DNA from: Mobula hypostoma
Lineage: Eukaryota
NCBI RefSeq assembly: GCF_963921235.1
Contig: NC_086097.1
Location: 42,658,001 to 42,722,000, forward strand
Direction: 5' to 3'
Length of the DNA: 64,000 nucleotides
Shown here piece by piece: positions 1-64,000 of the stretch; position 1 is the stretch's first letter, and every line of letters begins with the position of its first letter. Position numbers and translations under genes: made by a program. The notes below the pieces were generated by a model. That model was not told where the DNA came from. It was given only the letters and a program-made list of their open reading frames with translations, and ran no database searches.

Positions 1-94
1 TCAATCCCAAATCCTTCAGTTCCCCAACCTGCCAATTCACCATTCATCTAACCCCCAATATTTGTCCCATTAATCCCTGAAAACACTCAATCCC

Positions 95-1620
95 CTAGGT
101 CCTTATCCTTACCGACTCCCCCATCCTCCAACCTCTGGCCCTAGTACTTCCTGACTCCCCACCCTCCAACCACTGGTCCTGATCCTTACCAACTCCCCAC
201 CCTCCAATCACTGGCCCTGGTACTTCCTGACTCCCCACCCTCCAATCACTGGTCCTGATCTTTACCAACTCCCCACCCTCCAATCACTGGCCCTGGTACT
301 TCCTGACTCCCCACCACCCCCAACCTCTGGCCCTGGTACTTCCTGACTCCCCACCACCCCCAACCTCTGGCCCTGGTACTTCCTGACTCCTCACCCTCCA
401 ATCACTGGTCCTGATCCTTACCAACTCCCCACCCTCCAATCACTGGCCCTGGTACTTCCTAACTCCCTACCCTCCAATCACTGGTCCTTATCCTTACCGA
501 CTGCCCCATCCTCCAACCTCTGGCCCTGGTACTTCCTGACTCCCCACCCTCCAATCACTGGTCCTGATCCTTACCAATCCCCCACTCTCCAATCACTGGC
601 CCTGGTACTTCCTGACTCCCCACCCCTCAATCACTGGCCCTGGTACTTCCTGACTCCCCACCCTCCAATCGCTGGTCCTGATCCTTACCAATCCCCCACT
701 CTCCATTAATGGCCCTGGTACTTCCTGACTCCCCACCCCTCAATCACTGGCCCTGGTACTTCCTGACTCCCCACCCTCCAATCGCTGGTCCTGATCCTTA
801 CCAATCCCCCACTCTCCATTAATGGCCCTGGTACTTCCTGACTCCCCACCCCTCAATCACTGGCCCTGGTACTTCCTGACTCCCCACCCTCCAATCGCTG
901 GTCCTGATCCTTACCAATCCCCCACTCTCCATTAATGGCCCTGGTACTTCCTGACTCCCCACCCCTCAATCACTGGCCCTGGTACTTCCTGACTCCCTAC
1001 CCTCCCATCACTGGTCCTGATCTTTACCAATCCCCCACTCTCCAATCACTAGCCCTGGTACTTCCTGACTCCCCACCCCCAATCACTGGCCCTGGTACTT
1101 CCTGACTCCCCACCCCTCAATCACTGGCCCTGGTACTTCCTGACTCCCCACCCTCCAATCACTGGTCCTGATCTTTACCAATCCCCCACTCTCCAATCAC
1201 TGGCCCTGGTACTTCCTGACTCCCCACCCCTCAATCACTGGCCCTGGTACTTCCTGACTGCCCATCCTCCAATCACTGGTCCTGATCCTTACCGACACCT
1301 CACTCTCCAATCACTGGCCCTGGTACTTCCCGATTCCCCACCCTCCAATCACTGATCCTGATCCTTACCGACTCCCAATCCTTCCAATCGCTGGCCCTGG
1401 TACTTCCTGACTCCCCACCCTCCAATCACTGGCCCTGGTACTTCCTGACTCCCCACCCTCCAATCACTGGTCCTGGTACTTCCTGACTCCCCACCCTCCA
1501 ATCACTGGCCCTGATTCTTACAGACTCCATACCCCCCGACCACTCGCACTGGTCCTTATGGACTCTCCCCACCTTCCAATCACTGACCCTGATCCTTACA
1601 GATTCTTTCCACCTTAGCTA
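95..1620. repeat. C-rich minisatellite, ~38-bp unit, two interleaved unit variants
   Basis: TCCAATCA recurs at 203 and 241 (period 38). Variant A is CCCTCCAATCACTGGCCCTGGTACTTCCTGACTCCCCA; variant B contains GGTCCTGATCCTTACCAA. The array degenerates at both edges. Confidence 0.95.
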
Positions 1621-2624
1621 TCAAGCCTGACCATTTCCATTTTATACAATGACTCCCAAACACAGTCCTTGATCTTTCCAAACTCCTCCACCCCCAGCTC
1701 CTAACTCCAGGCCCAATCCCATCAGATTCAAGACCTCAGCAATATCCTCTAGCTATCAATCCTCCCCCACCTCCTCACAAAACTCCCAAGTCTAAGTTTT
1801 GGGACAATTGAACTTGCAGCTGCAGTGGTGATGGGTGATAGTGTCTTGCTCATATCAAGCTGCAACGCTATTCTATTCAGAGGAAAGGAAGCAAAATACT
1901 TAATTGACATACACTAATATGTCTGCCGATTATTTTTTAACTATTGAACAAAATTCAACAAGGCCATGATTCTTTAATTTTAAATACATGCTGCCTTCAA
2001 TGGCTTTTTGAATCAGTCAACATTAAGTAACAACTCCAAAAGTTTAAGTGTATTTGCAATTTTTACCTTCTAACATCTATTATATATATGATCATTGAGT
2101 GAGTTGCTATGAGACCTGCCACATCTGATTTAAAATTCCTGCCACGACCATACAATATTCGGTTAAATTGATTTTTTAAATCTATTATCATGTCATAATC
2201 AGAGCGAGAAGCTTATCTGTAAATTATGCATGTGATTAAGACCAGGACTGTGACCGGGATGGGGCCTCATCAAGCAGTTGCCTCTCACAGTGCTCAGCTT
2301 CTGCCACATTCTGTGAACAGCCTTTCAAGATGGTTTCCAGCCCATAAGCAGCAGAATATTTCACCCAAGTCCTACTCTCCCTCGGCTGTGCTGTCCTAGT
2401 GGAAGGACTGGCTCATCAGTACACAAATGGGAGGCAACGGTCTCAGGATCTCCATATTAACTTGGTCAATCACTATCAAGGAAACTTCCTGTTGATTACC
2501 TTTTCCACTCTCCTTTAGCTCATGAGTCTGTGCATCAGGGAAGATCATGAGGCACTGGAACACACACAAACTCCAGCATTTTGTGCGTGTTGCTTGGATT
2601 TCCAGCATCTGCAGATTTGTGATG

Positions 2625-3840
2625 AGGCATAGGAGCTGAACTAGGCTGCTCTGCATTTCCATCATGGCTGATTTAGTATCCCACTCAGCTCCATTCTCCT
2701 GCCTTCTCCCCGTAACTTTTAACACCCTTACTAATCAAGAACCTATCAACTTCTGCTTTAAATATACCCAAAGACGTGGCCTCCACAACCGTCTGTGGCA
2801 ATGAATTCCACAGATTCACCACCCTCTGGCTAAAGAACTTCCTCCCCATCTCTGTTCCATATGGATGTCCTACAATTCCGAGGCTGTTCCCTTTGGTCCT
2901 CGACTCCCCCACTGTAGGAAACATCCTCTCCACATCCACTTTGTCTAAGCTTTTCAATATTTGATAGGTTTCAATGAGATCCCCCCCCCCACCCCACCAT
3001 TCTTCTAAACTCTAACAAGTACAGTCCAGAGAAATCAAACACTCTTCATACATTAACCTCTTCATTCCTGGGAATATTCTCGTGAACCTCCTCTGGACCC
3101 GCTCCAACATCAAAACATTCTTTCTTAGACATGGGGCCCAAAACTGCTCACAATATTCAGTGTGGTCTGACAAAGGTCTCATAAATCCTCAGCACTTTTA
3201 CATTATAATCCTCTTGAAATGAATGCATTTTCCTACCTTACCACTGGCTCAACCTGCAAGATTGTGATCCCCCAAATCCCTTTGCACTTCTGATTTTTGA
3301 CTTTCCTTCTGTTTAGAAAATAGTCTATGCCTTTATTCCTTCTGTCTACGTGCATGACTTCATACACTTCCCTACACTATACTCCATCTGGCACTTCTTT
3401 GCCCATTCTCCCAATTTGTCTAAGTCTTTCTGCAGACTCCCTGCTTCATCAACACTATCCGCCCCTTCACCAGTCTTCATACTGACCTCAAACTTGGCCA
3501 CAAAGCCATCAATTCCATCATCCAAATCATTGACCTATAATGTGGAAAGTAGTGGTCCTAACATATTACTAGACACCAGCAGCCAACCAGAAAAGGAGTC
3601 CATTTATTCCCACTCTTTGCATACTGCCAGTCAGCCAATCTTCTATCCATGCTAGTATCTTTCCTGTAATTACCTTGGGCTCTTACCTTGTCAAGCAGCC
3701 TCATGTATGGCAACTTGTCTAAGACCTTCTGAAAATCCAAGTAAACAACATCTACTGACTCTCCTTTGTCTATTTTGCCTGTTATTTCCACAAAGAATTC
3801 CAATGGATTTGTCATTCATGATTTCTCCTTAAAGAAACCA
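2625..3840 (-). mobile_element. CR1/HER1-type LINE, decayed 3' part of ORF2 with internal deletions
   Basis: Minus-strand ORF pieces DKGESVDVVYLDFQKVLDK (RT) and GRKFFSQRVVNLWNSLPQ (CR1 ORF2 C-terminus). Confidence 0.9.
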
Positions 3841-4404
3841 CTAATTGTCAGAACCATTGAGGAAAACAAGAAGACAGAAGACATTCTGTGCAAGGCACTA
3901 CAATGTCTATCATTAAGATTGTTTGGACACCATCAGTGATCAAGCTATGAGGTCTTGGCAGACATTACTTCCACATTAGGTCAAAGCAGTTGACATGGGA
4001 ACCACTTGCATGTGTTCATCTTTGATATCTGACAAGATATTGACACTGAGGACTACTCTCATCATATTGGGTATCACAGATCCAACCACCGAATCAGTGG
4101 TTAAAACTGCACTTCCATGAGATTATATTAATCTCCAGAGTCAGCAGAATTTTATTCTCCTACAGTCTGTAACATTGCGGTTTGACTAAGCCCTGACTCT
4201 TCCAGGCAAGAGAATGAACCCTGGTTCAATGATTAGAGTATGCCAACAATGGAAAGGCATACTTTAAAGTGAGGAACTGATAATGCTCCATCACGGGGTT
4301 ATCTGCTCCCTAAACGATGGAAGAAGCATATTATAGTCAGAACTGAGCCATCCTTCAAACAAAAAAAGGACAAGGTCAAAGATTTGCAGTGATGCCTAGC
4401 AGAA

Positions 4405-4995
4405 AGGGACTGCAGATGCTAGAACCTGGAGTAACAAGCAGTCTGCTGAAGGAACTCAGCTGAGTGACGGGGTGTAAGAAGACAGGCAGGTAGGGTGAGG
4501 TGAGCGGGGGGAGCTGGGGGTCAGTGGCAGGTGGATGAACACAGACAAAGGATGGGAGGGAAAAGAAAAGTGTAACAGGTGGAGAAATGTGGGCAGTGGT
4601 TGAGGGGATTATGAAGATGGGAGGCAGCTGCTGGAGGCAGATACGCAGGAACGCAATGCATTACCAGTGCAGGTTCCAGATTGGAGAAGAGGAGGTGGGT
4701 GGGGGTATGAAGTGGGTGGATGAGCCAAAGGAGGAAAGGGGACAAAGAGGGGTGAAGAACGACTAGGGGTAGGCTAGGAAGGGGGGAGAAACGAGAGGAC
4801 CAGAGGATCAGGAAAAGTTGGGGGGGGGGAGAAAACAGGTGTGGAATGGGAAAACAAAATGGGGTGTTACCTAAAATTGGAATACTGAATATTCATATCA
4901 TTAGGTTGTAGACTACACAGGAAGAATATAAAGTGCTGCTCTTCCAGCTTGCCTTGGGTTTTGTCCTAACAGTAGAGAACTCCAAGGATGGATAA
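4405..4995 (-). mobile_element. Old Penelope-like element 3' fragment
   Basis: Starts with a CTGCAGATGCT..GA tail motif and a purine-rich tract; 4865-4990 resembles the antisense GIY-YIG C-terminus seen in the younger copies. Confidence 0.6.
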
Positions 4996-5074
4996 CAGCA
5001 AAATTTGAACAGTATTTAACTATAGATTCTCTGGTTCACAGCTGACCCTCTTACTTTTGTCAGGCATCCATCAA

Positions 5075-6100
5075 GATCCTTGACATCCTGACCGACAGAC
5101 CACAATCACTAAGGATATGTAAAGACACTCCTGCCATGATTATTCTAAATAATGGTGCATCCTCAGCCCCTTACTCTACTCCCTGTACACTCATGATCGA
5201 GCAGCAGGGGTTCTGCTCTATCTCCATCTTCAAGTTTGCTGATGATACCTCTGTATTGAGCTGTATCTCAAATGACAATGAGTCAGAATACAGGAAGGAG
5301 ATGGAGAGTTTAGTAACATGGTGTCATGACGATATTGTTTCCCTCAATGTCAGCTAAACAAAAGAGTTGGTCATTGACTTCAGGTGCACATGCTGCTGTT
5401 AACATCAACAGTGCTGAGGTTGAGAGAGTTGAGAGCTTTGTTCCTAAGAGTAAACATCATCAACAGCCAGGCCTGCTCCAAGCACGTAGATGTCATAGCC
5501 AAGAAAACTCACCAATGCCTTTACTTCCTCAGGCAGCTAAAGAAATTCAGCATGTCCCTGTCAAAGCTTACCACTTCTTATCTTAACTGGATGCATAATG
5601 GCTTGGTATGCCAACTGTTCTGCACCTGGCATCAAGGATCTGCAGAAAGCTGTGGACATATCACAGCACATCCTGAAAACCAGCTTCCCCTCCATGGTCT
5701 CTGTCTACTTGCCTCTTCAGTAAAGCAGCCAGTGTAGTCAAAGATCCTGCCCACCCCAGACACTGCTCTTCCCCTCTTCTTCTGAGCAGACAGCACAGAA
5801 GCCTGAAAGAGCACAGCACCCCGCTCAAAGATATTTTCTACCCCGCTGTTATAAGACTATTAAATAATTTCCTAGTTGGTATGTTAGACTCTTGAACTCA
5901 CAATCTACCTCTTTATGATTTTGCACCTTATTGTTTACCTGCACTGCATTTTCTCTGCTGCTGCTGCTACACTTTATTATGCATTGCTATTAATTTGTAC
6001 TACCTCAATGCACTGTGTAATGATTTGATCTGCATGAATGCTAGGCAAGACAGGCTTTTTACTGTATCTCTCCACATGTGACAATAATAAACCAATTCCA
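5075..6100 (+). mobile_element. Rex1/Babar-type LINE, decayed RT C-terminus and 3' UTR
   Basis: ORF pieces SIFKFADDTSVLSCISNDNESEYRKE and KKTHQCLYFLRQLKKF; 3' end ACAATAATAAACCAATTCC. Confidence 0.85.
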
Positions 6101-6184
6101 CATCATTCCCTCTGACAGTGATCCATAGTCTCTATGAATAAAATACACTCATTGCTTTTTATTTCTACACAGTCCATTAGAAGT

Positions 6185-6320
6185 ATCCTAAACGAAGGGT
6201 CTCGGCCTGAAACGTCGACTGCGCCTCTTCCTATAGATGCTGCCTGGCCTGCTGCGTTCACCAGCAACTTTGATGTGTGTTGCTTGAATTTCCAGCATCT
6301 GCAGAATTCCTGTTGTTTGC
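6185..6320 (+). mobile_element. Penelope-like element, 3' terminus only (damaged hammerhead motif plus tail)
   Basis: ACGAAGGGTCTCGGCCTGAAACGTCGACT...TGAATTTCCAGCATCTGCAGAATTCCTGTTGTTT, nearly identical to the ends at 16733-16866 and 47331-47464. Confidence 0.85.
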
Positions 6321-6995
6321 AATAAAATAAACAGCTTTGTTTATGATGTGTGCTTTCCTAGTGCCTACTTCCCTGGAGCTTTCCATGCTGATCTACTTCT
6401 GAGGACGACCACACATCCACTGCTAACAGTAAGAAGAGAAGTAGAAGACAGATTAACTCCAGGGTAAGAACATCGTGAACCTGATGTCAGAAAACTTTTC
6501 ACAAAAGTAATAACCTACATGCAGAACAAAATATAAGGCCAGGAAAGGAACAAGGAATCGCTTACTAAACAATTGAGCACAACAATAGCAAGTGCCCCAG
6601 TACTGATCTCAGTGGCATCTCATTAATAACAGACTGCTAGCTTGAAAATGACCCGTTTAGTCCTGTCCTCTGTTTCCTGACATTTCACCAGTTCAATTGA
6701 CTGCAGTGAATTTGTTGGTACATTCTGAAGCGCAAGTCTCATTTATTCGCCAGATAATATTGCTAAAAAAGGATCACCTACTTATTCACCTATTTCTCTT
6801 CCTGAGACCTTTCACTGTAACAAATTAGAATTAGAATAAAGTTTATTATCACTGACATAATGTGGTGAAATTTGCTTTTTGTGACAGCAGTAATAGACAA
6901 TGTATAAAAAATACTATAAGCTACAATAATATAAAAAAAATTAAAAATATAAATATGTAAGCAGGATTTCCTGGTGGCCAACCATTTAATTCCAA

Positions 6996-7903
6996 ACAAC
7001 GCACATCAAAGCTGCTGGTGAACGCAGCAGGCCAGGCAGCATCTCTAGGAAGAGGTACAGTCGACATTTCGGGCCGAGACCCTTCATCAGGACTAACTGA
7101 AGGAAGAGTTAGTAAGAGATTTGAAAGTGGGAGGGGGAGGGGGAGATCCAAAATGATAGGAGAAGACGGGAGGGGGAGGGATGGAGCCAAGAGCTGGACT
7201 GGTGATTGGCAAAAGAGATATGAGAGGATCGTGGGACAGGAGGTCCGGGGAGGAAGACAAGGGGGGGGACCCAGAGGATGGGCAAAGGGTATAGTCAGAG
7301 GGACAGAAGGAGAAAAAGGAGAGTGAGAGAAAGAATGTGTGTATATAAATAAATAACGGATGGTGTATGAGGGGGAGGTGGGGCATTAGCGGAAGTTAGA
7401 GAAGTCAATGTTCATGCCATCAGGTTGGAGGCTACCCAGACGGAATATAAGGTGTTGTTCCTCCAACCTGAGTGTGGCTTCATCTTTACAGTAGAGGAGG
7501 CCATGGACAGACATATCAGAATGGGAATGGGATGTGGAATTAAAATGTGTGGCCACTGGGAGATCTTGTTTTCTCTGGCGGACAGAGCGTAGGTGTTCAG
7601 CAAAGTGGTCTCCCAGTCTGCGTCGGGTCTCACCAATATGTAGAAGGCCACATCGGGAGCACTGGACGCAGTATATCACCCCAGCCGACTCACAGGTGAA
7701 GTGTCGCCTTACCTGGAAGGACTGTCTGGGGCCCTGAATGGTGGTAAAGGAGGAAGTTTAAGGGCATGTGTAGCACTTGATTCGCTTACAAGGATAAGTG
7801 CCAGAAGGGAGATCAGTGGGGAGGGATGGGGGGGGAATGAATGGACATGGGAGTCGCATATGGAGCGATCCCTGCAGAAAGCGGGGGGGGGGAGGGAAAG
7901 ATG
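6996..7903 (-). mobile_element. Penelope-like element, 5'-truncated, encoding the GIY-YIG endonuclease C-terminal region
   Basis: ORF 7386-7679: IYCVQCSRCGLLHIGETRRRLGDHFAEHLRSV...RLEEQHLIFRLGSLQPDGMN (GIY-YIG of PLEs). Confidence 0.9.
7059..7094 (-). ncRNA. Minimal type I hammerhead ribozyme motif (PLE-associated)
   Basis: Minus strand reads AGTC CTGATGA A GGGT CTCG GCCC GAAA TGTC GACT: stem I, CUGANGA, stem II, GAAA, GUC site. Confidence 0.75.
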
Positions 7904-8486
7904 TTAATTCAACCTCACTCTAATTTCCACATGTCAGTATGGCCTCTTCTACTGCCACAGTGAAGTCACTCTCAGGTTGGAGGAGCAATACTTCATATTC
8001 TGTCTTGGTAGCCTCCAACCTGATGGCATGAACATCAATTTCTCGAACTTCTGGTAATTCCACCCCCCCCCCCTTTTTCCATTCCCCATTCTGACTCCCC
8101 TCTTACCTATTCTCTTCTCCTGTCCTCTCCTGTCTATCACCTCCCCTGGTGCCCCTCCTCCTCCTCTTTCTCCCATCAACCACTCTCCTCTTCCATCAAA
8201 TTCCTTCTTCTCCAGCCCTTTACCTTTTCCACATATCACTTCCCAGCTTTTTACTTCATGCCCCCTCTACCACCCACCTGGCTTCACCAATCACCTTCAA
8301 GCTTGTACTCCTTCCCCTCCCCCTTCTGGCTTCTTCCCCTTTCATGTTCAGTCCTGAAAAACGGTCATGACCGAGAAACGGTGGCTGTTTACTCATTTTC
8401 ATAGATGCTGTCTAACCCACTGAGTTCCTCCAGCAGTTTGTGTGTGTTCTCCTGGATTTGCAGCATCTGCAGAATCTCTTGTGTCT
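7904..8486 (+). mobile_element. Older Penelope-like 3' fragment; its upstream piece lies at 6960-6993 and it is split by the younger copy
   Basis: CTCAGGTTGGAGGAGCAA...GGTAGCCTCCAACCTGATGGCATGAAC, pyrimidine tract, degenerate hammerhead near 8350-8385 and tail. TTAATTC occurs at 6986-6992 and 7904-7910. Confidence 0.75.
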
Positions 8487-9439
8487 ATCGAGTGTCTCCA
8501 GGCTCCTCTCTGATTAGAGCATGTCTTGGATAGTAAGCGTCCTTAATGATGGAATCCTTTGTATGGGTCCTAATCAGGGGCTTTAAATCTGTGGTCTTCA
8601 GCTGACTGTTAATTACTTCGGGACATAGTAAAGGTGTGAAATGTACCTTACGAAGTACATTCTTTAAGGATTGCTGAAGATCTATGAGAAAAACCCAAGT
8701 CCACCTTCATGGGATGAGTGGGAACAGAGGCTGAGTACATGATGAATAGAATCAAAACCAGAAAATACTTGGCGTTCTTCAATCTCATTTCTCAAAGTTT
8801 TAAATACAGAACATTCTTTCAACTTCTAGACAGGTGTAAAATATCAGATTGGCTGCCTTTTACACATTCATCCATCAGGAAAATCCCTCAGGACATAAAG
8901 CAGAAGGCTAATTCAATATTGCTGGTCCAATGTCCCTTCTGATACTATAGGCCTTAGGGAAAGCAGATCCTTTAGAAAGGGTCTCCAAATGGAAAATGAA
9001 GCACTGAAATTGTTATCCACAAATCTCATCTATATACTGTGAGATAATTCAAAACTAAATTAACTTGAGAACTCAATGTGTTCTGTTGTAACAGCTTGCA
9101 TGAATCTCACTGAGATGGGGAGCAGGCTCTTGGAATTTATATTTATATATATTGGAGAAGGCAAATGAGAACCTTCAGAGGTGTAAATATAGGTATTACA
9201 GTTACATAAATGTTGATCATTATTAACCAGTTTCAAAGAGCATTCCTTCAGTTCAGATGTGTGGCCATAAAGGTCTGGGCCTAGTTTCCTGAAATGAAAT
9301 GAGAGACTTTGTCCAAAAAAATTCCCTTTGATTGGAAAGGAGATCTTTGTTACCATTTTTTTAAATTAGCGATTCCTTTGTAAAGATGTAGCAGATTAGA
9401 TGTCTGATTCTGTCATAGTGTAAAGGGAGTGTATTGTAG

Positions 9440-9780
9440 GCAGCACATTAGCATAGTGGCTAGTGCAATCGCTGTACAGCGCCATTTATCTCCAGTCGCC
9501 GTTCAGTTCTTGCCACTGTCTGTAAGGAGTTTGTATGTGGCTGCATGAGATTTTTCCAGGTGCTCCCGGTTTCCTCCCACATTCCTAAAGAGGTACGGTT
9601 AGGGTTAGGAAGTTGTGGGCATACTACGTTGGCCCCGGAATCACGGGACATTTTCGGGGTGCCTCCCCCCCACCCCCCAGCACAATCTCGAACTGTGTTG
9701 GTGTTGATACAAAAAAGCACATTTTACTGCACATTTCAATGTCTCAGTGTACGTGATGAATAAAGCTAATCTTTATCAAT
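9440..9780 (+). mobile_element. tRNA-derived V-SINE
   Basis: A-box-like TAGCATAGTGG, V-domain CCAGGTGCTCCCGGTTTCCTCCCACATTCC, LINE-like tail ending AATAAAGCTAATCTT. Confidence 0.75.
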
Positions 9781-10851
9781 CTCAAGTGTAGACTTTAAAT
9801 AAGGTGCAGTGCAAGAGGATGTTATTTTCCAGACAAGCATTAGGAAAGGACAAAGAAAATAAACTTATCATTCTGAAGTGTTTGTGTAATCTTCTCTGTC
9901 AATTCAATTACATTTCTCTTTTTTAAGTGCAAGTGGGAATTAGGTAGTGAATCAGAAGTTATGTGGATATAGCAGTACTGAGAACACTGAAACACCCAAG
10001 GGTTGCTGGTGTAGCAGAGCGATAATGTCATAGCCTCAAACTGTCTGATTCTGTTACATCTTTTAAACATGACAATGAGGGATACTAATGATATGCACCA
10101 TCTCTATCAATTGATACTAATGCAACATTCTCCCACTGTCTGATTCTATGATACCTCCTGGATGTTCTGTCTAATGATATATGCAAAGAAATAAAGATTC
10201 CATGCAAGTCAAAAACCAAACCGAAACATTTATACCAGGGGAGAACTCCATGAAACAGGAACCAACAGAATAATAACCAAATGTGATCCTGCCTCTCAGT
10301 TTATGCCTTGTGGAAATTTATCCTGCAGAGGTTGCGCTGATGTTGTGCACTTCACAATTGGAAAAATAGGAAGCAATAGCATGATGTTGGCATCCATCCA
10401 GCCGGGAATCTTAAGTCTGATAATTAGTTTAATTTGCCAGTAAGCTATATTTTATTTTCAATGTGCATACTAAAACATTCTCACTAATTAACAGTCTTGA
10501 GGTAGTTTGCAAGTTATATCCTTGGCGTTGGTTTAATGGTTCGAACAATGATTGCAACAAATTAGAATAACTTCGATGGATTTAAATTGGCATGTCAGAT
10601 AGTCGTCAAAAATGTCTTTTGCAGGCAGTGACCTGAGGGATTGGGTTTAAAATAGGGGCATAGCTTGAAGGTGAGAGGGGGAAATTTTATAAGAGGTTTA
10701 TGAGGCAATTATTTTTTTAAAAAAACAAGTGCTGCAGAAGCCTGAAAAGTGCTGCCAGGGGAAGTACTAGAAGCAGGTATATTAGCAACATTTAAAAGAT
10801 ACTTACATAGGCTCATGGACAGGCTGGGAATAAAGGGATATAGACTACATA

Positions 10852-11893
10852 TGTTGTGTATTTAATATTTCAGTAATATTTGAATAATATTGTAAAACAA
10901 AAGAGATGATCATTGACTTCAGGAGATCAAAGGACAGAATACACACCCCCCTCCATTTACATGGAGAGGTAGTGGAAAGTGTGGAAAACCTGAAGTTCCT
11001 TGGAGTTATGTTGTCAAAACAGCTGACATGGACCACCAACACCTCACTGCTTGTAAAAAAGGCACAACAAAGACTCTTCTTCAGAAAGCTGGAACAGGCC
11101 AAACTTCCACAAAAGCTGTTGCTTAACTTCGACAGAAGCACAATTGAAACCATCCTGACCAACAGCGCCACAGTGTGGTATGCCAGCTGCACAGCCGCTG
11201 AGTGACAAGACCTGCATCGCGTGCTGAAGGCAGCCCAGCGAATTGTCAGGATGGAGCTCCCAGGACTGGACACCATCTATTCCAGCAGACTCAGGAGGAA
11301 AGCAATCAGCATAACCAGAGACACCACACACCCCGGCCACTCCCTGTTTGACTCGCAGCCGTCCAGCAAAAGGTTCAGGACACTAAAAGCCAGAACAAGT
11401 AGACTGAGGAACAGCTGTGGCCTCCATCACACCACTCCCACAGAACAATGACTGAAACTGTGAGCACACACATCCACACACAAGCACTCAAATACTTGTA
11501 CTAACAGCACTTTGTGCATTACTGTGAAATTCTGGTGCTGTTGCAACTTAATTTCTGCTACTTATCTATTTAATACTGTTCTTCTATTACTGTCTTGTTT
11601 TTATCTACCACTTTATTTAATTGCCTGAGAGGAAGCCAAACAAAGTTTCATTGTACCTACGTATAATGACGATAAAGATCATTCAATTCAATTCAATTCA
11701 ATAAATATATTGTTTGATGCTGACATAATGTATTGCGGGTTATACGTAAAAGTACGTGAATGGTATACATCATCATGGCAATATGTTATATGCGCTCCTC
11801 ACTAAAAGTAAATACACAGTTTACGTGCATCTCTCAGCCTCCCTTCTTTTTGTTTCCAATTAGTTTTATGCTTTGGAGTTACAAAACATAGCA
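10852..11893 (+). mobile_element. Solo LTR related to the Gypsy LTRs at 51511 and 59953, split by a Rex1 insertion
   Basis: Starts TGTTGTGTATTTAATATTTCAGTAATATTTG, resumes at ~11702 with TAAATATATTGTTTGAT and ends GTTACAAAACATAGCA, matching the ends of 51511-51763. Confidence 0.8.
10896..11702 (+). mobile_element. Rex1-type LINE, 5'-truncated, with (ATTCA)n tail
   Basis: ORF MIIDFRRSK...VESVENLKFLGV...KKAQQRLFF; tail ATTCAATTCAATTCAATTCA at 11681-11700. Confidence 0.85.
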
Positions 11894-12094
11894 ACTAATA
11901 GTCAAGCAAACAGAATTTGCTTGGATTAGCATCATGGTCAGAGCCAAAGAGCCTTTTCCTATGTTCCATGTGAATAATTCTATGCCTATTGGCACTACAT
12001 TCTCCTTCTCACTGTCACACAGCACAAAAATAAAAACAATCCACGCACCACATCACCCTATTTCTATTTTATTCCCCCCAGTCCTACCAGACAC

Positions 12095-12290
12095 CCCAGA
12101 TACCCGAACTCACTTGCCCATTAGAGGTCATTGAAAGTGGCCATTTAACATACTGATGTGCACATATTTGGGATATGGGAGGAAACCCAGACAGTCAGAG
12201 GGAGAACATGCAAACTCCACACAGACAGCATAAGAGAGGTCAGAATTGAACCCAGGTCACTGGAGCGGTGAGGCTATAGCTGCGCCACTG
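12095..12290 (-). mobile_element. V-SINE remnant
   Basis: Antisense V-domain GGGATATGGGAGGAAACCC and B-box-like ATTGAACCC. Confidence 0.65.
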
Positions 12291-12479
12291 TGACGTCACT
12301 CTTTTCTGAGAAGGTGACATATTCAGAAGGTTAGTCATCATCAGAGGTAGAGGCAGGTTAGTGTTTCAGATAGGAACTCATGAGCAGCACGTTTACACGT
12401 TATCCTTCTTCAAAAGACGCAAATGCCTAAAAGCCTGAACACCAGGCTCGAGGATAGGTTCTATCCCTTCGTTTAGTGG

Positions 12480-12815
12480 TTTGTTTCGAGATACAGTGTG
12501 GACCAAACCCATCGAGCCATGCTGCCCAGTAACCCACTGATTTAAATCTAGCCTGAGCACAGGACAATTTACAGTGACCAATTGACCTACCAACCGGTAC
12601 GTCTTTGGAATGTGGGAGAAAACCAGAGAACCCGGAGGAAACCCGCGTGGTCACAGCGAGAATGAACAAACCCCTTACAGATGCAAACACGAGGAAATCT
12701 GCAGATGCTGGAAATCCTTACAGACCTCCTTACAGACCTCAGTTCAGAACAGAACTCCAAACTCCAACACCTTCAACTGTAATAGCTTCACGCTAACCAC
12801 TACACTACCGTGGCA
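12480..12815 (-). mobile_element. V-SINE remnant containing a tiny PLE-tail insertion
   Basis: GGAATGTGGGAGAAAACCAGAGAACCCGGAGGAAACCC (antisense V-domain); tRNA head CGCTAACCACTACACTACCG. Confidence 0.7.
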
Positions 12816-13008
12816 CCCAGGTGGCATTGTTATATGATTACTGAATGGCTCCCTAGTACATTAAGATGGATTCTGGACCTCACAGTTGACCTTGTTATGA
12901 TTTTGCACCTTATTTGTCTACCTGCACCACACTTTCTCTGTAGCTGTTACACTTTATTCTGCATTCTGTTATTGTTTTAACTTGTACTACCTCAGAGCAT
13001 TGTATAAT

Positions 13009-14159
13009 AAATTGATCTGTATGAACAGCATGCAAGACAAGCTTGTTGCAATACATCAGTACATGAGGCAACAATAAACCAATTCCATTTCCAAGGTTCT
13101 GTTATTGATACTGATGCATGTTGCTGTAATTTAACATGAAACAATGTTGGACATGAATCTAGATCTCACCCTAAAGCAATGCAACCTTGAATTAAGCAAA
13201 TTCCCTTTTGGTCACCTGCTGTGTATCTTTCATATTCATATGGAGTGTAAGTCCAATGCCTCCAGAATAACTGAAGAAGGCTTTCAGCTCTGAGCACTGA
13301 ACGCCAGCTTCAGGTTGCATCCTTGCCACAGAGCTGGGAACTGTGGGATGGATGCAGACAGCTAAAAGCGAGGCAAGTCATGAGCTGCCATCCCAACTGC
13401 TCCCTGCTTGATTCACCCTCCATGTTAGGAGCTCTCAGTTATGGCACTTCGGCAAACCTTGGAACTGTGGGAGGACATGTGGCTGGGCTTCCACAGCACC
13501 TTTCCAGATCCTTTGAGCTCAGGCAGAAACCTGGAGTCTCGTCTTCTGCCCCAGCACTCTGGCAACACGCGATTTCTAAATAAAAACAGAAAATGCTGGA
13601 AATACTCAAAACTTTTAACAATTAAAATGACCTTTTAGTTCATCTGCCAATCACTTTAAATATTTGTCCTCTGTTTTTGACCAAGCCACATGTCCTCCCA
13701 CAGTTCCAAGGTTTGCCGAGGTGCCATAACTGAGAGCTCCTAACATGGAGGGTGAATCAAGCAGGGAGCAGTTGGGATGGCAGCTCATGACTTGCCTCGC
13801 TTTTAGCTGTCTGCATCCATCCCACAGTTCCCAGCTCTGTGGCAAGGATGCAACCTGAAGCTGGCGTTCAGTGCTCAGAGCTGAAAGCCTTCTTCAGTTA
13901 TTCTGGAGGCATTGGACTTACACTCCATATGAATATGAAAGATACACAGCAGGTGACCAAAAGGGAATTTGCTTAATTCAAGGTTGCATTGCTTTAGGGT
14001 GAGATCTAGATTCATGTCCAACATTGTTTCATGTTAAATTACAGCAACATGCATCAGTATCAATAACAGAACCTTGGAAATGGAATTGGTTTATTGTTGC
14101 CTCATGTACTGATGTATCGCAACAAGCTTGTCTTGCATGCTGTTCATACAGATCAATTT
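13009..14159. repeat. Long inverted repeat: 476-bp arms (13009-13484 and 13684-14159), 199-bp spacer
   Basis: The arms are colinear reverse complements with no indel and two mismatches found by eye. The ORF track gives the same peptide start at 13323(+) and 13845(-). Confidence 0.97.
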
Positions 14160-14659
14160 TGACCAATAGGAATTGTACATCTCTATCTCCAACTACTTTG
14201 TTGATACCCCTCAGTGAAAACCTTCAGTCATCTCCTTTCAAGCTTCTCTGCTCCATTGAGAACTATCTCAGCTTCTTCCTGTATCACAGTCCTCTCTTCA
14301 CAGGAACTATTATTCTGCATCTTCTCCAGACCTTCCTGTGCTCCCTAAGGATGGCTGGGTAGCGCTGGATGAGGAACCCTTCCTCCTCCTCCTCCTCCTA
14401 CTCCATCACCTCTTTCTCATTATTTCTCCTCCTCCTTTCAGCAAGGTTGAGCTCTCTAAATCCTCAAAGCTCCCTCAGCTCAGGGAACTCTTCCTCACCA
14501 TCTTCCTCGTTCTTTGAGCATCGTGTTTTGCTCTACCTTCCTTCCGTTCAATCTCTGAAGGCAAGATACTCCAGCATTCAGCACAATAAACCCTACAGAT
14601 ATTTGAATCAGTTTTTTCTTCAGTTAGAATGTACTAACTGTAGCAAAAGGCTGAAAAAA

Positions 14660-15215
14660 ATCCTCTACTGCCATGATGAGGCTAAACTCAGGTTAGAGGA
14701 GCAACAAGTCATGTTCCATTTGGTTAGCCTCCAACCTGATGGCTTGAACATCAGTTTATATAGCTTCTGGGAGTTTTCTCTACCCCGCCCCCCGCCCCCA
14801 TTTCTCTTTTTTTTCACGCTCCCCTTTCTGGTCTCCCCTCAGCCCTTCTCTTCTCACTTTCCCAATCCTTCCACTATTGCCCTCCACTTTCCTTTTCTTC
14901 CATAGTCCACTATTCTCTCCTAACAGGCTGCTTCTTCATCAGCCCCTTACCTCTTCCTCCTAGCACCTCCCAGCTTCTTACTTCATCCACCCTCCCCCAC
15001 CCACCCACCCACCTGACCCATTCACCTGGTTTCACCTATCACCTGCCAACTTGTACTCCTTCCTCTCCCCTCCCATCTTCTTACGTTGGCCTCTCCCTCC
15101 ATTCCTTTTGGCCCAAAACATTGATTCCATAGATGCTGCCTGACTTGCTGAGTTCCTCCAGCATTTACTGCATATTGCTCGAGATTTCTAGAATTTGCAG
15201 AATCTATTGTGTTTA
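14660..15215 (+). mobile_element. Older Penelope-like 3' fragment
   Basis: LYCHDEAKLRLEEQQVMFHLVSLQPDGLN, then a pyrimidine tract and the ATAGATGCTGCCTGACTTGCTGAGTTCCTCCAGCA terminus. Confidence 0.8.
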
Positions 15216-15861
15216 AAAACCAACATCAATAACCAACTAAAGGAAATAATAATCTCATAAAATCACATGGTGTGCGTCCTACCTGCTGCTGAATGCTCTG
15301 TGAGGGTAAGAGGGGGCATTAGCAAGCACATAATATGGCAATTGATCTCGTGACCTGTGTACTCTGCACAATTTTGGCAGATTCTAATTTCATTCGTGCC
15401 ACACCCTGCGTAATCTGCACCATAATTGCTATTTTGGGACCAGTTCGGCACAGTTTGCAACCAAAGATCATGCACCACAAAGATGGAGAAAACTGTGAGG
15501 AATGAATCAAGAAAATGATGCAGCAGGTTTTATTGAAAAGGTGTTCGTGGGATCTTTAACCAGGTGCCATCATTCATGATAAGTGCTGGTGAACAGATGC
15601 TCACCGGTTTGTGTTCATACTGATGACACCGGCAATTTTTAAAGGCTCAGCATGAACTGTTTCTGCCTTAGCAGGGAATTCTAAAGCACTGGGAACCCAG
15701 CATTCACTTTTATCACAGATAATGAAAGGGGAGCATTGCATTTACAATAACAACTCTCCTACTTATTTCAAAAATAGACTTTATTCATAATAATTTTAAA
15801 AATGCTAAAGAAAAAACAGTGCAACATTATCAAAGGTCAAAGTAAATTACCATGTGCCACC

Positions 15862-16866
15862 AGCCTCTGGGTCCAACATATTATTCTCCGTAACTTCCGC
15901 CACCTCTAACGGGATCACACCACTAAGCACATCTTTCCCTCCACCCCCCCCGCTGCTTTCCGCAGGGATCGCTCCCTACACGACTCCCTTGTCCATTCGT
16001 CCCCCCCATCCCTCCCCACTGATCTCCCTCCTGGCACTTATCCGTGTAAGCGGAACAAGTGCTACACATGCCCTTACACTTCCTCCCCCACCACCATTCA
16101 GGGACCCAAACAGTCCTTCCAGGTGAGGCGACACTTCACCTGTGAGTCAGCTGGGATGATATACGGCGTCCAGTGCTCCCGATATGGCCTTCTATATATT
16201 GGCGAGACCGACGCAGACTGGGAGATCGTTTTGCTGAACGCCTACGCTCTGTCTGCCAGAAAAAGCAGGATCTCCCAGTGGCCACACATTTTAATTCCAC
16301 ATCCCATTCCCATTCTGATATGTCTATCAACGGCCTCCTCTACTGTAAAGATGAAGCCACACTCAGGTTGGAGGAACAACACCTTATATTCCGTCTGGGT
16401 AGCCTCCAACCTGATGGCATGAACATTGACTTCTCTAACTTCCGCTAATGCCTCACCTTCCCCTCATACCCCATCCGTTATTTATATACACACATTCTTT
16501 CTCTCACTCTCCTTTTTCTCCCTCTGTCCCTCTGACTATACCCCTTGCCCATCCTCTGGGTCCCCCCCCCCTTTGTCTTTCTCCCTGGGCCTCCTGTCCC
16601 ATGATCCTCTCGTATCCCTTTTGCCTATCACCTGTCCAGCTCTTGGCTCTATCCCTCCCCCTCCTGTCTTCTCCTATCATTTTGGATCTCCCCCTCCCCC
16701 TCCCACTTTCAAATCTCTTACTTCTTTCAGTTAGTCCTGACGAAGAGTCTCGGCCCGAAACGTCGACTGTACCTCTTCCTAGAGATGCTGCCTGGCCTGC
16801 TGCGTTCACCAGCAACTTTGATGTGTGTTGCTTGAATTTCCAGCATCAGCAGAATTCCTCGTGTTT
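15862..16866 (+). mobile_element. Penelope-like element, 5'-truncated, frameshifted GIY-YIG region, hammerhead motif and tail
   Basis: FTCESAGMIYGVQCSRYGLLYIGET / RRRLGDRFAERLRSV...GMNIDFSNFR*; ends GCAGAATTCCTCGTGTTT. Confidence 0.9.
16733..16768 (+). ncRNA. Minimal type I hammerhead ribozyme motif
   Basis: AGTC CTGACGA A GAGT CTCG GCCC GAAA CGTC GACT; palindromic ACGT stem III; predicted cut after C16764; one stem II mismatch. Confidence 0.75.
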
Positions 16867-16944
16867 ACCACCTTGAGATTAGTTTTCTTGCCGACACCCA
16901 CAGGAAAACAAAGAAGTACAACAGAATCCATGAAAATCCATGAA

Positions 16945-17280
16945 ACTGCTGGAGAAACACAGCAGGTCAGGCAGCACCTATGAAGAGGAATAAGCAGTTG
17001 ACATTTTGGGCCAAGACACTTTATCAGGACTGGAGAAGGAGGAGGAAAAGCCAGAATAAGAAGGCGGGGGTGTGGGTTGGGGTGGGAGGAAGGAGTACAA
17101 GCTGGCAAGTGATAGGTGAAAGCAGGTGAGGTGAAAGGTGGGGGAGGGCGAGGTGAAGTAAGAAGCTGTGACGTGATAGGTGGAAGAGTTGAAGAAGGAA
17201 TCAATGGAAGTGGTCAGTTGATCGTGGGAGAAAGGGAGGAGGAGGGGCACCAGACAAGATGGAGAAGGGAAGCCAGAAAC
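16945..17280 (-). mobile_element. Old Penelope-like 3' fragment
   Basis: AGCAGGTCAGGCAGCA, degenerate antisense hammerhead at ~16996-17031, purine-rich tract. Confidence 0.7.
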
Positions 17281-18789
17281 ATGGCTAACCATGTGCTAAT
17301 CACTTGATTTCTTAAAAATATATGAAAATGATTATGGAATCTGCTTGAGTGTGGTAACATTGTTCTAAGATCAAATATTTTCCATATTCAAAATCATTTT
17401 TACTAATCAAACAGTTACATGTTTACTTCGTTGTAGATTGGAGTCAAACTACTCTCCTTAATGCCCTTGAACTGATCTTTTAATTATCTAGGTAGATAAT
17501 TCATTGACATGATTCGTATGGGAATATTCACAACAGTCCAATGAACACTAGTAAATTTCAAAGTGATACATAATGTGAAATCATTGCATACTTCCATATT
17601 TTCAAAGTGAGTTTATGGTTGACCACTTCAGTCTTCTCCCTGGAGTGATGCCCTGCTGAAAACGCTTGTTATTATCTTTCTCTTTTCAGGATGCAGATTA
17701 CCCTGACAAAGCATTTTTCCAGCCTGTCAAAGCTGAAGCAAAGCCAAGCCCAAGGAAGTACAGTACCATGGTTGTTCTATTTCCCTTCAGAGAGAGGGGC
17801 AAAAGAATAGCTCAAAGTGACCCCAGCTCTGGCATATTCTGTCATATCCTAATCTTAAATATATTTATGTTGACAGACAGCTTTTATTAACAAGTCAATT
17901 CTAATGCTGAAGTTTGCAAATTTAAAAAAAAATGTGGAATAGTGTAGAATTAACACACAAAAAATCAACACCAATTCAAACTGTTGGTTTACGGGAGCTT
18001 GGGTAGTCCATTTATAATCCACACCCGTCAATAAATCTGTCCTCAGTATCCTAATATTTTCAGGGTTGGATCCAACTGAGATTTCATCCCTACTGATGTC
18101 AATGTTATTCAATTCCAAAAGACCTTCAGTTCTATCACCATTAAATAGCTACAAAGAATTCTGATTTGTTTTTAATTCCATTTTGTTCCCATTTATCACA
18201 TTAATCTAAAAATATACCTTTGATTAGAGCACAATTAATCCAAGCAACACGGCTACTTAAGTTTTCTATCCCTACTTTTTTTTTTAGAGATTTATTCAAA
18301 TGTGTCATTAACAAGGTCAACAATTATTGTCTTTCTCTCATTGCTGCTGAGGAGATGTGAGCTACCCATCTCGCTGAATTTTTACCATCCAAGTGGTGGT
18401 GTTTTGATACAAGATAATTTACTGCTCATTCCAGAAGACAGTGAACGATTAGTTGCATTGCTGTGCTGTTGGAGCAACACCAAATCTACCCTGGGTGCAA
18501 TGAGGCGTTTCCACCACAGAAAATGAATCTTTCTGAGAACCCATGCTGCAACTACAAGCTACAAGCTTCTTTAAACTCCAGTTGTACCCCCACAGCTGCT
18601 CTGTTGGGATGTGAACCAGATGCAGATGATTAGAATAGGCCTCTGCACAACTGATCATTAATACTGCCCCTTTGCTGCCTTACCTAACCACTTGGGTTAA
18701 TATGTATATTAGTAAATATATTATGAGCATTAGTTGAATATGAATGCTACTCCAGGGCTCACTGGCTTGTTCTGGTTCAAAATTCTTCC

Positions 18790-19500
18790 TCAAGCTGCCC
18801 CCACCCCAGATCTCCTACCCCTTCCCTTAAGCATATGCTCTCTGATCAAGAGATGGGCTTCTCACTATCTGTCAATGAGGTCACCTCACCCTTTCTTCCC
18901 TGCTAACTTTACAGCCTCACCTCAATGCCCCATCTCTGGCAACATCTTCGTGAATGTCCTGTGCACACTCTTCAGTGCAATCATATACAATGATACTGTA
19001 TATGGGCCGGAACTACACATAGTACTTCAGCTGTGGCCTCAGAAATACTGCACACAGTTGTACCATAATCTCCCTGCTCTTACTATCTACATCCCAGCTC
19101 ATGAAGCAATGGTCCCCATTTGCTTTCTTGCCTACCACATCTTACCAAAACTGCTGCCTTCAGGGATCCTTATGCAACTGCACGAACATCTCCCCATTCC
19201 TAGGGCACTACCATTTATTGTGTATATTTCAGCTTTACTAATCTTTCAAAAATGCAACACCACATCTGTCAGTATTAAGTTCCATTTAACCAATTTATCG
19301 ATATTGACCTGTGGCCTCCTCACCATCCATAACATCATTACTCTTCTCGTCATCTGTGAACTTATTACACACACCTTCCACATTCACCTCCAAACACTGA
19401 TGTACATGAGAAAGGTCAAGGATCCCTGTGGTACCTCATTGAACACAAGCTTTCCAAACACAGGCCTCAACCGTCACCTGTCAAAATGCCTTGGGTTCTG
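18790..19500 (-). mobile_element. Highly decayed CR1 fragment
   Basis: TCTGGCAACATCTTCGTGAATGTCCTGTGCACACTC and GATCCCTGTGGTACC are antisense CR1 ORF2 motifs shared with the other copies. Confidence 0.6.
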
Positions 19501-19601
19501 ACCTTTTTGATGTAAAATGTAGTCACTGGTGTAATGTGCCAAGGTGACATTGCTAATTTAGACATTCTAGATGCCAAATTCCATTGCTACATTGAGCTCC
19601 C

Positions 19602-20024
19602 ATCCGTCATCGTCATGGCTATCGGAGGTTGAGGATAATGGTCTTCATTCTGAAGAAGTGGTCCACAGAGCAAAGACGCCTGTGCATGTATTTGCTTAAT
19701 GTGTACTTGATGTTGCACTCCAAGAAGCACACGATATTTCACAAATCAACCAACTGATTCCAATGGCATGGAAACCACAACGATTGGAGCTGATGGATTT
19801 GTTGCAGCCTTCATCTGCCTTCACAGCCGTTGAGTTCGAAGTAACTTCGTCCATCTGTTCCACCGTTGAGGTCTTCGTTGGATTGTTCTTTGTCAGGGAC
19901 CTCACCCTCGACCCTACCACCATGGGTGACCCTACCAGGAGCATAGCTCCAGACGGCATCGCTCTCAGGATCACAGGACCACACAAGCTTCTCCACCACG
20001 ACAAGGTGACAATCCACAGAGAAG
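19602..20024 (-). mobile_element. Non-autonomous RTE (Expander/Rex3-like) derivative: 5' UTR joined to a 3' end
   Basis: Minus strand begins CACCTTGTCGTGGTGGAGAAGCTTG...TGCTCCTGGTAGGGTCACCCATGG, resembling RTE 5' UTRs, and ends in a GATGACG-type tail. Confidence 0.6.
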
Positions 20025-20364
20025 GTTTTCCCATTAACCAACTGCTTAATCCCAAAGTTGATTGCACTTTCAGGGTGCTGATGGCAGTTAAGAGTACTGC
20101 TCACCAAAAATGATCACTTGATAATTAAACATACTTCATGGCTTGATCCTGAATTCTAGACATAAGCTTAATAAGCTATTCATTCATTTTCACATTTTAA
20201 ATCTCTAATCCATGTTTGGATTTATTCCTGCAATGCGCTTTGCTATCTTCACAGAGGGATAAGAAAGTAAAATGATTCCTCTTTGCTTTTTGTGTACATC
20301 CAAAAGTACCAAATTGAAGTTATCATTTAAATTAGAGATCAACAAGTTGAAGGGTTAATATTAT

Positions 20365-20578
20365 AAACACAGGAGACTCTGCAGATGCTGGAAATCCAGA
20401 GCAGCATGCACCGATTCTGGAGGTACTCGGCAGGCCAGGCAGCAGCTATGGAGAGGAGAAAACAGTGGGCATCTCAGGCCAAGACCCTTCATTAGGAATT
20501 GAAGGGTCTCAACCTAAAATGTTGACTGTTTATTCCTCTCCATAGATGCTGCTTTACTTGCCGAGTTCCTCCAGCATT
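20365..20578. mobile_element. Fold-back mini-PLE: two inverted 3' termini joined at their hammerhead motifs
   Basis: ...CTCGGCAGGCCAGGCAGCAGCTATGGAGAGG...AGACCCTTCATTAGGAATTGAAGGGTCT...CCTCTCCATAGATGCTGC...GCCGAGTTCCTCCAG; the tail is on the left arm only. Confidence 0.8.
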
Positions 20579-22180
20579 CAAAGATTCAAAGTCCGTTTAT
20601 TATCTAAGTATGTAGGCAGTATACCACCCTGAAACTCTTCTTTCCCACGGACAGTCATGAAACAAAGAGCCATGGAATCAACCCATTTAAAGAGAAACAT
20701 CAAACCCCACCCTCCCCCCACGTGCAAAAACGTCACACAAATGGCAACAAAAAAACAAGCAAAAGCACAGAGTATCAAAACACAAAATTAAAAGCACATT
20801 TCAGTACAGTTCAGCTCAGTGTTCATTATTTGCAGGCCACCCCAATTAAAAAGTTGGCCAAAAGTAGTAACAAAAAAAGTGTGACCAGAACTGAAACACA
20901 TCAAAAACCTGAGAGTTTAAATCTACAACCCACATCGATTAAATCTTGCTATGGCACCATCCGCCGACAGGATTGAGGAAGATCAAGATCACTCAAACAC
21001 CAAGTCTCTCCCTCGAGAGCAGCGAGCAAGAGACCGCCACACCCAGACATCTTCTCTGGCAGCAGCGAGTGTGAGGCTGGTAGACGGAGCTGAAGTGTCG
21101 CTCACCATCCGCATTCTGTATGTGTTACGAAAGATTACCACTGCTCCTTTCCTCACAGATATTATCTGACTTGCTGAGTATTTACAACATTCTCTGTATT
21201 ATTTCCAAATTTCCAGCATCTATATATATTTTCATATTGTATTAAAGTTACCATCCATCAGAATTCCAGAGCACTAAGATTTAAACTTGGAATCAGAAAT
21301 GGGTGACTTTGATTTATATAGTATTAAAATAAGATAAATCAGCTGCGGTGCTGGGTATATCTCAAGGACATATAATTATAAGTGGAAATAATTTATTCTA
21401 ACCTTGCATGGATCATTGGTGAGGCCACAATTAGGATACTGTGTGCAGTTCTGGTCTCATTGCCTTCAAAATTAACAATCCTCAATCAAGATGAGCTGAC
21501 ACTCACACCCACAGTATAAGAGATAATGCAGAACAGGCTGCTAGCAGGAGCAACTGATGCTATTTTGATCATCTCTTTAAAAGAAGCTGAATAAATATTT
21601 GATTAGAAATGAAATTTAAGATTGCACTACTTAATCAAAGTAATTAAATATTCCACAGAACATGATTGGTTCTCTGCTTTGGGAACCTCGGGAATGCTAA
21701 CTAGGTTTGAATAAATTAAAATGAAAGACTGGATAAATATTCTATTATATTTCTGTTGCTATTCTGAATAGTAGTAATATTAGTAGCAGTAGCAGTAGTA
21801 AGCCAAAGGTTATTAAGCTGAAATATTAGCAGTTGATCTCTAGACAGATGCTGCCTGACTTTCTGAGTATTCACAGCATCTACTGTTTCTAAAAATCAAA
21901 ATAGCAGATGCTGCAAATCAGAAATAAAGCAGAAGATGCTGGAAACACCCAGCAGGTCAGGCAGTATTGGTAGTAGAGAAGCACAGTTAATATTTAAGGC
22001 CCAAGACCCTTCATCAAAACACTCTTTTCACTGTATTAACGAGAAAGAATAATTATCTGGGGAAGGAACAAAGAACTAAGGACAAAGTAAATAGACACTG
22101 GAAGGTTAGAATCGTTTGACAGATTTGAAAAATATGGAGGTGAATTTAAACTATCAAGCAATTAGTAGGAAAAGAAACTA

Positions 22181-22385
22181 ATGCTTCCCCGGCGTATATG
22201 ACGAATGAACTATTCTCAGACTTCCAGCCGGTTACAGGTATCAATTATAACCAACAGTTTGATGACAAACTCTGCCATCTTCATCAGGGATTATGTCTGA
22301 GGAAGATGGACGAGATTGTCATTGAAACGTCAGTTATAGTTGATACCTGTACCCGGATGGGAGCCCGAGAGGAGTTTATTCGTCA
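22181..22385. mobile_element. Fold-back palindromic element with two inverted hammerhead-like motifs (probable second PLE family)
   Basis: TGACGAATGAACT (22199) pairs with AGTTTATTCGTCA (ends 22385), and ACAGGTATCAATTATAAC pairs with GTTATAGTTGATACCTGT. The plus-strand core CTGAGGA...GAAACGTC is at 22297-22331. Confidence 0.75.
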
Positions 22386-23739
22386 ATTAGAAAATAGTTT
22401 TAAAAATTTCTATAGACACAAATAATTAAAAAAAACACATTTAGCTCATCTAAAGAATGCCCTCAATAAGCTCTCAAGCATCAATAGGAAAATGGTGCAT
22501 CATGTCAAGTATCCCTATTGTTATGTGTTAGTATATTGTGAGCATCCTGATGAAATGGCATGGTCTATTGAATTCTTTGAAGTAATTGTGGAAATATTAG
22601 AGAAGTGCAGTGCTATAAATTTAACACTTTTTTCTAAAGGCTTTTGATAGGGTAGAGCACAATAGATGGGAGACTGTTGGATACAGCTGGTGAAATAGAT
22701 AGTACCAGTGAAGTAAGCAGTTAGCAAATTGTAGATTTTTTTCAGGTGGCACAGGGGAGACATGGTGATTCACAGATGCTGGGACTCAGCATCCATAAAC
22801 AGCTTGGACTTGGAAACCAGAAACACAATTCCAAAATTTGCACATAACAACAAACTCCTTAGCAAAGGGGATGCTATGAAGGATGCTGGTTATGGTTCAG
22901 AACGAGGAATATTTCAAACTATGTAAAGGTAACGAAAGATAAGCCTGCTTGTAAAAGATAATGCTAAATATTCCTCGTTACACCCTAGAAAAAGTTTTAT
23001 TTAGATTACACGTTCCAGCTTGTGATGCTAACAAATGGAATTTTACTTCATGTTTAATATACAGTTTTTGTCGCTCGTTACAGTCCGTGTTTAAGTATTC
23101 AGCTTCAAGTGTTCCGGTGCGTCCACAGTGTGGCCCATGTGGTCTGCAATTTTTTATAATGACTCCCTAATGGATCTTTTCTGCTCAACCTGATCCCTCA
23201 TCTTAAGAGCTCCGTCTTTAAGAATTCTTTAATTAGCTCCCCAAGCAATGTGCTTCCTCATTACAGCATGATCCTTTCAAACTCATTAGGTTGACTCTTT
23301 TTCTCATGTGACCATGCTGTCAATAAATAGTCTTCAAGGAGAGGACTGTTGGCTCAGCAAACATGAACACAACATAGTCCTTTACCAACACACACAAAGT
23401 GCAGGAGGATTGTTTATTCCCCTCCATAGATGCTGCCTGACCTGTGGAACTCCTCCAGTATCTTGTGTGTGTTGCTCATGATTCTCAACATCTGCAGAAT
23501 CTCTTGTGTTTCCTAATACCTTACTGGGTTGTTTCCATTAGCTGGTAAAGTTCTGAGCCAAAAGGTACCCAGAATGCTTTATTAGTTGCTGTAATCATCA
23601 TGTGTTACAAGTTATGCCAAAAATAACACAGGATTTACAGTACAAAATCCAATATATGTGACAAAGGAATTTTTTAAGGAATACGTTCCTTTCTCATTCC
23701 TCGCAAATTCAAATCTGAATAAATAGACCACTGGCGAAA

Positions 23740-24255
23740 TGAATGGAAAGGTCATCAAGTGACGCTGCACAGAAGCTGGCCCTACAGCCTAATTGGTCCA
23801 TGCCAACAGTTTTGGCCCATAACCTTCTAAGCTTTTCAAATCCATGCAGCTGTCTAACAATCTTTAAAAAGTTGTTACTGTACCTCCCTCGACCACTTCC
23901 TCTAGCAGTTCAGTTCACATACGTACCAGCCTTTGTGTAAAAAAAAGTGTGCCTCAAGTTCCGATAAAATCTTGCCCCCTCACCTTAAATCGATGCCCTC
24001 CAATTCCTGAATCCTCAAACCTGGAAAAAAGACTAAACCCTGTCTATGCCCCTCCTGATTTATACACATCTACAAGATCACCTCTCAGACTCCTACGCTC
24101 CTATGAATAAAGTCCTAGCCTTTGCTGCATTCCTTTCAGTTTATTCACAACTTTCCTATAGCAGGACAACCAAAAATCAACACAATAATCCAAGTGTGGC
24201 CTACCGGCATCCTGTACAGCTTCACTATAACCTCCTAACTTTTATACTCAATGCT
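23740..24255 (-). mobile_element. Decayed CR1 3' fragment
   Basis: Antisense CR1 3' motifs (CCCCTCACCTTAAAT, TCTATGCCCCTCCTGATTTATACAC). Confidence 0.6.
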
Positions 24256-24604
24256 TCTCCCTCCTGTTGAAAGCTCTCAGTCCAAAGCACCAACTGTTTA
24301 TTTCCATCCATAGATGCTGCCTGACCCACCGAGCTCCTCCAGCACATTGTGTGCATTGGGCCACTTCCTATAGTTCAAGAGCCACCTCATCAGTTAAGGC
24401 AGGTATAAATGACAGCACAATGTATGAAATACTGGAACCATGGGATCATACTATGGTTCTAGCACAGAAGCAGGCTATTTAGCCCATTGTGTCCATGTTG
24501 ATCTGCTACTGGAGCAACTCAATTGTTCTGCAAATCCACACGATCAATGATCCCACCAGATCAAGTGCAATATCCTCATCAGCTCCATCCGTTATCTCAA
24601 ACTG

Positions 24605-25080
24605 ATTAAACAAAGTTCAATGTAAACTTATGATCAAAGTACATGTATGTCACCAAGTACAATCCTGAGATACATTTTCTTCCATGCATTCTCAGCGAAT
24701 ACAAGAAACACAATAGAAACAATGAGAGACTGCACCCAACAGGACAGACAAACAACAATGTGCAAAAAACAACAAACTGTGCAAAATACCAAAAGAACAA
24801 AGAAAAGAAATGATTAAAAATAATAAATAAAGAAGCAACAAATATCTAGAACATGATATGAAGAGTCCTTGAAAGTGAGTCCATAGGTTGTGGGAACAGT
24901 TCAGTGATGGGGCGAGTGAAGTTATCCCCTTTGGTTCAAGAGCCTGTTGGTTTTTGAGAAGGAACTGTTCCCGATTGTGATGGTGTGGGACCTGAGGCTC
25001 CTGTGCCTCCTTCCTGATGGCAACAGAGAGAAGAGAGCATGGTCTGGATGGTAGGACTCCATCAAGATGGTGCCAATAAA
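24605..25080 (-). mobile_element. Rex1 3' end fragment
   Basis: CTGAGGCTCCTGTGCCTCCTTCCTGATGGCAACAG (antisense LLPSGRR motif) plus 3' UTR. Confidence 0.7.
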
Positions 25081-25199
25081 TGGCGACTATTTGTGTTCAG
25101 CTCCAATGGGTATCATCAAATATTCCTATTTAGGACTACTACATCTGAAATTCACAGTCACAGCCATGGGTACTTCAGTAAGCAACTTCATTTTAAGAT

Positions 25200-26420
25200 A
25201 TTTTAAAAATCTATCAATCTTTAAAATCGGCGGATACCAGACGACTGACTCAGATCATTAGTGCAGTTCCCCTTTAAGAAAAAGGGAAGGAGGAAAGAGG
25301 GTGGGTCTGCAGGTACAATTGAAACACAGAGCTCTTAGATCCCCATTCCCAACTATCTTGCTGGCAAAGGTACTGTCTATGGAAAATAAAATTGAAGACC
25401 TCAGTGCAAGGTTGTCCCTAGAAGGATATCAGAGACTGCTATGTACTTTTTTTTCACGGACACATGGCTCACTCCCACCATTTCAGACACAGCGCTGCAG
25501 CCCAAGGGTTTCACCAGCCTCCAAAAAGACAGGACAGCTGAGTCTCAAAAAGGTAGTGGAGGTGGAGTATGCTTTATGATTAACTTATCGCGATGCACAG
25601 ACATGGCTATTCTGTCTCAATCATGCTCACCTGACCTGGAACAACTAGCGGTCAATTGCCATCCCTTTAACAGTCAAGAGAGTTTTCCACCGTTGTCCTG
25701 GTAGCGGTGTACATTCCACCTCAGGCTAATGTCAGGCACTGAAGGAGCTGAGCACTGCAATCAGCAGTCACAACACAATGCACTCTGATTCCTTCCCTAA
25801 CATTGTGAGGGATTTCAACCAGGCCAGCTTGATGAAGTCTCTGAACATCTACCATGCACATGTCACCTGTGGAACCAGAACACTTGGCCACTGCTATACC
25901 AGTTTCAGGAAGGGGAAGTCGAGGGAATACACACGTCAGTCCTCATCGAAGGATCAGCAGTGGAAAGTTCCTGGTTGTCAACATCCCTGAAGATCTATCC
26001 TGGGTCCAGCCTATTAATGCAATTACAACAAGGCACAACAGTAACTATGTTTTATGCTGAGTTTGAGATTCTCATAAATTTCTACAGATGTACCGTGGAG
26101 AGCATTTTAACTGGTTGCATCGAGAACACCTTCAAAAGGTAATGCCTCAAAGAGGTGGCATCCATCATTAAGGACCCCCATCACCCAGCTCATGCCCTCT
26201 TCTCATTGCTAACATCAAGGAGGAGGTTTAGGAGTGTGAAGACACACACTCAACATTTCAGTAACAGCTGCTGCTTCCCCTCCAACATCAGATTTCTGAA
26301 TGGACAATGAACCAATGTACACGAAATCACTACTCTTTTTTGCTCTCTTTTTGCAACACTTGTTTACTTTTTTAAATATATTTCTTACTGTAATTTTTAG
26401 TTTTTGTTATTTTTTTAGTT
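25200..26420 (+). mobile_element. Rex1 element with a large internal deletion (AP-endonuclease N-terminus fused to 3' end)
   Basis: PTILLAKVLSMENKIEDL, FTDTWL, GGGVCFMIN and VRDFNQASL (APE), then a jump near 25905 to DFRK...NFYRCTVESILTGCI; the RT core is absent. Confidence 0.8.
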
Positions 26421-26599
26421 TTTATTTTCAAGATACAGTGAGGAGTAGGCCCTCCCAGCTCAACGAGCCACACCGTCCAGCAGCCCACCTATTCAATCCT
26501 AGATTAATCACAGGACAATTAGCAATGACCAATTAACCTACTAATTTGGTAAGACTTTGGACAGTGAGAGGAAACCAGAGCACCAGGAGAAAACCCATT

Positions 26600-27426
26600 T
26601 CTGATTCTGATTCTGATTCTGATGATGGATGCTACTTTGCTACAACAGCACTCCTTGTCAATGTGCTCAGTGGTGGCGAAGACTTTACCATGATGGAATG
26701 GGCTGCATTCATTACTTTTTGTAGTCATTTCCACTGGTGTTTCCATATCAGGTCATGATGCACCCAGTCAATTTACTCTCTACTGTGTATCTATAGACGT
26801 TTGACAAAGTTTTAGGTGACATGCTGAAACTTCACAAACCTCTAAAAAAGTAGAGGTGCCTTCTTTGTAATGCATTACAAAGAACAACTCAGGACAGAAC
26901 CTCTGAAATGATAATGCTGAGGAATTTAAAGTTACTGACCCTCTGCGCCTCTGATGCCCTGAGGAGGAGTGGCTCATGGGCCTCCGGTTTCCTCCTCCTG
27001 TCATCAAAAATCAGCTCTTTGGTCTTGCTGACATTGAGTGAGAAGTTGTTATGGCATCACTCAGCCAAGTTTTCATTTTCCTGCCTATATGCTGATTCAT
27101 CACCACCTTTGATTCGGCCAGTGACAGCGGTGTTGTCAGCAAATTTAAATAAGGCATTGGAGCTGTAGTTAGTCTCACAGCCATAAGTATAGAATGGGTA
27201 AAACAGGGGGCTAAGCACCTGTACTGGCAGAGACAGTGGAAGAGAGGTTGTTGCCAATCTAAACTGACTGGGGTCTGCAAGTGAAGAAAATCAATGATCC
27301 AGTTGCACAAGGAGGTATTTAGGCCTAGGTCTTGGACCTTATTGATTAGTTTTGAGGGGCTGATAGTGTTGAATGCTTAGCTGTAGTCAATGAAGAACAT
27401 CCTGATGTATGCATCTTCACTGACCA
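26600..27426 (-). mobile_element. Rex1 RT fragment interrupted by the hAT element; continues at 30978-31050
   Basis: [22 protein letters not shown] and CNWIIDFL. The sequence after 30977 resumes the upstream RT segment (GAAATGACATCTGCTG). Confidence 0.8.
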
Positions 27427-30400
27427 CAGAGGTGGCGCTGAGGTGGTGCTATAGCACCAGCAGAAATTACAATAGCACTACCGTAGCACCACCAAGAAAT
27501 TAACTGAAATTTGACATACAAATTGCAGCTGCTTTGCTTTCTCTGTATAGTTTTGAATACAGCTTGTTTCTCCGGTTGATCTAGTGAAACAGCACCCATG
27601 CAACAATAAAGTTATAAACTCTGCGCTGGTCTAAAGTCAGATCCACTCTACACTTCTGCCTATTCATTCGTTGTCAATGTCTTGCCGTTGCTGTCCTCAG
27701 ATCAGTTAAGCTGATCACTTCAGGTGGTGATGTCACTCACTCTCACTCACGCAAGAGATTGATAGTATGCATACACTGTACAGGATCCAGGTGCAGATCC
27801 ATGGTCTCGTGAGACTAACAGATACCACGCACACACACATTGTGCTTTTACAAGCTAGCGTCGGCCTGCCACGTGCATTATTTTGGCCGGCGTGAAAAAT
27901 GGATCGATTTTTAGTGAGAAAATGACCTCATCCAGAGGAATCAGTGGTGTCTCAGCCTGAGTCTGTCTTAATTGAAAGTGACATGCAGAAAGAAGTAAGT
28001 GGGGATGAGGACGACAGCGGTTTATTGAAGGAGTATGAGGGTGAAGTAGAGGAACAAGAAATGGAGCAGGATTCGGAGGAGAACATGAATGAAGCTGCTC
28101 TCAGTGCGAGTGGGAATGCTGTTAGCGATGTTAGCCAGCAGCCTGAGGAAGGACCCCGTCGGCCAGCATTGAAAAAGTACCCTTCGCTGTTCACAACAGT
28201 TTGGCAATCAGCAAAGGAGTTTTATTCGTGGCTGGTTTGACCTGTACTCGTGGCTGGAACATTCAATCGCAAAAGATGCTACATTCTGCTTCGCATGCAG
28301 GCATTTCCTGTGTGGAGGCCATGGGTTCCATTCTGAGTCTACCTTCACTGTCACCGGTTACCGCAACTGGCAGAAAGCTACAACAGCTTTCAAAACCCAC
28401 CATGTACGTGCAGCTTATAAGCTATGGAGGCATAGGCCGAATTCAGATTGAGAAAATAAGATGGTTCAAGATTGGGAAATATGCTTGATAAAGGACATGC
28501 AAAGATTGTCCAAGGAAATTGTGAGTATATGAGAGCAGTGGTTGAGTCTCTACGCTATACTGCGTGCCAAGACATTGTCCAGCGAGGACACCGGGAGGAT
28601 GATGGATCTGGCAGTAGGGGAAACTTTGTTGAGATTCTCAGTGTAATTGGGCAATTTGATAAGACTGTAGCTAAAAAAATAGAGGACAATCCTGGAAATG
28701 CAAAAAACATCCATCACGATATCCAAAATGAAATTATGGGTATTATGGTCAGACGTCAGATAAGTGCAGAAATCAAGGAGGCTGGACATTTTTCCATCAT
28801 GGTGGATGAAAGTAAAGACTTGAGTAAAAAGGAGCAAATATCAGTGGTGGTGCGATATTTGAATAACGAAGCATGCTTGAAGAATTCTTGCACTTCACTC
28901 CAGCAGAAGCATTAAAAGCGTTGAACAGACACTCGCCCAGTGTGTTATTGATAAGAACGCGTGTATAGGTCAGTGTTATGACGGGGCAGCAGCGATGTCC
29001 AGGTGCAATAACGGGGTAGAAGAGAGGTTCAGGAAAGCAGTCCCGCAGGCATTATATATACACTGCCATGCTCACAGACTGAACCTTGTTTTAGTGGATG
29101 TTGTGAGCAATGTACAACAAGCGGGCGGGTGAGTTTTTTGAAACTGTGCAGCTGCTTTACAACTTCTTTTCAAACTCTGTTGCCCACGATCTTTTCATGA
29201 AGAAACAGAGAGAACTGGAATCAACTGCACAACCCGTGGAGTTGAAGAAATTGTCAGATACACGCTGGGCATGGTAGTATACAGCTTTGTGGGCTATAAG
29301 GAAATCACTCCCTGCCATTCTAGCTACACTACAGGATATTATGGGTCAACCAAATGCGCAGAGAAAAACGGAGGCCAGAGCTGTAAATGGACTGATTGAC
29401 GAACAGTTTGCTTTACTTCTCACTCTGTTTGAGGCTTTATTCCGAGTCACCAAGTTCATGTCAGACCAGCTACAATCTCCCAGTTTGGATCTTTCATCTG
29501 CTGTGGACTTGGCTCAGTCTGTTATCGATGCACTCTCAGCAAAACGGGGAGAGGAATCATGGAGTGAAATTCAGGCAAGAGCTAGGGATCTGTGCGTCAA
29601 GGCTGGTATACAGAGCAGACCACATGAAAGGAGACAGGCCCAGCCACACTGCCGCCTACATGATTTTGTTGTTGAGGCCCAAACTGAACACACACCTGTC
29701 ACATCCTCTGATGACCTTCGCAAGCACTGTTTCTATCCGGTTATAGACAGACTTCTGACTGAAATGAAAAGACGGTTCTCAGTTGAGACTGGGGGTGTTC
29801 TGACTGGAGTCTCAGCATTGAGTCTCAAACACAAGTTCTTCCTAGACAAGAATTGTCTTTGGCCAATGGCCCAATACTATGGAGTGACTGAAGTGAACCT
29901 GACTGCAGAGCTACATCAGGTTCGGCATCTGCTGGAAACAAAACAAAAGCAAAGACAGACAGTGAATGACAGTGGAATTTCTAGCTCTAATGAAACCCTA
30001 CCACGATGCATTTATAGATTTATACAAACTAATCTGCATATCACTGACTCTACCTGTGACATCTGCCTCATGCAAACGGAGTTTTTCTTGCCTCAGACGC
30101 CTCAAGAACTACCTAAGGAATAGCAGCGGCGATGCTCGGAACAGCAGCTTGGCCCTGTTGGCCATAAACAGCCGCAGGGCACTTGACATCCAGGAAATCA
30201 ATGATGCTTTCACCACCAATCACAACAACAGACAGATTGTGCTTCTCTGAAAACATCAAAGGTGAGTGCAGTTGATTTTTTTAAAGTTTGGTCCAAGATT
30301 AATGCTGATTATTATTATTATTTTGTGGTGGATACCCCATAGTCCTTATGTTTCCTGCAGATCCTAAAATATTACATTTACTGCTATTAAGCCTACTGGT

Positions 30401-30977
30401 TTTGCTTAGACTTCCAAGCAGTGATTCTGTTGATTTTTGTTTTAAATTCAGTAGCCGAATTAATTGAGGTATTGCATGGTCAGAGTACGATTTGTCCAGC
30501 TCCTGGTAAAGCCTTGCATCTGGTTGTTTGCCTTATTTGACTTTAATAACGGTGTATCTTTTGACATTATCTGTCTATGTAATGCGAATAACAATGGACA
30601 TTGTGGGTTAGTGTTGTGTTTTTCAGTTGAAAAGCATGCATTTGATGCTGATTGCGGGATTGGTGCGTGATTCACGTTGTGCGCTGTGGGTCGGATGCTC
30701 AGTTGGTTTGTTTGTTTATGCTCTGTGTAGCCCGGGTTGTCTCCCATGCTGTTGACACTGTCACAGTTCACTTCTATATTAGATCTATCAATTGCTGTTG
30801 CTTGTGAATCAACAGAGGCATTTATAGTAGGCACATAATGCTTGAAACTGACTTTTTAACGCCACGCATCTGGCCTTGCGAATACATATTACCATACAGT
30901 GCATCCCTCAGCACCATCACTGAATAATTCAGCCCCACTGTAGCACCAGCAAGAAAAAATCTCTGGTGCCACCACTG
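27427..30977 (+). mobile_element. hAT DNA transposon (ZMYM1-like/Tip100-type), full length but decayed
   Basis: TIRs CAGAGGTGGCGC and GTGCCACCACTG (10/12 complementary); 8-bp flanks ACTGACCA and ACTGCCCG; internal transposase remnant. Confidence 0.9.
27899..30250 (+). pseudogene. Frameshifted hAT transposase (TTF-type zinc finger, DUF4371-like region, catalytic core, dimerization domain)
   Basis: QRGHRED..RGNFVEIL, HHDIQNEI, FSIMVDESKDLSKKEQISVVVRY, QCYDGAAAM, HCHAHRLNL, LPVTSASCKRSFSCLRRLKNYLR. Multiple stops and frameshifts; the catalytic E reads K. Confidence 0.9.
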
Positions 30978-31549
30978 ACTGCCCGGGTGTTCCGGGGTTC
31001 AATGAGGAGCTGAAGAAATGACATCTGCTGCTGCTGTTGAAGAACTTGCCTAAAACGAGAATAGCACCACAGGACCCAATTATATGATTATCTAGCTCCA
31101 GTTCGTGCCAGATAGCAACTCGCACAACCAATGTGAGCGCATGTACACACCAGTCATAGAATCATAAACTTATTACAGCACAGAAGGGAATTTCACAGCG
31201 TCTCAAGCCCACACTGTTTTTTTTTTTGCCTGATCGATTTGGTTAGTCAGCTCTTTCCCTGTAGGTCTGCACTTTTTTTCAGAACAACATTTATTTAATT
31301 TCTTTGTAAAAATCATAATTGAATTCGCTTCCAACACCCTCTCAGGCAGCAAGTCCTGGCTCACAACTAGTCACGGCGTGAAACAGTTAGAATTATTTCT
31401 GCATCCAAAGTGTCTTACATAGGCAGTTCAGAGGTGACTTTTTTGGATACGTTAAAAATAGCACATACCACAAAGTTACATGTATACTAAACAATTAGGA
31501 ATTGATCCTCTAAAACTTACTGAATATTAATTTTGGTATTGATATTGGT

Positions 31550-31885
31550 TTGGGTGGCGGGGTGGAGACAGGTCTCTACCAAAGGAGGTGTAAGGCACTC
31601 CCTCCCTCCGCTAGCCTGCTTTAGCCCCCCCCCAGTCAGGGTCACATGAAGCCATGGGAGCAGCTGGTGCATAGCACAAGTCCTGGTTATGTGACCATTG
31701 ATACAAGGCAGACAATCTCTGAAGAGTATTGATAATGGCTGGGGTCACCCATCTTGTAAAGAAGACACTGCCCAGGAGAAGGAACTGGTAAACCACTTCT
31801 GTAGAAAAATTTGCCACGAGCAATCATGGTTATGGAAAGACCATGATCACCTATTTCACATGACATGGTACATAACGAATGAACA
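31550..31885 (+). mobile_element. RTE-derived short non-autonomous element with 12-bp TSD
   Basis: GAAGGAACTGGTAAACCACTTCTGTA resembles RTE/BovB motifs; ATTGATATTGGT flanks it at 31538-31549 and 31886-31897. Confidence 0.7.
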
Positions 31886-31897
31886 ATTGATATTGGT

Positions 31898-32964
31898 ATT
31901 GGTAATGGTTTATTATAGTTTATTATTGCCAAGATACAGTGAAAAGCTTGAAAAGATCATTACACCGTGCATTGAGTTAAAATAAGGTAAAACAATCACA
32001 CTGCAGAACACAGTGTGAAAGTGATCGGAAAAGTGCAGTGCAGGTATATGATAAGGTGCGTGATCATAACAAGGTAGATTGTGAGGCCTAGTATCCAGCT
32101 TGTCATATGAGGTTCATTCCAGAGTCTGATGACAGTGAAATAGAAGCTGTCCTGGAGCCTGGTGGTACATGCTTTCAGGCTTTAGTACGTTTTGCCCGAT
32201 GGAAGAAGTGGGAAGAGAGAATGTCCAGGGTGGGTAGAGTGATTACGCCGGCTGTTTTACTGAGACAGCAGGAAGTATAAACACAGACTGGGGGGAGGAG
32301 CAGCTGGTTCCTGTGATGTGCCGAGCTGCATCCACAGCTCTGCAGAGTTTCCTGCGGTCACATGCAGAGCAGTTGCTATACCAAGCCATTGTGCATCCAC
32401 ACAGAATGCCTTCTATGGTGCACTGATAAAACTGATAAGTATCAACAGGGACATACCAAACTTCATTAGTCTCCTGAAGAAGTAGAGGCATTGGTGAACT
32501 TTCTTGGCCATGATATCAACACGTTTGGACCAGGACGTCATGTTCTCTCTTCGAAATTTGAAGCTCTTAACCTTCTCAACCTCAACAATGTTGATAGAGA
32601 CAACATGTACATCATTCCCCTTTCTGAAGTCAATGACTGGCTCTTAAGTTTTGCTGACATTGAGGGAAAGGTTGTTGTCATGACACTATGTAACTAAGCT
32701 CTCTTTCTCCCTCCTGTACTCCAACTCATCATTAATTAAGATGCGGTTCACTACGGTGGGATCATCTGCAAACTTGTAGATGGAGCTAGAGCACAATCTG
32801 GCCACACTGTCTTGAGGGTACAGGGGACAGAGCAGATTAGGGGGCTGAGAACGCAACCTTGTGAAGCACCAGTGTTTAGAATAATCATGGTGGCAGTATT
32901 GACCCTTATCATTACTGATTGCAGCTTGTTGGTCAGAAAAGTCAAGGATCCAGTTGCAAAGGAA
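31898..32964 (-). mobile_element. Older Rex1 copy, 3' half; continues at ~35095-35560
   Basis: [13 protein letters not shown] and FYQCTIEGILCGC; the continuation encodes FIPVPKRSKKMCLNVYCPVALTS. Confidence 0.8.
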
Positions 32965-32971
32965 GGCTTTA

Positions 32972-35087
32972 TACTTTATACTTTATTGTCACCAAGCAAT
33001 TGGTACTAGAATGTACAATCATCACAGCGATATTTGATTCTGCGCTTCACACTCCCTGGATTACAAATATTAAATATTAAAAATATTAAAAATAGTTAAA
33101 ATTAGTAAATATTAAAAAATTAAATTATAAATCATAAATAGAAAATAGAAAAATGGGAAGTAAGGTAGTGCAAAAAAAACCGAGAGGCAGGTCCAGAGGG
33201 TATTTGGAGGGTACGGCCCAGATCCGGGTCAGGATCCGTTCTTATCACAGTTGGAAAGATGCTGTTCCCAAATCTGGCCGTACGAGTCTTCAAGCTCCTG
33301 GACCTTCTCCCAGAGGGAAGAGGGACTAAAAGTCTGTTGGCTGGGTGGGTCGTGTCCTTGATTATCCTGGCAGCACTGCTCCAACAGCGGGCGGTGTAAA
33401 GTGAGTCCACAGATGGAAGATTGGTTTGTGTGATGTGCTGTGCCGTGTTCACAAACTTCTGTAGCTTCTTTCGGTCTTGGACAGGACAACTTCCATATCA
33501 GGTTTTGATGCACCCTAGAAGAATGCTTTCTACGGTGCATCTATAAAAATTAGTGAGAGTTTTAGGGGACAGGCCAAATTTCTTTAGTTTTCTCAGGAAG
33601 TAAAGGTGCTGGTGGGCCTTCTTGGCAGTGAACTCTGTTTGGCTGGACCAAGTCAGGTCATTTGTGATATTGACCCCGAGGAACTTAAAGCTTTTGACCT
33701 GTTCCACTTGCACACCACCAATGTAAATTGGGTCGTGCAGTCCACTACTCCTTCTGAAGTCAATAACCAATTCCTTTGTCTTGCTGACGTTGAGGGATAG
33801 ATTATTGTCTTTGCACCATGCCACCAGGTTCTTAATTTCCTCTCTGTACTCAAACTCATCATTACCCGAGATACAGCCTACAATAGTTGTGTCATCAGCA
33901 AACTTATATATTGAGTTTGATGGAAACTTGGCTACACAATCATGGGTGTACAGTGAGTACAGCAGGGGGCTGAGTACACAGCCTTGTGGGGCACCGGTGC
34001 TCAGAGTGATTGTAGAGGAGAGCTTGTCCCCTATTTTTACAGCCTGGGTCCTGACTGTGAGGAAGTTGAAGATCCAGCTGCAGATCTGAGTGCTAAGGCC
34101 CAGGTTCCGGAGCTTAGGAATCAGTTTATTTGGAATGATGGTATTAAAGGCAGAGCTGTAGTCAATGAAAAGGAGCCTTACGTATGCGTCTTTATTTTCC
34201 AGGTGTTCTAAGGAGGAACGTAGGGCCAGAGAGATGGCATCTGTTGTTGACCTGTTGCTCCGGTAGGCGAATTGCAAAGCGTCGAGGTTGACCGGTAGGC
34301 TGTGGTTGATGTGTGTCGTAACCAATCTCTCGAAGCACTTCATAGCAATTGATGTCAGAGCCACAGGTCGATAGTCATTCAGGCATGCCACCTTGCTCTT
34401 CTTCAGCACTGGGATTATTGTTGCCTTCTTAATACATGAGGGGATCTTAGACTGAAGCAAGGAGCAGTTGAAGATATCAGCAAAAACTCCAGCTAGCTCG
34501 CTTGCACAGGCCCGGAGAACCCGTCCTGGGATGCCATCTGAGCCCGTCACCTTCCTTGGATTTATCTTCAGGAAGGCCCTTCTAACGTCCTCCTCGGTGA
34601 TGATGAATCTCGATGCCACCAGGTCTGGTTCACCCGGAGGGAGCGGCACGCTCCTCTTCTGTTCAAATCTTGTATAGAATACGTTAAGTTCGTCAGGAAG
34701 AGAAGCGTCACAGTTATTGATATTCCCAGCCTTTTCTTTGTGCCCAGTGAACTCATTTAGACCCTGCCATAGTCTACTGGCATCCCTCTGGTTAGCCTGG
34801 GCTTCCAACTTGGCTCAATATTGCCTCTTGGCACCCTTAATGGCTTTCCGGAGTTCACGCCTGGATTCCGCGTAGCGACTGGTATCCCCGGACCTAAAAG
34901 CCACAGCTCTAGCCTCTAAAAGGGACTTGACCTCATAATTCATCCAAGGTTTCCGGTTAGGGAATACCCGGATCATCTTGCAAGACACACAGGCCTCCAT
35001 GATTTCCAAATAAAGTCCGTGACAGCTGAGGCATACTCATCGAGGTCGGCTGTCGAGTCCTTGAATACTGAATACTTGAATACTACT
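32972..35087 (-). mobile_element. Young 5'-truncated Rex1/Babar LINE nested in an older Rex1
   Basis: (ACTTTAT)n antisense tail at ~32972; GGCTTTA at 32965-32971 and 35088-35094 as a candidate TSD. Confidence 0.88.
33498..34808 (-). pseudogene. Reverse transcriptase domain of Rex1 ORF2 (436-aa open stretch bounded by stops)
   Basis: [56 protein letters not shown]. Confidence 0.92.
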
Positions 35088-36145
35088 GGCTTTAACAACC
35101 AGGGTCACAGGTTTGGTGATGAGTTTGCTTGGAATAATGGTGCTGAAGACAGAACTGTAATCAATAAACAATATTCTGATGTGTAGGTGTCTTTAGTATC
35201 CAAATGCTCCAGAGATGAATGTCCACCACTGAACTGTTTCAGCAGTAGTTCATTTTCAGTGGGTCAAAATCGTCTGGAAAGCTGGAATTGACCAGTCTCT
35301 CGAAGCACTTCATGACGTTAGAGCCACTGGGCAATAGACATTAAGGCACATTTTCTTGCTTCTCTTGGGTACTGGGATGAAAGCAGTCTTCTTAAAATAG
35401 GAGGGAAGTACAGCCTGAAGCAGGTTAAAAATATCTGCAAACATGCTTGCCAGCTGATCCAGACAGGATCTAAGGACACGGCCAAGGACACTTTTCAGGC
35501 TAGATGCTTTCTGCAAGTTCATCATGCAGGAGGCTGATCTTGTGTACGTGACAAAGACTGTGGATTTTCAGCTTCGACCCTCATAGTAGTTATTCCCAGA
35601 GCACAGTTTTCCCCATTCCTCAAACCTCGTTAATGCCCCCTTTTCCCAGTCGCCACCTGTGGACAAATACTGGGCTGCAATTACACCCCAGCACCACCAC
35701 CACCCACCTACAGTCTCCACTGCTGGTGCAAGTCAGAGTTCAGCCTTAGGAAAGGAGGATTGGAAAGCAAATAATCAGCTTCAAAATGTCGATGTTGATG
35801 CCTTGGGGCAGCTGAAATTTTATGTGATGTGCTGTTGGTTAGCACCCATTCCTGCCTTTCTGGTGCATCATAAGGATGCACTGGAATTTCTATGTAAGAA
35901 TATTTTCCTCTGGAGATTGCTATTTGATCACTGTCTCCAGAAAAGACTCATTAATAGGTCCATGGGCTGACCCTTCGACATGTGCTTGCTGTAGGCAATA
36001 TGCAGGAATATGCATATAAAGGGAGAAATTATGATAATTCACAGGAAAATACAACATGTATACTAGCAGTTGTAAACTTCCGTGATACGGATCACTCAGC
36101 TTCTTGTTGAAGGGGAAAGCAAAGGTTCCTCCAGAAGTCAAATAC

Positions 36146-36435
36146 ATTCAGTGGCCACTCTAATAGGAATATCCTGTACTTGGTAAAATGGCCGCTGAGT
36201 GTATGTTGGCCTAGCCCAACCACTTCAAATTTCAATGTCTTATACAGTCAGAGATGCTCTTCTGCACACCACCGTTGTAACGTGTGGTTATTTGAGTTAC
36301 TGTTGTCTTCCTGTCAGCTTGAACCAACCTGGTCATTCTCCCCTGACCTCTCATTAACAAGGTGTGTTTCACCCACAGAACTGCCGCTCACTGGATGTTT
36401 TTTTTCATCATTCTCTCTAAACTCTGGAAACTGTC
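36146..36435 (-). mobile_element. Tc1-like transposon remnant
   Basis: Terminal CATTCAGTGGCCACTCTAATAGG; the minus strand encodes ERGQGRMTRLVQADRKTTVTQITTRYNGGVQKSIS (Tc1 HTH region). Confidence 0.75.
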
Positions 36436-37354
36436 ACCACAAAATGGATTAGGGAATTCAGAAGAAACATCTTTGCATGGAGTGTGGTGAGAATGTGAAG
36501 GTTGTTGCCACAGGGAAACCCCATGTATTTAAAGGGGAGATGGACAAGCATACGAGGTGGATGGAATAAGGAATTAGGGAATTCCACTGAGGAACAATAG
36601 GAGGAAGCTTGAACAGGGCATAAATTTGGACAGCTTGCATCAAATAGCCTGCTTCTCTGCTGTAGAACCCAACTAATCCTTTTTTGACCTGGCAATCTAG
36701 CTTATTATGACCCTGCAACTTAATGATGCTTGCACTGCGCTTTCTCTGTAGCTGTAACACTTTATTCTGCATTCTCTCGCTGCTTTACCTTGTACTATTT
36801 CAATGCACTCTGTAATGAATTGATCACATGAACAGTATGCAAGGCACGCTTTTCATTGTAGTGCAGCCCATGTTACAATGATAGTAAATCAATTCAAATA
36901 ATAGGCAAATTATTTTAATTACACAAGATCCAAACTGTTGTTAAAATAGTTTATTTCATTTAGAACACTAAACTGTATTGACTTGTGACCAACAGAGTAT
37001 TATGGGCTGCGAGAAGGCTACACATTGATGTACAGATGAACACGAATCAGGAGCTGAAGCAGGCCACTTGGCCCCTCAAACCTACCCCACTGTTTAATGA
37101 GATACAGCTAATCTGACTGTATCCTCAGCTCCACATTCCAACCAGCTCCCTCCTTGAAATAAGCATCTACCTCCTTCTGCCACAGGAAAACATTCACATT
37201 TTCTGGTTCCACCACGCTTTGATGAAGAGAGATCCAAGAACAGTCAACCCTCTGAAAGGAAAACCTCAGGCTCATCGCAGTTTTAAGTGAGTGGCTCATA
37301 TTTCTAAACAGTGACCTGCTGTACGTGGCAAGACAATGGCAAAAATTGGACGTC

Positions 37355-37540
37355 ACAGCGGCAGAGTGGTTAGCACAACGCTTTACAGTACAGGTGACCT
37401 AGGTTCAATTCCCACCACTGCCTACTGGTCATTGTAAATTGCCCTGTGATTAGGTTAGTATTAAATTGAGGGATTGTTGTGCAATGTAGCTCAAAGGGTC
37501 AGAAGGGTCTATTCTGCATTGTAGATCAATAAATAAATTA
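37355..37540 (+). mobile_element. Internally deleted tRNA-SINE
   Basis: GGCAGAGTGGTTAGCAC (A box), GGTTCAATTCC (B box), tail TCAATAAATAAA. Confidence 0.65.
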
Positions 37541-38604
37541 ATACTTATCGGGACCCTCTTTTTGTGCCTTTCTACTGCCACCAAATGGATGTACTTAAAA
37601 TTTCTAGACAAGAATGTTTTCATGCCTTGCGAATATACAATATGAACTAATGGCTCCTAGGTATGTTCTGGAAGATGTATGCCTAAATCTCACCAGGTGC
37701 ACTATAAAAGAGGGTGATAGATTGAAATCATCCATTGCCAGAAGGAGTAAAGCGTTATATGCTGATGCTAATGAAGTGTGCATTGGCAATACTTTACTAC
37801 AACTGTGTATGTTCAATCACTTAAGGGAAAAGGAGACACCTGGTCAAAGGTAGTTGCCCTCACACCCAAGTGAAGAGCTTCTTGTAGAACTGAAACAAGA
37901 TGCTTCAAAGCACCAGAAGTAATGCCTGGAGTTCTTGGAACTACATCTTGGGCCTGACATCACCCCAATTTGTGGGTTTAGGTTTAATCCCAGTAAGAGT
38001 GGGGACAACAGCTCTGTTTCCTATGCAATCAAGATGTCTGCCCTTTAGATAGCCAAGAATTTGGAGTTGTCACTCTGTGGATGAAGAGATTTACAACAAA
38101 TCACTTTTTTAATCTTAAAATGCTGTAGCCATTATAGAGCTCACTTCCAGTAGTATCATGAGTAAATGTTTTAGAGTTGAGACAAAACTGATGAAGTATT
38201 TGGTAAGGGAAATAACTCAGTAGTCCTGATTTCCAGATGGTGGGAGGAAATGGATGCATCTCAAGTCTTCAACGCCGCATTAGTTTTCCAAGTAGCATTT
38301 GATGTTATGGTTTAGAACGCAGAATATAGAACAGCACAATAATGCAAATTTGCACATTATCCTAACTACAATGCATGTACAAAGGTGAAGGACTTCAGCA
38401 ACTGTGAAAGTTGTACAGGAGTCTGATAATCCTGCACACTTGAACAGCTAAGTTGTTTAAAGACAATCAGAAATTAAAGAAGCATCTTCTTTAGCTTAGA
38501 TGAGAATCGTTGAATTCCAGATGTGCCAATCAGTGTGCATGTACAATATCTCCAGTTTTACCCATCAGAGACATTCCCTCTCCCCCATCCTTCCTACAGC
38601 TTAC

Positions 38605-38985
38605 AGAAGAGTCATAGATCAATACACCAGAGATAAAGGCCCTTCGGCCCAACAAGTCCATGCTGCCCACAGTCCCCATCCAGCTAGTCCCAGCTTCCTG
38701 CGTTTGGCCCACGTCTCTCTAAGCCCCAGCCCTCCTGTATCTGTTCAAGTGCTTCTTAAAAGTTACTTTTGTGCTTGCCTCAACCCACTTCTTCTGGCCG
38801 CTCATTCCAAGAAATCACCCTTACCCCTCAGATCCCTTTTCAATCTATCGCCTTCTAGTTCTGAGTCTCCTCTACGCTAGGCAAAAGACTGTTACCATTC
38901 AACTTATCTGTACTGCTTATCATTTTCAATATTTCTATAATGTTGCCCCTCATTCTTTGATGTTCGAATGAATATAGACCTAGCT
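38605..38985 (-). mobile_element. Decayed CR1 3' end
   Basis: AGAGTCATAGA...AGGCCCTTCGGCCCAAC, typical of an antisense CR1/HER1 3' terminus. Confidence 0.6.
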
Positions 38986-38994
38986 TTTTTACTT

Positions 38995-39215
38995 AGAAAT
39001 ACAGCACAGTAACAGGGCCTTCTGGCCCAACAAGCCTGCACCACACAATTACACCAAGGTGACTAATTAACCCACTAACCTTTTGGAAACCAGAGTACCT
39101 GAAGGTAACCCATGTGGTGAGGGGTGCGAACTCCTTACAGACAGTAGAGGATTTGAACCCGGGTCACTGGAACTGCAATACCATTACACCAACCACCACA
39201 CTACCAAGTCACCCC
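38995..39215 (-). mobile_element. tRNA/V-SINE remnant
   Basis: GGAAACCAGAGTACCTG, ATTTGAACCCGGG (antisense B box), ACCACCACACTACC. Confidence 0.65.
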
Positions 39216-40071
39216 AAGACTATTTTGCATTTCCCTCCCCATTCTAATGAGAGTCTTTGACCTGAAACGTTTGCTCTGCTCACTCTTCCTACTGATGCAG
39301 CCTGACTTGCTGAGTAGTTCCAGCAATTTCTGTTTTTATCGCTGAACTCAGATAATCTCTTATATTTAATTCACATGCTAAAATGGTTGCTAGATGTGCA
39401 ATTATGCATTGCATTAAGGTCTACTAGAACTCCAAATGAATTCTACTGACGGCTGAGAATAATAACCATTATCTGTCTGCATCTATAATTAATCTGAGGA
39501 CTCACACTCGCTGTAACACTATAAAGCAATAAAGCAGCCTTTAAATTTTGTAGGATTCAGCAACCTCCTGTCGAAACAGCAGCCAGAGGCCATTTTTGCA
39601 GCTCAAGCTCATCAGTGGATACGTGGGCCAATCACAACACAGATGCTCTAATTACAGTCCAAAGAAATGGAGAGACTCAGCAGTTCAAATATTAATGCTG
39701 CTACCAGGTTACTAAATAGCCTCTCAAACTGGATAATTGATGAAAACCTGTGAAACTACAGATTATGCTAATTTAGCTACCGGACCTGCAACTGTAAATT
39801 CCAATGTGATAAACTCTTCCTCATCTACATAGCCACAGTGGGTCAAGCCAGAGTAGAGATATTGCCTTGCAAATGCAGCTACCCAGGTTGAAGTCTAACT
39901 TGCAGCATAGAGTTTGAACACTCTCAGTAGCCAGCTCCTATTTCACTGATAAGTTAATTGGCCAATATAAATTAGGGCTAGAATGCAGCAAATAAAAATT
40001 AACGGAGCCACAAAATATTCTGCAGGTGCTGGAAATCTTGAGCAGCCACACACAAAACACTGGGGGAAGTC

Positions 40072-41217
40072 GACCAAGGGACGAGGAATGACTGCGCAGA
40101 CGTGTGGACGTCAGCGAGTTAGACCGGCGGGAAGAGTATAAAAGAAGATCATTTTTTCTTCGGCGGTTTGATTGAGGAACGACTGTGCAGGCGCTTGGAC
40201 TTCAGCGAGCTAAACCAGCGGGAAAAGTATAAAAAGAAAACAGCTTTATAGAGCGGGCAACAGAGTAGAGGGGGTCAGAGTAGGAGGGCTTCAGCGATAA
40301 CGGGTCGAGGCGAGGTAAGTTACTTGTGAAGAATAGGAATAGGAAGTACGTCTGTGAGGCCAGTATTCTGTACTGGGACATCAATGGGATGCAAAACTGG
40401 GCTGAGGCGTGGCAGATGGAGTTCAACCCTGATAAGAGTGAGGTGGTTCATTTTGGTAGGTCAAATATGATGGCAGAATATAGTATTAATGGTAAGACTC
40501 TTGGCAGTGTGGAGGATCAGAAGGATCTTGCGGTCTGTGTCCGTAGGACACTCAAAGCAGCTGCACAGGTTGACTGAGTGGTTAAGAAGGCATACGGTGC
40601 ATTGCCCTTCATCAACCGAGGGACTGAGTTCAAGAGCCGAGGGATAATGTTACAGCTGTATAAGACCTGGTCAGACCCCACGGAGTACTGTGCTCAGTCC
40701 TAGTCACCTCACTACAGGAATGATGATGGAAACCATAGAAAGGGTGCAGAGGAGATTTACAAGGATGTTGCCTGGATTGGGGAGCATGCCTTACAAGAAT
40801 AGGTTTATGAATTTGGCCTTTTCTCCTTGGAGGATGAGAGGGAGGATGAGAGGTGACCTGATAGAGGTATGTAAGATGATGAGAAGCATTGATCATGTGG
40901 ATAGTCAGAGGCTTTTTCCCAGGGCTGAAAAAGCTAACACAAGAGGGCACAGTTTTAAGGTACTTGGAAGCAGGTACAGAGGGGATGTCAGGGTAAGTTT
41001 TTTTAAGCAGAGAGTAGAGTGCATGGAATGGGCTGCCAGCGACGGTGGTGGAGGTGGATACAATAGGGTCTTTTAAGAGACTCTTGGATAGGTTCGTGGA
41101 GCTTAGAAAAATAGAGGGCTATGGGTAACCCTAGGTAATTTCTAAAGTAAGTACATGTTCGGCACAGCATTTGTGGGCTGAAGGGCCTGTATTGTGCTGT
41201 AGGTTTTCTATGTTTCT
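40072..41217 (+). mobile_element. CR1 with retained 5' end and a large internal deletion, inserted in an old PLE (40010-40066 and 41223-41600)
   Basis: CpG-rich tandem 5' region joined near 40378 to ORF2 QNWAEAWQMEFNPDK; tail TTTCTATGTTTCT; AAGTC at 40067-40071 and 41218-41222. Confidence 0.8.
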
Positions 41218-43799
41218 AAGTCAGCTGGTCAGGTAGCATCTATAGAGGTAAACATACAGTCAACATTTCATGCCAAGACCCTTCGTCAGGACTGGACAGG
41301 AATGGTGAAGAAGCCAGAAAAAGAAGGTGAGGGAAGGGGCAGGAGCACAACCTGGCAGGTGATATGTGAGACCAGGTGAAGGGAAAGTGAGTGGGTCGGG
41401 GTGGTGGGTGATGCGAGAAGCTGTGAGCTTGAAAGGTGAAAGAGGTAAAGGGCTGAAGAGGAAGGAATATGGTAGGAGAGGACAGTGTACCATGGAAGAA
41501 AGTGAGGAGGTAAGGAACCAGAGGGAGTTCATGATGGCTTGAGAGGAGAAGAGAAGTGGTGAGATGGCCCATTAATGGAGAATGGGATTGCTCTGGAAAT
41601 GGCTTGGACCCAACTTGATAAAATAACTTCCTAAGTTGTAAGGGTGAATGGAAACATGGAAAATGTCCCACTCCACGCTGCCTTGCAATGTTCTTGACAA
41701 AGTTTGTGCTGAGATACTTGAGCCATTTTGGTATATGGAGGTATTTTCTTAACCTTGGGTCCAAGACACAGGAAACCCAGGCGTTTCCTTTATGGACAAG
41801 TGCTCTAAACCTGCCTCATAGATGCTGTCCGACCTACTGAATGCATCCAGCATTTTCTCTTTTTATTACAGATTTCCAACCTCTGCTGTTCTTTTTGGAT
41901 TTGAGTAGTCCAACCTTCTCTATTTTTCAACATTCACAGCTTCCAGCAAACTCAGTGAAGCCAAAAGTAACCACTTACTAAAACTACCCTTCACACGGCC
42001 ATCCACACCGGGGATAGTTACATGCCATGCTACATTCATATACCCGGAAGATGGGAAACAGAGACAAGTATTGAAAGTTGAGTGTGTCACACCAACCATC
42101 ATGTTCAATAAATAGAGACAGAAGTTAAACAAAGAACATCAGACTGTGCTTTGTTCCCAGAAGTTGTATTGATGTGGCAAGATCTTTGGGGATACGAACT
42201 AAGCCTGGCTCTAATTTCACAGATAGATGAAAGAACGTCAAAACAAATGATTGAGAATCATCCAGAAAATGGTTATTTATGTACACTCTGTGCTGCTTAT
42301 TTTACAGAATAATTTTTAAAATAATCATCTTGGCAAATCTGCTTTGAAGCAAGAACACAAACTGTTCGAACCACTGTGCAAATCAATTTGCACCTCTGGC
42401 ATGAGCAGGTATGTTCAGGGTTAGGTATAGATCTATCTGTAGTCGTAAAATTTAATATTAATACTGTGTATTCAGACAACATTGAAGAAATTATATATAA
42501 AGCATGAATAAACCACGAGAGGATTCATGGCTGTGGTGATGTAATAGATCACTTCAGTGGAGGAGAAGACAGCAGCACAAATATGCTAAAGTCATGTGTC
42601 ATGAATAATATAGCAAGGAGAGGCCTGGAAAACACAAAAAGAAATTTTTTAATCTGTTACGTCTGTTACTCATAAGTACTTTTCTATATTTTACGTGCAA
42701 CGTAATGTACAGGACAGAAGAAGACTATTCGGCCCATCTTTCTTTTTCCAGCTTTTAGTGAACCCATGAACACTACCTCAGTGTAGATTTGTTTTAATAT
42801 CCCCTCTCTTTTTGCAGTACGTATTTAACTTTATTTTCTCTTTTTATATTTACTTCTTAATGTAATTTATAGTTTACTACTATGTATTACAATCTACTGC
42901 TGCCACAAAACAACAAATTTCACAACATATGCTGGTGATATTAAACCTGATTCTGATTTTTGAATAGACTGAAGCAACTTGGGATTTGGGCATGTCTTCA
43001 GGATGTGGCTTAAGACCATGCCTTTCTGACTCAGAAGCAAGGAAACCACCATTGGGTCTCATGTAAATACCCATACCCCTGCACAGAACTCTTGTTTTTT
43101 TCTGCTGTTCATTTATTCTATTGAAAGAAAGTAATAGGGTAAAGAAGAGGGAATGTTATCCGTGATGATTTTCACTTCCAGGCTTGGTTACCAGACTGTC
43201 GAGTGATCAGAAACACAAGCGATTCCACAGATACTGGAAATCTTAAGCAGCGCACACAAAATGCTGGGGAAATACACGAGGAGGGCTTATTCTGCACTGT
43301 ATCTCAATAAATAAATAACTTATCCTCTTCTATTCACAACATTTCTGTGATAAAGCTAACAAAGATGGCAATCTTGCTTTAATGTGACCACAGTAATTGA
43401 AGCATGTTTACAATGCAACACTGGTGAATGCAATGGCACTGTTGCTGCAGAGCCAGGCTGAGTCATTAATTCATTGGAAGTTCTTACTATCAGATGCCAT
43501 CCTTAATCGTTAGTGGATGTCTTTCTTAAAAATTTGAATGTCTTTTTCAGAAACCTTTTATGTATTTTAATAAAAGTCTTGGTCCATTGATGGAGTTTTA
43601 TTTACAAAAGTGGAAGTTTTGAAACTAAGTGATGGTAGAATTATATTCTTATTTTCTAACATCAGAATTAACTACTTTGAGCTCACCTACTTCAAAGATG
43701 CCCTTTCCCCACTCTCACATTATTGAAATTCTTGGCCAATATAAGGGAAATACAGGCAGTTTTCAAGTAATCATCATACATTCATAAACAGACAATAAA

Positions 43800-44610
43800 A
43801 CCATGAGACACAGGGGCAGAATTAGGACATTTGGCCTTTCAAATCTACTCTGCCATTCCAACATGACTGATTTATTATCCCTCTCAATCCCATTCTCTTG
43901 CCTTCTATCCATAACCATTGACACTGACTAATAAAGAACCTATCAACCCCCTGATTAAATATATACTTGTCTACAGCTGCTTTTACAAAGTCAGTGACAA
44001 ACCATAAGACCATAAGATATAGGAGCAGAATTAGGTCATTTGACCCATCGAGTCTGCTCCGCCATTTCATCATGGCTGATCCAATTTTCCTCTCAGCCCC
44101 AGTCTCCTGCCTTCTCCCTGTATCCCTTCATGCTCTGACCAATCAAGAATCCATCAACCTCTGCCTTAAATCTACAAAAAGACTTGTCCTCCACAGCCGT
44201 CTATGTCAAAGAATTTCACAGACGCACCAATTCTGTCTAAAGAAATTCCTCCTCATCTCTGTTCTATTCTGAAGCTGTGCGCTCTGGTCCTAGACTCACC
44301 TGTTATAGGGAGCATCCTCTCCACATCCACTCTATCTAAGTTTTTCAATAATCAATAGGTTTCAATGAGATCCTTCCTCATTCTTCTAAACTCCAGTGAG
44401 TACAGGCCCAGAGCCATCAAACACTCCTCATATGTTAACCCCTTCATTCTCAGAATCATTCTCATGAATGTCCTCTGGATCATCTCCAATACCAGCACAT
44501 ATTTTCTTAGATAAGGGACCCAGAACTGTTCACAGTACTCCAAGTGCACCTGACCAATGCCTTATAGGTCTCAGCACTACATCCATGCTTTTATATACGA
44601 GTCTTCCCAA
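43800..44610 (-). mobile_element. Two adjacent CR1 3' fragments with ACCATAAG-type tail
   Basis: ACCATAAGACCATAAGATATAGGAGCAGAATTAGG; HLEYCEQFWVPYLRK. Confidence 0.85.
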
Positions 44611-44859
44611 AATGAGGGAAGTCTTCCCGGTGAGAGGGTTATATATATATATTTATTATTGTAACATTTTTATGTATTGCACTTTACTGCTGTCACAAAA
44701 ACAACATATTTAATGGCATATGTCAGTGATAATGAACCTGATTCTGATTCCCTGCACTGGAAAATTCAAAACTCAGACTGGATGACTTGCAGGTTGTAAG
44801 GGTTACTCTGAGCATCCCCTTACCCACCTTGTTAATTCCACATTGTACAATGAGTATAG

Positions 44860-45790
44860 AGTCATAGAATAATACAGTACAGAGACAAGCCCTTTGGCCT
44901 TGTACGTCCATACCCACCAGGTTGCCTATTTGAGCTAGTCCACTTGCCTGGCAATTGACCCACACCCCTCTAAACCTTTCCTATCCAAGTATTTGTCTAA
45001 ATGCCCTTTAACCATTGTAATTGTACCTACTTCTACTACTTCCTCAGCCAGCCTGTTCTTTATGCCCATCACCCTCTGTGTAGAAGAGTTGCCCCTAATG
45101 TCATCTTTATACTTATCCCCTCTGACCGTAAACCTATACCCTTTAGTTTTAGACTCTCCTATCCTGTGTAAAGGACTCTAACCATTCACTCTGTCTAAAC
45201 CACTCATGATTTTTTATACTTTTATAAGGTCACCCCTCTGCTCCAGGGGGAAAAGCCCAAGCCCATCCAGTCTCTCGTTATAACTCAAGCCCTCCACCAC
45301 AGTAACATCCTTGTGAATCTTTTCTGCATCCTTTCCAGCTTAATGGCATCCTGTAGCTCAGCGACCAGAACCTGCACACAATATTCCAAGTCTGGTTTCA
45401 CCAGTTTCTTGTAGTTATACCATAACTTACTAATTCTTGTAATTAATATCCTGACTGAAGAAGGCAAGTATGTAAAATGCCTTCTTCACCACGCTCTCTA
45501 CCCGTGTTGATACTTTCAGGGAGCTATATACTTGTAATCCTAAATCGCTCTGTTCTGCTCTCCAGAACCCTGTCATTTACTATGCAAATCCTGCCCTGGT
45601 TTAGCTTCCCAAAATGCAACCCCTGCATTGTCTGAATTAAATTCCATGTCCTTCACTGATCCACTTTCCATTTGATCGAGATCTTATGAAATCTTAGATA
45701 ACCTTCAATGTCCGTTATACCACTAATGTTGGTTCTATCTGCCAACACATTAATCATGCCGATACGTTCTCTTCCAAATTGTTATAACAG
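44860..45790 (-). mobile_element. Older CR1 3' fragment
   Basis: LVKPDLEYCVQ, LERMQKRFTRML. Confidence 0.75.
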
Positions 45791-46221
45791 CTTGCTCACA
45801 GATATCCTTTTCCTTCCATCCACTCTTCCCCATTTCTGCAACTTAAAACACACTTGATTTCTCATGGTAATAATTCTAATGAGGTACATTCACCCGAATA
45901 ATTAAGACAATTTCTCTTAATTAAAATCAAAACTTTTAGTTCTTGCTGATTTTATTTTAACTTCCAAGCACTGCATGCATTGTTTTCCTAATGGCAACGG
46001 TGTCAATGTAATCAAAGTTCATTTCATTGGTTCTTTATGAGTTAGATCATGAGGAAAGTTTTTTTAAAGTTTTGCTTGTACTTGCATCAATGTGGGTTAA
46101 GAGGCAATTTGATTGCAGTTTGTAGGATTTTAAAGCAAACCAATAGACCATAAGACCAGCAACGCACATCAAAGTAGCTGGTGAACGCAACAGGCCAGGC
46201 AGCATCTCCAGGAAGAGGTAC

Positions 46222-46257
46222 AGTCGACGTTTCAGGCTGAGACCCTTCGTCAGGACT
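46222..46257 (-). ncRNA. Minimal type I hammerhead ribozyme motif, core intact
   Basis: Minus strand reads AGTC CTGACGA A GGGT CTCA GCCT GAAA CGTC GACT. Confidence 0.78.
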
Positions 46258-47330
46258 AACTGAAGGAAGAGTTAGTAAGATTTGAAAGTGGGAGGGGGAG
46301 GGGGAGATCCAAAATGATAGGAGAAGACAGGAGGGGGAGGGATGGAGCCAAGAGCTGGACACGTGATTGGCAAAGGGAATACGAGAAGATCATGGGACAG
46401 GAGATCCGGGGAGAAAGTTGGGGGGGGGGAACCCAGAGGATGGGCAAGGGGTATAGTCAGAGGGAGAAAAAGGAGAGTGAGAAAAAGAAAGAATGTGTGC
46501 GTAAAAATAAATAACGGATGGGGTACGAGGGGGAAGTGGGGCATTAGCAGAAGTTAGAGAAGTCAATGTTCATGCCATCAGGTTGGAGGCTACCCAGACG
46601 GAATATAAGGTGTTGTTCCTCTAACCTGAGTGTGGCTTCATCTTTACAGTAGAGGAGGCCGTGGATAGATGTGTCAGAATGGGAATGGGGTGTGGAATTA
46701 AAATGTGTGGCCACCGGGAGATCCTGCTTTCTCTGGCAGACAGAGCGTAGATGTTCAGCAAAACGATCTCCCAGTCTGCGTCGGGTCTCGCCAATATATA
46801 AAAGGCCACATCGGGAGCACCGGACACTCTGTCCACCAGAGAAAGCAGGATCTCCCAGTGGCCACACATTTTAATTCCACATCCCATTCCCATTCTGACA
46901 TGTCTATCCACGGCCTCCTCTACTGTAAAGATGAAGCCACACTCAGGTTGGAGGAACAACATCTTATATTCTGTCTGGGTAGCCTCCAACCTGATGGCAT
47001 GAACATTGACTTCTCTAACTTCCGCTAATGCCCCACCTCCCCCTCGTACCCCATCCGTTATTTATTTTTATACACACATTCTTTCTCTCTCTCTCTCCTT
47101 TTTCTCCCTCTGTCCCTCTGACTATACCCCCTGCCCATCCTCTGGGCTCCCCCCCACCCCCGCCCTTGTCTTTCTCCCCGGACCTCCTGTCCCATGATCC
47201 TCTCATATCCCCTTTGCCAATCACCTGTCCAGCTCTCGGCTCCATCTCTCCCCCTCCTGTCTTCTCCTATCATTTGGATCTCCCCCTCCCCCTCTCACTT
47301 TCAAATCTCTTACTAACTCTTCCTTCAGTT

Positions 47331-47366
47331 AGTCCTGACGAAGGGTCTCGGCGTGAAATGTCGACT
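47331..47366 (+). ncRNA. Minimal hammerhead motif, stem II damaged
   Basis: AGTC CTGACGA A GGGT CTCG GCGT GAAA TGTC GACT. Confidence 0.65.
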
Positions 47367-47464
47367 GTACCTCCTCCTAGAGATGCTGCCTGGCCTGCTG
47401 CGTTCACCAGCAACTTTGATGTGTGTTGCTTGAATTTCCAGCATCTGCAGAATTCCTGTTGTGT

Positions 47465-48315
47465 GACCAGAAGACCATAAAATTTTGGAGCAGAATTATG
47501 CCATTTGGCCCATCAAGTCTTCTCCACCATTTCATTTCATCATGGCTGATCCAAATTTCCTCTCAGCCCCAATCTCTTGCCTTCTTCCCATATCCCTTCA
47601 TGCACTGACCAATCAGAATCTATCACTTTCTGCCTTAAATATACATAAAGACTTGACCTCCACAGCTGCCTGTGGCAAAGAATTTCACAGATTCACCTCT
47701 CTCTGGCTAACAAAAAATTCGTCCTCGTCTCCATTCTAAAAGGATGCACCTCTAATCTGAGGCTGTGTCCTTTGGTCTTAGGCTCTCCCACCATAGAAAA
47801 CACCCTCTCCACATCCACTCTATCGAGACCTTTCACCATTCAACAGGTTTCAATGAGGTCACCTCTCATTCTTCTGAATTCTAGTGAATACAGTCCCAGA
47901 GCCAACAAGCTCTCTTCATATGTGAAGCTCCTTTGAACTCTCCAGTTTTAGCATATTCTTTCTAAGAGAAGGGGACCAAAACTGCTCACAATACTTGAAG
48001 TGAGGCCTTTCCAGTACTTTATAAACTATCAATATTACATATTGCTTTTATATTCTAGTCCTCTTGAAATGACTGCTATCATTGCATTTGCCTTCCTCAC
48101 CACAGACTTAACCTGCAAATTAACCTTTAGAGAATTCTGTACAAGGACTCCCAAGTCCCTTTACATGTTAATTCTTTTTTTGTATTTTCTCTCTATTTAG
48201 AAAATAGTCAACTGTTTCATTTCTTCTACCAAAGTGCATGACCATACACTTCCCAACACTGTAATCTATCTGCCACTTCTTTACCCATTATCATGTTCTA
48301 TTTAAGTCCTTCAGT
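47465..48315 (-). mobile_element. CR1 3' fragment
   Basis: Same subfamily as ~43990-44610 and 55205-57085 (GGAGCAGAATT..., GCTGCCTGTGGCAAAGAATT). Confidence 0.85.
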
Positions 48316-48364
48316 AGGGCTGATAGACAGAAACCTTTTCTATCTCAGGCAAATTTGAGACACA

Positions 48365-49150
48365 TCAGTGGAATATGGACCGGCTAGAGAAATGGGCTGA
48401 CAAATGGTCAGATGGAATTTGATGCATACAAGTGTGATGTGTGGGAGGACAAACCAGGGTAGAAATTACACAGTGAACAATAGGACACTGAAGAGTGTGG
48501 TAGAACAGAGGGATCTGAGAATACAGATCCCTTGAAAGTGGCCTCACAAGTAGGTAGGGCCATAAAAAGAGCTTTTAGCATATTGGCCTTCATAAATTAA
48601 AGTACTGAGTACAGGAGTTGCAATGTTATGTTGAAGTTGTATAAGACATTGGTGAAGCCTAATTTGGAGTATAGTGTGCAGTTCTGGTCACCTTACCCAC
48701 AGAAAGGATATCAATAAGATTGAATGAATACCAGCAAAATTCACTAGGTTGAATAGGTTAGGATTTCTAGAGCATAGAAGAATGAGGAAGATTTGTTAGA
48801 GGTATACATAATTATGAGGGGTATAGATAGGGTAAATGCAAGCAGACTTATTCCTCTGCGGGTTGGGTGAGACTAGAACTAGAGGTTATAGGTTAAAGAT
48901 TAAATACTTAATGGAAACGTGAGGAGAACTTTTTCAGTCAGAGGGTGGTGAGAGTGCGGAAGGAGCTGCCAGCAGAAGTGGTGGATGTGGATTTGATTTC
49001 AACGTGTAAGCGAAACTTGTAAATGAATAGGAGAAGCATTGAGGGCCATGGCCCAGGTGCAGGTCGATGAGACGATGCAGAGGTAGGTGCAGTTCAGCAT
49101 GGACTAGATGGGCCAAAAGGCCTATTTCTGTGCAGCAGTGTTCAATGACT
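48365..49150 (+). mobile_element. CR1 3' fragment
   Basis: TGGGCTGACAAATGGTCAGATGGAATTT, TTGGAGTATAGTGTGCAGTTCTGGTCACC, GGGCCAAAAGGCCTATTTCTG. Confidence 0.8.
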
Positions 49151-50789
49151 TTAAAAAAGACCTATGACTCTGTCCATGTCTTTGTATGCACCTAAGAAGA
49201 CCTTGCACCTCTGCCGGCCTTATCATCCTTGTTGGCACGTCAGGTTTGCTTCATGTGAGTTGGACTTGGTTTTCTGCATTTTGCACACCTAGAATTTCCA
49301 TGTAGAATCTTCAACTTCTTCAGTTTTCACAAACATCTATAATACTCACTGCATTCGACAGGAGTTCACAAATACCCATTACAGATCCAGCTAGGAGGTC
49401 TCGACAATGTCATAAATACCTACTGAACTTAGTATTCTTTTTTACATTATCTCTGGTGCATGAAAAGAGATGAAAAGTTCTTGACATATCGTGGAAATAC
49501 TAATGTAGATTTTTAGCAAATTTTATTACATTTCATTTAAAATAGTAATAGATAAAGTACAGTTTTTGAATTCAGGAAGTGTATTCACTTCGATGCACAA
49601 AAATATTGTGGTTGAAAACACTCCGGAGAGTTGCTTTGAAATCTTGAATTGATTATATTTAATAAGCATGTGAAAAAATCTTTTCGATGTAAAAACAGTC
49701 AAAGCTTATAGCACTTTGTTAAATTTGTTGATTCTTAATAAAATATAATTAATTGCCTGTTTGATAAGCCAAGCTATTGAATAATATAACATTAATGCTT
49801 CAATTTTTACTGAGATTGTACTAATGTATTGATTATTCAATGGTACTACTTTTTTGCAACATATCGAGCACAGAATTTTGATCAGTCACTGAAAGATACT
49901 CCTTAGTCTCCTAGAGCCACAGAAGTGAGCAAAATGCAATACAAATCATTATACAGACTCCATATAACCTCAGAAGACTGCACAACTCGTAACTAAAATG
50001 ACAATTTTGTTCATACAGCATTAAATTGCTATTATGCTATTCTTGTCACAGCCCTAATCTCAAAAGCCATTGGATTTTTGTAAATCTCTACAACTCATCT
50101 AAGTAAACCAAATATGACTGAGTTTCCTGCGCTAAAATAAGCTTCCCTACTATCATTTAAGCAAAGGGAAAAGTGAAGCAAGTTGTATCATATGAACAGA
50201 TATCATAAAGAATTTATATTAGAGGTAGATAGAGAATACTGCTGTTATTTACATTATAATTTTACCTGCTTGTATACAGTGTGTCGATAATTCTTTGTCC
50301 AGTGCTATCTCTTTCTCTATTCAAATTTATTTAGTACTTCTCAAATCCTGAAATTAATTCCTGTGTGAAAATGGAAAGAGAAAAAGAATTAACATTTGGG
50401 TTCTGGCAAAGGATCTTTGATTTGAAAGGTTAATATTTTTAGTTATTGAAACTGTCCTCACCAACTAAATATTTCCAATATTTTATGTTTATATTTCAGA
50501 TTTCTATCATCGGCACCTTTTATTTTATTTTTTGCCATGTAAATATCTTTCTTGCCATTTGTTGAAAGGTTGCCTTGAAATTAAATCACAAACAAGAGAG
50601 AATCTGCTGGAAACCCAAGCAGCACACACAAAATGCTTCGGCAGGGTTTTGGCCTGAAACTTCAGCTGTACTTTTTTCCACAGATGCTGCCTGGCCTGCT
50701 GAGTTCCTCCAGTATTTTGTGTGTCACCTCGTAATTAAAACCTGTTTGCAACTGAAAGACATAGAAAGTTTGAGGGGTTTTTCCCCATT

Positions 50790-51500
50790 CTTAGTGGAGA
50801 GAGTGAGCAGCTTCAAGTTCCTCGGTGTCAAGATCTCTGAGGATCTAACCTGGTCCCAACATATTGATGTAGTCATAAAGAAGGCAAGACAACGGATATA
50901 CTTTATTAGGAGTTTGAAGAGATTTGGCACGTCAGCAAAAACTTCTATCATTGTACCGTGGAGAGCATTCTGACAGGCTGCATCACTGTCTGGTATGGAG
51001 GGGCTACTGTACAGGACTGAAAGAAGCTGCAGAAGGTTGTAAATCTAGTCAGCTCCATCTTGGGCACTAGCCTACAAAGTACCCAGGACACCTTCAGGGA
51101 GCGGTGTCTCAGAAAGGCAGTATCTATTATTAAGGACCTCCAGCACCCAGGGCATGACCTTTTCTCACTGTTACCATCAGGTAGGAGGTACAGAAGCCTG
51201 AAGGCACACACTTGGTGATTCAGGAACAGCTTCTTCCCCTCTGCCATCCGATTCCTAAATGGACATTGAAGCTTTGGACACTACCTCACTTTTTTTAATA
51301 CACAGTATTTCTGCTTTTGCACATTTTTAAAAATCTATTCAAAATAAGTAATTGATTTATTTGTTTATTTATTATTATGCTTTATTTTATTTATTATTAT
51401 TATTTTTTCTCTCTCTGTTAGATTATGTATTGCATTGAACTGCTGCTGTTAACAAATTTCACATCACATGCCGGTGATAATAAACATGATTCTGATTTTG
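50790..51500 (+). mobile_element. Rex1 3' fragment with (TTCTGA) tail
   Basis: VERVSSFKFLGVKISEDLTWSQHID..KKARQRIYFIRSLKRFG; ends GATAATAAACATGATTCTGATT. Confidence 0.88.
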
Positions 51501-51510
51501 AGATACAAGT

Positions 51511-51763
51511 TGTTGTGTATTTAACACTTCAGCAATAGTTGAGTAACATTGTAAATATATTGTTTGATTAAGCATTCTTTGTTGATTACATAATTCATTA
51601 CAGGTTATGTGTAAAAGTATTGTATGTGAATGACATACATCATTACACCATGTCATAAGTGCATGTCTCGCTTATGGAACAACAAACTGCATACACATTT
51701 ATCCTGGTCTCCACAGATTTTGCTTTCAATTAGTTTCATGAGTTGTAGTTACAAAACATAACA
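51511..51763 (+). repeat. 5' LTR
   Basis: TG...CA ends; shares CATTGTAAATATATTGTTTGATTAAGCATTCTTTGTTG and CAAAACATAACA with 59953-60199. Confidence 0.88.
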
Positions 51764-51764
51764 G

Positions 51765-51776
51765 TGGCAACAAGGA
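51765..51776 (+). other. Primer-binding site, probably tRNA-Ser(GCU), CpG-decayed
   Basis: TGGCAACAAGGA lies one base after the LTR and equals TGGCGACGAGGA with two CG>CA changes. Confidence 0.65.
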
Positions 51777-51868
51777 AGTCTTAATGAACCTGAGATGACT
51801 AGATACCTGTCGAAGCACAGCGAGACATTTGAGTTAAAAAAAACACAGCAAGAAACAGTTGAGTAAAA

Positions 51869-52412
51869 GCAACACTCACAACACGCTGGAGGAACTCAGC
51901 AGGTCGAGCAGCATCTGTGGAAAAAGATCGGTCGACGTTTCAGGCTGGAACCCTTCGTCAGGACTGTAGAGGGAAGGGGCAGAGGCCCTATAAAGAAGGT
52001 GGGGGGAGGGTGGGAAGGAGAAGGCTGGTAGGTTCCAGGTGAAAAACCAGTAAGGGGAAAGATAAAGGGGTGGGGGAAGGGAAGCAGGGAGGTGATAGGC
52101 AGGAAAGGTGAAGAAAGAATAGGGGAAAACACAATGGGTAATAGAAGGAGGCGGAACCAAGAGGGAGGTGGTAGGCAGCTGGGGGAGGGGGCAGAGTGAC
52201 ATAGGGATAGGGGAAAGGGAGGGAATTACCAGAAGTTGGAGAATTCTATGTTCATACCAAGGGACTGGAGACTACCTAGACTGTATATGATGTGTTGCTC
52301 CTCCAACCTGAGTTTAGCCTCATCATGGCAGTAGAGGAGGCCATGTATGGACATATCTGAATGGGAGTGGGAAGCAGAGTTGAAGTGGGTGGCTACTGGG
52401 AGATCCTGTCTG
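51869..52412 (-). mobile_element. Penelope-like 3' fragment (different subfamily) with 16-bp flanking duplication
   Basis: RQDLPVATHFNS...GMNIEFSNFW; AAACAGTTGAGTAAAA at 51853-51868 and 52425-52440. Confidence 0.85.
51931..51964 (-). ncRNA. Minimal hammerhead motif, core intact
   Basis: Minus strand reads GTC CTGACGA A GGGT TCCA GCCT GAAA CGTC GAC. Confidence 0.7.
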
Positions 52413-52561
52413 TTTTTGTTGAGTAAACAGTTGAGTAAAAACACAGTGCAGCAGGTGCTTCTTCACAAAGGGACAGAGACGGTTGAGTACTAAAAAAAAG
52501 GCAGAAACTGGGTTCATAAACAATGAGTACTGGTAATAATCATAAATCTAAAATAAAACTG

Positions 52562-52910
52562 AAGTGACTGGCTACATCAGAAAGATGGACGCATTTGATT
52601 GCACAAGAGATAACTGGATGATGCATACTGAATGAATGGAGCTGGTTTTTGAAGCAAATGAAATAGCCAATAAAAAATGAGTGCTGGTTTTAATGAGTGC
52701 AATTGGTGGAATGGCATACAGTTTGCTTAGAAGTTTAACTGTTCCAACCAAACCAGCCAAAATGAGCTTTGCTGATATCATGAAAGTAATGCAGGAACAT
52801 TTAGAACCAAAACGGTTGTTGACTGCAGAATCTTTAGGTTTCATATGCAGAATCAAAAGGAAGGAGAGACCATTCAGCATCCATGACTGAATTGAACAAG
52901 TTGTCTGAAG
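52562..52910 (+). pseudogene. Gypsy gag N-terminal remnant
   Basis: FEANEIA..VLMSAIGGMAYSLLRSLTVPTKPAKMSFADIMKVMQEHLEPK, FRFHMQNQKEGE. Confidence 0.8.
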
Positions 52911-53702
52911 AAAAATTTTTTTTGCCTTTTCTGTTTAAGGGCATTGATGCTTCTATACCAGGTTTTGATGCAACCAGCAGTATACTCTCAACCACACATC
53001 TATCAAAGTTAGTCAATGTTTTAGATACGTAAGTAATCTTCACAAACTTTTGACAACATAGAAGTGCTGCCATGCCTTCTTTGCAATGGCAGTTACATGC
53101 TGGACCCAGAACAGATTGACTGAAATGATAATCCCGAAGAATTTCAAGTTACTGACCCTCTCCACCTCTGACCCCCTGATGAGGACTGGCTCATGCATCT
53201 CCAGTTTCTTCCTCCTGAAATCAATAATCAGCTCCTTGGTCTTGCTGACATTCAGTAAGAGGTCGTTGTTGTGGCACCATTGAGCCAGGTTTTCAATCTC
53301 CCTCCTATTTGCTAATTTGGCCAATGACAATGGTGTTGTCAGCAAACATAAATATGGCATTGGGGCTGTGCTTAGCCTCACAGTCATAAGTGTAAAGCGA
53401 GTAAAGCAGGGGACTAAGCACACAGCCTTGTGGTGCATTTGCACTGATGGAGATTGTGGAGGAGATATTGCTAATCCAAACTGACTGGTGTCTGCAAGTG
53501 AGGAAATCAAGGATCCAATTGGACAAGGAGGTATTGAGGTCAAGGTCTTCAAGTTTATTGACTTGTTTTGAGGGAATGATAGAATTGAATGCCAAACTAT
53601 AGTTGATATACTGCATACTTATGTATGCATCTTTGTTCTAAGGTTGAGAAAAGAGCCAATGAAATGGCATCTGCTGTGGACCTGTTGCACTGGGTGGCAA
53701 AT

Positions 53703-54496
53703 GGGAGAAGTGTGAGGTGGTTCACTTTGGTAGGTCAAATATGACGGCAGAATATAGCATTAATGGTCAGACTCTTGGCAGTGTGGAGGATCAGAGGGAT
53801 CTTGGGGTCCGAGTCCATAGGACACTCAAAGCTGCTGCGCAGGTTGACTCTGTGGTTAAGAAAGCATACGGTGCATTGGCCTTCATCAATCATGGGATTG
53901 AATTTAGGAGCCGAGAGGTAATGTTGCAGCTATATAGGACCCTGGTCAGACCCCACTTGGAGTACTGTGCTCAGTTCTGGTCAGCTCACTGCAGGAAGGA
54001 TATGGAAACCACAGAAAGGATGCAGAGGAGATTTACAAGGATGTTTCCTGGATTGGGGAGCATGCCTTATGAGAATAAGTTGAGTGAACTTGGCCTTTTT
54101 TTCCTTGGAGCGACGGAGAATGAGAGGTGACCATATAGAAGTGTATAAGATGATGAGAGGCATTGATCGGGTGGATAGTCAGAGGCTTTTTCCCAGAGCT
54201 GAAATGGCTTGCACAAGAGGGCACAGTTTTAAGGTGCTTGGAAGTAGGTACAGAGGAGATATCGGGGTAAGTTTTTTTTACGCAAGGAGTGGTGAGTGCG
54301 TGGAATGGGCTGCCGACGACAATAGTGGAGGTAGATACGATAGGGTCTTTTAAGAGACTCCTGGACAGTTACATGGAGCGCGGAAAAATAGAGGGTGATG
54401 GGTAACCCTAGGTAATTTCTAAAGGTAAGGACATGTTCAGGACAGCTTTCTGGGCCGAAGGGCCTGTATTGTGCTGTAGGCTTTCTATGTTTCTAT
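53703..54496 (+). mobile_element. CR1, 5'-truncated, TTTCTATG-tail subfamily
   Basis: RDLGVRVHRTLK...[17 protein letters not shown]; tail TTTCTATGTTTCTAT. Confidence 0.9.
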
Positions 54497-55204
54497 ACAA
54501 GTTACTTCTCAGGCAGGAGTTGATATGTTCCATCGGCAAACTCTCAAAACACTTAATCACTGTGAATGGAAGTGCCACTGAAGGATAGTCATTGAGGAGG
54601 TTTACAATGTTCTTCTTAGGCACCGGTATAATTGAAGCCTGCTTAAAGCAGGTGGGTACCACAGACTGCCAAAGTGAGTGATTAAAGAACACGCCAGCAC
54701 AGCTCTCTAGTTTTCAGCTAGGTAGACCATCTGGGCCAGATTATTTCCGGGGGTTCACCATGCTCTCATGCTGGCCTCAGAGACTGAAATCGCAGGTTCA
54801 TCGGGGGCCGTGGGAGTTTATGATGGTTCTTACGTGTTTTAACAGTCAAAGGAAGCACAGAAGGCATTGAGCACATCTGAGAGCGAAGCCTTGTTGTCAC
54901 CTATTCTGCTTGATTTCACTTTGTAAAAGGTGATAACATTCGATCCGTGCCACAGCTGTCAAACATCCTTCACTGATTCAAGTTCAGTTCGGAATTGCCA
55001 TTTCCCTGTGAGATGGCTTTCTGGAGATTGTACCTGGTCCTCTTGTAACTTTCTTGGTTGCCAGACCTGAATGCCTCTGATCTAGCCCTCAGCAAGCTGT
55101 GGGTCTCATGGTTCATCCAGAGCTTCTAGATGGGGAAGACACTACATGATTTTGTGGGGACACACTTGTCTACAGCTGTTTTTACAATGTCACTGACAAA
55201 CCAT

Positions 55205-57085
55205 TAGACCATAAGATATAGGAGCAGAATTCAGTCATTTGGCCCATGAGTCTGCTCCGCCATTTCATCAAGGCAGATTAATTTCCCTCTCAACCCCAAT
55301 CTCCTGCCTTCTCTCCGTATCCCTTCATGCCCTGACCAGCAAGAATATATCAACCTCTGCCTTAAATCTACATCAAGACTTGGCCCTCACAGCTGCTTGT
55401 GGCAAAGACTTCCACAGATCCTCCACCATCTGACTAAAGAAATTCCTCCTCGTCTCCACTGTAAAAGGATGCTCCTCTATTCTGAGGCTGTGTCCTCTGG
55501 TCTTAGACTCTCCCACCATAGGAAACATCATCTTCACATCCACTTTATCAGGACATTTCACCATTCAATAGGTTTCAATGAGGTCACCCGTCATTCTTCT
55601 GAATTCTAGCCCAGAGCCATCAAAGGCTCTTCATATGACAAGCCATTCAATCCTGGAATCATTTTCATGAACCTTCTTTGAACCCTCTCCAGTTCCAGCA
55701 CATCCTTTCTAAGATAAGGGGCCCAAACCTGCTGACAATACTCCAAGTGAGGCCTCACCAGTGCTTTATAAAGTTTCAACATTACATCCTTACTATTATA
55801 TTCTAGTCCTCTTGAAATGAATGCTAACATTGCATTTGCCTTCCTCACCACAGACTCAACCCGCAAACTAACCTTTAGGAAATCCTGCACAATAACTCCC
55901 AATTACCTGCCCCTCCACCTATCTTCATATCGTCTGCAAACTTTGCAACAAAGTCATCAATTCCATCATCCAAATCATCAACATATAACGTAAAAAGAAT
56001 TGATCCCAACACAGACCACTGTGGAACAGCAGTAGTCACTGGCAGCCAAAAAATGCTCTCTTTACTTCCACTCTTTGCCTCCTGCCACTCAGCCACTACT
56101 TTATCCATACCGGAATCTTTCCTGTAATACTATGGGTTAGTAGCTTGTTAATCAACCTTATGTGTGGCTGTTAAAGGCCTTCGGAAAATCCAAGCACACA
56201 ACATCAAACAATTCTTCTTTGTCTATTCTGCTTGTTACCTCTTCAAAGAATTCCAACAGATTTGTCAGGGAAGATTTTCCCTTGAGGAAGTTATGCCATC
56301 TATAGCCTATTTTATCATATGCGTCCAAGAACTGAGACCTCATCTTTAACAATCGACTCCAACATCTTCCCCACCACTGACGTCAGATTAACTGACTTAT
56401 AGTTTCCTTTCTTCTGCCTCTCTCCCTTCTTGAAGAGTGGAGTGACATTTGCAATTGTCCAGGCTTCCAGAACCATTCCAGAATCTAGTAATTTTTGAAA
56501 GATCATTACTAATGCCTCCACGATCCCTTCAGCCACCTCTTTCAGAACTCTGGGATGTACACCATTTGGTCCTGGTGACTTATCTACCTTCAAACCTTTC
56601 ATTTCCCCAAGAACATTCTGTCTGGTTATGATAACTTTCACACACTTCATGACCCCTGACACCTGCAACCTCCACTATACAGCTAGTGTCTTCCACAGTG
56701 AAGACTGATGCAAAATACCTACTCAGTTCATTTACTATTTCATTGTCCTCCCTACCTCTTCAGCATCATTTTCCAGCTGTCCAATATACACTCGTGCCTC
56801 TTTTTCACACTTTATGTATCTGAAGAAACTTTTGGAATCCTCTTTAATATTATTGGCTAGCTTAATCTTTACCTTCTTAATGACTTTTTAGTTGCCTTCT
56901 GTTGGTTTTTAAACACTTCCCTATCCTCTAACTTCCCACTAATCTTTACTCTATTATATGCCCTCTCTTTGGCTTTTGGGTTAGCTTTGACTTCTCTGGT
57001 TAGCCATGTTTATGTTATCTTTGCTTTAGAATACTTTTTTCTCTTTGGGACAGCTATATCCTGTGCCTTTGGAATTGCTTCCAAA
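55205..57085 (-). mobile_element. CR1 ORF2 fragment, ACCATAAG-tail subfamily
   Basis: [51 protein letters not shown]. Confidence 0.9.
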
Positions 57086-57519
57086 CGTGGTGTATTAATT
57101 CAGATCCACAGATAAACCCTTGAATACGGCCCAGACTACCAATGAAACAATCGCAAAGCCCCTCCTCTGCCTCCCGCGAGCACTACTTGTCCTAATCTCT
57201 GGAGCCTTGCTCTTTAGCCTCTGCCTGTATGCAGGTCGGAGAAAGACAGCCAAGTGATCAGATTTCACGAGGTAGAGTCTGGGCATGGAATGATAGGCAT
57301 TCCTTATCTTTGTGGTAATGGTGGTCCAGTGTGCTAGGACCTCTAGTGCTGCAGTTAATATGCTGATGGTAATATGGCAAGGATTTCTTCAAACAAGCCT
57401 GATTAAAATCCCTAACTATGATTTGAAATGCTTCGGAGTGGGCTGTTTCTTGTTTGGCAAATGGTATAATATAGTACCTCAAGGCCTGATTACAGGCTGT
57501 TGTTGGTGGTATGTAACAA

Positions 57520-59920
57520 TGAATTTCTGGAGGAAAACACTTCAGTAAAGTGGATTTAGCTGAGGCCTACCTGCAGATGGAAATGGAAGAAGAGTCCAAT
57601 GTTTTTCTCACCATGTTTTTCTTACTTCAGTGGTTGGTAAGTTGATGGAGAAGATCCTGAGAGGCAGGATTTATGAACATTTGGAGAAGCATAATATGAT
57701 TAGGAATAGTCAGTATGGCTTTGTCAAAGGCAGTCATGCCTTACAAGCCTGATTGAATTTTTTGAGGATGTGACTAAACACATTGATGATGGTAGAGCAG
57801 TAGGTGTAGTGTATATGGATTTCAGCAAGGCATTCGATAAGGTACCACATGCAAGGCTTATTGAGAAAGTAAGGAGGCATGGGATATAAGGGGACATTGC
57901 TCTGTGGATCGATAACTGGCTTGCCTACAGAAGGCAAAGTGTGGTTGTAGATGGGTCATATTCTGCATGGAGGTCGGTGACCAGTGGAGTGCCTCAGGGA
58001 TCTGTTCCGGGACCCTTACTCTTCGTGATTTTTATAAGTGACCTGAATGAGGAAGTGGAGGGATGGTTTAGTAAATTTGCTGATGACACAAAGGTTGGGG
58101 GTGTTGTGGATAGTGTGGAGGACTGTCAGAGGTTACAGCGGGACATAGATAGGATGCAAAACTGGGCTGAGAAGTGGCAGATGGAGTTCAACCCAGATAA
58201 GTATGAGGTGGTTCATTTTGGTAGGTCAGATATGATGGCAGAATATAGCATTAATGGTAAGACTCTTAGCAGTGTGGAGGATCAGGGGGATCTTGGGGTC
58301 TGAGTCCATAGGACACTCAAAGCTGCTACGTAGGTTGACTCTGTGGTTAAGAAGGCATATGGTGCATTGGCCTTCATCAGTTGTGGGATTGAGTTTAGGA
58401 GCTGAGAGGTAATGTTGCAGCTATATAGGACCCTGGTCAGACCCCACTTGGAGTACTGTGCTCAATTCTGGTCACCTCACTACAGGAAGGGTGCAGAGGA
58501 GATTTACAAGGATGTTGCCTGGATTGGGGAGCATGCCTTATGAGAATAGCTTGAGTGAACTCGGCCTTTTTTCCTTGGAGCGATGAGAGGTGACCTGATA
58601 GACGTGTATAAGATGATGAGAGGTATTGATCGTGTGGATAGTCAGAGGCTTTTTCCCTGGGCTGAAATGGCTAGCACGAGAAGGCATAGTTTTAAGGTGC
58701 TTGGAAGTAGGTACAGAGGAGGTGTCAGGGGTAAGTTTTTTACGCAGAGAGGGGTGAGTGTGTGGAATGGGCTGCCAGCGGCCCTGGTGGAGCTGGAAAT
58801 GATAGGGTCTTGATAAAAATGATAAAAGACTCCTGGATAGATACATGGAGCTTAGAAAAATAGAGGGCTATGGGTAAGCCTATGTAGTTCTAAGGTAAGG
58901 ACATTTTCGGCACAGCTTTGTGGGCCGAAGGTCCTGTATTATGCTGTAGGTTTTCTATGTTTCTATGTTTTTTACACTCACAAGGGGCTTCATAGCTATA
59001 ATAGTCTTATTTTTGGAGTAGCATCTACACCTACACTCTGGCAGAAAGCTATGGACCAGGTACTGCAAGGCAGCCCAGGCTCTCAGTGCTATCTGGATGA
59101 CATCATTGTTACCAATAAGGATGACAAGGGACATCTTCAAAATATCAGGATAGTGTTAAAAAGATTAGAAGATTATGGGCTCAGAGCATGACACAATAAG
59201 TGTGAATTCTTTAAACCAAGCACCACTTACTGTGGCCACACCATTGGCACACAAGAATAATACAAGTGTGCTGATAAAATTCAAGTAGTGGTGGATGCCC
59301 CGAGGCCAAAGGACTCGTCAAAGTTGCAGTCCTTTTAAGGATTTGTCTATTACTATAACAGGTTCCTGTCAAACCTGGCTACTGTGCTCTACCCCTGGAA
59401 CACATTACTACAGATTGGGAAGAAATGGCAATGGAAAATGCAGTATGGGGTGGCTTTCCAAAAGACGAAGGAAATGGTGATGATAGACACTATACTTCCA
59501 CAATTTAATCCACACGGTCCAGTGAAGCTCCCCTGTGACACCTTGCCTTATGGTACAGGTGCTGTTGTGTCACATGTTATGAGTGATGGAAGTGAATACC
59601 CCATGGCCTTTGCATCACACTCCTTTACCGCTGCAGGGAAAAAATTGCACAAAGATTGACAGAGAAGCCTTACACTGCTTTGCAGTGTAAAATGTTTCAA
59701 CCAGTGAGAAAGAGTTCACCCTCATCACTGATCATCAACCATTGGTATCGATCCTCAATCCACAGAAGGGTGTCACACGAATATCAGCAGCACAAATGCA
59801 GAGATGAGCTCTGTTCCTTAGGGGGCACAATTACAAGACCAAATTCAAGAGGACAACTAATCATGGAATTGGTGATGGATTGTTCCATTTACCTTTGGAA
59901 AAGAAAATACCTGAACATTT
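57520..59920 (+). pseudogene. Gypsy pol remnant (RT and RNase H), split by a CR1 at 57620-58966
   Basis: GGKHFSKVDLAEAYLQMEM (57527-57590) continues at ~58972 with THKGL..FGVAS..MDQVLQG..CYLDDIIV, then LPCDTLPYGTGAVVSH and FTLITDHQPL. Confidence 0.85.
57620..58966 (+). mobile_element. CR1, 5'-truncated, TTTCTATG-tail subfamily
   Basis: VTSGVPQGSVPGPLLFVIFISDL..SKFADDTKVGG; tail TTTCTATGTTTCTATG. Confidence 0.9.
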
Positions 59921-59952
59921 GAGTTGGAGTTAATAACTAAACATAGGAGGAA

Positions 59953-60199
59953 CGTTGTATATTAATATTTCGGTAATATTTGAGTAGCATTGTAAATATA
60001 TTGTTTGATTAAGCATTCTTTGTTGCTTACATAATTCATTATAGGTTATATGTAAATGTACATGATTGACATACATCATTATGTCACCGCGGCATAAGTA
60101 CATATGCTAAAGTATATACTAACTGCGTACATTTTTATCCTGGTCTTCCCATGTTTTTCTTTCGATTAGTTTTATGTTCTGAAATTTCAAAACATAACA
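59953..60199 (+). repeat. 3' LTR
   Basis: Diverged direct repeat of 51511-51763, preceded by a purine tract. Confidence 0.85.
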
Positions 60200-62379
60200 G
60201 TAATGAGTCAGCAAATACATATCATCTTCATTTACCCTAGAACGTGGAATGGTGAACTACTGTCCTGAAGCTCTGCAGTTTGTTTGGGCAAAGTAACTCC
60301 ACAGTGCTGGTGAATAAGAAATTCCAGTGTTCTGACTCAGCATCAGTGAACTTTATTCAGGGCAGTGTGAAGGCTGAAGTGGGGTGAGGGGGAGGCTTGG
60401 GGGTGCAGGAGAAGCTCGCATCTGCTGGTGTTTGCATGTGCCTGCTGCTGTTGTCCTTCCAAGCAGCAGAAGTCATGGACTTGGAAAGCACTGCTGAAGA
60501 GGTTATGGTGTGTCAGTGTGGAATAAGATATCTGACAACCCTTGCATTTTAACAATCGATTGAGTGAGCATTTAAAGTAGGGGATTGGCACTAACCAATT
60601 GTTGCTTCATCTTCCTTTGTCCCAGATGGTGGTAAGCCTTTTCTGTACATTGGGATCAGCACTTCCATCCTGGCAGTTGAAGGTATATCAGATTCTTCAT
60701 TTAAACTTCATATATAATGTACTTTGCTTTGAGGAATCAACAGGTGAATCACAGCTCTGACCTTTTGTAGCCATGTGAATGGTCCAGTTAAATTTCAGGT
60801 TAATAAAGTCCAAATGTTAATGGTACTATCTAAGGGTGTATTACTTTATAATGGAGAACAGGTTAATGATGAAACAGATGAACAGGACTGAGCTTAGAAG
60901 ATTGCACAAGGGAGTTTCTGCTGTGATATCCTAGGGCTGAGATAATTTTATATGTTGATTATTTTATTCTCCTACAGGCTGAATTAAGCCTTTTGTACAT
61001 AATTGCTTTCAAGGTCTTAACAACACTAAAGTATGAGTAGATGTATTAAAATTCAAAAATGATGTAAAAGGCATGCAAATATTGAAATTAGATTGGAATT
61101 TATCTATTGCAGATTTATGAATGACAAAGAATATTTAAATTTGCAAGGGAAAGGGTCATTGAGTGGACTCGTCAAGAGACAGGAATTTAAATAAGTGCAT
61201 GAAGCAGACTACATTAATTTTAATTTGGTTTAGTTTACTTTGTAAAACGTACTGAGGTTGGCATTTTTCAATTAATCCTATTTCACTTCAGAGGTCAGTG
61301 AATAATAATAATGCATATTTATTCCCTTTGCTTGATATAGTTAGACTTATTGATGACTCTTCAGTACAGATTTGGCATGGTCAAAATTTTAAAACATTGG
61401 TATTTAAATAATTTCTGTTTGTTACATGGAAATTGCTTTTAAAGAATGTTTCTCTTAATATGCACAGATTTCAACAAGTGAAATTTAAGCATTCATATGC
61501 GACTAGAACTGTCTTCAAATTTCACCAATGGTTTGAACCAAATTATGTTTTAATTATGTGCCTTGTAGTCTTCTCATGTGAATATAGTATTTGGTCGTAT
61601 GGTAATACACGGTTTGGTCTTTGGGCAATGTGGCATTTTGATGTCAAATAAATGTATATCTGGGCAGTGTGAAGGGTGATCTTTTAATGTTCAGTGTTAT
61701 TTAGGTGTGTGAGGCATAGTCATTGGATGGTGGTTAGAGTGGATTTTAATGGTGTGTGATTTGTTGTTTGATGGGGTCTGCATAGAATTTTGATTGAGTA
61801 TGTGTACAGTATTTTGAAATGCTATTGCATGGATTTCTATAGCTTGTGATAATGTGGTCTTTTGTTTGAATATGGGGAACAATTGATATCAGTGTGTAAA
61901 CTATAATTTAAATACATTATTTTAAATAATGGACTACTTTCACTAAGGACATGCCAACATGCTGGTTGAGAATATTTTCTCTATCTTATTCTAGGAATTA
62001 ACAATCCTTTGAATGGGAATTCAAAGTTCAAAGTGCATTTATTATCGAAGTATACATTATACAATCTTGCGATCTGTCTCCTTACAGGCAGCCACAAACC
62101 AAGAAACTCAAAAGAACTCATAAAGAAAAACCAACAATACCCAATGTGCAGACAGAAAAAAAAACAGATCATACAAACAATAAAAGTAAGCAAATAGCAT
62201 TTAGAATGAAAGTGAGTCCTCAGACACAAAGCCCTGAGTGGCCAGGGCAGGTCGAAGCCTCAGGCTCAATTCAGCACGTAGCGGAGTGAACATCACGAAG
62301 CCCGCAGACACCGAACCCAGGGCAAGAAGAGCCGCCCCACAGCCTCAACCTCAGTGCAGCAAAGAGGTGAGTAAATGTC

Positions 62380-62779
62380 ACAGAGATTGCTTCATTTTCG
62401 CTCCCGGCTGTTTCTGGTATCTCCAAGCCTGATTGCTTGAAAGCACAGTGAACAAAACAGTTCTGAATTGTTTTATGGCTTATTTCTTGCCAGCTATCAG
62501 TGACAACCATCACTGCTGTTTGAACACAAGCACATGCAACTGAAGCTATTTATAAACTGCTCATTCTAAGCATGGTTTCGAGTCTAATGGCCGCACAAGT
62601 GCACACGACTGTCGCTAGTTAAAAAACTGTTCAGCAACAGTCTCTTTTCCAATTTGAGCAGCGTAGTTTCCCAAATAAACTAAGGGAATCATGGCTATTT
62701 TCTCCATTAGTTTTGTTCTTTAAGCGTTGTCCCAAATAAGCCCCAACTAACCCATGGCCCAATTAACTAGAATCTGCTG
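62380..62779 (-). mobile_element. Tigger/pogo-like non-autonomous remnant
   Basis: Minus peptide DSWQEISHKTIQNCFVHCAFK (Tigger C-terminal motif); end GCCCAATTAACTAGAATCTGCTG followed by TA. Confidence 0.6.
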
Positions 62780-62967
62780 TATATGGAACTGTCTTAAGCC
62801 ACATTAACTATTCATTATACAGTATTCATTTGGGTTTTATGCACCAACCCAATGACAGGAAGGTATTAGCCGATACATTATACCAAGTCAATGCTAGGAA
62901 GAAATAAGATATAAGAAAGGACTGAGACTAAAACAGAGAACATATCAAGTTTATCTTAGTATTCTAA

Positions 62968-63120
62968 TCACAAACAAGAGAATATCTGCAGATGAAGGAA
63001 ATCCAAGCAACACACACAAAATGCTGGAGGAACTCAGCAGGCCAGGTAATATCTATAGAAAAGAGTATAGTTGATGTTTCGGGCTGAGACCTGCTGCGTT
63101 TCTCCAGCATTTTGTGTGTC
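62968..63120. mobile_element. Asymmetric fold-back mini-PLE
   Basis: A tailed minus-strand terminus (ACACACAAAATGCTGGAG...) is followed by a short inverted copy, CTCCAGCATTTTGTGTGT. Confidence 0.7.
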
Positions 63121-64000
63121 CAGCTTAGTATTCTGTTTGATTGGACAGTAATGTTCAAAAATCACCGAGCAAAGTGTCACCAAAGATCAAAGTACATAAC
63201 AAAATACTTAGTAAGCCAGCAGATTCATTGTAAGGAACAGTTTTACAACTTTCCATCTCATACCCACAATCGTTCACAATGTATTTAATCAGCACACTAA
63301 ACACATTGACCTTAACTCACCAAATCACATAATCACAGGGTCTTGAATGCTAACTCACCTTTCATGGTTCCCAGATCTAAAGCAATTTCCTGCTCTTCAT
63401 ACTAAAAACAAAAATTAAATAAAAGCATACTGCTCAAGCATGCTAACTCAAGCCTGTTCAATTACCCAAGACCACAAAGTGTAGATCTGGCATTACACCA
63501 AACATTGTGATTAAATTGAATTTAATCATATTGTGTCTTGCATTAAAGTCCTTTGTATGGTGTTTTGAATGCAATATTTGCTGTGTTTTTCTGCTTGATA
63601 GAATAAAAAAGCATGCATTAAGTTAAAATATATGGAGCTACATTGCTTCTGTTTGATCAAACCCAACAGAATATGAGATACAAATGAGAAAAATGTCACT
63701 TTCAAGTATAAATTGAAGCAGATACACAGATGGGCACGTTCTCTAGAACCTTTGGATCCACTTTGCAACATTCCTGACAAAACTTTGATAAATAGAGTAA
63801 CTCCCCATCCCATACAATTTGCAACCACCTGACTGAGATGTCAGCAGCTTCTGTGTCACCTGGAGGATTGTTCCATTGTTTTCCCTTTACATTTTAAGAT
63901 AGGTAGATTGCATTAACTCTTTATAACATGATAAGTCAGGTTTAGAATATGGCATGCTGAGTTACGCTCCCTGTTATTGTTCATTAGAGTTCTCCAAAAC

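What the first reader, a model, noticed from the sequence alone, without database searches (positions are those of the whole stretch)
13009..14166. Recent 476-bp inverted templated duplication flanked by a 10-bp direct repeat
Seen: 13684-14159 is the reverse complement of 13009-13484 (two mismatches by eye, no indels), 199 bp away. The right arm is flanked by TTTTGACCAA at 13675-13684 and 14157-14166, overlapping the arm by 1 and 3 nt. The left arm is continuous with a LINE 3' UTR remnant upstream, whereas the right arm interrupts an old CR1-like remnant, so the right arm is the copy. Most of the copied DNA matches no repeat family I recognise, and there is no poly-A or TIR. Inference: a double template switch (FoSTeS/MMBIR or polymerase-theta type), or local copying at a staggered retroelement endonuclease cut. 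If transcribed, it would fold into a ~476-bp dsRNA hairpin, a possible Dicer or ADAR substrate.
Basis: partly seen in the sequence, partly recalled or inferred. Interest (0 to 1): 0.72.

Follow-up and report, generated by a model that had tools for sequence, protein, structure and literature searches.

The report
Recent inverted copy of neighbouring DNA
A 476-base stretch was recently copied backwards into a site about 200 bases away in this one lineage, leaving a 10-base duplication at the landing site; this is a known kind of DNA copying or repair accident, and no function is shown.

Summary
Contigs from runs of two related organisms (2 of 4 runs laid; one uninformative, one the window's organism) skip 482 bases here, keep one copy of the 10-mer, and join the left arm to the spacer. 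So the right arm is a lineage-specific insertion with a target duplication. Both of its junctions appear in contigs of the window's organism, and it is not a multi-copy element. The anatomy is the '3-2-4-1' template-switch type (11% of great-ape events) at the size of human inverted duplications (<1 kb within 5 kb). Best reading (0.72): DNA-templated copying by host replication or break repair. A retroelement-made cut or RNA template stays open (0.2). No transcription, host gene or small RNA was shown. The scan noted similar template-switch copies on other genomes. Real, well polarised, ordinary.

The parts
13009..13484 (+). Donor (ancestral) arm, 476 bp; first ~80 bp are the end of an old LINE-3'-like repeat, the rest has no match elsewhere in the window
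   Evidence: joined to the spacer in contigs of organisms B and C (joint 13485/13684, opposite strands)
12828..13087 (+). Older dispersed repeat that crosses the donor's outer boundary, so that boundary is not an element end
   Evidence: 74% to 5847-6100 and 71% to 36681-36895 across 13008/13009; the 5847 copy follows a frame with the same PF09004 hit as the RVT_1 frame 33501-34814
13485..13683 (.). 199-bp spacer between the arms, ancestral; holds a short high-copy repeat at about 13578-13608
13675..13684 (+). Target 10-mer, first copy; last base is a 1-nt microhomology with the donor end
   Evidence: single copy in organisms B and C (joint 13674-14157, both=10)
13684..14159 (-). Inverted copy of the donor; inserted part 13685-14156 (472 bp), net gain 482 bp with the target duplication
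   Evidence: skip of 482 in X5 and X9; X1 records 1 and 8 with 0 differences
14157..14166 (+). Target 10-mer, second copy; first 3 nt are a microhomology with the donor start
14167..14345 (.). Right part of a much decayed LINE-like remnant whose left part is about 13610-13674; interrupted by the insertion (weak support; 'CR1' recalled)

Best explanation
A single, lineage-specific, DNA-templated switch-and-return event, with no function shown. SHOWN: the ancestral locus was donor, spacer, one 10-mer, right flank; the derived locus has an added reverse-complement copy of the donor between two 10-mers. INFERRED: a 3' end at the end of the 10-mer (13684) left its template, primed on the opposite-sense sequence 200 bp back (13484; 1 nt paired, 3 of the last 4), was extended for about 475 nt to 13009, and rejoined the target through 3 nt of microhomology 10 bp behind its starting point, which duplicated the 10-mer (order 3-2-4-1). 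The same product follows from a stalled fork or from repair of a staggered break with 3' overhangs by strand invasion or fold-back; the mirror route primed from the other strand is equivalent. Host polymerases and a DNA template are the simplest agents. Because of the microhomologies, the truly duplicated target is 6 to 10 bp.
For: Empty allele with one 10-mer in 2 of 2 informative related organisms (sides 95 and 93 letters). Donor-spacer junction present in both. Perfect local template, no untemplated letters, microhomology at both junctions (chance 0.43 for 1 or more and 0.056 for 3 or more). The event type 'inverted and direct repeat' (4-1-3-2/3-2-4-1) is 0.11 of 1503 great-ape events (PMC7954356 S1 Table) and such events look like one large insertion. 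Human inverted duplications are under 1 kb, within 5 kb, and not typically tied to retrotransposition (PMC4617611). Paired nicks with 3' overhangs give target duplications, sometimes with in-cis templated inserts (PMC5730883). No poly(A), no terminal inverted repeats, neither nick in an L1-type T-run context. Recent: arms differ by 0.42% against 1.9% between organisms A and B (P=0.005 if as old as that split).
Against: The copied tract is 476 bp against a maximum of 128 bp in the great-ape gold set, and 190-675 bp from the break against the 30-bp SD-MMEJ criterion. The priming site is poor: 277 of 960 upstream sites match the terminal base and 21 match 3 or more, so microhomology does not explain the choice of site. 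A clean target duplication is also the mark of retroelement endonucleases. The passages and supplement search of PMC4617611 gave no junction detail, so I did not see whether human inverted duplications carry target duplications. X1 has no contig over 13485-13562, so the donor-spacer junction was not seen in the window organism's own run.
Confidence: 0.72

Rival explanations
1. Retroelement machinery made it: a LINE or Penelope-type endonuclease made the staggered cut, and the reverse transcriptase (or host repair) copied neighbouring DNA or a nascent + strand transcript instead of element RNA. On this reading the insert resembles a 5'-truncated 3' transduction, since it starts inside the 3' end of a LINE-like remnant and runs on into its flank.
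For: Target duplication of up to 10 bp; 3-nt microhomology at the end that would be the 5' junction, as at truncated L1 insertions. L1 expression yields inverted duplications at the target site and templated genomic DNA insertions (PMC11702581 passages). The window holds RT frames, and unchecked scan notes report target-duplicated Penelope and RTE insertions in this genome.
Against: No poly(A) or tail at the would-be primed end; no element sequence inserted apart from the local copy; neither nick is in an L1-type context (other clades' sites not tested); the LINE-like remnant is old (74% to its closest window copy); full-length L1 insertions have 12-18 bp duplications; no intron loss between donor and copy.
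Confidence: 0.2
2. The copy is older within the lineage than it looks and is kept near-identical by gene conversion or by selection on a long RNA hairpin (endo-siRNA or ADAR substrate).
For: A transcript through both arms would fold into one long stem (-1004.9 kcal/mol for 12980-14200, no shuffles at this length). Both arm mismatches are transitions that would give a G-U pair on one strand. Both arms share at least 5 changes against organisms B and C, which conversion could also give.
Against: The empty allele in B and C bounds the age to after the A-B split. Shared changes are fully explained by copying late on the branch (last 17-25%, 95% interval 2-74%). No Rfam family in the window; no host-gene domain in the 111 non-repeat frames of 45 aa or more between 3 and 26 kb.
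Confidence: 0.04
3. The arm, or the arm-spacer-arm unit, is a transposable element (MITE, foldback or local hop).
For: A target duplication of 10 bp and local inverted placement are compatible with some DNA transposons (recalled).
Against: No terminal inverted repeat (best 5 nt) and no target duplication around the donor (best 4 nt); the donor boundary cuts through an older repeat; 13680-14069 is covered at a summed contig depth under 10 in every run laid while true repeats pile up to thousands; half of the unit is ancestral.
Confidence: 0.02
4. Assembly artefact: a fold-back chimera, or two haplotypes (donor in place; donor moved and inverted) merged into one sequence.
For: No listed piece spans the whole stretch in any run; X1 lacks the donor-spacer junction; X1's outer-junction contig has 27 arm letters before the second 10-mer, under the tool's 31-letter rule; X1 may be the assembly's own sample.
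Against: X1 record 1 (13582-14110, 0 differences) bridges the spacer-copy junction with about 100 letters on the short side, and record 8 (14130-14650, 0 differences) carries the outer junction. Arm contig depth is 9.57 against 4.2 for the flank in X1, but 2.51/2.84 in X5 and 6.86/6.14 in X9 (weak: the tool says depth is no copy number). A chimera would not be expected to duplicate exactly the 10-mer at which relatives are empty.
Confidence: 0.02

Closest known systems
Four-point template switch, type 3-2-4-1 / 4-1-3-2 'inverted and direct repeat' (Loytynoja and Goldman, PMC5453318; Walker et al., PMC7954356)
   Same: Reverse-complement copy of nearby ancestral DNA, return point before the departure point, hence a direct repeat around the insert; appears as one insertion; direction fixed with outgroups.
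   Different: Copied tract 476 bp against median 12, maximum 128 bp in the gold-standard set; those studies searched short windows, and are of apes.
Human small inverted duplications ('inv-dup', Sudmant et al., PMC4617611)
   Same: Under 1 kb, inserted in inverted orientation within 5 kb of the source, no retrotransposition marks.
   Different: Target duplications are not described in the passages or the supplement search that I saw; here polarised between species, not among individuals.
Repair of paired nicks with 3' overhangs (Schimmel et al., PMC5730883, PMC8355091) and snap-back SD-MMEJ (PMC5728401)
   Same: Duplication of the sequence between the nicks, sometimes with an in-cis templated insert; primer and return microhomologies; inverted repeat as product.
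   Different: Template starts 200 bp from the break and is 476 bp long; the SD-MMEJ criterion is 30 bp, and PMC5730883 classes inserts as local within 250 bp.
Local rearrangements at L1 ORF2p cuts (PMC11702581)
   Same: Target duplication, microhomology, inverted duplication or templated genomic DNA at the target.
   Different: No poly(A), no element cDNA, no L1-type cut site here.
Small inverted triplications, DUP/INV/DUP (PMC13334657, abstract only)
   Same: Replication-error class of similar scale that leaves a hairpin-forming inverted copy.
   Different: Here there are two copies with a 199-bp single-copy spacer and only 10 bp duplicated directly; no triplication.

Membership tests
Four-point template switch 3-2-4-1 | Insert is the reverse complement of nearby ancestral sequence | tested here: met
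   474 of 476; donor ancestral
Four-point template switch 3-2-4-1 | Point 4 precedes point 1, giving a direct repeat around the insert | tested here: met
   order 13009 < 13484 < 13675 < 13684; one 10-mer in B and C, two here
Four-point template switch 3-2-4-1 | Within the size range of the published short-range set (up to 128 bp) | tested here: not met
   476 bp against 128 bp; a limit of that data set, not of the model
Four-point template switch 3-2-4-1 | Arose at a replication fork | not testable with these tools
   fork and break-repair routes give the same sequence
Small inverted duplication (inv-dup) | Under 1 kb, inverted, within 5 kb of the source copy | tested here: met
   476 bp, 199 bp apart
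Small inverted duplication (inv-dup) | Allele without the copy exists | tested here: met
   empty site in X5 and X9; polymorphism within organism A not testable from one sample
Snap-back SD-MMEJ / polymerase theta templated insertion | Primer repeat and return microhomology of at least 1 bp each | tested here: met
   1 and 3 nt; criterion; weak against chance
Snap-back SD-MMEJ / polymerase theta templated insertion | Template within 30 bp of the join | tested here: not met
   200-675 bp away
Snap-back SD-MMEJ / polymerase theta templated insertion | Depends on polymerase theta | not testable with these tools
   needs genetics
LINE TPRT insertion / 3' transduction | Target-site duplication | tested here: met
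   6-10 bp
LINE TPRT insertion / 3' transduction | Poly(A) or element tail at the primed end | tested here: not met
   none at either end
LINE TPRT insertion / 3' transduction | L1-type T-rich cut site at the priming nick | tested here: not met
   both candidate 3' ends end in A; consensus; sites of other clades not tested
LINE TPRT insertion / 3' transduction | RNA intermediate (intron loss) | tested here: inconclusive
   copy is colinear with donor; no intron known in the donor
MITE / foldback transposon | Terminal inverted repeats on the inserted piece; element-like ends | tested here: not met
   best 5 nt; donor end cuts an older repeat
MITE / foldback transposon | Many dispersed copies | tested here: not met
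   no pile-up over 13680-14069 in 4 of 4 runs; whole genome not held
Inverted triplication (DUP-TRP/INV-DUP, SIT) | Three copies, the middle one inverted | tested here: not met
   two copies only
Hairpin-RNA / endo-siRNA locus | Long near-perfect stem possible | tested here: met
   predicted fold
Hairpin-RNA / endo-siRNA locus | Transcribed through both arms; small RNAs or A-to-I edits | not tested
   no RNA run was laid; the one read-laying run went to DNA runs

The most novel reading that the evidence does not exclude
The insert is a tail-less 'cis-transduction': a retroelement endonuclease cut just downstream of an old LINE 3' end, and a reverse transcriptase or repair polymerase copied the local nascent transcript (or DNA) into the cut, in the germ line. 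If many target-duplicated inverted copies in this genome share a retroelement cut-site signature, this would be a hidden route by which retroelements write long, perfect hairpin loci of host sequence without leaving any of their own DNA.
Probability: 0.12. Interest if true: 0.6.

Novelty: new member of a known kind. Interest (0 to 1): 0.24.

Why it matters
As a single event it matters little: it is a clean, outgroup-polarised example of a described mutation class, in repeat-rich DNA with no gene found nearby. Its use is as a template for a survey: target-duplicated inverted copies of several hundred bases are easy to call between these close genomes, and their junctions could separate fork switching, staggered-break repair and retroelement cuts as the source of small inverted duplications, whose mechanism PMC4617611 leaves open. 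If a host transcript crosses it, it would be a ready-made 476-bp dsRNA.

Tried and rejected
No whole genome is held, so the arm was not searched genome-wide. Run search: 24 runs listed, 20 hold part of the stretch; no RNA holder listed, which says nothing about expression. I laid 4 of the 24; X10 (organism D) gave no orthologous cover and is uninformative; X1 has no cover at 13485-13562, which proves nothing by itself. The laid stretch held only the right arm, so the outer flank of the donor was not tested in relatives; 33 rows of the difference table were hidden, so the ancestral state of the two arm mismatches is unresolved. BLASTN and TBLASTX of the modelled empty site against the window found no hit spanning the junction other than itself; only permissive alignment and a profile did, weakly. 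Rfam: 0 matches in the window. Pfam: 5 of 122 stop-free frames hit, all read as transposon remnants; none of the 7 frames in the donor or spacer; frames under 45 aa were not scanned, so short exons are not excluded. The bacterial promoter/terminator scan is irrelevant to this organism and was not used. Literature searches listed no paper devoted to several-hundred-base germline inverted copies with a target duplication; most subscription papers are not in the library, and bioRxiv supplements were closed, so this is no proof of absence. PMC8078821 and 10.1101/2021.12.20.472354 passages did not match this anatomy. Scan look-ups by place nearby and by sequence returned nothing. Rejected: MITE/foldback, inverted triplication, canonical L1 insertion, SD-MMEJ in the strict sense.

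Full report
Observation. The arms 13009-13484 and 13684-14159 are complementary at 474 of 476 positions with no indel, 199 bp apart; the 10-mer TTTTGACCAA occurs only at 13675-13684 and 14157-14166 in the window, overlapping the right arm by 1 and 3 nt (repeat finder). It is the only self-match of the window at 96% or more over 60 bp or more. The window is eukaryotic and repeat-rich (38% self-matching; RT and transposase-like frames). Unchecked scan notes on the same genome call it a ray.

Empty allele. No whole genome is held, so I used public runs. The search listed 24 runs, 20 holding part of 12700-14500. I laid 4 of them on 13485-14650, which holds the spacer, the right arm and the right flank. 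X5 (organism B) and X9 (organism C) each have one contig that goes from 13674 to 14157, skipping 482 bases, with 10 letters fitting either side and 95 and 93 letters on the shorter side: the empty site with a single 10-mer. Each also has one contig that runs through the arm and then changes strand into the spacer at 13485: the left arm in its present place. So the left arm is ancestral and the right arm is a 472-bp insertion plus a 10-bp target duplication. X10 (organism D) had no orthologous cover. In X1, the window's own organism by word share (0.83) and zero differences, record 1 covers 13582-14110 and so bridges the spacer-copy junction; record 8 covers 14130-14650, with 27 arm letters before the second 10-mer, short of the tool's 31-letter rule. 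X1 shows no empty joint, but contigs drop rare variants; it has no cover at 13485-13562; no piece spans the whole stretch; and it may be the assembly's own sample. Arm-to-flank contig depth is 9.57/4.2 in X1, 2.51/2.84 in X5 and 6.86/6.14 in X9, as expected for two copies against one, though the tool warns that depth is no copy number. Over 13680-14069 no run shows the pile-up (thousands) seen at true repeats.

Age. From the four orthologous pieces per run, A differs from B at 23 of 1181 letters (1.9%) and from C at 57 of 1143 (5.0%); the arms differ at 0.42%; 2 or fewer differences has P=0.005 if the copy were as old as the A-B split. B and C agree against both arms of A at three listed substitutions (13970, 13974, 14015) and at a 20-bp and a 9-bp extra piece; taking C as outgroup, these changes happened in A before the copying. 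That puts the event in about the last 17-25% of A's branch (95% interval 2-74%). Thirty-three rows of the table were hidden, so the shared count is a lower bound and the ancestral state of the two mismatches is unresolved. Gene conversion could make the copy look younger but not older than the split.

Anatomy. The donor's outer boundary cuts an older repeat that continues across it (12828-13087 against 5847-6100, 74%), so it is no element end. The insert has no terminal inverted repeat (best 5 nt) and the donor no target duplication (best 4 nt); no poly(A) is present. The target lies in a decayed LINE-like remnant: alignment across the modelled empty junction is weak but colinear (z 4.7 and 4.8, 0 of 200 shuffles, best 2 of 16 copy/strand pairs; profile E 0.009; BLAST alone found nothing). 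The name CR1 is recalled. Both junctions are free of untemplated letters, with 1 and 3 nt of microhomology; by chance 0.43 and 0.056. The priming site is unremarkable: 277 of 960 upstream sites match the terminal base, 21 match three or more. Neither candidate 3' end is T-rich as at L1 cuts.

Mechanism. Projected on the ancestral sequence the switch points fall in the order 3 (13009), 2 (13484), 4 (13675), 1 (13684). Synthesis left the template at the end of the 10-mer, copied about 475 nt of the opposite sense starting 200 bp back, and resumed 10 bp behind its starting point. A stalled fork does this; so does a staggered break with 3' overhangs in which one end invades or folds back, is extended, and anneals to the other overhang by its last 3 nt. 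The product is shown; the route is inferred and the two cannot be separated. I give host DNA-templated copying 0.72; a retroelement-made cut or RNA template 0.2; conversion or a selected hairpin 0.04; transposon 0.02; artefact 0.02. The retroelement rival has one real lead: the copy begins inside the 3' end of a LINE-like remnant and runs into its flank, like a truncated 3' transduction, but the tail and cut site are missing and the remnant is old.

Comparison with what is known. [quoted passage not shown] PMC5453318 (passages) defines the model and did not observe this order. PMC4617611 (passages; supplement searched) found 54% of its characterised inversions (229 sites) to be inverted duplications, nearly all under 1 kb and within 5 kb of the source, not typically tied to retrotransposition; I saw no junction detail. 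PMC5730883 (passages) and PMC8355091 (abstract) show that paired nicks give duplications of the overhang, sometimes with in-cis templated inserts. PMC5728401 (passages) sets a 30-bp range for SD-MMEJ, which is not met. PMC11702581 (passages) reports inverted duplications and templated genomic DNA at L1 cuts. PMC13334657 (abstract) describes small inverted triplications, a different copy pattern. So it works like a 3-2-4-1 switch and belongs, by structure, to the small inverted duplications; it is not a MITE, a canonical LINE insertion, a triplication or strict SD-MMEJ. My eight searches listed no paper devoted to this size together with a target duplication, which is a small gap, not a new class.

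Function. A transcript through both arms would form one long stem (-1004.9 kcal/mol), which follows from any such duplication. No Rfam family lies in the window; Pfam hit 5 of 122 stop-free frames, all read as transposon remnants; short exons were not excluded; no RNA run was laid. The hairpin idea is therefore untested, not refuted.

Verdict. Interest 0.24. The most novel open reading, a tail-less retroelement-triggered local copy, has probability 0.12 and would deserve 0.6. Earlier scan notes reached template-switch readings for shorter hairpins in other genomes; they are unchecked and did not set this score.

Noticed in passing
window 46158-47465: Two 87%-alike copies of one repeat family sit in inverted orientation, nearly abutting at about 46824, with a 9-bp direct repeat at 46145 and 47472 outside them. 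The family looks Penelope-like (label recalled and from note e1-7808845; Pfam named nothing for two such frames). The 9-mer may be a target duplication or part of a neighbouring LINE tail.
   Followed up: partly
window 13876-13887 and 13937 (and the matching places in the left arm): Organisms B and C carry 20 and 9 extra bases here. The 20-bp piece begins with the same 12 letters that follow it, so the window's lineage probably lost it by a repeat-guided deletion before the duplication.
   Followed up: partly
window 98-1599: Minisatellite of a 38-bp unit, about 39 copies, with a higher-order 113-bp period.
   Followed up: no
window 27900-30250: Fragments of a transposase-like frame (DUF4371 hit at 28460-28912, E 8e-14; long frame 29278-30120), probably a decayed hAT-type DNA transposon (label recalled).
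   Followed up: no
window 33501-34814 (-): 438-aa stop-free reverse transcriptase frame (RVT_1, E 8e-33), the best preserved LINE piece seen; related 3' remnants at 5378-5734 and 10888-11202.
   Followed up: no
window 14350-14560 (-): Purine-rich stretch that reads as an acidic, interrupted protein-like sequence on the minus strand; no Pfam hit for the overlapping frames tested.
   Followed up: no
window 58856-59922: Broken LTR-retrotransposon-like pol remnant (RT_RNaseH_2 hit at 59339-59656).
   Followed up: no
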